From: Marsupella aquatica
Lineage: Eukaryota; Plantae; Marchantiophyta
DNA length: 64,000 nt
Direction of reading: 5' to 3'
Assembly (NCBI GenBank): GCA_973895155.1
Contig: OZ316895.1
Coordinates: 23,954,281 to 24,018,280 of the forward strand
Position numbers and translations under genes: made by a program. The stretch's first letter is position 1. The number at the start of each line of letters is the position of its first letter. Below the pieces are notes generated by a model that did not search any database, was not told the origin of the DNA, and worked only from the letters and a program-made list of their open reading frames with translations. Below, piece by piece: positions 1 through 64,000 of the stretch.

Positions 1-993
1 GGTTTGAAAGCTCACATTTATTATGAATTTATCCAAAGTGTTCATAGTGCCATGTCCTAAGATGTAGAAAGTCACAAGTTTTTCATCACAATCCTCAGTT
101 GCCACAATGTCTATTATCGGTTAAAGTTGTGCATCAAGACATATACCCCCCCTCTTGTAGATCTCCCTTGCACCCGGTGCATGGGGAAGGCATACTATTA
201 AGGGGGGAGGTAGAGGGGTACATATGAAAAGTGGGGAGTAGGTACGGGGAGAGGTGGAGTACGAATTACATACACAAAAAGATGGGAGTATGTACAGGGA
301 GAGGGAGTACATAGGGGCTTAAACCGCCACTGGCCACATAGAAGCTAGGAGTGTCCAAAACTTCCTCCAGTTCCCATATTTCACTCACTTCTCTCCTCTC
401 CATGGCATTGTGCTCCACAATTCCAGGAAAAAGTTGCTTAATTGGTGAAACCTGGTGGATCCAGGTTCTGTCATGGCTAGTGGCAATTTAAGAACCATGT
501 GGGTCATCAGTAGGGCTTGCAGAGAGACAATCTAGCTAGGCCATTGATTTGGAGAAAACTATGGTGGCCTTGAAAAACTATGGTGGTATTCTGATATATT
601 AAAATTAAGACAAAGCAGTAGTTTTGAATAAAGATTATTGGCAAGGTAGATGCCTCAGTCGATTAAAAAGACAAAAGTAGTGGAACCTTCTCAAATCTCT
701 TAGAAACCTGAAATGCAATCATTTTTCATGTCCCAACTCTGCCCTGATTTGGGTGTTGTCTTATTTTAAGGGCCTTACTTATTTTGAGGATCCCCCTAAT
801 TTGGTGGGGTTCCAGCAATGAATAAATAAAAAATAAGGAACCTCACTGAATCTTAGTTTTACATGTGCACTTTGTACAAGAGTGTAGTCTCTAAATGAAA
901 GTACTTTCTTGATTCCAAAGCTAAAAAGAGTACCAAGTTATAATGAATATAGTAGTGAAACTCTTTATGCACATGTTTCATTGCTTCTTGCAG

Positions 994-3028
994 GGCCACA
1001 GGCTACATTGGACACCACAAGCTGAGGGAATTTGTGAACAGGCTTGGTCCACCTTTGGGACGACGTCTCACATTCCAAGACAAGTGGTAAGTAGTATTTG
1101 ACTTTAAAGTCGTAAGTAATTATTTAGTTCATATTTGGTTGAATATATTATGCATTATTTTGTTATCATGAACTCTATCCACTTTATGGAGTTTGAGTGC
1201 ATTTTAAGTATAAGCACACAATACGAAGCATTGCTGATTCTGGGGAGCAATTTAATTACAAACTACAGTAAACAAACAAGGTAACTTTCCAACAACAAAA
1301 AAACCAAAAGATATCATTTCTCATTCAGTGCACACATCATAGCTTCCTTAAGCTTTTGATTGTTCATTAATATATTGTGAATCAAATGCAACAGGTTTAC
1401 TCGGATAGAATATGAAGCTCTCAACTTTCGGAGTTCAAGAGGAATTCCTTTCCGATCATTGCTTGAAACGTTGGTTTTGTACAAAATTGGGCCAAAGGTG
1501 TGTTTGAAAAGTTCAACAACAAATAGCATACATAGGACTTTAGAATACCTATTTAAATAACAAAAATTTAGCTAAATTTCACTAACTGTTATTTTTTCAT
1601 TGTCATTATGCCCAGGTTAAGTCTTCAAAAGATTAATTAAGTTCTTTTTGTTGGAGAATAATCAAAACAATGTTTTTATCCTATCTCAGATCTCATCTTA
1701 GGCTCGGGGGTTTCACTTCCACAAGCATGGCACATCATGTGCAATGAAAGATATGGTCATTTTATTGGTTCTAAGGAATACTTAGGAAGTTTATGGGAAG
1801 AACATTATGGTCTTTTTAATCAACATTTGAAATATTCCAAAAACATTCTAACTTTATAGGGGAACTTAAATAGTAATGTTTTCTTACATTTTAGGGGGTT
1901 GAGGCCTAAAAACGTCACAGCTGATGGGGAGGCCTCCATACAGTGAGACCCTGGCCCCAAGATCTTAGGCTCTCTTGCCTTGGTGGTCTATAGGATCTTG
2001 GGTTTCTTGATAAAGTTATAGTGAGGTTTTTGTTAGTTACTTTGGGCCCCCTTGGGTGCTCAGATTGTGGTATGGTCATGTTTTTGGTCCAGGTGATCTG
2101 TTGAGTGGGCTCCTTGGTGAGCACTGTATGGTTGTTGTCTTTTGGTTTAGCCAACTGTGAGCCTGGTTACCTTGGTCTTGCCCTGTCCATCCATTTCTGG
2201 GATTTTAGGACACTTATTGGAGTGAAGATTCACCCCATCCATGGGAATGATGGGTTACAAATATCAAATAAAAAACTAGGAGCCTGTTGGGGATAACGGC
2301 ATGGAGATCTTAAGGCTTGCAAACTTACTGTAATTACCAAAATTTATGATACAAATGCATGATAGGATTAACTCAACTGTTGATTCAGCTCTACCTAGGA
2401 ATAAAAGCAATGTCAATCTTAACATAGGTCTCAATCATGTGAAATTTTCACTCTCTATGATCTTTATATACAAAAACGTCAACATCAGTTAGGTAATTAT
2501 CCCACGACTCCTTTTAATTTGAAAAGATCTCCTTACAATTCCAAGCATCACTGGAGAGTGTGAAGCCTTAAAATATCACATACATTCCAATAAAGAAAAA
2601 AATGCTGACTCACTAAACACTGATCGATAAGCTGACATAAACCAGATTTTTGCAAACACTACTTTATCCTTGGAGACCAAGATCATGAAAATACTTCATG
2701 AAAACATATTTTTCAAAAGATGATGCATGCAACTGTGGATCTTATTTATCTCAATGTTTTTTTATTGATTAATGTCAATTTGGTTGTTATTGTATAGGGC
2801 TTGGAGCTCCCGTTGAGGATAGAGAGGGAAAGGCAAGTTCAAGCACTATATAGAACTGGTGCAGCTATTAAGATTCAGGCTCTAGGTCGTGGCTACTTGC
2901 AAAGAAAAGGTTTCTATAAAAACAGAAAAGTGGAGGAGACAGAAGAAGACAGAACACCCAAGAGACTCAGATCAAAAGGGTTTGGGTCTCGCATAATGAG
3001 ATCTGTGTCATCATTGAGGAGGCATTAG
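994..3028 (+). CDS. 3' end (last 3 exons: 994-1086, 1395-1497, 2798-3028) of a probable four-domain voltage-gated-like cation channel (NALCN/Cch1/CaV superfamily); the rest lies upstream of the window
   Basis: Phase-consistent GT-AG splicing gives ATGYIGHHKLREFVNRLGPPLGRRLTFQDKWFTRIEYEALNFRSSRGIPFRSLLETLVLYKIGPKGLELPLRIERERQVQALYRTGAAIKIQALGRGYLQRK...RRH*. This reads as an EF-hand-like segment ending in PPLG, a pre-IQ helix and an IQ motif, the order found in CaV/NaV/NALCN C-tails. Family call is from remembered motifs; no search was run. Confidence 0.7.
1703..1961. mobile_element. Non-autonomous TIR element (MITE), copy 1, inside the channel intron
   Basis: Starts CTCGGGGGTTTCACT and ends AGTGAGACCctggCCCCAAG. 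Flanked by the 8-bp direct repeat ATCTTAGG (1695-1702, 1962-1969). Internally similar to 30674-30970. Confidence 0.8.
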
Positions 3029-4387
3029 AATGCATATAACATATGCTCACGTAGCTATTGAGATTCTATTTATACGAGATGTTGAGTATCTCAAATTTTT
3101 TGATGAATCTGAAGTTGAATCTCCACAATAATTCAACTCAACAATTTTGTACATAGCTTTCAAGTGCAGCACCCACATGTCAAGTGATGAACTAATGGAC
3201 TTGTCAATGGAAGGCACCTGTCCATTAAAAGTGACCAAAGCTTGGCCCAGACTGTTATGCTTGTGTCCCCAAGGTGACTGTAACATGATTATGCATTGAA
3301 CAATTTTTAAAGTGGCATATTGAGAATGGAGTGAGCACAAACCTTTGCTTACGTGACAAATTACTTCCTGATTGATAGTTGAAATCACAAGAAGAGCTAC
3401 CTCAATGCAGTTATTCACTCTGTCTAGAAGTACCATGAACTTAAACACCATATCACCATATGTGTTTTGTTGATGACAGCTTATATTTGTTTGTTAGTGC
3501 CATTGCATTTAGTACCCATTGGTTATTGTAAATGGGTGAGTCCTTCAGTCTCTGTTGCAAAAATATTTAGTCATCGATTCAATTCCCTAATTGGTTCCTG
3601 ATTTGTTGAAAGTACTAAATTTGGCCACCATTCCAACCACAAATGTTCTATATTGATTCTCACTATCAATATGATTATATGAAGTTGAAGTTGTCAACCG
3701 GTGAGAATCAATATATTGAAGTTGTCAACCATTATGAAGTTGACTCCCCTATATTGATTCTCACCGGTCCAGTCCCCCACAAACGACCCCCCTCTATAAT
3801 TTTCACTCAACAAAGGGTATTGGCTAGCTAATTACTAGCCCAATACCATGCACTGCATGTTAGTGTAGTCATGTTGTCATTAATTAATTACAGAAGTGTT
3901 CATTATCATAGCAGTAGTGTTGCAAGCAATGTTGTAAGATGGGCAAAGACATGGGCTTGCATGAGCTTGTCAAAGCGTAAGTGTTGTCATGGTGGAAATC
4001 CCATATCAAATATATCCCGTGATATGGGACCTCCCTTGTAGTGAGCTCCCCCCCCCCCCCCCCCCCAGGGTTACAATAACCCCTTCAAGAGGATGTATTA
4101 CCCTACACTTAAATGGGCACGTAAATCTCTTATGTATTTTTTTTCTTTGTATCTCTAGAGATGGTTATGAGGCATTACCCTTTGGGTGAGCAGCTAAGCC
4201 CCTAGTAAGTCAGCCTGGCCTGGGGATTTTCAATTTTGAATGAGAGTAGATCCACCTAAGGCACAAGAAGTGAGAAACAGTGACAAATCCCAGTTTTGCA
4301 GTGTAAAAAGTGAGATGAATGTTTCAAAATTCACTTGGGGCTCATGCTCTTTAACTATTCCCCACTTGGGGATAATGAGCCCTAAGC

Positions 4388-4720
4388 CCTCTTCAACCCC
4401 AGGTGATTCAGGTGGGTTCAATGGGTGATTATTGGAAGCGGGGTGGCCCACTTCCACCTTTCATATGGCTAGTAGAGGGTTAAGCCCTTGAGGGAATGGG
4501 TTACCCTACACCAAAAAACCTCTTCAACCCCAGGTGATTCAGGTGGGTTCCATGCGTGATTATTGGAAGTGGGGTGGCCCACTTCCCCCTTTCATATGGC
4601 TAGTAGCAGGTTAAGCCTTTGAGGGAATGGGTTACCCTACACCAAAAAAACCTCTTCAACCCCAGGTGATTTGGGTGGGTTCCATGCGTGATTATTGGAA
4701 GCGGGGTGGCCCATTCCCAC
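4388..4720. repeat. Tandem repeat, ~130-bp unit, ~2.5 copies
   Basis: CCTCTTCAACCCCAGGTGATT...GGGTTACCCTACACCAAAAAA recurs near 4388, 4519 and 4651. Confidence 0.85.
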
Positions 4721-6054
4721 TACCATTGGTGGGAGCCGAGCAAAATTGATTTCGAACGGGTGAACATTTTGTATGCAAATTTTTGGGCCAAAAATCACCC
4801 CTGAATTTGCTGTGCCAGACTAGGGAGAGAAGCTACAGTGAGCTGGTGGAGCCAGTGATGGACTGAGTCTCGAAGCAATTGCACGCTTGGATTGTTGTGG
4901 GTATTCCAGGACCTGCCGTAGCTCTTTCGCTATGTTCTGTTCGACCTGAGCTTTCATTTTATCCTGTTTCTGCAGAGTTGTGACAAGCTCTGTTGTTGTT
5001 GAATGTTGAGTTGCAATGAGAGCGTGGCAGTGCCGTCCCAACCAACTAAATGCCTGATCGATGAGTATGCATGACTCTATGAAAGTCGCTTGGCTCAGAA
5101 TGCGGAGGGCGAGGTCGTTGAGCTGAAGAAGCCCCAGCAATGGAGCAATCCTGTCAAGTGGCCTAGGGCTGCTGAAGTTCGTAAGCGGGTGAGAGCAATT
5201 TTCGCATTGCGGAAATCTGTGGTCCCATACAAGATCTGAGCTCGTACTTCGAGATCTATTGGGACTTTCTGTAGAAGGGATACATATTTTTCAAAGGAAC
5301 TGGCCTTGCCCAGTGGGAAGAAAACAAGATGTTATTCTAATAAGTCATTTGTTGGATCTGTTCATCTTTAGATTTTTGGGCCTTCCAGGTGCGAGTGCAG
5401 AGTTCTGTAAGCTTGCATCACCATCGAAGCTCAGCATGTCAGTGTGGGTTGCGCTTAGTCTTTTCAGTACTTTCGGAAAGTCTCAGCTATTTCGGCAGCA
5501 TCATACGGATTTCTAGATTGGGTGCTGCAGGATGGAACTGAAGGTGAATATTTGTGCGTTATATGCTCGCAAGTGTACCGTATGGTAGCATTTGGTTTAA
5601 AGTGTGTCAGGTTTTGGCTATTCTTAATTCGCTTCTAATTAGTATGGACAGCCACTACTGCAGCAGGTATTTGTTTTGGGAACGAAAATCGTTCGAATTC
5701 AGCAATCTTTGCATGGACGGTCGGAGCCAGGTAATGTAGATGCTGCAAGCATTGTATATTGGTGAGCTAAGAAAACCTTGAAGGATCCCACGGGTTTTAT
5801 AGAAAAACACCAATTGTTGTTGGTCTTACGAATTTCTAAAAAGTGTATTCGAAAGTCAAAATGACAAATGCTCATATTGGGCCCCGTCCTCGGTAAGGAG
5901 GACATGCCATTTTCTTTGGGAGTAATTGATGAGGTTTATTTATGAATGTAAAATAAGATCTGATTTTTGAACTCTGTTGAAGTATAGACTGCCAATTTGG
6001 CCCATAGGAGGTTTTTGAGCCTAACAGGCACGAGGTAAGCACTGCCTGTCGTCG

Positions 6055-6198
6055 GATTTAGCATCATTGGGCCTTGTACAGTAGATGACAAAGAAGACTA
6101 TTAAGAGTTGACAGGTATCCAATCGCAGATTTAGCATCATTGGGCCTTGTACTGTAGATGATAAAGACAATTGTTAAGAGTTGACAGGTATCCAATTC
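6055..6198. repeat. Tandem duplication, ~73-bp unit x2
   Basis: GATTTAGCATCATTGGGCCTTGTAC...TTAAGAGTTGACAGGTATCCAAT occurs twice. Confidence 0.85.
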
Positions 6199-9054
6199 CT
6201 GGAATTTTCTGCACCTTCTTTGTGGACCCTCTGATGGCATTCGTCGTCGTATCTATCAGAGCTCTTTGGCGCTTGGCACTCTTGGAAGAAATGGAAACTA
6301 AAACGAACAAATGCTGGAAGGCTAACAAGAACATGATATAAACAAAACACAAAGGACCAAAGCAGGCTAAAGGAGTGCTTTTGGGAACCCCAAACGGACT
6401 TGGTATCCAGGAGCATTGCAGCTAAGTATTTATAGTCCGAACCATTGTCAAGACTGTAGATAATCACAAATCAAATCAGGTCAGAGTTCCCGAGGGTGAA
6501 TCTCACTGATCCCATCAGTGGATGAAATCTTCAATAATCGGTATGACGATGTTCACAAGTGAATTCTGTGCATGCATGCTACGGTTTGCTCTACCTCATT
6601 CGTTTTTCCATACATAACCTGAGTTTAAAATAGGCCGAATTGGTTGCCAGTCGTGCTGTCTACAGCCCCATTATCTAGTTCATGAGTGCAAGGTTAGATT
6701 CCAAGCTACGTAGCTGGAATTTATGGGAAGGGTTTCAGTGAATATTTTCAGGGGGCCGTGGGAACGAAATTCTAAAGAATCTATCTGAAGCATAACACTG
6801 TCTCCAGTCGGAAGTAAAACCAGGCTCAAGACAGACGACGAACGTCTTCCAAGTGGACAGCTATTCGTAGAGGGCAGACAAGCACTAGGCAAAATTTTCG
6901 GTCAATTGTTTTGCACTTGTGTTAAAGGCAACTGCTCAGGTTGAATTCTCGACTTGCTGGGTACAACATACAAAGTGATAATTGCAATCATAACATCGAG
7001 AAAGCGCTGGATGTGAAGCATTTTGTCCAGTTTCTGACAAGCCTTTATAAAATGAAGGTTGGGAATGTCAGCTCCTCCAAGACTAACGAAATAGCACGGT
7101 TAGTGCAATCTAGGCCTCACACCTACAGAGTACACACCAAGGCATGTGGTAAAATTCGCAGAAAACCTTTACTGGACATGTATCGCAGTTGACACGTAGA
7201 CAATACGGGCGGTAGTTGGCAGACATCAAACAACACCAGGAGTCCAAGCAAAAGAGGTCTAATAGGCCAAATTTTTAAGGGAATCGGGGGCTATACCATA
7301 AACAATGGATAGAAAACTTTCCATCTGTAGGATGACCTCGAGGGTCACTGGCGGCTGAGAACTTATCTACGCATTTGCATACCTTGCTTACGTACGCGTA
7401 AGATAAACCCCCTGCTATTTGGTTCTACTACATAACGACTTGAGGTTCATTTACTCAGGAGAACTCTGGATAGGGAAAGGGTTCCCATGATTGAACTCCT
7501 GCAACAAATGCCCTTCGATTCAGTCAAACGTGTAATTTCCCTGACAAACGCACAGTTCTCTAGACAGCGCAACCCTGGCAGTTTGAAGCATTTGCAACTC
7601 CCATTCCTTCCTCATGCAGAGATTGTCCAAGTAACCTCGAAACTTCTAACAAACGAAAAGAAAGGCTTTATCCCATCCTCCATGCTCTGCAATCAGAATG
7701 GGTCTTCGTAGAGCAAATACAAGATTTCGATAACACCTTCACGTGGCTTTTATCTCTTCAGTAGCACTTTTGCATTGACCAGCACCTTTACAAATAGCTT
7801 TTCCTACCTTTGAATCGTTAGGAGCAGGGTACCCTCAAGTTTCGACGTAGACATTCCATCTTACCCTTGCTTCATAATTATGATAAACTCCTTTTGCCAG
7901 CGAAAAAACATGTAGCCTATGTAGAAGCCAGAATAAGCAGTCGAAAGTAGAAACTAGAGACCGTCACAAGAGTCTGTCTCAACATCCTCGAACATCATCA
8001 TAACGAATTCCATCAAGATATGATCCAGGTGTCTTTGCTCAGTCACCTTCCCTGAATCGTAATAATTATCTTGAGGACAATTGATGTCTACTGGTTACTT
8101 TTTCTCTCGATGGATCTCGTGGAGCTGATCATTTGACATGAAGCATTTAGTTAGTGGACCCGTCCTTATGTATAGTTCAACAATTGTAATGAAGCTAACA
8201 CTACTTAAGTAATAGAAGTACTCTCTGTAAAAGAAAATCCTCCAAATATTGTCATTATCTGAGGACATCATCTGAAGCAGCATACCGTGCACTGGGCTAA
8301 GTGCCAAGTGCCCACAGGTTGCATGGCTTTTCCAGACCATGATAATCCCTATGATCCTAGTCTACAACGACTTCAACATTAATATTAAACCACAACTACA
8401 GGTAGAAAAGATGTTTGTACAGCGTACCTTTTTCTACTCTCGTCAGGATTCATAACAAGGAAAGAAATGGGCCAGCGAGCAGACCAAAACAGAAGTACTC
8501 TAATTTTTATTTATAAAAACAATCTTCATTTTTTAAGCGGCCAAACTTAGCAGCCATATGTGGCCTGCTGAAATGGATGGATGGGATTACTAGATGCAAA
8601 CAAAAATGGATGGCCAAGACAGCAAGGATTTGAATTTGAATGGAGGGCCAAGATCTCTGGAGTTTGAATTCCACCAATATGATCGAAGAGACTGGTTTTC
8701 CTTTTATTTCTTACTTAGTACTCCATAGCTTTGGCTGAAATGTTCACCAACAGGTAGATCCGTTTTTGGATGAGCTCTCTGGGTAACCTGGAGCGCTATG
8801 GGAGGCTCTTGTACCCCCAGGCATGGTTTAATTAAATGTTCCAAGATCACAACAAACTAAGTAGCTTAATGTGCTGGGACCACAATTACTTGATAATATT
8901 TGCGAGACTTCTCCCTTATGTCAAAACCCTTTCAGTTACTCAAACTCATGACCACTCGGCAAAAAGAATTGGCTCCCGTTTATCCCACAGGTGCTCAATA
9001 AGTAGTGGCTGCCATCAGATTCAGGATGATCCATTTTCTACTGATTTTGTCAAG

Positions 9055-9126
9055 TTTTAGGGTGTTCAAGCCTTCAAAACGTAGCACGTGATTTTGGGGG
9101 GCGCTCCATATAGTGAGACCCACAAG
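9055..9126. mobile_element. Diverged right terminus of the same MITE family
   Basis: TTTTAGGG...AAAACGT...CCATATAGTGAGACCCACAAG matches the right ends of 1703-1961 and 30674-30970. No left end or TSD found. Confidence 0.55.
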
Positions 9127-10760
9127 CTTCATGCTTAATGTCATACTTGCACAGAGCCGGGACTGGGATAGAGGGTTCAGTTATGCCCACGCATGGACCA
9201 TTGATGCAACCGCAATGGCTGCGGAACCAAGTGTAGAACTTGGGGCAAAACTAGGTTGCAATTGAGAAGCTATATCCTGGGATCCAAGAAGACTCTTGGA
9301 GAGCTAGTGATACTAGTGTGTGAAGCTGGTGATGACCACTATAACACTGGGAGGAGAAGCCAAAACTTTGGACTAGGGTCAACATGCTACAATGGGTCAT
9401 TTTACCTTGATCCACCAGATATTTTAATTTTATTATACCATTCTCTGATCGTACAATAGGTGGCTGGTACCACAATATCTGCCAATACTGTTATATAAGA
9501 AAGTGCAGTTAGAAAGGATAGATCAAGTGTTGGATCTCCTCATAATAAGGAATGATTGAGCAGTTTGGATTTTAAAGGAGATACTAAAAAATGCGGTTGG
9601 GTAAGAAACAAGTGTAACGGATGAAATAGCTTGCGATCCAATGTTTGAGAATGCATTGAACAAATAATATATTAATTCATGTACATGCAAAGCTAGGCTA
9701 TAAATCATCAGGTCTAATTATGGCTTTTTCTGATCCTTAGTCCAAAACAAAACCCACACCAAGTTGACAATGAAACAAGGCCCCAAAAGGTTAAAACCAT
9801 AATTCGTCAAAAGTAATTGGGCTAATCTATTCTCCACAATAAAGTGACTATGGAAGGTTCACGTTCTAAGGGGACCAAAAGTCCAACACGTTCCTGTTCC
9901 ACACAAGTGGGTAACACGTTTGCCTAAACTCTTCTTTATGGGCACTTTTAGAGGCTCATTGCAGATCACGACAAAAGAGCAGCCAGGACAAAAACCCACA
10001 TTCTCTTAAGAACGAATTAAAAAAATGCAAACACCCACATTCTTCTTTTGTGTTACCTTTCCCCCTCCTCCTTTTCCCCCCTTTATTGAGCTCCTTTGCC
10101 ATTGGGACCCTGTCTCAGGCTCTGCCTTTTTGCCCTTTGGCACTGTGATATATATTTGCACTCTTTGATACCTTTCTATCTCTTCTCCACGTTAACCTCG
10201 TTTGACTACCACGATCTGCAATTCTGGAGTTTATGCTTCTACTGGCGGGGCCTCATTTATAAACTTTTGGCCTTTTGGCCCTCCAACTGAATGGGAATTC
10301 CTCTAAAGCGAATGGGAAGAGGGCAGATGGCAAAAACTTCACACCAAAGGCTGAACTAAGTTGTGAATTGGAGAAGCCAGAGGGTAACAATACTGGCGAA
10401 TCTTACCCAGTACATGCTAGAGATGACGCTCCAAGCAGCCATCCATTGCAGGGCGGTCAGCAAAATCCAAAAATTCATTTATGTAAGTTGATTCTGAATG
10501 GCTGCCATTTAGGAGAAAAGTTTTGTTGCTTGCAAGCACAACATTATGTAACACTAGCCTGATTGCCCATTCCTTGAACATAAATAGATGACAGTCCGAG
10601 ACAAAAGAGCCTTGCCAAAAAAAAGGATTCCACTTTATTTTTCTGTTCATGTTTGCCCGCCCTCATCCCTCTGCACCCTCCCTTTTAGTTACCCTCTCAT
10701 GCCCTGATTTAGACTGATTAGATCTAGAGTTAAGGTCTAGAGACTTCCCTCTAGACAATA

Positions 10761-10835
10761 GACCCAGGACATACCTTTGTTCACCCTTTATTAGTTAGAC
10801 CCAAAGACATAACTTTGTTCACCCTTTATTAGTTA
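10761..10835. repeat. Tandem duplication, ~37-bp unit x2
   Basis: GACCCA..GACATA.CTTTGTTCACCCTTTATTAGTTA occurs twice. Confidence 0.75.
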
Positions 10836-12977
10836 CTGTAGATATAGGTTCATGTATTGCAAGGATATGTCTGTCAAATGGATTACCAGAACTGAAAGTC
10901 CTCATGGACACACACTTTTGTTGGGACTACCATGATGAACACAACCATGTGACATTGTAAGAAGAATCTCCAATTACACCTAACAAACGGATTACCGTCT
11001 TAGTTTCATAAACGGAAGGAAACCTTGCTTTAGACCTTATGGTTGAGTTAGACGGTCACCGCATCCTTGCAGGGAGGAAAAAGTGGACGGACTACCGGAA
11101 GAATCAATCTAATACAGACTGGTCCCGGTCACATACTTTCTTACAGGTCACTTTGGGATTACAATCAAAAAGCATGCTACAAGAACAAACAATGATATTC
11201 GAGTTGTGTCTATGTGGGTGTCCATCCTGGCTTTCTTCCAAAGGTGTGTCCACGGGTACTTTAAATCAGGATTACCAAATTGAGATAAAGCATGTACAAG
11301 AGGTAGAAATGAAAATGATACATGTAGTACTACAGTGGTTGTCTACCTGGGCTGGAACAGGAGCCCCGCTGGCCTCTGCAGGTAGAAGGGATGGTCTGGC
11401 CAGATGCTCGTGGAAAGATACTAATTATGAACCTTCTGTTCAGGGCCTATGGTCCTAGCAATGGTCTACAATAATAATAATGAATCCTCTAGAGTATTAT
11501 ACTCTCGGGGCGTAACTGAAATATAGTAGGGGTGCAGGTGGAAAATGGGGATTGGGGGCTGGATGTGTCTGTAAAATTGACCCAGCTTGTGAGGAGTCAC
11601 TTGAAACTAATAACACAAATCAATGAACAGCAGGCTTAATTAAATGACCTAGTAACACAAATCAATGAACGGCAGGCTTAAACTTGAATGTACTCAAAAG
11701 TTCAGGCTATCAGGCCAGTGCTTGGAGACACCCTTGCATACTGTGATAACCCTAGCTTTTTTTTCAATCAATGAATGCATCCACATTTTGATGTGTGATT
11801 ACCAGCAGGGCTTGGAGATGCTCAAGGGTAAAGTTATAGCAATGCCAAATTTAAGGAGAGGGGGGGGGGGGGGTACATTGTGCTCTTCTTCCATGTAAGA
11901 ATTTCCGTGTTTAAAACATTTACTTAAAAGGTGCTAGTGCTTGTTACTAAGATATTTTACAAGTAGGTAAAGCTCAAACCTGAATCATGGTTGTACGCTT
12001 TTGGCGAGCGGATCGAGGTTTGTTTTTCTGTTGTTTGGGCTTTGGGCTTCAAAATGCTCCAGTTGCTGACTTGCTGGAGATATTACGACAAGTTGGCCAG
12101 CTCGCACCTGGCATGTTGGATATTTCCATGCTAGACTGAGCTGAGCGGAATTGAGTGGTTAAGTTTGGATATTTCCGTGTGGCACAGTGGCAGTGAGGAG
12201 CGGAGCTGAGCTGAGCTGAATTGAATTGAATTGATTGGTGAGTTCGAAGGACCCCAACCAAGGGTCAAGGGAGAGAAGGTACACAGGGCGTCACATCCTG
12301 GGCGTGGACAAGAGTTGGGCATTCGCGTCGATCGTACAAAATTAAAGGGAAAGATTGATCCTACTACTCTACTGGTTTCGTACGATGGCCATATTGTACA
12401 GGAAGTTTCGTCTGAGTGCTACGGAAATTTTGTAGGAGCTGTACATTTTTGCAGCTGGCGTCTTGGATTTTGCCGTGGTGAGTCAGATCCTGGGCTGGCT
12501 GGCCTGGGGAGCAGCCATCATGTTGATTTAAAGTGTACGTACTCGGGAAGCAGTATCATGTCTGGTCTGGTTGTTGCAGAACTGTCAAGTGATGTAATTG
12601 CTAGAGAGAGTGAGTCACGTACATCCTTGTTGGGCACTTGGACCTGTAGTTGTTGTACACAGGTCTGGAAGGGGATGTTGAACTTGCTAAAAAGTGTCAC
12701 ATCCTCGGTCGGCCATCGACGTTTGTTGAACACAGTGTCTATACAGGAATCTTGAATGAGCACGCTGCTTTCCGGGATACTAACTTTTCAATTGCGGCCC
12801 GAGCCGACCAAAAAGGCGGTGGTACGTATGTTACATATTGTTCAATTGTGTTGTAGGCAGTACTTTCAAGTAACCTACAGTTACTGGAGTGGTGTAGATT
12901 GATTCAAGTAGGTGGGTCTCTACTGCAGCGCTGGGCAGAAGAAACGAACGTCGACAGACTGGCTCCCTGCCAAAAAG

Positions 12978-13078
12978 CGTCAGGATAAGTGTTACTGCTA
13001 GCCTGTGATCTCCCCACATCATATTGTCGTCAGGATAAGTGTGACTGCTAGCTGTGATCTCCCCACATCATATTGTCT
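12978..13078. repeat. Tandem duplication, ~50-bp unit x2
   Basis: CGTCAGGATAAGTGT.ACTGCTAGC.TGTGATCTCCCCACATCATATTGT occurs twice. Confidence 0.85.
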
Positions 13079-16000
13079 CCGTCGACCAGATCTCTGACTC
13101 CCGGCAACCAGGCAGGCTGAACGCTAGGGGAAGCTGCAGGGAGGGAGGCAGTACTTGAATTCGATGATCCATCTACAGTCCTTGTCTCATTGCTGGCTTA
13201 TTGTACCGTCTACCCTTGTCTAAAGCGCAGGCTCTCAGAAGACTCCAGGAGCCTGCATTCTTGCACTGTGCATAAGTGCAAGGGAAGTCCTATATGCACT
13301 TTTTCATAGTTATCTACACAATCCCAATAATTGCACAGTTCCCCATGTGCTGTCAGGTAACACACATGGGATTCCTCATACCCCAGCCCTCTTAGTGCAT
13401 GATTCAATCAGATAATTGCATGATTTGTTCAATGTAATTGTAACCTGCACTTATCAATACGTGCTTCTAATATATGCTCGAAAATGAATGTGTACCTCTT
13501 ATAAACTGAAATGCAATCATGTGTTTGTTGTGTTAATGATGGTAGAGATGTAGGGCTGGGTGCATTTGTGAAGAAAACCACTGTAATCATGTGGGACTCA
13601 TGATCGTCTTTCACATGGAATGCACTTCTTCACAATGACGGTAAATTGAAAGAAACCTCTCACCCTCTCTCGGTCAGAGACTCAGAGATATCTTGCCCGG
13701 CTCTCGAGAAAACAAAACAACAGCGCGTCTCTCGCATCGACCTCATCTTCGCCATACCATTGGCTAAGCAGGAGCTGCTCTGTAGCTTTGCTTGGAGATC
13801 GATCAATGATCTGAATACCTGCTCCATCAGATTAGGTCCTTGGTTAATGAAAATCGAATGGCGAGTATGTACGAGGACAGACAGATTAGAGCCTTGGAGG
13901 CAGGGGTCTGAAGCAGCACGCTGTTCACTGTAGATACGTTGAATTATATAGGTCACACTGTAACACACGACGACAGGCCAGGTTTGACCGACTTAGCAAG
14001 GTCTGGAAGGAATCATGGAACACATTTTGACGAATAGTCCGCTCTCAAAGAATCCTTTTTAGAATTCGGTGCAGTACTTAAGTCAAGAATCCATGGAAGT
14101 GAGTACGTTGCTTCGTCTAAGTACATTACGCAACGACCGATTCGAAGTGAGAAGAGTACTAGACTGCCAGGCTTCACAAACTCTTCAGTATATTCTCATT
14201 TACAGGAGTAAACCAGAACTCAAGTGATCGAGCCCCTGGGATTACAATTTTATAACATTGCCAATGCTAAGAACTTTGATTGAGGCATTTCTTTATATCA
14301 CTTATCAGGCCGACCGAGTCCTTTGGGATTTGAACTTCAAGTACCAATGTTCATATCGATAGTTCAGCTGGAGACTACGGTCAGTGACTCATTTACATGC
14401 CTCACAGAATCCACGAAGGTTGTACTTTTGAATAGATAAAACAAAATCGTCTCAATGATGTGTACAATCCAGAACAACCATCTGATGAGACGCACGAAGG
14501 TTTGCGATTTGGGATGTAATCAAGCGAGCCAATCAGATCGGAAAGTTTACTTGGGGGGCCATAACGTTAATCATTTTGTCAGATTTTCGGGAGAAATATC
14601 CTTTATCTACATTTGGATTGGATTGAGGTCATCACGGCTAATTACTTTCCGAGCTCTCCACCAAATTAAGTGCGAAAGATACTTCTAAAAAGTACTGCGT
14701 CGGATCGATTCGACAAGAGCTCATATGACAGGAAGGGATTGACGCAGTTGAGCAAGATTCAATCAAGCCAAATATGGCTTTGACCACATGACCATGATTG
14801 AACGTGTATTTCACGTCAGACTATGGTGACCAACGGGCCTAGCTAGAGCTGGAATAAAATGCTGTAATACGAGCCTATTTGAGGGCAGGATTCTCTCTCC
14901 TCCAATCGCAGTGGACCTCTTTGCTTTTGGCCCTGCTCAGGTCTTCAGTTCTCTCTTGCGTGGTTGGTTACAATGTGGCCGTAAGCGGTTGTTGCCGTGC
15001 TGTAAAGTTCTCCACTTCGTTTTTGCAATTCGAAAGTGTGGAACTGTTGGAATAAAGCCGCGACACAAACCTTCTGTCAATTAGTAACGACCGCTAAGAA
15101 CAGACTAAGCAATACCGTAAGCAAATCCAGAGTGATCTGGCTATTGGCGGGTACGTCGGTGGTAGGATCGACGTGTTCGATGTCTCGATAGCGAGCTACA
15201 GTAGTGCTGCTAAGTACTGGCATAACTAAATTGTTAGCTCAGATAGCTTCACCCAGCGCTTTTAATGAGTTCAGCTGCAGTAGCTAGCCGAGTGCAGCTG
15301 TCTAGACACCCAACCCAAGATCAGATGGTGCTATCTATAACGTTGCATTCATCATATCTACGGACCAAGGGATGAAGGCAAGTGATGCTATTACACACAG
15401 ACAAGACCTAGCGTTTAGACTGTAAATAGCACAGCTAGATCTACTGCACTCATTAATCACTTCAGGTCAGTGTAACTTCTATGTAGCACAGTAGCTCGGT
15501 GTTTGCTCTGTACTCTGTAGATTATTAGTACTGTACATCATTTTAGTGCAAAATCTTGGGATGATTTCCGTGGAATTAGGGACGGAAAGGAGCCACCAGG
15601 CAGCCATGCATCAGCAGACAAAGTGCTTCAGAAGGAAAAGGCAATTGTCCTGTGGATTTCTTTTACTTTCTTAAAGTCTATCGTTCTACCAAAAAAAGGA
15701 GAAAGTTTTAGAGAGGACAAATTTACTAAAAAGGAGCAAACAAGGTACAACGAGCAAAAGCAAGGAGGTTCAAAGAGGACAAACACCAAACTCAATAAAG
15801 CATTCTCAGTTCTCAAATTGGACTGTTAGTTAGCATCATTCTCACTGCGAATGACCGGTCGTGAATGCCTACAATTTTCTGGAGCTTTTGTTTGTCTGCA
15901 GTCTTCGTGACCGCGGTACAGTCATCGAAAAAGTAGGTCCCGGATCGATCCGGAAAGGTGGGATTAGATCCGGCGTGGGCCATCTAGGGTGACGTTGGAC

Positions 16001-19000
16001 GCCAATACCGGTATTAAGTACCCCAACTTAATAAATGTGCACTTCGAGAGTCTCCCAACTTGTTTGTGACATTTGCGTAATCAGGTTTTCACCTTTTGAA
16101 GAGTTCCTTCCCTCTCAGGCGGGCACTTTCTGCGCAAGTGCAGAATCAGACAGGAGACCACTGAATAAGAACGAATCAGGGTGACCAGTGAATGAGAATA
16201 TACAGGAGTCTAAACCGTGAGCTGAGATGCATGCTTAAAATTTAGTGGGAATCCAAGTTTGCAGTACTTGGTGAGCTTGTACGCCCCGTAGACTTCAGAT
16301 TTGTTTTCGAGACGATGCCCAGACTTTTATAGCATTTCAGCATTTCTCTACAGCTCGATCTCTCCATGGTGCCTACTCTTGGAGATGTCTACTGTAGTAC
16401 TCCCCTCGGCTGCCAATCTAACGTTTCTGGGCTGACTCCGAATTTTACAATTGATAGACCCGGACAGAATTAACGCGTGTAGGAGCTCATGTCCCGTCCT
16501 TTGTCAAGTTCGGTTTGGCATTTTCTTTATGTTATTATGATGGCAAATCGGACACATCTGCTTTGAATGGAGGAGTCGTTTTGTAAACATTGTAATTCCA
16601 AAAGAGAAATTCCTTTTTGACCAGAAAAACCCATACTTAGGGGGCGTAAATATCGATGAAGGGAAAACAATGCCACAACGAAACAATTGGGGGGGGGGGG
16701 GGGAGGCAGAAGACTAAGCACAACCTGCGAAACGTGAACCAACAATTTCACGTGCAAGGATATGGGGCTGGCAAAAATTGTCCTTAATAAAAATATGTAT
16801 ATTATCAAGAGCTTACGAAGTATTTTATAAAGTAACGTCCGCCGAGCTGCATTTTCTAACTTCATGGATTAATTTAATTTTGGAAGTCCAAGAAACGAAG
16901 CCCCACGCATTTTCCCAGGAGCCTAGAAAGTAGGGTCAACCCTAGCCTTCTGAACATACAGAATGCACTTAGCCACCATCGGCATGCGGGGATTGATATG
17001 AGTAGTTCTCTTCTTGGGCCCGTTCTTGGGTCGTTACGTAAACCTCTACCTCGTTTTCAATTTTTTTACATGCTTTTTGGTTCCTCTTGGTTATCCACAT
17101 GGTGCGATATTTTGCCTTAGTTTAAGGTCAGCCGGGAGAAATCACTTTCTAATCACCCCTGAAAACCAAGTTAATAACGCTGCTCCAGGATGCAGAGTGG
17201 AGAAAACCAAAAGTTCAGCGTCCTTCCTTGGAAAGAAGATCCAGACCAGGGCCCATGCCATGCATTAGGATCTATCCCACCAGCTCGGATAGGGGATCGA
17301 CCAACCGTTCATTCTCAGCTTTTTGTTTCTAGAGTAGGCTCTACCCATCGATGGCCAGTCTTACTTACGTAGTATGTGATTGCATCTACCAGTATCTACG
17401 CTACGGACAGCTGAGTGATGATTGAGGTCTATCTACGGTACGCCCAGCTAAAGCAGCTGTGTAGAGGTAATAATAATAAGGCCCCACTTTTAGGAGTTTG
17501 TGAGGCGTGATATTCCCAAGATTCAATGCGAACGTTGTCCTTTCTAGAAGACTCGATCGGTCGTCGAGCCGGGAGGGCATCGAGCTTCCAAATTGGAACT
17601 GTAGCACCCACAAACATAATTCTCAGGTTTTGGTCTGGTGATCTGGTCTGGTCTGGTCTGGTCTGGTCCTGTCCCTCAATCAAGGCCATAGATCTGCCAC
17701 ACACTTTTCCCTAAAAGTTCCCGAAAAACATAGCCTCACACTTCCCTTCCGTGTTAGTAAAGCTTCCCCCGCCCTCGAGGGCCTCGAGCCCTGAGCCGCT
17801 TGCCTACTGTGCGTAGCTGTTGAATCTACTACTAACTGGACAGGTCAAAACTTCTTTCGGTCTGGACCCTCTCTCCCCCAAAAGAGGTTCTCTCTGGACT
17901 TTTGTAGGACAGGCGTAATGACCTCACACAGCTGAGGTGTTGCCAATTTGAAGCCAGTGCATTCCAAGTCTTCTTTCCCTTCCTCAGATTTTTACAGCCC
18001 CTCTGTGCTTAGCCAGTCATTCTTATGGAAGTGGTGATGTGAGGACCCAGCAATCATAAATGCATAAATAAGGGGTTTTTGTAACTGCACATCAAAATAT
18101 GACATAGACATATACAGCACACCACATCTTTCCATACCATGATAACTGTGTTATTTTTTTAGATCAATGATTGCACACCATATTATATCACATTTTGATG
18201 TGTGATTAAGGGCAGGGATAAACAAGTGCCCGAGTTTGTAATAATCTCAAAAGGGGCTGTCACAATAAAGCCCGATGGCAGGATGGTGCTTGGAAGGCTG
18301 CTTTCCCTTGGGAAATTAGTCCTCATGCAAGGGTTTCAGGGTTTTGGAGCCTGACTCATCTTTTTCTTATGTTGGTAGCTGAAAATCTGCACAAGGCATT
18401 CACACCCCAAATAACTGCACTGCAAAGTACAAACAAAAAATCAGGGAGGGCTCTAAGGTATCTGTTTATAATAGGTTGAGGACTAAACAGTCTAGGATAT
18501 GTCCTGGTGAGAGTTGTGGTTAGGGGATTACAGTCTCATGTTCTTGTCCATCCAACAAATGGGTGTTTGAGTTTGAGGATATTCGGGTGGCCATAACAGG
18601 TGGCCCCAAGAGGTGTCAAGCGAAGGCAGCCCAGCCATCTTATAATACTAACACGTGACCTCCAGGAGTAGATTGAAGAAGAAGTGCACTTTCATCTGGA
18701 AAATAGGGGGTAGAAGAAATCTACAGTAGGTAACCTGGATGGGACGCCTACAGTAGATATAGCATTCCTAGCAATCATTGAGAGCTTAAGGCCATCTCTA
18801 GCAGTGGCCTGTATTCCCCCACGGTTACCATAAATCGTGGTATTGGATACACACAAATATCACTTTGCCCATGATTATACTGTCCCACCAGTGGAGATGC
18901 CCGCGCCTAAAATTAAAATAAAGGTCTGAAGAAAACAGATCGGAACTCTTGTTTCTTCAATGTCAAAAATCCTGTTCGATATTCTATTCAATCAGAAAAA

Positions 19001-21556
19001 GAAAATCATGGGCTCAAGAGAGACGCATGACCAAACTAGCAGTATTTAAATTCAGCATAAGGTTCACAATAAGCTCAACCACATACAGGTGTAGATGGCA
19101 AGCGGGGAAATATATTTCGCACGTCAAAATTCTTGGAACTTTTCAGCGAAAGATAATGATAGCAGTAGGGAATCTGCATCAACAATAGCTGAGATTGATT
19201 ATTGGAGCAGATCTCAGACAATCACACATCTGTGCTGATTCTAGCTACAGGGGCAGCACGCTCTATCTACCGCCCAAGGAAGCTTGGGTCGGATTGAATC
19301 ATTGAAAGTAAGAGACAATGAACGGTAGGTCGGAGGATCTAAACAATCGTCTAATATCGCCTAAATAGTCGGACTAGAGCAAATGATTATTGAGCGAGGG
19401 AAAATGAACGGCAGGAGGATGCCTACAGTAGACGACTAACGTCAATGCTCGTGGAGTCATTATTTACTCCACACACGAGAGGGGTGCTAGCAGTGGACTT
19501 GCTTGCTTGGGAGAAAAGCTCAGGTTTGGTTCTGCATAATTATATGATCTCCCTGCTATGTTTTGTCATTAGTGAAAGAAAATTGACTGAATGACAAAAT
19601 ATAGAAGGGAATCTAGCAGATAAAGTTCCGACCGATTATTGGAGATGATCTCATAATCACGCACGGTACTAGGAGGCTGTCCTAGTGGCATCCTTGGGGA
19701 GCTGCTTGCTGCATGCAACAGTACATCGAGATGAGGGAGTGTGGCCAGTGGACAGCATTGAGCAGCATTGTACATCCAATTCAGTACAAATGTTGCTGAT
19801 GAAGCATATACCACGACAAGCTGCTGCCTCCAACGAACAATATTCGATATGATTGGGAGCTAGCAGCGGCGAGAATTTCACCAGACCAGAGTGATCGTTG
19901 GATGAGACTGTCAGAACAGTGGTTTGCAACAAGCCAGGGAAGAAGAATGAGAAGTGAACGGACGAATTCATTTTGCAATGTTGGGACCACAGGGGTAGCC
20001 AAACCTCGTTGGCACTGTAGCTCGCTAAAGTAATAATTCCAAGGAACATATCGATCAACAGATGACTGGCCTGATGAATGGCTGGTGGTACTGTAGAGTG
20101 AAATTGAAGCTCCTCCATCAATCCATAACTCTTTTACCGTAGCAGAGCCCTCGTCCACGGAACTACCGGTAGTAAGAAGACAAGCGCTTTGTTGACAGTG
20201 GCGTTGGTAGTACTTGCTGTAAGGTACTAGCTTACTAATACGCAAGAATGCACTCCAGTCGTCAATCGGTCAATGGTTAGCTAGCCTGGAGCGCCTTCCA
20301 GTCTTCCGGTCGTCCCCTCGTGCGGATGGAAAGGACAGTAAATTCAATGCAATTAATCGGCATCACCAGCACCGCCTGTTATTATCTTATTGCGCTTTTA
20401 CAGTTTTACCAGTGTCGGCTCCTGCCGGCATCGAGAGTGGAGAAAAGCCATCGTCATCACAGCCATCATAATTCTATCATCCTAGCTCCGTCATCCATTC
20501 TCTTGCAAGCCATCTCAAAACACCTGTTTTTTTTATAGTTTGACCGTCATTGATCCCATTATTGCATACATCACGAAACATTTTTTCTCTCGTTGCATCT
20601 CTAGGGCACCGTCCCCTCGAGACCCCCCTCCCTCTTTCCAAAATCGAGGCTCTCCGTGGCCCCATTTCATCAGCCTTGGACAGCGCCCGTTCTGCAGTAT
20701 TGTAGAAGCTGAGGAGCGGCGCAGCGAGAGGGAGAGATCGAACTTCGCAATACGCTATTGGTACAATTTTGGCGAAATTGATCCGACGAAAACCTCTGGG
20801 AAGGAGACAAATATAAAACATAAACAAAACAATTCACCAACTTCAGAAGGAGGCATCTAGCTAGCATAGTCCAACCGAGTAGCATGCAAGTATCGAGCCC
20901 AGGCCTTCGTCCGTCTCATGAATGAGCGGTGCAGGAGGAATCCGCTCATTCATGCATGTATAGCAGCAGCTCCGAGGATAGGTGATAGGCAGGAATAACA
21001 AATAGGAATATAATGATCCTCAAATTCTTCTTCGAGTGGTAGCATATGATTGATCATGGCATGCAGCACCACTGTAGGTACTATACTAAAAACAAAGAGG
21101 AGACCTCGTGCAGCTTACTTCATTGTCAGACTCACGAGGACGCAGTTGTGGTAGTTGTAGTAGTACTTAGCTGAGTACGATAATTCATTGAACACTGCCG
21201 ACCTACATATATTGCGGGTTTTGAGACTCCTAGCCAGGTCTGCAATCTCTATCACTCTCAAGAGTAAAATAATTAATTTGCTCCGCAGCTCTATATAGTG
21301 ATCGAGTTTTACCTGGACCGAAATTAATATACTCCGGACCTCTCTATACTGATCGAGTTTCGTAGATCCTCAGGACCGATTCGATGAGATCCGAACCTGT
21401 CCTGTCCTAGCTCTGCATATACAATACTAAACCGCAAATTGTCTTCGTGGTGAGATGCAGATCAATAGATCCAAAATCAAACAATCAAAAATAGCTCTCC
21501 CCGTAGTTCTCTTGAAACCTCGGGTGGCTGTAGATGCTAGCTGCTTGCTTGAAATC

Positions 21557-24421
21557 TCAAGTGCCCGTATACGTAGAATAGAGAGCTAAAATTCGTCGTC
21601 GCTGCTGGTGCCACCGTTGCAGCCAAACACCACCCTTTAAGGTGATCAAGCTCGACGAGTCTTCGTTGCTATAGCAATCGCTGTCTTTGCTTTCATGAGT
21701 CTGATGAAAACCGGGCTGCTGTGGAACTGGAACGAAACGCCCGGTATCAGACTCTTCCGTATCGTCACTGTCGCACACAGTGCCAGCGGATTTGTGACCA
21801 TTGTTATTATTATTGCTATAATTATTTCTGTGAGTGTTGTTATTGTCTTCGCAAGAGTACACATACACACTGCCGATATCCTGTGAATCGAATCCATTGA
21901 AACTCGATCCCGACGATTTTGTGTAGGCTCCCATTCTCGGGAATACAAGCCAGTCCCCGCAGCACAATTGAGGGAGCCAGATATCGCGCAAGATGGTGTC
22001 CAACGCATCGCACGTTGGTCCGAACACAGTGGATTTATATGTCTCCGTGCATTGCTTGTCCCAGTTCTCGTCACCATCGTCGAATGTGGCCGCCGTCGTC
22101 GATGATGTCGTCACAGCACGCACGGAGAGAGTTGCGTGATCGTAGAGCAGGCAATTCATCGATCCATAGATTCCATCGTTCACCCAGTAGTCGGCCGTTT
22201 TAGCGCCACCCTTGGTACGCATCCGGCTGCCAAAGACGTGGGTGGCAAGAGTGAATGCTTCCTCTGCGAAATAGCGACCCGGCTCGGCAATTACGTCGAC
22301 TGGCATGCTTTTGGGGAAGTGCTTGTCCAGAGCTTCATTAATGGCAGCTGCAGCAGACGCGAATTTCACCCCCGTCCCGCCGGTGGAGACAAAGCCCCCA
22401 CCGATATCCAGCAGCTTCAATGGGGGGAGCCCCACCGCAGCCGCCATATCAAACACCCTCCTCGCAGATGCAATTCCCTCGGCAAAGGCAGCTGCGTGGG
22501 AAGCCCCGCTGCCTACATGAAACGCAACCCCAACGATCTTCAGTCCGTGCGCTTTAGCGGCTCCAAGAAGATGCTCACATTCCTCCAAATCAGCCCCGTA
22601 CTTCAGACCCAGCGGACAGCGCGCCCCGACGTCATCAGCTCGAATGCGCAACACTAGCTCCGCGGTGGGGAGATACTTGCTCAGCTTCAGGAGCTCCATT
22701 TCAGAATCGAAGGTCATTCGTAGCACCCCATGCTCGGCTGCATCGACAATGTGAGACGGTAGCTTACACGGATTGGCAAATATGACTCGATCAGCAGACA
22801 CCCCGAGCTGCCTGACGGCTGCAAGCTCAACTGTACTCGCCACATCAAAGCCGGCCCCTACCTTAGCCAGGAGAGAGAGAAGCGTTGTATCAGGATTGCA
22901 TTTGACAGCATAGAACGGTTTTACACGGGGCATAGCTCGCTCCCAAGCTCGCCACAGTCGGAGTATCAAACCCAGATCCATCACGTAGAAAGGATTTTCT
23001 TTCTCCACCGCCGTAATTGTCGCTCTGATGAATTGGTCCATGTCTGGTGGCGTTGGTCCGATGGCCACTGGATTCACTGCCGAGAACACATCCAGAACAT
23101 TTCTCCCGTGACGAGAGCACATCTCCCATGCATCCCGTGGAAGGTCATTCATGGATTGAACATAATTCTGCTCCCCTGTCGGCTCTGGATGATGACGATG
23201 ATGAGTTTGGGGCAGGATAACTAGACGAGGCTCGGCCCAAAGGTGACGATGATTCTCCCATAAAGCCAAAGGCGTGACCGGAGATGACAACTGAACCGCC
23301 CCGGTCGCAGCAGCTGCTTGGAAACTATGGAACACCAGCACACTTCCACACGACATCTCCCGCCGGGTCGTCCCTTCGCAAACATAACCCAGGGGAGTTA
23401 CAAATGCACCCCACGATCCAGCCGGCTGCACAGAGTTCTTAGATTGGAATACATTGCTCACTTGCACACTAACGGTAAACTTTGCTGGCTCAAAGACACG
23501 AGCAACTCTATCAAGGAGCGTCTGCAAATTCATGTCCTTGGGCCCATACCCCATGAACTCGAAGCTCGCATAGCTGTACCCATCCTCCGGAGTCACATGA
23601 ATGGTGGAATGCGCATTTCCTTCCAAGGCGTTCATCGAATAGCCGCAGGGATTGAACGAGAAGTCACATATTTTCGCACGCGGAATTATTTCGTCAATCC
23701 CTGAAGCCTTGGTCATGTCCCGCCCAGAGAGAGACCCATCCTCGTTGAAGAATTGATGAGCCTTCGTCTTGTCCAGCTCCGTCATGCACACCTCCACAGT
23801 GTACATTGGCTGTTGAACGATCATATCAGAGGCGGTATTGAAGCCTTGGTCGTCGGAGGTTGCTGCTGCTGCCATGTAAATGTGCCAATTGGGGAAGCTC
23901 CCCATGACGTGAGCCTCGCCACCAGAACCTAGATGCCCGAAATAATTTTGTAAGTATTGCACTTCGTCATTAAAGTCCCCGTGAGGATACAGCTGGACGG
24001 ATGGAAACATGAATGAACCGCGAGTGTACTTGCATCCCTTTACTTTGAGGTGCAATTGCAACGAAGCTGCTAGCAAAGGGGCAATGGCCAAGAGGAGCTG
24101 TGTTGTGCCACAGGTTTTCAAGACTATCTTCAGCGGGTAGATGAAGAGGCTAGACTCTGAAAGCACGTAAGAATCACAATAGTCGTTGCTCAGCTCCGAC
24201 ACTATCGTGCACTGCGCAGCTGTTAAGATCATATTTAGCTGGCCCCGAGAGATTGCTCGAAAGCCTCTCCAGTTGAAAGCGCCGGAATCGTCACGGAGAA
24301 AATTGTTGGCATGATCGACAACGAACTCCAGCTCTAACCTCTTCTCAAATCCTTCAAACCCGACACAGGGCTTGCAATTGGTGCCAGTCATGAGCTCGGT
24401 AGGTCCACAAACGACTCCCAT
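21557..24421 (-). CDS. SAMDC-ODC: Bifunctional S-adenosylmethionine decarboxylase / ornithine decarboxylase fusion (AdoMetDC-ODC), 954 aa, intronless
   Basis: N-half (aa ~21-367): GFEGFEKRLE, YVLSE|SSLF (pyruvoyl Ser90), KTCGTT (Cys104), FNPCGYSMN, TIHVTPEDGYSYASFE. C-half (aa ~470-856): PFYAVKCN (PLP Lys507), FANPCK, FHVGSG, DIGGGF, AEPGRYF, LLYDHA, GPTCD (Cys804), MGAYT, FNGF. One open frame with a strong start context (ATAATGG). Confidence 0.96.
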   Translation of the reverse strand: MGVVCGPTELMTGTNCKPCVGFEGFEKRLELEFVVDHANNFLRDDSGAFNWRGFRAISRGQLNMILTAAQCTIVSELSNDYCDSYVLSESSLFIYPLKIVLKTCGTTQLLLAIAPLLAASLQLHLKVKGCKYTRGSFMFPSVQLYPHGDFNDEVQYLQNYFGHLGSGGEAHVMGSFPNWHIYMAAAATSDDQGFNTASDMIVQQPMYTVEVCMTELDKTKAHQFFNEDGSLSGRDMTKASGIDEIIPRAKICDFSFNPCGYSMNALEGNAHSTIHVTPEDGYSYASFEFMGYGPKDMNLQTLLDRVARVFEPAKFTVSVQVSNVFQSKNSVQPAGSWGAFVTPLGYVCEGTTRREMSCGSVLVFHSFQAAAATGAVQLSSPVTPLALWENHRHLWAEPRLVILPQTHHRHHPEPTGEQNYVQSMNDLPRDAWEMCSRHGRNVLDVFSAVNPVAIGPTPPDMDQFIRATITAVEKENPFYVMDLGLILRLWRAWERAMPRVKPFYAVKCNPDTTLLSLLAKVGAGFDVASTVELAAVRQLGVSADRVIFANPCKLPSHIVDAAEHGVLRMTFDSEMELLKLSKYLPTAELVLRIRADDVGARCPLGLKYGADLEECEHLLGAAKAHGLKIVGVAFHVGSGASHAAAFAEGIASARRVFDMAAAVGLPPLKLLDIGGGFVSTGGTGVKFASAAAAINEALDKHFPKSMPVDVIAEPGRYFAEEAFTLATHVFGSRMRTKGGAKTADYWVNDGIYGSMNCLLYDHATLSVRAVTTSSTTAATFDDGDENWDKQCTETYKSTVFGPTCDALDTILRDIWLPQLCCGDWLVFPRMGAYTKSSGSSFNGFDSQDIGSVYVYSCEDNNNTHRNNYSNNNNNGHKSAGTVCDSDDTEESDTGRFVPVPQQPGFHQTHESKDSDCYSNEDSSSLITLKGGVWLQRWHQQRRRILALYSTYTGT

Positions 24422-24653
24422 TATCAGTCACACGAACGATCGAGCGAAAAAATCTATGAAATTCGGATTTTAGCCAGAGATGGCATATACGTACTTCCAC
24501 ACTGGGCCAGCTGACTAGACCGATCTACAAGCTAGCTAGCTAGTTATCCATCGCCGACCAGCCCTTCCGAAACCGAGAAATTTGCTGGCGCGACCTTGCA
24601 CTCCGATTATATATGATTGCATGTAATCGACCGATCAAGAAGCAGTTTGGGAG

Positions 24654-25176
24654 TCAGGATGGCTTTCTCATGCACTGCACGCATAGTTACGATTGAATTA
24701 ATACAAATAAGTAATGAGTGAACGTTCAATCGAACGCATGTCCCAGAGAAGAAATCCTAGCAATTCTATTTCGAGAGGCTCGACATTATGCGTCCACAGA
24801 ACCATGACGATGGAGACCACAACCTATCAAACTGTTTCCAGTGTAGACTCACTGCATTGTGCAAGGTTTGTGCAAGGTTACATTAACAGCCAAACCTTTA
24901 AAAACCACTCACAGCTTCACACTTGCGAGGCTGCCACAAATAGAGAATGGAACGAATTCTCTTGGGAACAAAATTCGAGAAATACTTTAAGAAATTGACA
25001 GATGCAAGCTCACAAACTAGAACGGATGAGGAGAGGACCACACTTACGTTGGAGTATGCAGCAGTGCGGTACTTCTCAACACCTCCGTGCGGCCGCATAT
25101 CCTCGACTACGTAGTCCAGAGACCTTTCGTAAAGCCAGGACGTACGGCTCAGACTAACGCCTTCTTTGCGCTCCAT
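24654..25176 (-). CDS. Conserved-peptide 'small' uORF of the plant AdoMetDC leader, spliced: complement(join(24654..24674,25048..25176)), 49 aa
   Basis: MERKEGVSLSRTSWLYERSLDYVVEDMRPHGGVEKYRTAAYSN|CMRKPS*, with GTAAGT donor at 25047 and GCAG acceptor ending at 24675. Matches the plant AdoMetDC uORF consensus LYEAPLGYSIEDVRPxGGIKKFRSAAYSNCxRKPS. Confidence 0.93.
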
Positions 25177-25183
25177 TTAGCAT
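25154..25183 (-). promoter_or_regulatory. 'Tiny'-type uORF (MLNGAQRRR*) starting 7 nt upstream of the small uORF and overlapping it
   Basis: ATG CTA AAT GGA GCG CAA AGA AGG CGT TAG; the small-uORF ATG lies inside it in the +1 frame. Confidence 0.6.
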
Positions 25184-26620
25184 CCACGCTTTCTAAAACA
25201 CACGCAGTTTTCTCTTACTTCTTGAGTTCAATTGAATCTCGCTCAATGGAATCCTCACTGCCCTACTTTTAGAGAGTACTAGAAATTACTGAGCTTCAAA
25301 AAACCATTGATACCTTATCGTCTCCGTCAAGTTGCAAGAGTGGACAAAGATCGACGCTACAGACAGACGGCTCTTCATCGCTAAACCATAAAACCAGCCG
25401 GGATATGAACTACAAGTCTGACCAACGAATCCATTTAGCAAAGGAAATTCATGATCCAAACTCTAGAATCTCAACGAAACAATTAATGATACAAGATGAT
25501 TGCGGATGTTCCACTCGAATGGAGAGCTTCATAGATCAGGAAGCGACTGCAAGCGGACTGTCACTCATGCAGAAGTGCCATTTGCCGGGCACATATATCT
25601 TTGTACATCGTGGCAAAACCCGGGCACTACCATCTGATCTGAGGGCATTTGCGCAGGGTGACGTGAAAGCGCACAAGAGGGCGGGACCAGCGATCGTTCT
25701 CACCTTAATTAGCGAGACTGCAGCCTAGTCTGGGTCATACAAGAGGAGCTCGAAACCCCCAGTAAGATGACGTTAAGTTCTCACTCGCACATGAATTTTA
25801 TGAATTGCGCACATACACTCACAGCTGAGAGACTTGTAGGCAGGCAGGCCCATGACAAGTCTCCTTAACTTCCTCGCCAATTTGAAAGAACCACGAATGA
25901 CCACCTCATTAAGAATCTGGGTTCCGGGCAGAAGTTTGCTGGGGGCAAACTCGTGATCATCGAAATTTTGGGAGGCTGTTTGACTGGCTGCTCGACCCAA
26001 CGAAGAGGGCAATGTCACCAGGTCACACAATTACAATGATAGGCTCGAGTTTGTCAGCGATCCAGGACACCGCCATCGATGTCAAGTCACATTAGAAAAG
26101 ACGTTTTCAAGCCTGGCTTCGGGATCAAGAGAATGGTCTCGATCAAGTGAATAGAAATTCGAGAAGCTCTCTCAGTCAGACTATTCGGAAGCTTGGATAG
26201 TATCGCTCGAGACCATCGTCAGCACGTGTACACACACACAAACAGAATGATATAAAACAATACACTGAAGGCATGAGCAACAAAGCAGAGGCTGGCTATA
26301 AAAGCTTTTTCAGATGCCCAGCTCAGCTCAACCACGGACACGATGCTGCTCGTCTCTGTACCGTAGCCAGAGCTCTCCGATGGCCATGGTTTGTGCCCTC
26401 CATTCAATTCTTTCAGAGCAGAACCGAGCTACCATGGCAGGAGCTAGCTCGACTGCGCTGAGGAGGGAGAAGTGGAGAACGGAAGGACGAACTCGGAAAG
26501 AAAGAAAGAAAAACGGTAGAGCGTCCATAGGTATACAAATTTCCGAACGAAGGGGCCCAAGGCCGGGCGGGACTAGACTGGGGGCAGCGTGCTCTCGTTT
26601 CAAGGCCTGGCTGGGTGAAA

Positions 26621-27480
26621 CCGGGGCTCAAATCATCATCTTAACATTGCCATCTTCTTCTTACCACTATAATATTCAAACCGGGGTCTCAAATCATCAT
26701 CTTAATCCTAACGTTGCCTTTCTTTTACCACTATAATATGTAATCACCGTTGCCATTTTTTAACCACTACAATATGCAATCTGGGGGCTCAAATCATTTT
26801 CAATCATCATCTTAATGTTGCCATTTCTTTTCCACTATAATATGTAATCACCGTTGCCATTTTTTTACCACTACAATATGCAATCTGGGGGCTCAAATCA
26901 TTTTCAATCATCATCTTAATGTTGCCATTTCTTTTCCACTATAATATGCAGTCTGGGGGCTCAAATCATCATCTTCACGTTGCCATTTTTTACCACTATA
27001 GTATGCAATCAGGGGGCTATAATCATCATCTTAACCGTTGCCATTTTTTTACCACTATAATATGCAATCTGGGAGCTCAAATCATCATCTTAGCGTTGCC
27101 ATTGTTGTACCACTGTAGTATGCATTCCGGGAGCTCAAATCATCATCTTAACGTTGCCATTTTTTTACCACTATAATATGCAATCAGGGGGGGCTCAAAT
27201 CATCATCTTAATGTTGTCATTTTTTTACCACTATAATATACAATCCGGATGCTCAAATCATCATCTTAAAGTTACCAGCTCAAATCATCATCTCAACCTG
27301 CCAATTTTTTACCACTATAATATGCTCAAATCGTCATCTTAATTAAAGTTACCATTTTACCACTATAATATGCAATCCTCTTCAATCCAGGGCTCAAATC
27401 ATCATCTTAAAAGTTGCCATTTTACCACTATAATATGCAATCTCATATCAAATCAAAGACTATAATATGCAATCTCATAT
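26621..27480. repeat. Minisatellite, ~57-60-bp unit, roughly 13 degenerate copies
   Basis: Unit GGGGCTCAAATCATCATCTTAACGTTGCCATTTTTTTACCACTATAATATGCAATC repeats with variants. Confidence 0.92.
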
Positions 27481-29112
27481 CCAATCACACTCTTTCTTTC
27501 TCATGGTATCTCTACTATATGTCATTATCTGGTCTCTTTAATAGGAAACCTCCTTGGTTCTTTGACTACAGTATGCATGGCGAAAGCTTTTGCTAACCAA
27601 CAGCCCGTGTACGTAGTGCGCAACTCCCTTTTTATAAGGCAAGTTTTTAATTGGCTATAATTGACTTATATACAATTGACCATGTAACTTAAAAAAATGA
27701 ACATGTTTTGATATAATAAAACTTGATCAAAACCAACTTATATGGATTTTTTTAATATTAAGGTCTACAACCAAACTAGCAGCATTTTAGGATTTTTTTT
27801 AAAATTATAAAAATCTTTTAATAAAAAGACAACATGCATGTTTATGAGTCTTTTTGAATTCTTATCTGGAAAAAGAAGAAATCCAAACCCTTTATATGAC
27901 TTGAAAAAATAAATAAGTGGACAACCCAGGTTTTTCAGATTTCAATTCTTCTCTTAGCCAAGTTTTAGTTCATATAAAATGTAGACCTCTGTTTTTATAC
28001 AAGAATTACTTACCCGGGAGAAACAGATGGTCTTAAAGGTGCCACTGTGCACCATTTCCATGCCAAACCAGTCACCCTCTCTGCAGTTCACACTCTCCTT
28101 GCCAAACTAACTCGGTGACTCCCTATAGCGTCCTACTGCCTGACCACTCTTTTGTGCACAACAAGTGAATACTTTCTCTCAAGCTAGAGTTGTTAGGATT
28201 GACAACACTCTGCAAATCTTAGGTATTCAGTTGTCTGTATAATATGCAAACCTACTCTAACTTTTGCATGGTTTGTTTATGGAACTAGGCTTAACATAAA
28301 AGCTTTGCTCGTAAATGGCTGGTGCTTATAAATAGATGGTGCTTACCAATGCCCATGTCAAGTTCTAGTTGTGCCCCAAAGTCATAACCTAGAGGCTTCA
28401 CTCTAGATGAACTTAGCTTTTGATCTTGCTTTATTAGTAGATGTCCTTCTGGTGGGAACCCCCCTTGGCCAATTCAGTTATGGCAACTGCTTTTACTCAC
28501 CATGAGATGTACCTAAAGATGTCACTGTACACCTTTTTTAGTGCCCTACCCATACATCACCCACCCCCCAGCTCATACAATCCTTTGAATCTAGTTCCCA
28601 GGGTGACTTGCCAACCAATTGCCGACAATATTCTTTATTTACAATAACATTAACCTGTTATACTTATAATTTAAAGGTATCCATTATAGACATTTTACAA
28701 ATTTGAATTTATAATATCTTCTTTTGCCTATGTTTTTTGAAAAATGAGCTACTTTCCATCAAAGACCTATAATGGATCCCACATAGTTGCTACAGTTTTC
28801 AGTAGTTTAAACCCCCAGCTTGACAGGTTCTAATTGTCCAACCAACTCACTTATGTTTAAGAACACTTTGGTTGAACATCAATTACTATCAACAGAGTGT
28901 GCAACAGAGTGGCTTTAGGCTAGTTCATATATAATATGCCATTGTTCAATAATGGATGAGCCTTTGCATGAATTCTGAGGAAAGTCATTGAAAATGAGCA
29001 TGGATGAGGTCACTACTTTAAGAATTCCAGTGACTTTCATTAAGTGACAATATAATCATACTCTTTACTCTCTTAAAATACTGTATCATATAACACGGAC
29101 ATGCGAGGGATG

Positions 29113-29229
29113 CCATTGGGATCACATTCACTCTAGAAAAAAACATACAGTTTTTAATTACTGCCATTTGGATCACATTCACTCTTTGGATCACATTCAC
29201 TCTAGAAATAAATATACAGTTTTTAATTA
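29113..29229. repeat. Short tandem duplications
   Basis: GGATCACATTCACTCT occurs three times and ATACAGTTTTTAATTA twice. Confidence 0.7.
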
Positions 29230-30459
29230 TTTTGTTAGTAAAGATGTTCTAACTCACAATAGTGCCATTATTTTTCTGTATTCATAAAAATGTCACTATT
29301 TTGTATACAGATGACAAGTTTATCAAGGTAACCAAGGGAACTATATACAAAAACTGTGATTATTTTGTAAATACAAAAAAATAGTGTAAATTTAAATATC
29401 TTTAGTGACAATGTACTTAAAAGCTGAGTAAACAAATTGGTTTATACTCAAGAATTAGAATACAGTTTTCTTATCAGTAGTAGTGGTGTCTATTTCAAAT
29501 ACATGCAGTTTTTGAGCAGGTTCTCTAAGATTATCCCACCCATAAAAACAAAACCAAAAAAACCAAAACAAAAGATTATCCCATCCATACAGTTTTTATC
29601 GAGCCATTATTTACACATTTCTCCATTCTTTTATTTCTTCGTCTAGTGTTTGTAAATAATTGTCACTACTCCCCTATCACTCACATAACAAATCACGCTA
29701 CATATTGGCTCCTTGTAAGATTAGTTTTTTATTAATTGAGCTAATACAACACCTACATTAGTAGGCAGAGCCATGCAAGACACACACTATCTAGTACTAT
29801 AATAACAAATCTAGCCACTTTTCTGTCCATGGTCCCATTTACAAAAGTGAAAAAGGAGGGAACAATGCATTGCCATCAGATTTGTGCAAGGTTATTTCAA
29901 ACTGTTGGATTGACTGAACAGGGCATGCAAGATTGTTTTAAAAGTAGATTACCAAGTATAGTATGTGTGATAGAGTACATGACCATGGTGCCAGTGAGTA
30001 CATGACTATGCTACTGTAGCTACTTTATAGCCTACTTAGAGGATTGTCTTGGCATGAAGCAATAAAGTTGTCTTCGCATGGTCAGAGCATTACAGTGAAA
30101 AACTATTTTATAACGGCTAAGAGTATTAAAATGGAAATAGATTGAACTGGAGATAGAAATTTTTGGAGCAAACACTAAAGGAATGTAGATTGACAAGACT
30201 AAGTTGTTGGCTTTTGTTCTTGAGAAGGGAATTTCATCTTTTGGAGGTAAATTTTGTCTTTCTTTCCAAAAAACTTCTCTTTGTAATGGTGTTGAAGGGA
30301 AGAAAAGGGGGACGGTGTCGTGGGGATTCCTTTTAGAAAGCAAGAATCCATATTATATTATTTGAGTTTATGTGAAGAGAGTTTTACTTAAAAGCTTCAT
30401 AGTAGTACTATTAGAACATATATGTTACATTCTATATGTAGTATGTACATTTTACAATG

Positions 30460-31020
30460 GTACACAGTAGTTCCACCATTTACGCATAGTAGTTTTACAA
30501 ACTAGATGCATAGTAATTTCACCAACTACGCATAGTAGTTGCACCAATTACGCATAGTAGTTTCACCAACTACGCATAGTAGTTACACCAATTACGTATA
30601 GTAGTTTCACCAACTACGCATAGTAGTTGCACCAATTACGTATAGTAGTTCCACCAATTACGCGTAATAATTCCTCGGGGGTTTCACTTCCACAAAAATG
30701 GCATATCACGTGCGACGAAGGATAGGATCATTTTATTGGTTCTAAGGGAAGACTTAAGAATTTTTGTAGAAGAACAATAGGGTTTTTTAAATTCAATTTT
30801 GAGACTTATAAGAACATTAGGGTCTTTTTAATCCAATTTTTAGAATATTCCAAGAATATTCCAACTTTATAGGGGTTAAAAAATAATAAAAAATTCTTAC
30901 ATTTTAGGGGGTCCGAGGCCTAAAAACGTCGCAGGCGATGGGGAGGTCCCCATATAGTGAGACCCCCGAGAATAATTCCACCAACTACGCACGGTAGTTC
31001 CACCAACTATGAATAGTACT
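30460..31020. repeat. 22-23-bp minisatellite interrupted by a MITE
   Basis: TACGCATAGTAGTT(T/G/C)CACCAA(C/T) repeats about 9 times before 30673 and resumes after 30978. Confidence 0.88.
30674..30970. mobile_element. Non-autonomous TIR element (MITE), copy 2, 297 bp
   Basis: 15-bp TIRs CTCGGGGGTTTCACT / AGTGAGACCCCCGAG (1 mismatch). 8-bp TSD AATAATTC at 30666-30673 and 30971-30978. Confidence 0.9.
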
Positions 31021-32899
31021 AGCACACTTATAGGTGCTTGATGCTTGCCACTTGGCTTCCATCCAAGGGTCAAGGCATCGATCCATGCCCTCTTGGAAAA
31101 CACAAAGGGGCACTATAAATAAAGTGAAGAGGAGCACACTCTCCTCATTCGCATTTGTTTGATCTATCGTGTTGGACTCGCAACACTGTAAGGAACTCTT
31201 CCCCTCTTGTGCACATGTCTTGTTTATTATTTACCTCGATGCTTGGGTACTAACTTGATTGTTAGCCTTAGAACTGTTTTATGTTTATTAGTCTTGAGAT
31301 CAATTTAGTGTGCTTGTAATGAATAATATGATAAATGGAGTACCTAGAGTTTATCTCCCACCTGCTGTGCCATTTGTCAATCCTTTCTTAATTAGAATTC
31401 ATTGTCTTAGCAAGCATACCATGAGAATGCATCTTCTTTATCATTTTGGGTTTGAGTTAATGGAAACAGTTATGAATAGCGATGCACCATTTGTATACCC
31501 GATTGTTGTTTATGGAAATGAATGGAATGTAACTATTTTTATTTTATATTAGATGGATTTTAATAGACAATCCGTAAATGTACCGGAGTTAGATTTGAAT
31601 AGGCTTCCTACTAATGTGTCTGATTTTTCTTCATCTATTGACATTAGAGTGGTATGTCGTAAGAAGGTTGATTATAGAGATGTTTTAGTTAGAAAGTATG
31701 GAGATGAAAGATACAATGTTATGCTTAGGATGCCAGAGCCTGTGATTATATCATCTATGGTAAATCTTAAGATCATAGTCTTTGTTTTCTATAATTGACT
31801 TATCTAATTTTAGGATTTGTTGGAAATTGCAATCTATGACTTGACTTGGGAAGTAAGAAGAGGATAGGCCGATTCGAGGCTTAGTGTGATGAAGCCGCTC
31901 ATCGTAGAGTGGGACAAAGGCTGTGAGAGATATTTTAGAGGATAACGGTGAGAGAAATTGATCGACAAAGGGGATCGGAAGGGTAATGTGAGGTGAGAAA
32001 AGACGTATTTTGGAAAGGTTTCTTCCAAGATAGAAAAAACAAGAGCTCGGTGCTTCCCAATAACTAAAGATTCCCCCGACAATGGGGAGGGACGAGGCAC
32101 TAGGAGGGCAAGGGGGACAGAAGGAACAAAGAAAGTGAGAGCATGGGGGAACCAGAGGGAAAAAGAGGGTGGCCAAAAAAAAGTGATTTTTAATGTTCTC
32201 CCTCCATATAGCATCCCACAACCCCACTTAGGCCCCACAATGCCCCGGACACTCTTACCAGTCTTGAATTCCCCCACCCTCCATGTGCCCACCCTCCCAA
32301 ACAACATCACTTTCACAACAACAACATTGACTAAAATGACAACATTGCCACAACAACAACCATAACATGATTACACAAATGATATGGTTGAAATTACAAC
32401 ACTTCCACAACAATCACGTAGTAGTATTAATGACAACCCAGTTCAAACAACAATTGACTTATAGAACCATGACACCTGCAGTGACAATGGACCTCAAACA
32501 CACACATTCGCAATGATAATTCTGCAATGCATGGACATAGGGCTCAAAAGTTCACCTCGCCTCCACAACATGTCTTTTTGTCAATGGCTTCCTCCATGAC
32601 ATCTTTTGCACACTGAAATATTTTACATAACTACACTGTTTTTACATTGACATTTCTTGCACAATGACATATTTTACGCTATGACATTATTTGTGCATTG
32701 ATATCTTGTGCACAACAACATCTTTTGCATAACAACATCCTTACACAATGACATGTTTTATGAAACCACTCTTGACCCTATGACGCCCCAACCGCCACTA
32801 TCATGCGCCCCCCCTGCCACCTCCCACACTCCCACACTCTCACCCTCCCCAAGAGAATTGAACTGCTTTCACAACAACACCTTGGGGCCCCGCTTGGGC

Positions 32900-33355
32900 C
32901 ATGCTTAGTTTGCATTGACATTTTTGCCTCGCCTTCACATTTTTTTCATCTTGACATATTTTTATGTCTTTGACATCTTTTCCTCACCTTCACATCTTTT
33001 TCTCAATTCAACCATCCTTTTCTCACCTTGACATCTTTGTTTTATCACAACATCTTTTCTTTCCTTCTCTCCTTTGACATATTTTTCTGTCCTTGGTATC
33101 TTGTACTCACCTCAATATTGTTTTTTCACCTACTAGACATCTTTTCTCTCCTTCACTTTACATCGTTTTCTCTCCTTGACATTTTTTTCTTATCTCAATA
33201 TAGTTTTCTCAGTTTGACATCTTCTTTCCACCTTGACATATTTCTCTCCTTTACATCTTTTCTTAACTCGACGTCTTTCTTTCATCTCAATATGATCTTT
33301 TCTCTCCTGGACATCGTTTCTCATCTTGACATCTTTTTCTCACCTCAACATCTTC
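32900..33355. repeat. Degenerate low-complexity repeat tract (TTGACATCTTTTCTCACC-like)
   Basis: Many imperfect copies of the TTGACATCTTTT/TCACCT motifs. Confidence 0.6.
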
Positions 33356-36076
33356 TGTGCAACGCACAGACATTGGGTGTTGGGCATGAAACACAAATAT
33401 CAATCAGGGCAAAAATTTATATAAAAAAGGCAAACAAGCAAAAGTATAGTTAGACACAAAACCATATCTGACTCCTCATGGCAGTGTTTCACTTTCGAAT
33501 CTCACTACTCTATTACTATACACTTCAAACTACAACTTTCAGAAAGAATCCCCCTTGCACGTATTTGGGGTTGCGGTCTACAACCTAAAACCCAAGGCAA
33601 ATGACCTGTGACCGGAGAATTGGCAAAAATCCTCCTGCTGCCACCTCCAGCCTAAAACCCTCACCAAACTCTAACAACTGCAAACTTATTAATTGCATGC
33701 AAATGGCTTGTTAAAGGGCCTTCAAATGACATGCTCTCCAAAGTTTACAACATGATTTGGTGAAGACCTCCTATTGCACTGACAACCATACTGACCTCAA
33801 TAAATATACATTGTCAATTGCATCAAGACCAATATAAGGAATTAATTTAGAAACTTGCAGAGTTACATACCCAGGCCTTCTCCAATGACAGATTGCTACC
33901 AACGTGATGTGTAGCCTGGTTCAATGTAGTTCCAGATGAGGAGAGGAGATTGAGGAGGATTGCACTGCTGAATGGCTGAAATCTTTGGTGGGGAGCGAGC
34001 AGGGTAACGAGGCAGGAATGGGGGCAGGAAGGCAGGAAGAACCATTAATTTACAATATTCCAGATGTTTATTGTGCCCACAAGGAAGCCCTCAACCAAGC
34101 TCAAATTAGAATTGTCACTTTAGAAGAGGGATGTGTAAAGGAAAGAAGTGGTCAAGACAAAGGAAAGCATTGTCCAAGAGATGATTGGAATGTTGCACAC
34201 TCAAGGCAAACCAGCAGACTGGGTTATTGTAGGAGGAACTGGCTGCTAAGACTAAGGATTGAGGTGGAGGAAGTAGTATCCTTGTGAAGGGAGGCAGTGA
34301 TAGAACTCAAGGAGAATATGTGAAAGCTTGGGCACGTGGGAGGCCTGAAGAAGCAAATATTTGAGAAGTGGGGACAAGATTGAAGTGAGGGCTAACTTAA
34401 GGCCAACTCACATGTGATGGACCCATTGTTTTGCACCCTCAAAAGGATTCATGTCATTGACATACCATTTGGTGAGGCTTCCATGCATACCCTAACGGAA
34501 CCCCTTGTCAGGCAGGCCTGACAGCATCTCAAATGGAGACCCAAGGGCAAGGGCCAGAGAGTTTCCAGACCTTTGAGGTCCCGAGTCCCAAGCCTTGGGA
34601 ATAAAAACCAAAAGAAAACTGTACACCTGTCGTGACCTCGGCCGTGGTTGGGAAGCTGCAGGGAAGCAGATTGTGGCAGATTATGTTGTCAACGAAGAGC
34701 AGCCCTCAAGAATGCAGCTTTGTTGCCAACACAATCTGCCACAATTGCCCTCTCTTGAAGGTAGCCAAGAGGATAAGAGAAAATTGTACTCAGTTGGAGA
34801 AGAAGCTCTAGGAGACCAGGAAGTTCCATGAGTTACAGCATAAGCCCACCCCTTGCAGGAGAGCACCCAAGTGTTTAGGTGCTATCCTACTTAAAGGTCT
34901 TCATACTGACTGAAGTCTAATTGTACCTCAGTATATACAGTTTTTGTATTGTAAAAGTTCATACAGTTGTATTGTGCAAAGTTTATTTTATTCTATACAT
35001 CATACTAATGACGACAAATATGATAGCAATATAACAAGTGATCCAACACACATTACACATTGATATTGGGTTCTCTTTGCTTCCTAACTTTACCAGGCTT
35101 TTGAGTTTGCTGCTCAGTAACGCTCTAGTTCTTTGTTTTTTCCCTAGGTCTGAGACTCTTGGGTTTTTTGGCTCATATTTCTTCCCATATTTTATTCCTT
35201 TCTTTTCCCCTCTTTATTGGGTTTCTTGCCATTGGGATCTAGTCTTCCAGTATAGCACCTTTTCTTCTTTGTAATGTTGTATATACTCACCTAATCTACT
35301 GGATATATATTTTCTCAAGTCACAAGAGTATAATCACTTAAGAGTAAAATGCATTTAACTTAGCCGCCCCATGGCGTTGTGCCTTGTTTCTCTGGTTTGT
35401 GCTGCCATGTTTCCCCCTGCCGCATTTTTGGGGTGAAAAAAGTCTAAAAATTACCCCTTCAAGGATGAATTAACAATCCAAAGATAGTGCAATATCATTA
35501 ATGTATCACCACAAGACACACAGGCAAACATTTCCAGAAGGGCCTCGTTCAAACATTTTAAACCACACCTGTCCCTATAAAGGGCTAGGGGTAACCCGTA
35601 GCTCTCATTCTAAGGAGTAGAAGTTCAAAAATGTATAGAAATGTACTTTGAGCTCCACAAAAGGTGCTAATTGCCAAAAAAAAATTGGCAGGTACTCCAC
35701 AAAACGTGCTAGTGTTTCACCTTTTATGGTGAGTAGTGAGATATGGAATGAGACTTTTATAGTGGTAGGTGTGGTTTAAAGGGGACGAGATAATAAGCGC
35801 GGGAGAAGGTGCCCGCAAAGATGATTTCCGATCAACGGCTTTATGTCCCCTCTAAATGGTGAGCCTAATATCGCAACCGTCCATTTTAACCGCGGTTACT
35901 GAGAACTGGAGGAGACGGTCAGCTTCGTACCACCCCGGGCCGAACAGTCAGTCCCATATGAACAGAGTGTTGTGGAGCGATTTTGAGTTCCGATCAAAGG
36001 ATGGGCGATGGAAGATGTCCAAATGCGCAATCCTCTGCTTCATTGAAGAATTGGCGTTCGATTCGACGGGCCGGAC

Positions 36077-39000
36077 ATGGAGGTCGAGGAGCTGCCTCTC
36101 CCCCCAACGCTGCGCTTCAAGCTCCAAGCTGCAGGCTACCTCACTCTTGACCGCAGCATCTCTCCAATTCAACTGGCAGAAGGTCGGTCACCGAGTCACT
36201 TCTCGGGTGTTTCTGACGTTGTTTACCTTTGTGTTGTAGTGGAATTGGTATTGTGATATTAGCCTACTGCGTCCTCCTTTGGAAGCACTTTGAGCCTTTT
36301 CTCCATGTCTCTGTTGGGCAACTCTTTGATGCATGTTCCTGTCTTCCACTTGTTCAGTGATTTGCATTTCTGTTTCGCCTCTTTTCTTTGCTTGATTGTA
36401 TTTGCTGATCAAATCTGCAAACCCTGGACTGCAAATTGGCACGCTGCATTTCAATGCAAATGGCGAATCCTGCACTTTGTTTGCTAATCGTTGAAGGAGC
36501 AACTCACACTGTGGAAAAGAAGTGATCACTCGGCACGGCAGTGTTTCCTCTCAGCTGCCTCATATTCAATGCCCAATTGTCTCCCCTGTTCACACTTTTT
36601 GTTGTGCTTCTTCACATGTGTAACTATGGACTTCTCGACGAGAAAAATGGATTTCCATCATATGATCACCTGGATAGGCTCTCCAGGCTCTAAATCGTTT
36701 CATTGCAAGTGTTTCATGGGACAAGCACTGTTGTGGGCCTACGCGTTGGACAGAGTATTGGGTTAGTTTCAAAACGATGACCGGAAATTTTCTCCAGCTC
36801 TGAATCTTGTATCTTAATTGTGATGGATAGATCACCTATAGTAGCTGTGCTTCGTGCGTGACAGCGCAATGACTGATGTTGGACGGCTTTACACATGATC
36901 CCTGAAAAACTTTCCAGCCCTACTTCTTTTTAAGGAAAAATATTCTGGATTCTGATGATTCCTGCTTTATCAATGTTGATGCAGATGCAGAAATAACTCC
37001 TAAAGAAGCCTTGGACATTTTGAAGCTTGTTCCTCCCGACAACATTTTGGGGTCGAGTCCAGGCTCGGAAAGCATCATTAAAGGTACCGATGTATTTTCT
37101 TGTGCTTCTAATCGTTTGAAATTATAGCATGATAATCATCTGCTGGGCCGCAGATACTGGAGTGAAAGGTCCCGCTTAATCTCCTTACTGGCATCATTAT
37201 AGTGGGAATTGCAAAGACTTTGGTGAGCTACGGTAAAAACCGTCAAAGCACTAATCTTCGAGAATTTGCTAATCTGTCAGGGAAGTTTCAGAACTAAGTT
37301 AACTCGAGCTCTCATGTGTAGGAGCGCAGACTGCATGGGATATTCTACACAATGAGAAGGGGAGGAAGAGAATAGTCACGTCTTGCAAGGAGCTAGATGA
37401 TATATTGGGAGGAGGGATCGGTTCGAAAGAAGTAACCGAACTTAGTACGTTTGCCGTTGCCCTGGTCCCATTGCAAATCTTTGCTAAACACTTTAGCGAA
37501 GATCGAGGTGTGCCATTGATTGTAGGAAGTGTTTCACGAAGCTAAACCAGAATCCGGAGGTTCTGCTTTGTTGTGCTCGTGTCTAGTTATTTTTAATATT
37601 GCAGGTGTAACCTTTCAAGATGCTAAAACTCACTTCAGAGTAGTTTGCTATTTTGCATTTTCATGGACGTCGCGATCTATTGACATACCTTTTTTTCGTG
37701 GATAGGTGGTGTACCTGGAGTTGGGAAAACTCAACTGGGGTATTTCCTTGTGTACTTTCTGCCCTCAAGCCACAGATTCTGCTTTGTCCATCCGAGAATT
37801 TGGGGTCGCTGTTGGCAGGATTAGATACGATTCTACCAATTAGGAGACATCTCTGACTGTGGCGTATTAGAATTTGATCATGTTTTCTGCCATTCTACAG
37901 AATACAGCTCTCCATCAATGTCCAGATTCCTCCAGAGTTTGGTGGCGTTGGTGGTCACGCCGTCTATATTGGTGATTATCGCATCTAAATTTCTTTGGTT
38001 TTGTACATAATTTTTAACTACTGCTTGACGTTTTGTGATTATTAGTCTTCTGAAAAAACACTTCTATTTTTGGAGTTAATAATTAACGAAGTTTTCAGAC
38101 GACTGTGCCATTCGAGCAGAATATTGAAAATGAAAATTCACGTGCAAACACAAAATCATCCTATTTTAGACTCAAAAAACAGAGTATCTTATTGACCGGG
38201 AATCATTTTTTCAAGCATTTGCGGGTTACAAGTCGAAACTGTTCTTCCAGCACCTGGATTTCAACAGTCCTTCCTGTTGAGTGACATTAATTGTACTACA
38301 TAAGTCTGAGATACAAATCCTCACCTGTTTGGTGTTCTTTTTTCTTCTAATTGGCAGATACAGAGGGTAGCTTCATGATTGAGCGCGCTATTCAGATGGC
38401 TGAGTCGTGTCTCCAGGAGATTGAGAAACGAGCACCTGCAGACCTTCAAGTAAACCTAGAGCAAATTAAGGAAAAGCTTAGTGTTAACACCTTCCTGTCT
38501 CATATATATTACTTCCGAGTCCATAGCGCAGCAGAGCAAATAGCTGTTGTCAACAGGATGGAAAATTTCCTGTCGGAGCACGAGCAGGTAATATACTCTT
38601 CCTTGCACGTCGACAGAAACAGGTTTCTCTTTGACAATTGCAATAAGAACAACCTCAATCGGTTATGGTTTGATATGTGTTCACCAGCTCCTTTGTTATA
38701 AACTGTCAAAATAACGAAGCGAGAATTCTTTATGTAGATCAGATTGAGCTGCAAACCTTTTGTCGCAGTTATCCCAGATATGACTCCTGATGTAATTGTT
38801 ATATACCTTTATGGTCTTCTCTTTCATCGATCTGGTCGGAACCTTGTACAGGTGCGACTGATTGTCATTGACAGTGTAGCATTTCATTTTCGTCAAGGTT
38901 TTGAGAGTATGGGGGAAAGGACTCGTATCCTTTGCAGCTTGGCTCAAACTCTTGTGGGACTTTCAGAGAAGCATGAGCTTGCGGTAAATTTGCTCCTCAA

Positions 39001-39617
39001 ACTCACCTTTACACTGAGTTTTGCATCCTTGTTTGACATTTGGTTCTTAGGGTTATGGGTTGATGAGGTCAATTTTATACTCCTGCCTTGAGGATGATGT
39101 TTATGAACTCTTGCAGGTTGTGATTGTCAATCAAATTACCCACAAGTTCACTGAGGAAGGTTCGAAGATGCAACCTGCTTTAGGTCAGTGAAAGGAAACA
39201 CGAGCCAATAAGAATTTGGGAACGACTCTTCTCGTTGTGGTCTTCCTGGAGTTCTCAGTTTTAATGTGAACTGATTGTCTCGCAAAAGGTCACCTCGCAA
39301 AGTTCGAGGATGCAACCTGCTCTAGTTAAGTGAAAACAAAAGTGGAGCCAGTGAGGAATTAGAAGCAACTCTTCTTGTTGTGAATAAATCTTGTATGCTC
39401 TTCCCGGAGTTCTCAGTTCTAATGTTACCATCTTTATCAATCAGGTGAGGCCTGGGCACACTCTACCACCAATAGGCTGACTTTATACTGGAGTGACGGA
39501 CAACGGCATGCGTTCTTACTTAAGTCTCCATCTCTTCCACGGAGAGGTGCATCTTATGCAATTTCTAGAAGTGGAATACAGAATGTTGAAGAGGACCAGC
39601 AATGTCCACCTGATTAA
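36077..39617 (+). CDS. RAD51C: DNA repair protein RAD51 paralog C; exons 36077-36182, 36985-37083, 37322-37444, 37706-37739, 37901-37971, 38358-38587, 38852-38983, 39117-39183, 39445-39617
   Basis: Spliced product contains MEVEELPLPPTLRFKLQAAGY, TAWDILHNE, LDDILGGGI, Walker A GVPGVGKTQLG, NVQIP, YIDTEGSF, Walker B LIVIDSVAFHFR, VVIVNQIT, LGEAWAH and LLKSPSLP. All junctions are GT-AG and in phase. Confidence 0.93.
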
Positions 39618-40040
39618 TGTCATAATAGGAAGTTGAAAACCCAATATGATCACCGGCCCACAGCACAAATCAAGAGATGGCATGATTGCCAAGCAAACCT
39701 TGATTGCTGAGTGTTCTATTAGTTGTCACGTTCCCAGTGCGTCACCAACTGAAGAGATGTGCATCGGTCCGTAGGCAGTGGGGTTAGTAGGACGCTACTT
39801 GTTTTGATACAAGCTCGTCAAATAAAAAATTCTTTCAAATGTGTACATCATCTGCTCAAATTATGAGCATTTAAAATACCAAGGACACGCACGGGTAGCA
39901 CAATAATGTTTGGCTAGTTGCTGTCTGCTCAGAGGTTGAAGGTGACTTGGTAAAGAGCTCGCGCTGACGGTTTAGAAATGGCCAGAAGGTAAATGTTTGT
40001 TGTCTCCATAGTATGACGTCCACTGAAATGTTGAATGCAG

Positions 40041-40520
40041 GGACCAGCACCTGCAGATCTTCAAGCAGACTTGGAGCAGGTTAAGGAAAGCTTCATGTTC
40101 ACACCTTCTCTCTCATATATATGTAATTATTGAGTGCATAGTGCATGAAACAGAGAAAATAGCTTTTCCCAACAGGATGTACTATTTCTCGGAGCTCACG
40201 CCGGTAAAGGAGTCTTTCACGCATGTCAGTATGTAGAGCAACTATCTCTGGGACGATTGCAACTACTAGAGCCGCTAAATTTGTCGGTATAAATTTCGTT
40301 TCATCGATTCCTTCGTATCAGACGTTCACAATATCGAAGTTTGAAATTCGTGGGCCCAGATCAAGTTGAGCTTTTTGGTCAAATATATAACCAGGTATGG
40401 CTCTTTTGCCCTCCTGATGTAATTACCCCTTTATATTATTATACCTCTCTTACCTGGTCTGAAATTTGTACAGGTATCACTAATTGTGATTGGCTTTGTA
40501 GCATTTTCATTTGCGCCAAC
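40041..40520 (+). pseudogene. Decayed partial duplicate of RAD51C (3' part of exon 6, intron 6, start of exon 7)
   Basis: CAGCACCTGCAGATCTTCAAG...TCTCATATATAT...CAACAGGATG...CTCCTGATGTAATT...TTGTACAGGT...GTAGCATTTTCATTT is collinear with 38430-38895 but carries many indels. Confidence 0.8.
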
Positions 40521-40764
40521 ATTGCTTTTCAGTCCCTGTAAAATTTGCACTCAGTAGTATAGAATTATGTTAGTCCTCACTATTTCAGAGTGGCAGATCC
40601 GCAGCAGTCCTGTAATTGATGGTTCGGAGATTATAAGGTCATTTGCGCCAACATTTGGTTTTCAGTCCCTGTGAAAATTGCATAGGAATTATGTTAGTCC
40701 TCATTATTTCAGAGTGGCAGATCCCCAGCAGTCCTGTAATTGAGGGTTCTGACATTATAAGGTC
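40508..40764. repeat. Tandem duplication, ~125-130-bp unit x2
   Basis: ATTTGCGCCAACATT...TTCAGAGTGGCAGATCC.CAGCAGTCCTGTAATTGA...ATTATAAGGTC occurs twice. Confidence 0.85.
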
Positions 40765-40925
40765 TCTTAATACGACGAATTCGTGTGCCAAAACGAAGAA
40801 GACCCATCATAACAAGACACGATCACGTGATATATATAGTATGGACAATCTTAACATTTCATCCAGGTTCCCCAGTCTCGAATGTGTTCAACACGTAGAG
40901 GCTAAAACGACTAAGAGCAAAACAT

Positions 40926-40997
40926 TGCCTCCACAGAGGATCGAACTCTGGACCTTCAGTTTACAAGACTGACGCTCTACCACTGAGCTATAAAGGC
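40926..40997 (-). tRNA. trnT-UGU: tRNA-Thr (UGU)
   Basis: GCCTTTATAGCTCAGTGGTAGAGCGTCAGTCTTGTAAACTGAAGGTCCAGAGTTCGATCCTCTGTGGAGGCA folds as a cloverleaf with anticodon loop CT-TGT-AA, intact A and B boxes, and a downstream TTTT Pol III terminator. Confidence 0.96.
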
Positions 40998-41146
40998 TAC
41001 CTACGTTGGAATTTCGCTTTAAGCACTATAAAGCAAGTTTACATCAAGAAGTGCAACAACGTTCTGAACCCAAACCCTAAACAAGTTACATTGACGCAGG
41101 GAGGTTGTGTTTTCAGTTGTGGACTCACCACGATCTTCCTAAATTC

Positions 41147-41320
41147 AAGATAACAGGTGGATCTTTTAGTAGTGGACTCAGATCTTCCTATTTTCAAGAT
41201 AGCAGCTAGATCTAGCAAGTGTGGGTTTGAAAGATAACAGGTGTGGATCTTTTAGTAGTGGACTCAGATCTTCCTATTTTCAAGATAGCAGCTAGATCTA
41301 GCAAGTGTGGGTTTGAAAGA
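41147..41320. repeat. Near-perfect tandem duplication, ~87-bp unit x2
   Basis: AAGATAACAGGT(GT)GGATCTTTTAGTAGTGGACTCAGATCTTCC...GTGTGGGTTTGAAAGA occurs twice. Confidence 0.9.
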
Positions 41321-42962
41321 ATTAAGGAAGCATTGACATATTGTCCCAAAAAAAATTCAGTTTTGCTATAGACATAGCAAGCCAAAATTCTTGTTTAATA
41401 AGAGTTGGGCAAAATTTGGCCATTGTAAGAAACATTCTAAACCCTCCTTTATTAGAGCGGAGAAAGTAGCCCTAATGTCTGTGTGCTAACGTGGAAAAGA
41501 AGGTGGTTTGTGAGGCGCATGATACCCATGCAGGTGGTCCAAGCACAGATTTGGAAGACCAGAATGGAGAGGAAAAAATAATTATATCCTTAAACGTACC
41601 AACCCTAAGATTAGGACAAGACGTCAATTTGATAACAACCTCTATGGGAAAAACATTTAAGTCCTGCCAGTCCACTGCCATCCTGTTTTTAGAGGGTGAG
41701 ATGTTCCCTGGGCTTCAAGGGGGACAATAGGGTTACATTTGTGGGGACAAAGGACATGCTAGATGGACTCTCTGGGTGGCTCTACAAGCATTGTGGGCCC
41801 CCATAGTCTTCCTTCCTTTTTATTCCCTCTGAGATAAAATCTGGACCACTTAATTAATGGAAATGGTTGCATAGGCTTCACAAGAACTCAGGGGCCCATT
41901 CAGATATGGTGTCTACCTACCCCTAAGCTTCACAAGAACTCGGGAGCCCATTCAGATATGGTGCCTACCTACCCTACGCAGAAAAGAGTGGACACAAGTA
42001 TGTGCAGATGTGGAGCACTAATTTTGTCTAGAATTAATGATTGGGGGTGTTCCAAACATTTACAAACTTTGGTCCTTCATTCAAGGTTTACATGTATTGA
42101 AGTTCATTTCAAACATACTTTTGGTCCGGAGACTATCTTTAGAACAAGGCTGAGCCCTCCACTTTGCTCTGGTGGAAACAAGTCACTAGTGCCCCCAACT
42201 TCTTGTAAAGTCACCACCTCTATTACTACAATTTAAGTGTCCAATTCCAAATCCTCTTTGTTACAGGCCTTTGAAATGCAGCTTTCCATATACCATGTTC
42301 ATTATGCCAGCCACACGTCCCTGAGACTCCCTTACATGGGCACCGTCTATTTGGCTAAAGGCCTTCAGAAGGCGTGGCCACAATTAAAAACATTGGCAAA
42401 GTTGTTTCTGGCTAAAACATTGTCTAAGTGACATCTTTGGACCTCAAATGGGTTGGCCAACACGAACTATACAAAACATAAAAATTCAGATTTTGTGATA
42501 ATGTAGCGTGTCTCGAAGTTTCATCCTAATGGCAGAGGATGAATTGAAACCTTGCGCAAAAGATTTCAGAGCTCGAATGTAGGATTCCAATTTGCATCAT
42601 TATTTCCTGCTGGGTGCAACAACTGAAGCAGGACGTGAAAAGTTTCACCAGGCGTCACAGGATGTTTGTGAGAGCATTTGGAATCTAAAGAGACGTCAAA
42701 ATAGAGTACAGTTTAATAACTACGTACCGATAATGTCACCATTTTCTACGAGATTAATTGCTTGAATGGCATCAGCAAACATCCGCTACTACCACAGGCT
42801 GGCGGCGGATGCTTTGTGAAATTGGTATTTCTTTGAATTTGTAGATTTTCCTGAAGCTAAAAAAATGGATAATTGGCTTCTTTTTCTCCAATCGTGTGGG
42901 TACTCCAAACTGCAACCACCATCACTTCAGTTAACAGAAGGATGCAAATCTCGAAGACAGAG

Positions 42963-44638
42963 TCACCGACCACCTGCACGCCTGGTTTGGCCGCTCATCA
43001 TCTCTTTACCGGCCACCAGGAAAAAGGCAGTGTGCCTGAGCAACAGACATTGTGTCACCATTAATAATTAGCCTGCACTCCAAAGTGGGGTACCCTCCTT
43101 GACTATATCAGCCAATCACATCTTCGTGAGTTCTCAGAACCTTCAATGTCAATCAGAAAAATATAGGAAAGGCTGATAAAAGCAGACTGTTGTCACATGG
43201 CAGAACTGAACGCTAGTGAAATCTGCTTAATCACGATGCTAAGAGTAAGAAATGCCAAATAGGTGTATCTGGGCAGCTGTGCACCTGAAGAAGTTCCACA
43301 TTCGAGTCTTTGAGTCAGCATCAATGGCTTCCACACTGTCCAAAGCAGCCCTCATGTGCTCAAGCCAACGCTGAGCTGCTTGCTCAGTTACTGCATAGGG
43401 GGCATGGCGACCGATCAAAGCTGGATGTCCTGCGCACTCCTCACTAAGTCCAGCAATTTAGGTTTTCCGTCAATAATTGTATCTATCGACAAAGTCTGCA
43501 CAGAAAATACTAGTTACAATCAATGATGTGGAAAGGATTTGTAGTTTGCACGATCCTGTCTTTCATATCATACTGACAAAAATACATTTTGATTTCAATA
43601 CCATACATCGTCATACCTTTTCTCCGAGAATAAAGTGGAGGTCCTCCCATTCGTTGAATGAAAAACTCGTACTGATTTTGGATGGCTTCCTCTTTGGAGG
43701 AATTTGCGAAAATTGATTTGAACCACTCATTTTCGTCATCGTATACTCTGTTCAAGCAAAGGAGAACCACCAGATATTATAACGCAAGCAGAAACCACCA
43801 ATTGCATTTTGAATCCTTTAAGATCAAGTGCGTAATTAACAGGCATAAATACTCTAGCCTGGCAGGGCCGGCACTTGAGACATTAGCAAAGTTGACAAGC
43901 GCAACAGAAATTGCAAAAGGATCCTCAGGGAAGCCATGAATCCGAGAAGGCACAAAGATCTCTTTAAATATGAATGTTTCACCGAGATCTGGCTTGTTAA
44001 TAACAAAACAAATCAACCTGCTAATAAAATTCTTTGATCCTACCCCTAAGACCTGTAAGTGTGTTCTCCATTGTGAATGGCGGCCTTCTAAAGTCTGAAG
44101 TCTCCAAAAATGTTCAGAGTCAATGCTATGATGTCCTCATGGAGAATCAAGAGAGCTGGATTTTCCTCCCTCCATCACAGAGCTGCTGTTGTCCTTAGAC
44201 CCAAAAAGCAATGTTCGGCCAGAGAGAGTTGCTGGCCTCAAAACAACAGCAGGATTTCACGAGATCGCAGGATTTCACGAGATCGCATTGGCAGCTACAC
44301 AGCTCTAACGCCGTCGGTGAAGGTCCAAATCTTTTCACGTGAGCGCCACCAGTAGCCAAATGAGAATGACCATTTCTCCTTACCGACCACAACGCCCAAA
44401 GTTCGCATTAATTTAAGCAGCAAAACGTCGAGACCACAGTCAGATTAGACAGTATTCCTGGAACCCAAAAATATTGCTTCCAGATAGACAGGTACACAGA
44501 CCTGGTGTAAAAGTTGGTGGAGAGCTGCACGAAAGGATCCTGCCCAAGCCGCTGGTACAAACTCACTTCATCAATGGCAAAAGCGTCTTCCTGTCTCACT
44601 CCACTCCGAAGAGTAGCCTGTTCCTGTAGTGACATCAT
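42963..44638 (-). CDS. GLB3: Two-on-two (truncated, group II) hemoglobin; exons 44502-44638, 43617-43747, 43285-43429, 42963-43035 (161 aa)
   Basis: MMSLQEQA...[14 protein letters not shown]...[63 protein letters not shown]...AAQRWLEHM...[12 protein letters not shown] is typical of plant GLB3. GT-AG junctions are in phase. Confidence 0.95.
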
Positions 44639-44712
44639 TTCTCTTCTCTTCTCTTCTCTTTTCTTCTCTTCTCTTCTCTTCTCTTCTCTTCTCTTCTCTT
44701 CTCTTCTCTTCT
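44639..44712. repeat. (CTCTT)n microsatellite directly 5' of the GLB3 start codon
   Basis: About 14 pentamer units, reading (AAGAG)n on the GLB3 sense strand, adjoined by (TCTGGG)3. Confidence 0.9.
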
Positions 44713-47700
44713 CTGGGTCTGGGTCTGGGTCTGCCTTGATGCCAGAGAGTATTACAAAGTACCGGAATATGATGATGACACAAGAATCGAGCCCATAAAG
44801 TCCAGAATTCTCCGTGCTCCCAATGACGATTCCAAAGTCGTCTGTTGTTCGCCTGCCTCCGGGCCTGCCTCGTGGTGTATGTCGACAGAATGCAGAAACG
44901 CGGTGGGGGAGCAACAACGGAGAGAGACTATAATGGAAGAATGTCGTGAATGAGTTCATTCATTTGTTGTCTTCGCTTCCTTGACGAACCGTGCACGACA
45001 CTATAGTCGCCTCTCGCTAAGTGCACACTGTTCAAGTGCAGTCCCTGGATAACTGCAAGGTATCCCGTTCTTCCCTTGTCTTGTCTGTACACTCAGCAAT
45101 TCACATTTGTGAAGTCCTACTGGTGATTTTGTGCTGCCATTGTTTGGCCGTAGTGTAGACATTTGTGCCCCCGTGAAGAACACTTACTGATTTAAACACA
45201 CTAGCCCCCACTACCCCTTCTTTGAACATGAATAGCGGGGAGGAGAATAAAATGTCCCCAAAATAGATTCCTTATTCATAGTCTTTGAAGGTTAATGAAT
45301 GATAAAAAAATTATCATACATATCATCATTTTATTAATCATACATAAGATATGATACTCTTTTCTATGCACATCCCTCTTTCTTTGCACATATGTTATGG
45401 TGGGGCCACAGAGCCCATTTTTTAATGTAAATAAAAACCATGACAAAAGCATGCATGCTTATAGTTTGACATACATCATAGTCATGTGTTTTTCCCATCA
45501 CACATCCACATGATGAGCCATGGAGGCATAGTCTAGAGCCTTCACTCTAAAAACCTAGGCCCTAACTCTAGCTTGTAGTTGGCGCTTTATAAGTAAGATT
45601 TGTGCCTCCATGAAGAACACTCAGTCATTGAAACAAAATTATTGGGTTTATTGTGGTACGGATTGACATAGTACACCATATATTGTCACATTTTGATGTG
45701 CAATTACCAAAACCCCTTTGAGCTGCTATTGTTTAGAGCTAGTGTGTCCCTGTTGAAGCCCCGGCTGAGGCTCTGACCCCTAGCTTTCTTTTTTTAGTGA
45801 TCCAGAGTGCATGAAACAGGCTCTGTTCCCTAGCTGTGGGTGGGGGAGCAATGTCTTTGTATCAGTGCATTGGAACACTCTATTGCGTGAATGAAGCATT
45901 GGTCTTTGAAATATGGCTCCCTTTATTGTTTCAATTGATTTTTCTTGGGGGCTTATAAGTGACTCTACAAATAGTGTTATGCACAAACTGAAGTAGTATT
46001 ACACATACTCTCCAAAGTGCTATGCACCAACCAAAGTAGTACTAGACTAATGTTACTTAATACATGCATTATTAGTGTTAGTCAATAACTAACATTGGCA
46101 ATGTTAGCTGAAGAGTAAACCCCAAAAATAGTCTACACAAATATTGATACCAAAACTCAGTGTGGTGAACAGTCTAGTGTGTGCACAATTAGAAGCTCCA
46201 ATAGCTATATACACTCATGTGTGCTCCAAGCCACTCTAAAGTAACTTTGGTTAGGTATATATACTTAACCTAACTGAGAAAAGATTCTAATACCTTACGC
46301 CTAGTGTTCAACCTGATTTATGTAATAGACCAACAAAAACTGAAGAGACCAAATCAAGCAATAGCAAACTGGCAAACACAAAAGAGCCCCGTCCCCACAT
46401 CCAAAGAGGAGGCCAACTGCACTTACAGCAAACCACAAGGTATAAGGACACAATGACCCCCAAAATGACTATCACACCGGAAACACCAATATAGATGATT
46501 CATGAGTTCATTTTGATGAGTAAGCTCTTTACTAGGGATAACAACTAGAGAAAACAGAAGCAAGAAAAATTGAATTAAGGACATTTTGAGAAATAGAGAA
46601 AAGAAAGGGGGACTTGTTCTGATTTGTACCAGCTGTTTTGCTGTCATTTGGCTTAGGATTCATGTAACTAGTTCTCCTCACTATCTCAATTCAGGTACAG
46701 CCTTTCCTAATTCATTTTCAGATTCCCTTCTCATATCCAGCCTTTTCACTTACACCATAACCCCAAATCACACAGCTGGCAAGGATACAATGTTAAACTT
46801 TCATCTGACCATCTTTTCCTCTACAGTTGCATCCTCCACACCAAGAAGAGTACATTGTGTGGGTTAGAACAATTACTGTATACCATCCAGACTAAATTTG
46901 ATAAATTAAAAACCGGGCGAGCAATCAGTGTGGTGAATCAGTGTGGTGAACTAATTTGCGGTGAATTTTGAGAGAGTACTAGTTTTTCTAGGATGACAAG
47001 GGATTGTGCCTCCAGCTTGCAAATGTCCATGATGACCAGAAATTTGCTTTGGATGGGATTGGCATCTAATTGGGCACTCTGAGATTTGTAAGATTGCCAC
47101 TATATTTTTAGCCAAAACTACCAGGCTGCCCCCTTCCGCGGGACACCCATGGTCGAGTGACTGTTAGTCACCAACAGTGGGCTGCCATATCCAACTCTAG
47201 CGCTGCAAACGTGATCTGGGAACTAACAACAACATAGACGGATCTGAACTTTAACCTGGGTTGCTTCTGTTCAAAGCAGCGACATGGCAATCATTAATAA
47301 ATTTTTTGATCGGAATATAGCACACAACCCACATTACATGTGCTTCAGTCTTGGACTAGTACACGAAGCTTCATGAAGTGTAATAGCATGCAATAACTAG
47401 TAGCTTGCCAAGGGAGACACAGCCCAAAGAAGGACCAAAAGCGATCCGCATGCACAAGAAGAAAGCTAAGAAGAGATTCTAGCCCGCAGCAAATGCTTGA
47501 AGTAGTGTTACCTTGACTAGCTGATAATAGTGATAAACAAAGGGCCGTATGTGATTGAGTTGGTGTCATGGGAACTCTAAAATCCGCTCGAAGTAGTTTG
47601 CGTGACCAGCACTAATTTAGTGACAGCAAACCTCTCTACATGCTTGAACCAATGTCCGCCGAGTTCTAAAATCCAGTTCACATACATTGGCACGGCAGTG

Positions 47701-48777
47701 TCATTTTTGAGATACCAATTGTGTGCTTTAAAAAAACACTGTATTCCTTGAACACGTTATTTGTTTCCAGTCCATCGACATTGCATGTCAGCAAGTGGAC
47801 AAGCTTTGGATGCATTTGACTGGATATCCATCCAAGCCAGACTGAGCGATGTCCTAATTTACTCTTTGATAGAAGTGTTAAGCCCCCATGCCCTTGTAGG
47901 GAAGTGCCTAGTATTGCAGATTCCTCCAGTCCACCAGCATACCAGTAGTCATCACCTTGTCGTCCACCATCCTTGTCCCTTAATAACTCTGTGTACCATC
48001 CAATCCTGACGAAGAGCTCATGACTTCATACTGTGATCGTGTCCAGGAGAACCTTGCTACCACTAACTGCAATTCCACATTGGCTAGTCTGGATAATAGC
48101 TATCCCGAGGTCAACATCAAATTGAGGAGTTAATCTCCCTACTTGTTCATGTTCCATGTTCGTGGCACGCTGATTAAAAATTGTGACAGGGACAGAACCA
48201 CTTTTTCATGTCCCTGAATTAATTTCACGCTAATTGAGAGTCGCCGTCACAGGGATTAGACCAGGGTTGGGCAACTCGACCAGGTCTATGCTCACTGTGT
48301 TGACAAAACGATTCATCATCCCAACATTGGGAAATGTGCCTATCTGGCAAAATGTTACGAAACTGTCCAATCCGTAACCGTGGTTCTACATCTTACGAAT
48401 GGTGAAGTTGACGTTTTGGCACCATGTATCACTTGATAGGCACGGCGAAAGAATACTTAATACAATCATGTTAAAGAATGACTAACTCTGGCTACCTTTT
48501 GTATCTAAACAAAACCAACTAATTTCTTTTACAACGGATATCCAACCAGGCCCCACTTTTGATACCCGTCCAATCTATTGTAACAGTACAGGAGGTAAAA
48601 CTGGCAAACAACAATCTGGGTGAGATATGGTCCAGGCTGCCTGCCGCGGGAAGCTGTGACTCACATTTTTCTCGCCAAATATTTGTACACCCTCCTGATG
48701 ACGTAATGGGTCACAAGCATGACTCAAAGCTTGCACACAAAAAACTGCCGATGACGACACTGCCTGATCATGTCTTT

Positions 48778-51700
48778 CTAGTTCTTTTTCCAAGGCTTTA
48801 TGACAACAACAACGATGATGGCAATGATAATGAGCAGTAGAATGACTGCAAAACACATGCATTTGCGGGTGCCCCTCTGCAACTTCTTCGCGGTCTGCAA
48901 AGCTATTGTTCCTGATTGCACATGCTCCACTGCCTTGTTTACCTGATAGCAAAAGACAGAAGGCATCAAGTACAGCACACACCGGCACGAAAAGCCAAGC
49001 GTCGGTATCTCAAACATGAATTCACAATGAAGTTGCAGAATGCGTTTAATCTTAAAAAGCTTAAGAATTCAAGTGTTCCCAGTTTTCTAGGGAGGCGTAT
49101 CGCTAATATACACTTCAATGAGAAACTTTGGGATCGCTCTCATTTTAGAAAGCTTCAGGATGCACGTATTTCATGTTTTTGTAAGCACCAGCACTGTTCA
49201 AAAACGAATGCTGCGGGTCATATTTCTATCCAGTAGGAGGTATCTCACAGTCACTCCCCTCGAGACTGCCAAAGCTCACGCAAGTTCGAGTGATTGGGTA
49301 ATGGAGTGCTTTTTTAGCCAGGTGGCTTGTCACGTTTAACAGGGGACTCGAGTCCAGTTCTCGCCTGGGAAAAATACAAAGTTGAACTGCTGATCGGGAC
49401 GAACCTGAGTTTCAATGTTATCGAGCAGCTCACCCTGAGCCTCGACGAGGACGGCCATGTCCAAAAAGATCTGCAAGCGAACAGCTTAAAATTAGAGAAT
49501 CTCCGCAACTTTCTTGTTTTAACTGCTCCAGTAGCCCCGAGGAAAATTGGAGCACAAGCGGATATACAAACTATTGATTTGAAACGCTGGAGGTATGTCA
49601 TCTGATCTCGAATGTCCACCAACATGTTGAGAGCAACGTGAGCGATTCAAAATAAACAAAATTTAGACAAGATTGCATCTAACTACAATTTTGTCTGGGT
49701 AAAGAAAATAATGAGCACTGGCACATCTTAGCGCGTTTCAAGAGCGATGACATCTGGTCACAGTTATCAATAACGACTTGTAACTACTCCTGATTACCTG
49801 GTGAAGGTCCAAGAGCTTTTTCTCAATGTCCTTGACAGCATCATGACGCTCTTGAATTTCAGCAATGGTATCCAGAATCTGAAAGCAACAGATTGTCAAG
49901 TCACTTCTCCAACCATGAATTCCAAATGAATTTCACAAGCAAAGAAACTGGGCCAGTATAAGAATGAGAATGGGAATTGTCTCACCTGTCCTCGCCCCTG
50001 TTCTTGAATTGCCTTTTGAAATATTTGCTCGCTGTCTCCAGTTTCTATCAATTGATCAATGACCTGCATTCACAGCCATTCACAAGCATTACGACTGAAC
50101 ATAAGAAAGCCTCGTTTGAGAAAGCAAAGAAACCAACCGACATCAATTCAAGATCTAGACATCGTAAAATCAAGTAAATGCAGGAGCATTTGATAATGAC
50201 TAGTACTTACAGCCTCATCTGCCTGCTGTCCCGTCACTGTCCATTTTAAATGCACACATCACAAAAGGGTTTCATTGGTGAGCCATGCCTTATCAGACCG
50301 TCTCCAAAGTATTCACAAATTTACTTCCAGCAATCCAATATATTTTCTCGGGGCATTTTTTCATTAAGCCTCAGGGCCATAATCACTTGTCGGGTGCGCA
50401 ATAATGCTCAATCACTTAGCTCAATATCACTACAAGCTAGGGGTTTGCAACCATACCAGTGAAAACACGTCTTTCCACAACTTCCCGATACTCATCAGAG
50501 AATTTTTGCCGCAAAATCTGAGAAAAACAACAGTGCAGGTCAGCAACCAATCACGAATAATTCCATCGTCATTTGAATAACAAGACCGATTATCAGTTTA
50601 CTGCCCTTTCCAACATCAGTCCTCCCTCTCATCAAAGCGAGTACTTTTGACAAGAACTAATGAAAACCAGTGAAAACGGAAATTGAAACATGAATAAGTA
50701 CAAACATTGAAGACACAGGCAACTGTAGGATGGTAATAGCTGCTTACTTGAAATTCTGACATTAGCTCTTTCAGCTTTTTCTTCAAGGTACTGCAGTTCC
50801 AGAACACCAAAACTAGTCAATTCACTTAATCCAGAATACCATTCCATACTGTCAACTCTAACCTGAGATTAGATGGAAAAACCTGTCGGACAGAGCAAAA
50901 TTAGGGAAGAATTGTCAAGACCCCTTCCAGACATCACAACTGTGAGGACATAAGTTCGATTTTCTTTGCCAGCGGAAAAGTTTGTTTCTCGAATTAGCAA
51001 CGGACTGCTATACTCTGTCAACAATCCAAACTTTCAAAAGTTGATAATGATCGTGACAATTGCTAAGAAAAAGTGTCAGTCAAACTTACGCGGTAATAGA
51101 CATTCGTGTGCGATCTGTACTGGAACCTTCACCACAATTTGGTTTCTTGCGATTGGCAACATTCTGCTCCACCGACAAAAATCATCAGCTCAGACTTTTC
51201 CAGTGTCAGTGTCTTAACCTGCATAAGGCATCATGTGCACGAGAGCCCAAACTGAGCCAGATACTAAAGGTATGTAGGAATCATACCGCTTTATCAAGGG
51301 CCTCAAGTTTGCCCTTGATACCTTGAGCCACCTTACTGACGTCATCAATATCTTTTCCCATCCGCTGTTTCAAAGCTGCAACCCAAAAGGGTACGGGCGT
51401 TAGTCAAAGATGCAGCATTTTCAAACCCTGTCAAGTCGCTGGTGCTCAAGAGCAAATCAAAATATTAGTAACTTAGAGTGAACTGCGACATAGTGCATCC
51501 CAAATTGAATCAAATAAAAGCTTTCTCAACTTTCTCATGATGCATGGCTACACTTTCACTACCTACCTTTCATGGCCTTCGCATTAGTGACTGTTTTAGA
51601 CTCCTCGTTCGCGTCCTGCACAATTCTCCAGCAAATAAGATTGAATTTCAAAGAATGGGAGGTCCACAAAAGGAGATTAGCGACCGCGAAGAAGGCAATA

Positions 51701-52657
51701 TGGTTATCTACTTTCATGTTCTGACAAATGAGAACCCCCATGCTGCGGATCATCCTAATGACACATTACAGGCCTTGATAACCCGAGACCGAGCTCTCTT
51801 AATACAGCACAACAACCTCCCTGGAACACAAGTGGACGTAAAATGACACAAGACCTTCCTTTCTCTGCGAAATTAGCGGTGACATGCATGAGTCCCTTCC
51901 ACTATGTCAATCATCGATACGTAGCGATAAAAGGGATGGGGACTGACCTGTAGCTTTTGGAGGCTCTTGCGAATTTGCGCCATGTCATTCTTGATGACAC
52001 CCACCTGTAACAAGGAAAAGGAACATCAGGGCCACCGAATCATCCTAAGTAGCATTAAACAGCCAAATCTCGCATCCTACAGATGAGGCAGCACATGCAC
52101 ATCCAGACTGAACAGACCTCTGCGAAGAACTGGGCCATGTCAGCCCCGCCATCGCTGGCCTCAGATGTCCCTGCCATCTCAACATCTCCTTTGCCATTGA
52201 TATCTGCAGCTCCCCGAGAGTGTCGATCGGATCTCTGCAAGAAGAGTTGAAACGCTAATCAGTCTCCAGTTCATACGAATATGCTCTATCTCGGGTGAGA
52301 GAACCGCCCTTCTAATGACCCAAATTGTTTTCTTCGCTGACGGTGAGTCTCTCACTTCCATCATCTGCGCTAATACGTAATCTAGCTCTCCGACCCAAAA
52401 ACCCACCCAGCTGGGCTGAAACGACCAACAAAGCTTCCGTAACGGGACATGGAAAAGGCAGGTTTTCTGCCCTCCTGGTCCATCCTAATAATGCAGGTCG
52501 CAGCTCTTCAGCCGTCAAGCCAGCAAGCCATTCGGATTTAAAATAAAACTATGCAGAAGGACCCTCACATCGGCCTCCCCCAAAAAGTCATTCTGATCAA
52601 ATTGCCCTCCCACATGAAACAGAGAGCATTGAGACGTACCCCTAAAAGATCGTTCAT
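48778..52657 (-). CDS. SYP13: Plasma-membrane Qa-SNARE syntaxin, SYP13 (SYP131/132-like), 13 coding exons, 307 aa
   Basis: Exons 52640-52657, 52118-52234, 51948-52004, 51567-51615, 51287-51375, 51090-51163, 50748-50790, 50457-50517, 50211-50236, 49986-50063, 49798-49878, 49405-49470, 48778-48942. Motifs [60 protein letters not shown] and a C-terminal TM helix. Confidence 0.95.
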
Positions 52658-53326
52658 TTTGCCCCGCAAAATAGAAATTTGTTGATATTTTGATAGTTTA
52701 TCTGTTCCCGACCAACTTCAGCAGAACAATTCTCTTCTCGAGTGCCCTCCTCTTTCTCCTCCACCTCCTCCTCCTCCTCCTCTCGCGCTGCTGCTCCTGC
52801 TGTTGCTCGTGCCACACCTACCACTACTGCGGCCTGTTCTACCTCTAATCCACCGAAAGGTCGATCCGTCCCCCAGCGAAACCTGTACCGATGCGCTGCC
52901 TCCAAAAGATCACCACCGATCCAGAAGACTCCTCTCCTCTGCAGCCTCTCGAAACCGACGACCCGAAACCCGTCCCCTCCCCACGATCGTCCGAAGGGGC
53001 TGCACGAGATCGTCGTCGTGCTGCCGGAGGTGGTCGCTCCCAATGCTGATGCTTCTGCTACTACTCCTTCTTCTTCTTCCACCAAAGTTGACGACGAGCA
53101 TGGCTCTTTCCCCTTGCACCCTGCCTGTCAAAATGCCGCCCTCCCTCCTCCTCGCCCCACCGTAAGCATCCCCAACACCACCACTCTCTCAGCCCTCCTC
53201 TCCTCTCATCAATCGAGCGGCAGCACCACCACCAGCAGCAGCAGCGACCCCGGCACCAAACAACAATAATTCTTGCGCATCTCCGCCAAGCCCAACAACT
53301 TTTTCTTCCCTTCCTTTTCCCCTCGT

Positions 53327-53329
<3 letters not shown>

Positions 53330-53366
<37 letters not shown>
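53330..53366. repeat. (TC)n/(GA)n microsatellite upstream of SYP13
   Basis: About 18 TC units. Confidence 0.9.
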
Positions 53367-53368
<2 letters not shown>

Positions 53369-56300
53369 GCCTCGAAAATCCTAGTCTCGGCTTCGATTCG
53401 CTCGCGCTGCTGATCCGATGATGCGATGATGGACGACACGAAGAGGAGGCGGTCCGATTGTTGTTGTTGTATGCCGTCTGCGGTCTGCTGTCTGAACTTT
53501 TCGGAATCATTAATTGAGGGGCTGTCACTGCTACTGCTCCCTCCCTGCCTCTGCCTCTGCCTCCTTCCCTCCCTCCCTACTCACTCAAGGACTCACTCAC
53601 TCACTCAACACTGCTTTTCGGGACTCGTCCTCGCATAATACACTCAGCAACCGACTGTCCTGTCCTCCTGGCCTCGCCTGGCCTGGCCTGGCGCCTCCGG
53701 CTCACCCGCTGGCCTTGGTGCTGCTGGCGGCAATGGCCCCCCGGCCCCAGCATACGCCCCGCCTGCCCCCGTGCCTGGCCGCCCGCTGGCCCGCTGGCTC
53801 ACCCGCTCGCATTCCCGGCCCAACACGCTAGACTGCTTTGCCCGATCGGGAGCCGACCCCGGGATTGGGTGGGCCCCGCACGGCCTCTGGCCTCCCCTGT
53901 GAGAGTAACAATAGGGGGTCCCTGTGTTGTGGGTTGGCATTTTTCTTTTCACGGGCATGGACTGTAGGAATGCCGGTAACTGGGGTTCGCCGATAGTTAA
54001 TTAATGACAAACAATTATTTGTTCTTGGGCACACAATTTTGAGATGACCCTATCTCACTCGCCGTGGGTAGCTTTGATGCAGATGCCAGCATCAAAGTAA
54101 AGTACAAATGGTCAGGCTACTATGGAAATTTTGTGGGCACCTCCCTTGTGAGTACCTGTACCTGTCCCTTGTTTGCCCCTGCGGCCGTGAATGAGGTCTT
54201 GTGGACGGCCAAAAACCGGGCCATTGCCAATATTGAGACCCCCCAATGTCTCAATGTATGGGAAGAACAGGTAAAAGGAGGGCAGCTCGGGTTTGGAGAG
54301 AAAGGGTGCAAGGAGGGCAAGTACCAGCTTAAATTTTAAGGGTTTTAGTTCTTGTCAGGGCCGCAAAAGTCACTTGTGTGAAGGAGAAGATGCTAGGAAG
54401 ATTCCTTTTTAATTTCATGAAATTTAATTTGACATTAAGATATCCTTAATGTATATCTTGAAGTATAATAGTCAATTCTGGCTCATGGGGTCTATGGCTA
54501 GGTGGGTAACTGGCTACCCAAAGACCAAAAAAATCTAGAGAATTCTTAACTAGTGTGGAAAAGACTATTCCAAGAGGTGAAACGGACTGATTTTTACTAT
54601 CACTTAATAACCCACTGGCAGGTACCAGGTTAGTCCTAATGAAGGGAGATGTTATTACTGCTTTTCACTCATTCGATAAAATGTTGGTGCTTGAGCTTCT
54701 CTCCTAGAACACTTGAACTTTTTGGAGGACTTAGATCCTTGGAAGTTATGTGATAACAGATTTTAGATCTTGCATATTTGACCAGGTTGAATGCCCTTCA
54801 CGTACAATCCTAGCTGTGTACGTTAAACAAAGAAAATTGAGAGTACAAGTGTGATACTGTTTTTTCTGGCTTTAGGCTTCATAAAAAAACACAACATTCA
54901 AGTTTTAAAGTAAACAGAGGGACCAAAACCTGAAAAGTAACCTGGGAATAATAAAGAGGGTTTCCTGACCCCTGGCTGTGCAAGATTTGGTTCATAGTTT
55001 TGGGCTCTTGTCCTTATTCTTTGGCCTTGGTTTGCTGCTCTTGTGCTTTTTGGCTCTTCACTCTTGCTTCCTGGTTTTTTGTTTTCCTTTGCTTTCACCT
55101 ATGTATTGGGTTTCTTGTGTTTGTGATCATGTATCCTCATATGACGGCTTTTGTTCCTCGGAGTATTTTATCAATTTATCATCATTAACGACCAAGAATC
55201 AAACCATGTCTTGGGAAGCGCTCCTCTTACAATATATTCCACCAACTGTATCGCCAGCTGAGCAAACTTTACCGCCAGCGTGGTACAGTACACCGTCGTA
55301 GCCAGCCCTACGATTAGGATCTAGGCCTGCAGGCTGGAAATGCATATTTTTGGAGAGGGAAGAATATTTACAATTGTATCATTACTTAAGTGATCAACAA
55401 TTTACGCTATAAAAAGACTACCTGCATAATCTTTTGGGTTTTTCTTGTTGGCCTTGGTGGCTAATGTCCTTATCTTATTTCGTTACATTAACTTTATTTC
55501 ATTAGACCGTCTTAGGTTCAAGGATAAAAGTCAGATTCTGGCTGATGGGGTCCATGGCTAACTGGTAAACTGGCTAACAAGAAACAAACCTTTTGTAGCT
55601 TTTCTCTTTTCATTCGTCTTTTTTAGGTTTACACTTGCTTTTCTTTTTTCTGGTTGGGTGTTTGTCCACTTTGGAACTCATTTTCTTTCTTTTCATTGTA
55701 CTTTGTTTTTCCCTGAATTAGACATTTTGGTGAGTTTTCCTTGTAGCTGACTTTAGTCAAAAGTGGCCAAGACTTTCAATGAGGTGGAATCTAGTCAATT
55801 TTTGCCACCAAAAACATGTTGGGGTCATAGTCTAGAGTAAAGTCTCTAGATCATGACAATTTGTATAGAGTAAGGGCCATGATACTCAGAAAAACGAGGG
55901 CTATTATTTTCAGTTGTGAGGGGCTACTATTTTGCCCATAATGTCCTCTTAACAAGGGGTTAGATACATTGACAGGCCTACTGTAGGTTATTATAGTAAA
56001 ACTAAACCAGAAGTTTCACATGAAAGCTTACCGTGCATTTGTCTCTTAAAAGCACCAAACGTTACAACGAGACAAATCACGAGGCATTCAATAACTTGTA
56101 ATGCCTTGGTAGCAGGGCATTGTGGGCCAGAATGCCCGGAAAAATAGGGCTCTAGCTTGACTTTTGAGTAACTATTATTGCCCATAATGCCGTCCTATCT
56201 GGGCATGAATACACTTACAGACCCAGGAGATTTTTATATTTAATGCTTTCAGTAAAAGTAGAGGAGAAGTCTCATAATGCCCCTCTCCAAATCTGCACTC

Positions 56301-59300
56301 CATATTTATCTAAATAAACTCACTAACAGTTACGAGGCAAAAATCACAAAGACCACTAAGCAGAGAGAGAGAACTGGATTTTTTTCACTCAGACTCTTTA
56401 TCCACGCCTCTAATTCAGTCCAAATGAGGGGTAGTCAGGCTAGTCAATAGGGAAGACCAAAATATGGCACCTGTATGGTATATTTGTCCGAAGGGACCAC
56501 AAAAACAAGATCCTTTGTCTTTGGGGCCTGTTCCCTGCCATCCCCCCCCCCCCCCCCCCCAAACAAAAAGAAAACAAAAAACAACTGAAGATCTAAGGAT
56601 GGATCTGCATCCCTACCGTTTTGGTTAGAATTCCTAACCTTGCATGGGATCAATAGAAATGGATCATTTAACTAGAATGAAATGGATTTAGATTAAGAAA
56701 CTTTGATGTATATGCAATGAGAGCAATTTGAGAGCACATCCCAGTTCAAAGGTTTGGATGGGGATCTCATCCCAGCTTAAAACTCTAAACTTACACTCAA
56801 ATTTCAAGTTAAGAAGTAGTTTTTCATGGAGAAGTGGTCTATCTTAGCAAGAGACTTGTAAAGCCTCATCCCCAGCCACCAGGCCTGGTCCCAAACCCCA
56901 TGGTCCCAACCCCATGTATCACTTTTGGAACCTTTACTATAGTTAGACATCATTAGTACATGGTCTATCTGGCCACAGATCTGTCATTCGCCTACACCAG
57001 GTCATAACTGTTCACTTAATGTACTGTTAGAGCTGTTGACAGTAAAACTTTGGCCACACTTCAGAATCAAAAACAATTAGAAAAAAGAAAAAGAACAATA
57101 ATTTAAACAAAAAAAGGCCATACAAAGCAATGAAGTGAAAGCAAAAGAGCTTCAAAGAGGACAAACACCAAATAGTAAGGAAGAGGTAAATGCAACCTGG
57201 AGAACCTAGGAAAATGAAAAAAGGGGGGAAAGAGCTACCACTCCACAACTGTGATGAACTAATGGTCCACATGCCATGCAAGAGTGTCAAGAACTATCAT
57301 CTAGTTTTGTATTAAATCTACAAGGGGACAAGCCACTGCGGGAGAGATCTTTTGTAGATTGCTCGACTTGAGCGCAGTAATAATGTCATTGAATTCAGTG
57401 ACAAAAGTGCATGGTCATTGAAAAAGGATGTTTCACTTTTGCAAAGGACACCCTCAATAGTTTGGGTAGGAGCACTGAATGACATTTCTTTGTTGTTATT
57501 TTTGTTGCCACCAACTTTACTCAGTATGCCATTCTGAAACAAAGGACACCTTGAGTACCCTACAAGACAACAACACCAAAGTTTGTTCTCATTGAGATCC
57601 CAATTGACATCAAGAAAAATGGTCCCATGCCATGCATCTGAACATTGGGTAAACTAACTAAAACACGCTAAAAAACAGTCACTAGACTGATTACAAGTCA
57701 CATTTGAGTCCAAAGTGTAAGGTAATATTCAAGTCTATTTTGACATTTTGAGAAAGTCCACCTGACCTTTGCCAGTCCATCTGAGCTTCATAGAAAACCC
57801 CTTGGTCCATCCGAGCTAAGGTTTCTAATATCTACTACATAGATGTATCACACTGCAAAAACAACACACCCCAAACCGGGGAGATAGCGTGCCAAAGGTA
57901 AAAGGCCAAATTAAAGGGGGAGGAGGGGGGATGAGGCAAAAACCTGATGAAGACCAGACGGGAAAATAAGCCCACTACAACAAAGAACCAAAACCATACA
58001 AAGTACCAGACTAAACCAAAACCCTACCCAGCCACACTAAAGCCTTGTAAAGCTAGAGAGTAACCTGGATAGGAGGGTCACAAAGAGGAATTTATCTGGA
58101 GACCCTAAAACCAAAACCTTGGCCTAACTAAGAATAGTGAAAATCTGAGCAATGCATATTAAAATTGTAAGTGATGCATATCAAATGATGAAAAGTGGAG
58201 AATGAAACACATTTATTTATTGTTGTGCATGAAAGTTTCCCCAGTATAAGAGTGGATCTTATGGATGGTTTTTGTAACAAAATGGCAGCCAACCAGAATC
58301 TGACGATTGCATCATATGCTTGGCTGTTAACTATTGGCTTTAATCATTTGGATGGCTTGATAATAGAATTATATAGATATGATTCTGGCTGACCTAGTAA
58401 CTTCAGAAATTTCTTGCTTTTGACAAATTTACATTTGGTTTATTCTTATTCTTATTCTGTTTCTGACCACTTATATGACTTTCTTCCCAATGTAAGGTAA
58501 CAACATGCCAATTTACTCAAAGTCGCATACCCGCAGTGAAAACCGGCAGCAAGTGACAAAGCAATTCTATCATACCCAATCCCACCTTTTTCTCATCTTC
58601 TGCTTAGAAAAGAAGATTTGCGCAGGACTCATTTGTGACAGTTTGATTGTTTGGCATTTTCCCCAACAGGTAGATAAGACATAGGATTCCCTCATTGCAC
58701 CCTGCTTGCTCTCTTGCCCTTGGCAGGCAAGGTGTATCTCCTCCTCGCCCTCCATGGGCCTGGTTCGAGGTGAGCTAAGCCTGTATTCCTCCTCCTCACC
58801 TGGAACAAGACCAGCCCCACTTAGCCAGGCCAGCCCTCCCTTGCAGCTGTAGTAAGCCTGCCCACCTACCCTGCAGTGGTGAAAAAAAGGAAAATACCAA
58901 CAAATGTCAAAAACTACAAGAAGAAAAAATATCAATAGAAAAAGATTGCAATGACTAGATGACCACAATGACAATCATGGAATACACGGCCATTGTGCTG
59001 GGGCTGGTGATATCATAAGCCCGCCCCTAGCTCTAATATTTCCCTTTTCACTTATTATATCCTCATATCTGCTGTGCAAGCCATGGGTATTGGACTGGTG
59101 ATATCATAAGCCCCTAGCACTAAAATGTCCCTTCTTACTTATTTTATCCATTCACTGAAACAATATGCAAAAGTTGGATGCCACATATGCCGAAGACTTT
59201 TGGGCCAATTGCCAATGTCAATTAGAGGGAATGAAACATCTCATTTTAATGTTACAGCATCCCGTGTCACCAACAAGCTCTAAGTGTTTGGAACTGATCA

Positions 59301-60069
59301 TCTAATCCTACTATATACCATTGTAACCTGACATGTAATGGAGACGATGAGAGGGGTAACACTTACAAGGGATGATCAACATATGAATTTGAAACCTACA
59401 GGACTGCACTCTAGGCGTGGGATACGTCATATGTGGTTTTGTAATTGTCAGATCTGTTAATCGGGTAGCACAAGAAAATCACCAGAAGTGCAGGTGAATA
59501 TGTCACTGAAATGACGTAGGCATGGAAGGGATAAGGATATATGGAGTAAGGAAATACATAGGGTAAGTAATTGCCTTTACTTCCACGCTAGAGTTCAGGT
59601 AAGTAGTCAATTCATTCTTATATTATCTTTAATAGGAAATAGGAGATATTCCCTCTATGCAAACACTGCTTTCCTTGGGTTTGCAATGATTTGTGTTGAC
59701 AGCTTTCTGTTGATAATTCTTTTCATCTACCATGATCTTTTATGCTAAAAATCCTTCCTCTTTATCATCTTTTGCATGGATCCATGCCTGATCTACTATG
59801 CTTACACTTTCAACTCTTCTCCCCTACCTGGATATGACAACCTTTTGCAACAACAACACTGCCAAGACAACAATATTTCTGTAACAAACACCACCAAAAT
59901 GACCACCCAGCTGAAAAGACACATCCGCAACCGCAACAACAATAATTCCTCAAGAAACACCACCAAAATGACCACCCAGCTGAAAAGACCACAACACGAC
60001 TATGACAACCACCCAACCAAAACAACAACACATCTAGAACCACAACAATGCGCACCCTTCTGAAATGAC

Positions 60070-63000
60070 ATCTTGCAGTCGGTTTGCTTGTATTTAATAT
60101 GAGGTTCTATACTGGCGAACAAGAGACTCTTTCAGTCCTTGTTGTACTTAAGATGAGGTTTTGTACCTGTCTATTTACCTCTTTTGTCGTTCTTCTGATA
60201 GTGTCACTGTTGTCACACGGCAGTGGCTGGGTTGAGGCGCCTGTCCACTGGTTTTTCACTTTTGACTTTTACTTTCCCCTTCTGCGTTGTCCGGGGAAAC
60301 TCTGATACTTTCTTGCATCTACTTGTACAGTTGGTGAATGAAACGATTACGCAAATTTTCATTCTATTCTTTCTAGTGCAAGAGTTTTTTTTGTCTCAGC
60401 TCTCAATCACAGGTTGTGGGCCATTTTGAAGATTCAAACTCTTTCACACTGCTTGGCCTGGCGTTGCTAGTCTATGTGATTTCCTGTCACTTCGTACACA
60501 ACACTTCTTGCTGTTCTTTGCTAGTTTTCTCAGCATCTGGATCTTGCTTTTTGCATCACACATTCTGACATCATGCCTTCTAATTTTACTGGAGGTTACA
60601 ACATTCATTTAGTCCCGCACCTTCTAGGCAGTTCGAATGACAAATCTTGGACAAAATATCATTGCTACTATTCGTGCCTCTGGTGTTTGGCGATACATTG
60701 ACGACATTGCCATTGCTCCCATTCAACGAGCAGCCAAAATTGACTACATTTTTCAGGATAGATTAGATGCACATGATCTAAAGGGAGCACAGACCAGGAA
60801 TATCATTCTTTCTACTTGTTATGAGAGCATTTAATTCTCACTTGATCATGCTAAGACTGCTCAGGAATGTTCGATTCAACTAGCTGATGCTTACGCTTTT
60901 GAAGGCATCATCCAGAATTTGATGTTTGGGCACATTATGCTCGAATGATTTATAATGGCGAACCTATCAAAGAATACTGTAACAGTTATAGATCAGCTTT
61001 GGAGCATGTTCAGAGCGCTAGGATTAAGCTTGACGATGATATCAAACCTCTCCATTTCATCAGTAGTGTTTAGCGTCATTTTTCCACCTGGTCATTCTCT
61101 AAGAGAGAGCAGATGTGTACTTCATCGAAGACACTTCCATCCCTTGCTGCTCTTATTCATGATCTGTCCGATGAATGCTCGCGACTCAATTTGGAACAGG
61201 CTAATGCTATATCTTCTCTAGTTTTTCAACTCCAGGTTACTACTTCTATTGCTAATCTTACAATTGTTTCTTCCTCTCCCTCGTCTAGTGTTTCTTCTTC
61301 CTCCAAGAAACCAGTTAAACGTGACTCCTGTACTTTCTGTGGCATTCCTGGCCACAAGGATGATTGATGTTTTTATAAACATATTCACATTAGGCCTAAA
61401 GGCTAGCAACCACATCCAACTATTCTCAAGCGGTTGCAGCCTCATGCACCTACTAATCGTTCTATTTTAAATGTTGCTTCTACCTCCGTGCCTCCTTTAC
61501 CTACTCCTGTTCAGTCACACTTACATGATGAGGAAATGCTAGATCTTTTTGCCGACAACCTTCATGTTGCTTTCAATCAGCAATTAATCCCTGGCCTTCA
61601 TCCTCACATTTGGATTGCTGACTCAGGAGCGAGCCATCATTTTTGTAACAATCATGATCTTTTAATTTTGTACACCTTTGATCCTCTTCCCATTAATACT
61701 GGTTCAGGATCTACCATTTCCCCTGGTCGCGGTTCAATTGTTCTTCAACTGCATCGTTCTAATGGCTCTTATACCGAACCGGAACTCTCTAATGTTTGAT
61801 ACATGCCATCCAGTTTCCTTAATACTATTTCTGAAGATCTGCTTGAGCAGTGTTCTATTTTTTGGAACGGAGAGCTTCAAAAATTTATTCACTCCCCTAC
61901 CCGTGATGAATTTGCTACCGTGACAAAACATAATGGCCTTAAAGACTTTTACCGTCTTACCGGCTACTCAACTTGCTGTCTCTTCTCATCCTCGATCTGA
62001 TGATATTAACATTTGGCATCAACGTCTGGCTCATCTTCATTGGGCTGCGGTTTCCACTCTTCTTTGACAACTTGACATTAAGATCTGCGATTCTACTCCT
62101 TTTCGACCTTGTGAAGTGTGTGCCCTGGCAAAGTCTACTCGCATTATTTATAGATTTCCACATACTCGCGCTACAGTTCCATTTCAGAAAGTACATTTTG
62201 ATCTATGCGGCAAGATTACCACTCCAAGCATTGGAAACAATAACTATTTTCTTGTTATTACCGATGACTTCTAATGCAACCAATGGACTACGAGTTTGAC
62301 TTACAAGAATGAGGCATTGGTACTGCTTCAAAAGTTTTTTCAGATGGTTACTACTCAGTACAAATCCACCATTCTCAAAGTACATCTTGACAATGGTCTT
62401 GAATTCGGTGGCAATCAGGTTCAAGAATTTTTAGAGGGCCGAGGAGTTAAATTTTCCACTCTGCTCCCTATCACCACGAGCAGGATGGCATTGTTGAACG
62501 CGCCATCGGAGTCATCTCTGCTAAAGCTCGTGCAATGATACTTGAATCCTAATTTGTTTTGGCCAGAAGGAGTTCTCACTGCTATGTTTCTTGCCAATCA
62601 TTCTCCTACCTCAGTTAATCCCTTATTTGAGCCCCCTGCCACTCTTCTTTCTTATACGTTAAAACTCCCTTATGATTTTCGTGCCAACCATCTCCACGTT
62701 TTTGGTGCTCTTGCATATGTCCATATTCCTCCTGAGACTTGTCTTCGTGGTGCAAAATTCATTGCTAGGGCTCCGAAAGGCTACTTTGTTGGGTATGCCA
62801 CAAATTTTTGTATCTAGCTCCCGCAGAATTCCTCCGTCATTCAATCTACTTATGTTCATTTTGATGAAACTGCCCGTGATTCTTCTTTTAAAATTTCTAC
62901 CTCCTCTTTACCCTCTCCTTATTACATTGAGATTTTTGTTCCTTCTTTTACTCCTCAGCATACTCTTCCCAACTCTGCACCCCCTTACATCAATACACCT

Positions 63001-64000
63001 TCACTTGATTGATCTCTGGTTCCTATCATTCCTCCTCCACTTGGCAGTCAGCCACGTCAGGACCTACACGGTGATTTACAAGCCACTCCAGTCATCACTC
63101 ATGTTTCTTCTTGATCCAATAAGGGTATTCCTCCTGTTCATTTTCGTGATGAATCTGAGATAATTCCTCCCACATCTCAGTTGTTCCTTCATCAACACCT
63201 TCTTACAAACACTCTGCCTACTCTTCTTTATTCATATCATAGTGCCCTTTTTTCCTCGTTTCCTACGATTGTTCCTCATACTCACACTCAAGCTATGTCA
63301 CGCGCTGATGCTGCTCACTGGAAAGAAGCTGAATTACGGGAGGTCAACCAGCTTCATAAACTCAAAGTAGCTCATCTCGTCCCACTTCCAGTTGGTGCCC
63401 GTCTTCTCCCCTCTTGTTGGGTCTACTCACTTAAGCGAGATGGCCTTTATAAGGCTCATTTTGTTGTACGTGGCAATAAGCAACGGGCAGACATTGATTA
63501 TGATTCTACATTTGCCTCAGTTGTGCGGCCTGAGACTTTTCGAACCATTCTGGCATTTGTCAACATTCATAATTGGGAGGCTCATAGTTTTGATGCGGTC
63601 ACCGCTTTTATCTATGCTTTGCTCCATTCACCATCACCAATTTATGTTCGACCTCCACCAGGATACGATACGTACGATGTCAATGGCTCCCTGCTGGTAT
63701 GGTTACTCATTAAAGCTCTCTATGGTCTTCGACAATCTGCCCGAATGTGGTACCATGAGATTGTTGAATCTTCTGCTACTTTTGGTTTCATTCCACTCCC
63801 TTCCGATTCATGTGTCCTCCAGAATTCTAACGGAGAATTGATAGTCCTCTGGGTTGACGATTTGATAATTGTTTCACCATCAGTATCTGGTGTACATCAC
63901 ATTTGGGATCAACTTATCTCACGCTATGAACTTCGTGACCTCGGTCCTTTATCTGACTATTTGGGAATGACCATCACCCGCGATCAATCGCATCATACGA
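60070..64000 (+). mobile_element. Degenerate Ty1/Copia LTR retrotransposon (putative 5' LTR, PBS, gag-PR-IN-RT), running off the window end
   Basis: Probable gag ATG at 60573; zinc knuckle CTFCGIPGHKDD*C (~61329); protease WIADSGASHH (~61611); WHQRLAH/CEVC, DLCG, DNGLEF and QDGIVER integrase motifs; RT DAVTAF, KALYGLRQS, WVDDL (63850). The PR-IN-RT order is Copia. Many stops and frameshifts; LTR start is approximate. Confidence 0.92.
60412..60422 (+). promoter_or_regulatory. Putative primer-binding site complementary to the anticodon arm of tRNA-iMet
   Basis: GGTTGTGGGCC follows ...TCTCAATCA (candidate LTR 3' end) and precedes gag. It differs from GGTTATGGGCC by one G:U-compatible base. Confidence 0.6.

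Follow-up and report, generated by a model that had tools for sequence, protein, structure and literature searches.

One gene in the window (the whole 64-kb stretch of Marsupella aquatica DNA that was analysed) encodes AdoMetDC and ODC in a single protein. The open frame, its domains and residues, the homology of an upstream ORF, the distribution of the layout and the nesting of the domain trees give us good confidence in the following reading. The gene was likely inherited from the ancestor of green plants, and it likely provides the two substrates for making spermidine, with a single polyamine-sensing leader in control. The stand-alone AdoMetDCs of mosses and seed plants, and probably the seed-plant ODC, would go back to duplicates in which one of the two halves disappeared. 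This overturns the usual picture: among green plants it is the fusion that looks ancestral, and the separate AdoMetDC and ODC genes of seed plants that look derived.

The frame, of 954 aa, lies on the minus strand and runs from an ATG at 24421 to a stop at 21557 with no internal stop; the plus-strand reading of 21557..24421 is full of stops. Pfam detected SAM_decarbox at residues 21-368 (E 1.8e-103), Orn_Arg_deC_N at residues 484-719 (E 4.8e-72) and Orn_DAP_Arg_deC at residues 478-831 (E 2.7e-20), in agreement with the initial annotation, made from the letters alone, that one polypeptide carries both enzymes. The predicted molecular mass of the whole chain is about 105 kDa. This exact protein was absent from the protein collection searched, and the ten other ATG ORFs of at least 120 aa in the 64-kb window matched no Pfam family. 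The parts of the frame are as follows:

21557..24421, minus strand: AdoMetDC, linker, ODC and tail in a single 954-aa frame, the coding part of which needs no intron
23318..24361, minus strand: class 2 (eukaryotic) AdoMetDC proenzyme domain, residues 21-368 (PF01536, TIGR00535, residues)
23042..23317, minus strand: linker, residues 369-460 (AlphaFold2 pLDDT)
21851..23041, minus strand: PLP-dependent ODC domain of the alanine-racemase fold, residues about 461-857 (Pfam, solved relatives, residues, Foldseek)
21560..21850, minus strand: low-complexity C-terminal tail, residues about 858-954, predicted to be disordered (pLDDT)

The AdoMetDC half scored 346.7 bits against PF01536 (cut-off 22.2) and 319.7 bits against TIGR00535 (cut-off 233.15). 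It has E23, E26, E89, S90, C104, S262, H275 and E279, and thus the Glu|Ser site and the catalytic Cys, Ser, His and Glu; we take the roles of these residues to be those of their equivalents in human AdoMetDC. The best solved relative by sequence was 1mhm, presumably potato AdoMetDC, whose alpha chain aligned from residue 91 and whose beta chain aligned to residues 19-89. Self-cleavage is predicted at E89|S90 (24155/24154), and the chains proposed earlier, an 89-aa beta chain and an 865-aa alpha-ODC chain, have predicted masses of 9.9 and 94.8 kDa.

The ODC half comprises barrel and sheet domains with the PLP Lys, His, Glu, Cys-Asp and Tyr, the catalytic positions present being K507, H635, E713, D761, H762, C804, D805 and Y833. 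Its best solved relative by sequence was mouse ODC (E 5e-100), and its best Foldseek matches were human ODC (TM 0.86-0.89 on the target). Every residue named in the initial annotation (E89, S90, C104, K507, Y760-D761-H762, C804, D805) was found in place, and both halves are plant-type with intact catalytic residues, as it had stated. The specificity loop is of the ornithine type, Asp followed by His (D761-H762), and the reported retention of the His was seen at H762; in clubmoss and legume L/ODC-type proteins the loop reads HDY, YDF or YDS. The YDH motif occurred in 98 of 120 stand-alone ODC matches and was altered in clubmoss and some legume proteins. The AlphaFold2 model predicted disorder at linker residues 391-424, helices at about 429-449 and a tail with pLDDT under 50 (residues 862-954); its pTM of 0.57 gave no confident packing of the AdoMetDC half against the ODC half. 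Across 121 aligned proteins, the stretch equivalent to residues 369-477 ranged from 39 to 219 aa (median 110).

Relatives were counted among the 120 best full-length matches, and 119 of these had the PF01536+PF02784+PF00278 layout, across Chlorophyta and Streptophyta, from prasinophytes to liverworts, Selaginella and ferns. The named sources include Calypogeia, Marchantia, Riccia, Selaginella, Adiantum, Ceratopteris, Psilotum, Pteridium, Klebsormidium, Closterium, Coleochaete, Spirogloea, Trebouxia, Micractinium, Bryopsis, Neomeris, Cymbomonas, Nephroselmis, Crustomastix, Tetraselmis, Pyramimonas and Mantoniella; no moss or seed plant was among them. The order AdoMetDC then ODC was constant, many of the relatives were complete ORFs from transcriptome assemblies, and the ten catalytic positions checked were all kept in 117 of 121 aligned proteins (query included). 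The Calypogeia fissa fusion was 75% identical over 99% of residues 1-870. Orthologs in Marchantia (MARPO_0001s0543), Ceratopteris and Klebsormidium make the fusion genetically testable. Two entries call for comment: P0034, which carries the label Leptophrys vorax, fell beside Closterium and probably stems from the RNA of prey, and P0087 proved to be no fusion but a tandem mite ODC and served as an outgroup. Databases label the fused proteins by one half only, or wrongly, and this mislabelling may have concealed them.

Some of these relatives have decayed ODC halves (P0411, P0444, P0445, P0450, P0467 and P0114), and an intact look is therefore not proof of activity. A protein in which only the AdoMetDC half works would carry ODC as a regulatory or decaying passenger, or as a decarboxylase of lysine or arginine; the loss of ODC catalytic residues in several fused relatives speaks for this, as does P0242, a 69% identical relative that goes out of frame just past the start of ODC. 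We consider it unlikely here. Every ODC catalytic position is present, and the ODC half is 83-84% identical to that of Calypogeia. As to substrate, H762 is retained, unlike in the clubmoss and legume L/ODC-type proteins. By alignment to solved relatives, D761 would be the position of the chlorovirus Asp-to-Glu change. It is Asp as in ODC, unlike the Glu of the chlorovirus arginine enzyme (PMC6356823).

A feature overlooked in the initial annotation lies 750 nt upstream of the fusion, where the small uORF of plant AdoMetDC (PF08132) was detected:

25154..25183, minus strand: out-of-frame upstream AUG ORF of 9 codons, overlapping the start of the small uORF; a candidate for the tiny uORF in its longer, algal form
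25048..25176, minus strand: small uORF exon 1, 43 codons (Pfam PF08132, tblastn)
24675..25047, minus strand: predicted 373-nt GT..AG intron within the small uORF (sequence)
24654..24674, minus strand: predicted last uORF exon, ending Pro-Ser-stop (sequence)

The small uORF matched PF08132 with an E of 6.4e-14 (52 bits, cut-off 25). Its length of 49 aa, with a penultimate Pro, rests on the predicted splice; the small uORF of plant AdoMetDC has 48-55 aa and a penultimate Pro (PMC2811004, section 4). The spliced form occurs without an intron in a Klebsormidium-like contig (L003) that also carries the fusion, and PF08132 was found within the fused gene models P0033, P0039 and P0040 (Chlorokybus-type and Closterium). 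The catalytic domain and small uORF are like those of plant AdoMetDC under tiny/small uORF control, but the ORF controlled here would include ODC too (PMC2811004). In most land plants the tiny uORF has 2-3 codons and a one-nucleotide overlap; here the candidate has 9 codons and a larger overlap, like the algal form (same source). Downstream of the uORF stop, before the ATG of the fusion is reached, there are three further short AUG ORFs (24622, 24551 and 24486), for which the simple two-uORF model does not account.

The small uORF likely places ODC under the same polyamine feedback as AdoMetDC. From what is known of the family, self-cleavage of the proenzyme at E89|S90 would yield the beta chain and a pyruvoyl-alpha-ODC chain. 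The shared PLP active sites would arise where two ODC domains dimerise, and each of these domains would bear an AdoMetDC on a partly disordered tether. On the angiosperm model, the small uORF would be translated at high polyamine levels and ribosomes would stall, turning off the supply of putrescine and dcSAM together. When polyamines are scarce, ribosomes would get past the small uORF by means of the tiny one that overlaps it. Such feedback on ODC, conferred by the AdoMetDC uORF, is a possible reason for the fusion; no antizyme control is known in this lineage. The 1:1 enzyme ratio put forward earlier holds for this gene's own product and does not extend beyond it: in Calypogeia, a stand-alone AdoMetDC (P0246) exists alongside the fusion.

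The ancestry of the fusion was approached through separate trees of the two domains. The AdoMetDC tree (44 rows, IQ-TREE) was rooted on chlorophytes by assumption, and its stand-alone members were sampled from the 120 best of 1639 matches, all land-plant-like apart from Chara. The stand-alone copies were nested in two starred clades, one of streptophytes (100/99) and one of land plants (100/98), while fused algae branched outside. At least five changes between the fused and stand-alone states were forced, and an AU test rejected monophyly of the fused AdoMetDCs (p 1.3e-5). In the ODC tree (58 rows), the bootstrap of which had not settled, a green clade (100/97) had fused members in each of its three deep branches, and its sister, P0398 (93/83), was a fusion as well. 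The stand-alone ODC clade of Sphagnum, clubmosses and seed plants fell inside this green clade, the position of the seed-plant ODC within streptophytes having a support of 92/76, subject to the same bootstrap. When a single long mite outgroup was used, the root fell among streptophytes. Traces of ODC were found in four liverwort-type stand-alone AdoMetDCs, P0246 (Calypogeia), P0247, P0250 and P0254, whose tails match the final ODC motif, and the tail beyond it, in four Marchantia/Riccia fusions. These alignments scored 80-115, and in all 16 pairs none of 1000 shuffles scored as high; the test was positive only against these Marchantiales fusions, whereas comparison with this gene or with Selaginella gave no such signal. 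With a general profile of linker, ODC and tail, remnants were found in only two of 82 stand-alone AdoMetDC tails. Because stand-alone AdoMetDCs nest in the fused family and liverwort-type copies keep ODC stubs, the fusion was probably ancestral in green plants and then split repeatedly; copies made by duplication would each have lost one half.

The initial annotation had favoured a convergent fusion, a reading at odds with the layout in 119 of the 120 best full-length matches and with domain trees that both follow plant phylogeny; the nesting of stand-alone AdoMetDCs within the fused family, from the separate phylogenies that it had proposed, speaks against a local event. In its wider form, neighbouring AdoMetDC and ODC genes would have fused repeatedly and independently in separate green lineages. 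The two states do alternate on both trees, with eight changes on the AdoMetDC tree and ten on the ODC tree, counts that alone do not distinguish gain from loss, and the linkers are poorly conserved (39 to 219 aa). In one fusion, P0412, the ODC branches apart from the main fused clade, and a SpeD-ODC cluster is found in bacteria; AdoMetDC-ODC fusions can therefore recur. However, the ODC domains of the streptophyte fusions group together in a clade that follows the order of the species and is distinct from the stand-alone land-plant ODC, and the domain order is identical in all fusions. The ODC stubs indicate loss rather than gain, and together with the AU test they weaken convergence to the point where we regard it as very unlikely.

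An ancestral green-plant fusion may itself have a deeper root. Fused proteins outside the green clade shared a 95/87 ODC clade with this gene, in a tree that included no Plasmodium sequence, a hint of a possible deeper origin common with Plasmodium. A bolder proposal, which we advance tentatively, is that the fusion arose early in eukaryotes, before there were green plants, and that the Plasmodium enzyme is one surviving branch of it; in early land plants it would still drive polyamine synthesis, governed by a single uORF sensor, and the AdoMetDC and ODC of flowering plants would be products of fission.

An assembly chimera, or a misreading of two adjacent genes, is scarcely credible: although the sole contig spanning the whole locus (run X1, the whole 5-kb stretch) may be the source assembly, one open frame covers AdoMetDC and ODC, contigs from a second study cover all 30 bins without a joint, and the 119 separately assembled fused relatives, among which are Calypogeia fissa and sequences from transcriptomes, are stronger evidence still. 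The initial annotation had raised this danger. The listed contig comparisons showed no joints and no indel inside the 954-aa frame, and a contig from an unrelated study (X3 record 13) runs from ODC through all of the linker (21867-23323) with zero differences. None of the eight runs listed for this DNA was an RNA run, which has no bearing on whether the gene is expressed. At the border of AdoMetDC and linker, no listed independent contig bridged with 31 letters on both sides, the X4 record 22 doing so with about 26. Among the best-supported variants of run X4, 11 of 19 variant codons were synonymous, with no stops and no change at catalytic residues.

Green et al. reportedly made a brief bioinformatic mention, in 2011, of an AdoMetDC-ODC fusion in the green alga Micromonas. 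In Table 2 of a 2019 review (PMC6356823), the accession XP_003057072.1 is entered under ODC and again under SAMDC, and the novelty first suggested for the present gene was thus overstated. The Micromonas fusion very likely belongs to the same family: P0079, a related fusion of the Mantoniella type, falls within the green clade alongside the present gene in both trees. That mention concerns one alga; no link to land plants, ancestry, fission or uORFs was found in the literature searched. Neither was a land-plant AdoMetDC-ODC fusion described in that literature, in which names written only with a slash (AdoMetDC/ODC) could escape a search, and the accessible parts of PMC12803844, PMC8503589, PMC9491463, bioRxiv 2024.06.04.597157 and PMC6400997 held no relevant mention.

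The stand-alone plant ODC and L/ODC of Sphagnum, Huperzia and seed plants (PMC12674995, part of the text) have the same fold and motifs, at about 50-55% identity, but form a separate paralogous clade, and the L/ODCs alter the specificity-loop His kept here. Bacterial SpeD-SpeDC fusions unite AdoMetDC and ODC activities on one chain, as is predicted here, but both their halves are class 1b pyruvoyl enzymes, with an ODC fold unrelated to that of this protein (PMC10407285, accessible sections). The bifunctional AdoMetDC/ODC of Plasmodium, termed unique in the available part of a 2011 review (PMC3253432), has one ORF of about 170 kDa with an N-terminal AdoMetDC, a hinge and a C-terminal ODC; its proposed purpose is a balanced supply of putrescine and dcAdoMet, not channelling, and a full structure was lacking, as expression is poor (same part of the review). 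The Marsupella protein shares the single ORF and the order of AdoMetDC, hinge and ODC, and would be expected to dimerise through ODC. It differs in its size, about 105 kDa against about 170 kDa with parasite-specific inserts, in its plant-type domains and in the plant uORF leader upstream, and so compact a plant fusion could stand in for the Plasmodium complex.

The AdoMetDC-ODC frame runs on the minus strand of the window from 24421 to 21557, encoding 954 aa with zero internal stops. The single continuous frame claimed by the initial annotation was borne out, and a check of the translated frame placed all the catalytic residues it named at the positions claimed. Pfam recognized both domains:

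residues 21-368, minus strand: class 2 AdoMetDC
residues 478-831, minus strand: ODC

An AlphaFold2 model (64-sequence alignment; mean pLDDT 80.1) was confident for both halves, with low-confidence stretches at residues 1-18, 391-424 and 862-954; its pTM was 0.57, with no fixed packing between the halves, and its top structural matches were human ODC. Contigs assembled from four runs, belonging to two studies, contained no joints or indels inside the frame; the contig of run X1 may be the window's own source, and the second study's listed contigs bridge linker and ODC, overlapping the AdoMetDC border by <31 letters. The variant codons listed for run X4 in the fusion frame were synonymous in 11 of 19 cases and included no stops.

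The gene is a genuine fusion, but less unusual than the initial annotation took it to be: a full-length search (E 1e-50 or better) returned 686 matches, and 119 of the best 120 hold domains of both enzymes. All ten catalytic positions were retained in 117 of 121 aligned proteins. Among the matches listed, the closest one with a named source belongs to Calypogeia fissa (75% identity), a leafy liverwort, which makes a leafy liverwort the probable origin of the window as well. The named fused sources are prasinophytes, Trebouxiophyceae, Ulvophyceae, Tetraselmis, streptophyte algae, liverworts, Selaginella, Psilotum and ferns; Mesotaenium, Chlorokybus and Mesostigma were assigned from the labels Mesen1, Chlat1 and Mesvir1. 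No moss, hornwort or seed plant was among the named sources in the best 120 of 686, most matches lacking names. Three fused proteins (P0042, P0044, P0081) are called 'mitochondrial 2-oxoadipate and 2-oxoglutarate transporter' at source, which is an annotation error. A search for shorter proteins detected stand-alone ODC in Sphagnum, clubmosses and seed plants, and stand-alone AdoMetDC in Calypogeia, mosses, lycophytes, ferns, seed plants and Chara.

Separate phylogenies of the two domains addressed the direction of change. The AdoMetDC tree (44 of 240 rows, named taxa favoured, seven chlorophytes as root) followed plant phylogeny in its branching order; stand-alone AdoMetDCs were nested within starred clades of streptophytes and of land plants, and fused algae branched outside these. 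A 187-row FastTree concurred, and monophyly of the fused sequences was rejected (AU p 1.3e-5). Direct evidence of ODC loss comes from the Calypogeia stand-alone AdoMetDC P0246: it grouped as sister (100/97) to the fusions of Marchantia and Riccia, and its C-terminal end can be aligned, at 47% over 68 aa, with the final ODC motif and tail of those fusions. After removal of a Ser/Asp run from the query, four stand-alone AdoMetDCs compared with four Marchantiales fusions retained this signal in 16 of 16 pairs (0/1000 shuffles); the same test gave none against the window gene, the Calypogeia fusion P0002 or Selaginella. These remnants in Marchantia-type stand-alone AdoMetDCs suggest that the fused gene duplicated in liverworts: the Marchantia-type copy would have dropped ODC in Calypogeia by internal deletion, while the faster-evolving copy, that of the window, would have remained fused. 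A 499-aa Logan protein (P0242), 69% identical to the window gene across the AdoMetDC half and with the linker present, leaves frame shortly past the point where ODC begins, and its final 30 residues resemble a shifted frame of the window ODC DNA; it represents either an ongoing fission or a mistake in assembly.

In the ODC trees, the fused streptophyte domains formed one clade and the stand-alone ODCs of Sphagnum, clubmosses and seed plants another. With more outgroups added (58 rows taken from 166; the bootstrap had not converged), the green ODC clade (100/97) had fused members in every deep branch and a sister that was also fused, and the stand-alone clade was placed among streptophytes with support of just 92/76. 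Taken together, tree nesting, tail remnants and the ODC tree give good support to an origin of stand-alone AdoMetDC through fission and make the same origin likely for stand-alone ODC, as judged from sequence.

When 1.84 billion representatives were searched with a profile, the 150 matches listed included 128 new ones, and 40 of these contain both halves. The 166-row ODC tree put about twenty fused proteins beyond the green clade, including P0407 and P0409, which the AdoMetDC tree placed inside. In the 58-row tree, all the sampled fusions except P0412 fell in a clade (95/87) that also contains the green proteins and part of the stand-alone ODCs. The 743-aa P0412, an AT-rich-looking fusion, is possibly independent. 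Seven proteins (P0419, P0426, P0429, P0430, P0431, P0434, P0458) grouped at 98/96 in the ODC tree; in the AdoMetDC tree, too, they stood separate from the green sequences, on long branches. Some non-green fusions may, at a guess, be alveolate relatives of the Plasmodium enzyme. Most fused proteins beyond the green clade keep both active sites. The ODC halves of P0444, P0445, P0450 and P0467 look dead; these four, P0460, P0411 (land-plant-like) and P0114 (Mesostigma-labelled) combine an intact AdoMetDC with missing ODC catalytic residues, all but the latter two being non-green, and are possible pseudoenzyme regulators. A bacterial ESM Atlas cluster (rank 2, score 0.83; 90 members, about 506 aa, Actinomycetota being the commonest source) has PF02675 in 88% plus PLP ODC-type domains, a lead to a possible separate SpeD-ODC fusion.

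The AdoMetDC leader peptide family PF08132 lies inside the gene models of three algal fusions, and the window was therefore searched upstream of its own. The features there and elsewhere in the window are:

25176-25048, minus strand: first exon of the small uORF
26663-27277: tandem repeats with periods of 58 and 104 nt (the 58-mer in 6-7 copies), which on the gene's strand precede the uORF by about 1.5 kb
40926-40997, minus strand: tRNA-Thr(TGT) gene

The uORF exon is followed by a GT donor, a predicted 373-nt intron and a last exon with Pro-Ser-stop, a predicted spliced product of 49 aa. Beginning 7 nt before the uORF, an AUG in another frame starts an ORF of 9 codons that covers the uORF start. 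In PMC2811004 the plant small uORF has 48-55 aa and a penultimate Pro, with which the predicted splice agrees; the 9-codon ORF resembles the longer algal tiny uORF described there. In a Klebsormidium-like contig (86% identity to the fusion of Klebsormidium), an uninterrupted uORF of 47 aa that ends in Pro-Ser-stop precedes an 873-aa fusion, intron-free, as it would in a spliced mRNA. Three more short AUG ORFs between uORF and main start are unaccounted for by this reading.

Our literature search, beyond whose reach lay several subscription reviews and all supplements, returned no account of land-plant fusion genes, nor of fusion ancestry, fissions or the uORF link. An abstract by Green et al. 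in 2011 reportedly mentions an AdoMetDC-ODC fusion in Micromonas. The picture across the whole family (an ancestral fusion that split repeatedly, one uORF over both enzymes, possible Plasmodium kinship) appears undescribed, and it can be tested in Marchantia. That the fusion is older than green plants, with the Plasmodium enzyme as a surviving branch, early land plants still making polyamines through it under a single uORF sensor, and flowering-plant AdoMetDC and ODC as its fission products, we regard as conceivable, though somewhat short of probable. Table 2 of PMC6356823 gives one Micromonas accession under both enzymes.

The most likely mechanism, by analogy, would have the fusion mRNA translated under the tiny/small uORF switch and the proenzyme cleaving itself at E89|S90 into predicted 9.9- and 94.8-kDa chains. 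Family knowledge suggests that the ODC halves would pair as a dimer, and dcSAM and putrescine would be produced in step; D761 and H762 point to ornithine being preferred over arginine or lysine. The 1:1 enzyme ratio initially proposed is doubtful cell-wide where stand-alone AdoMetDC paralogs occur. This fusion type is known in Plasmodium, and was termed unique in a 2011 review (PMC3253432), which argues for co-regulation, not channelling, as its benefit. The gain from the plant fusion may likewise be co-regulation rather than channelling, because the AdoMetDC and ODC reactions run in parallel.
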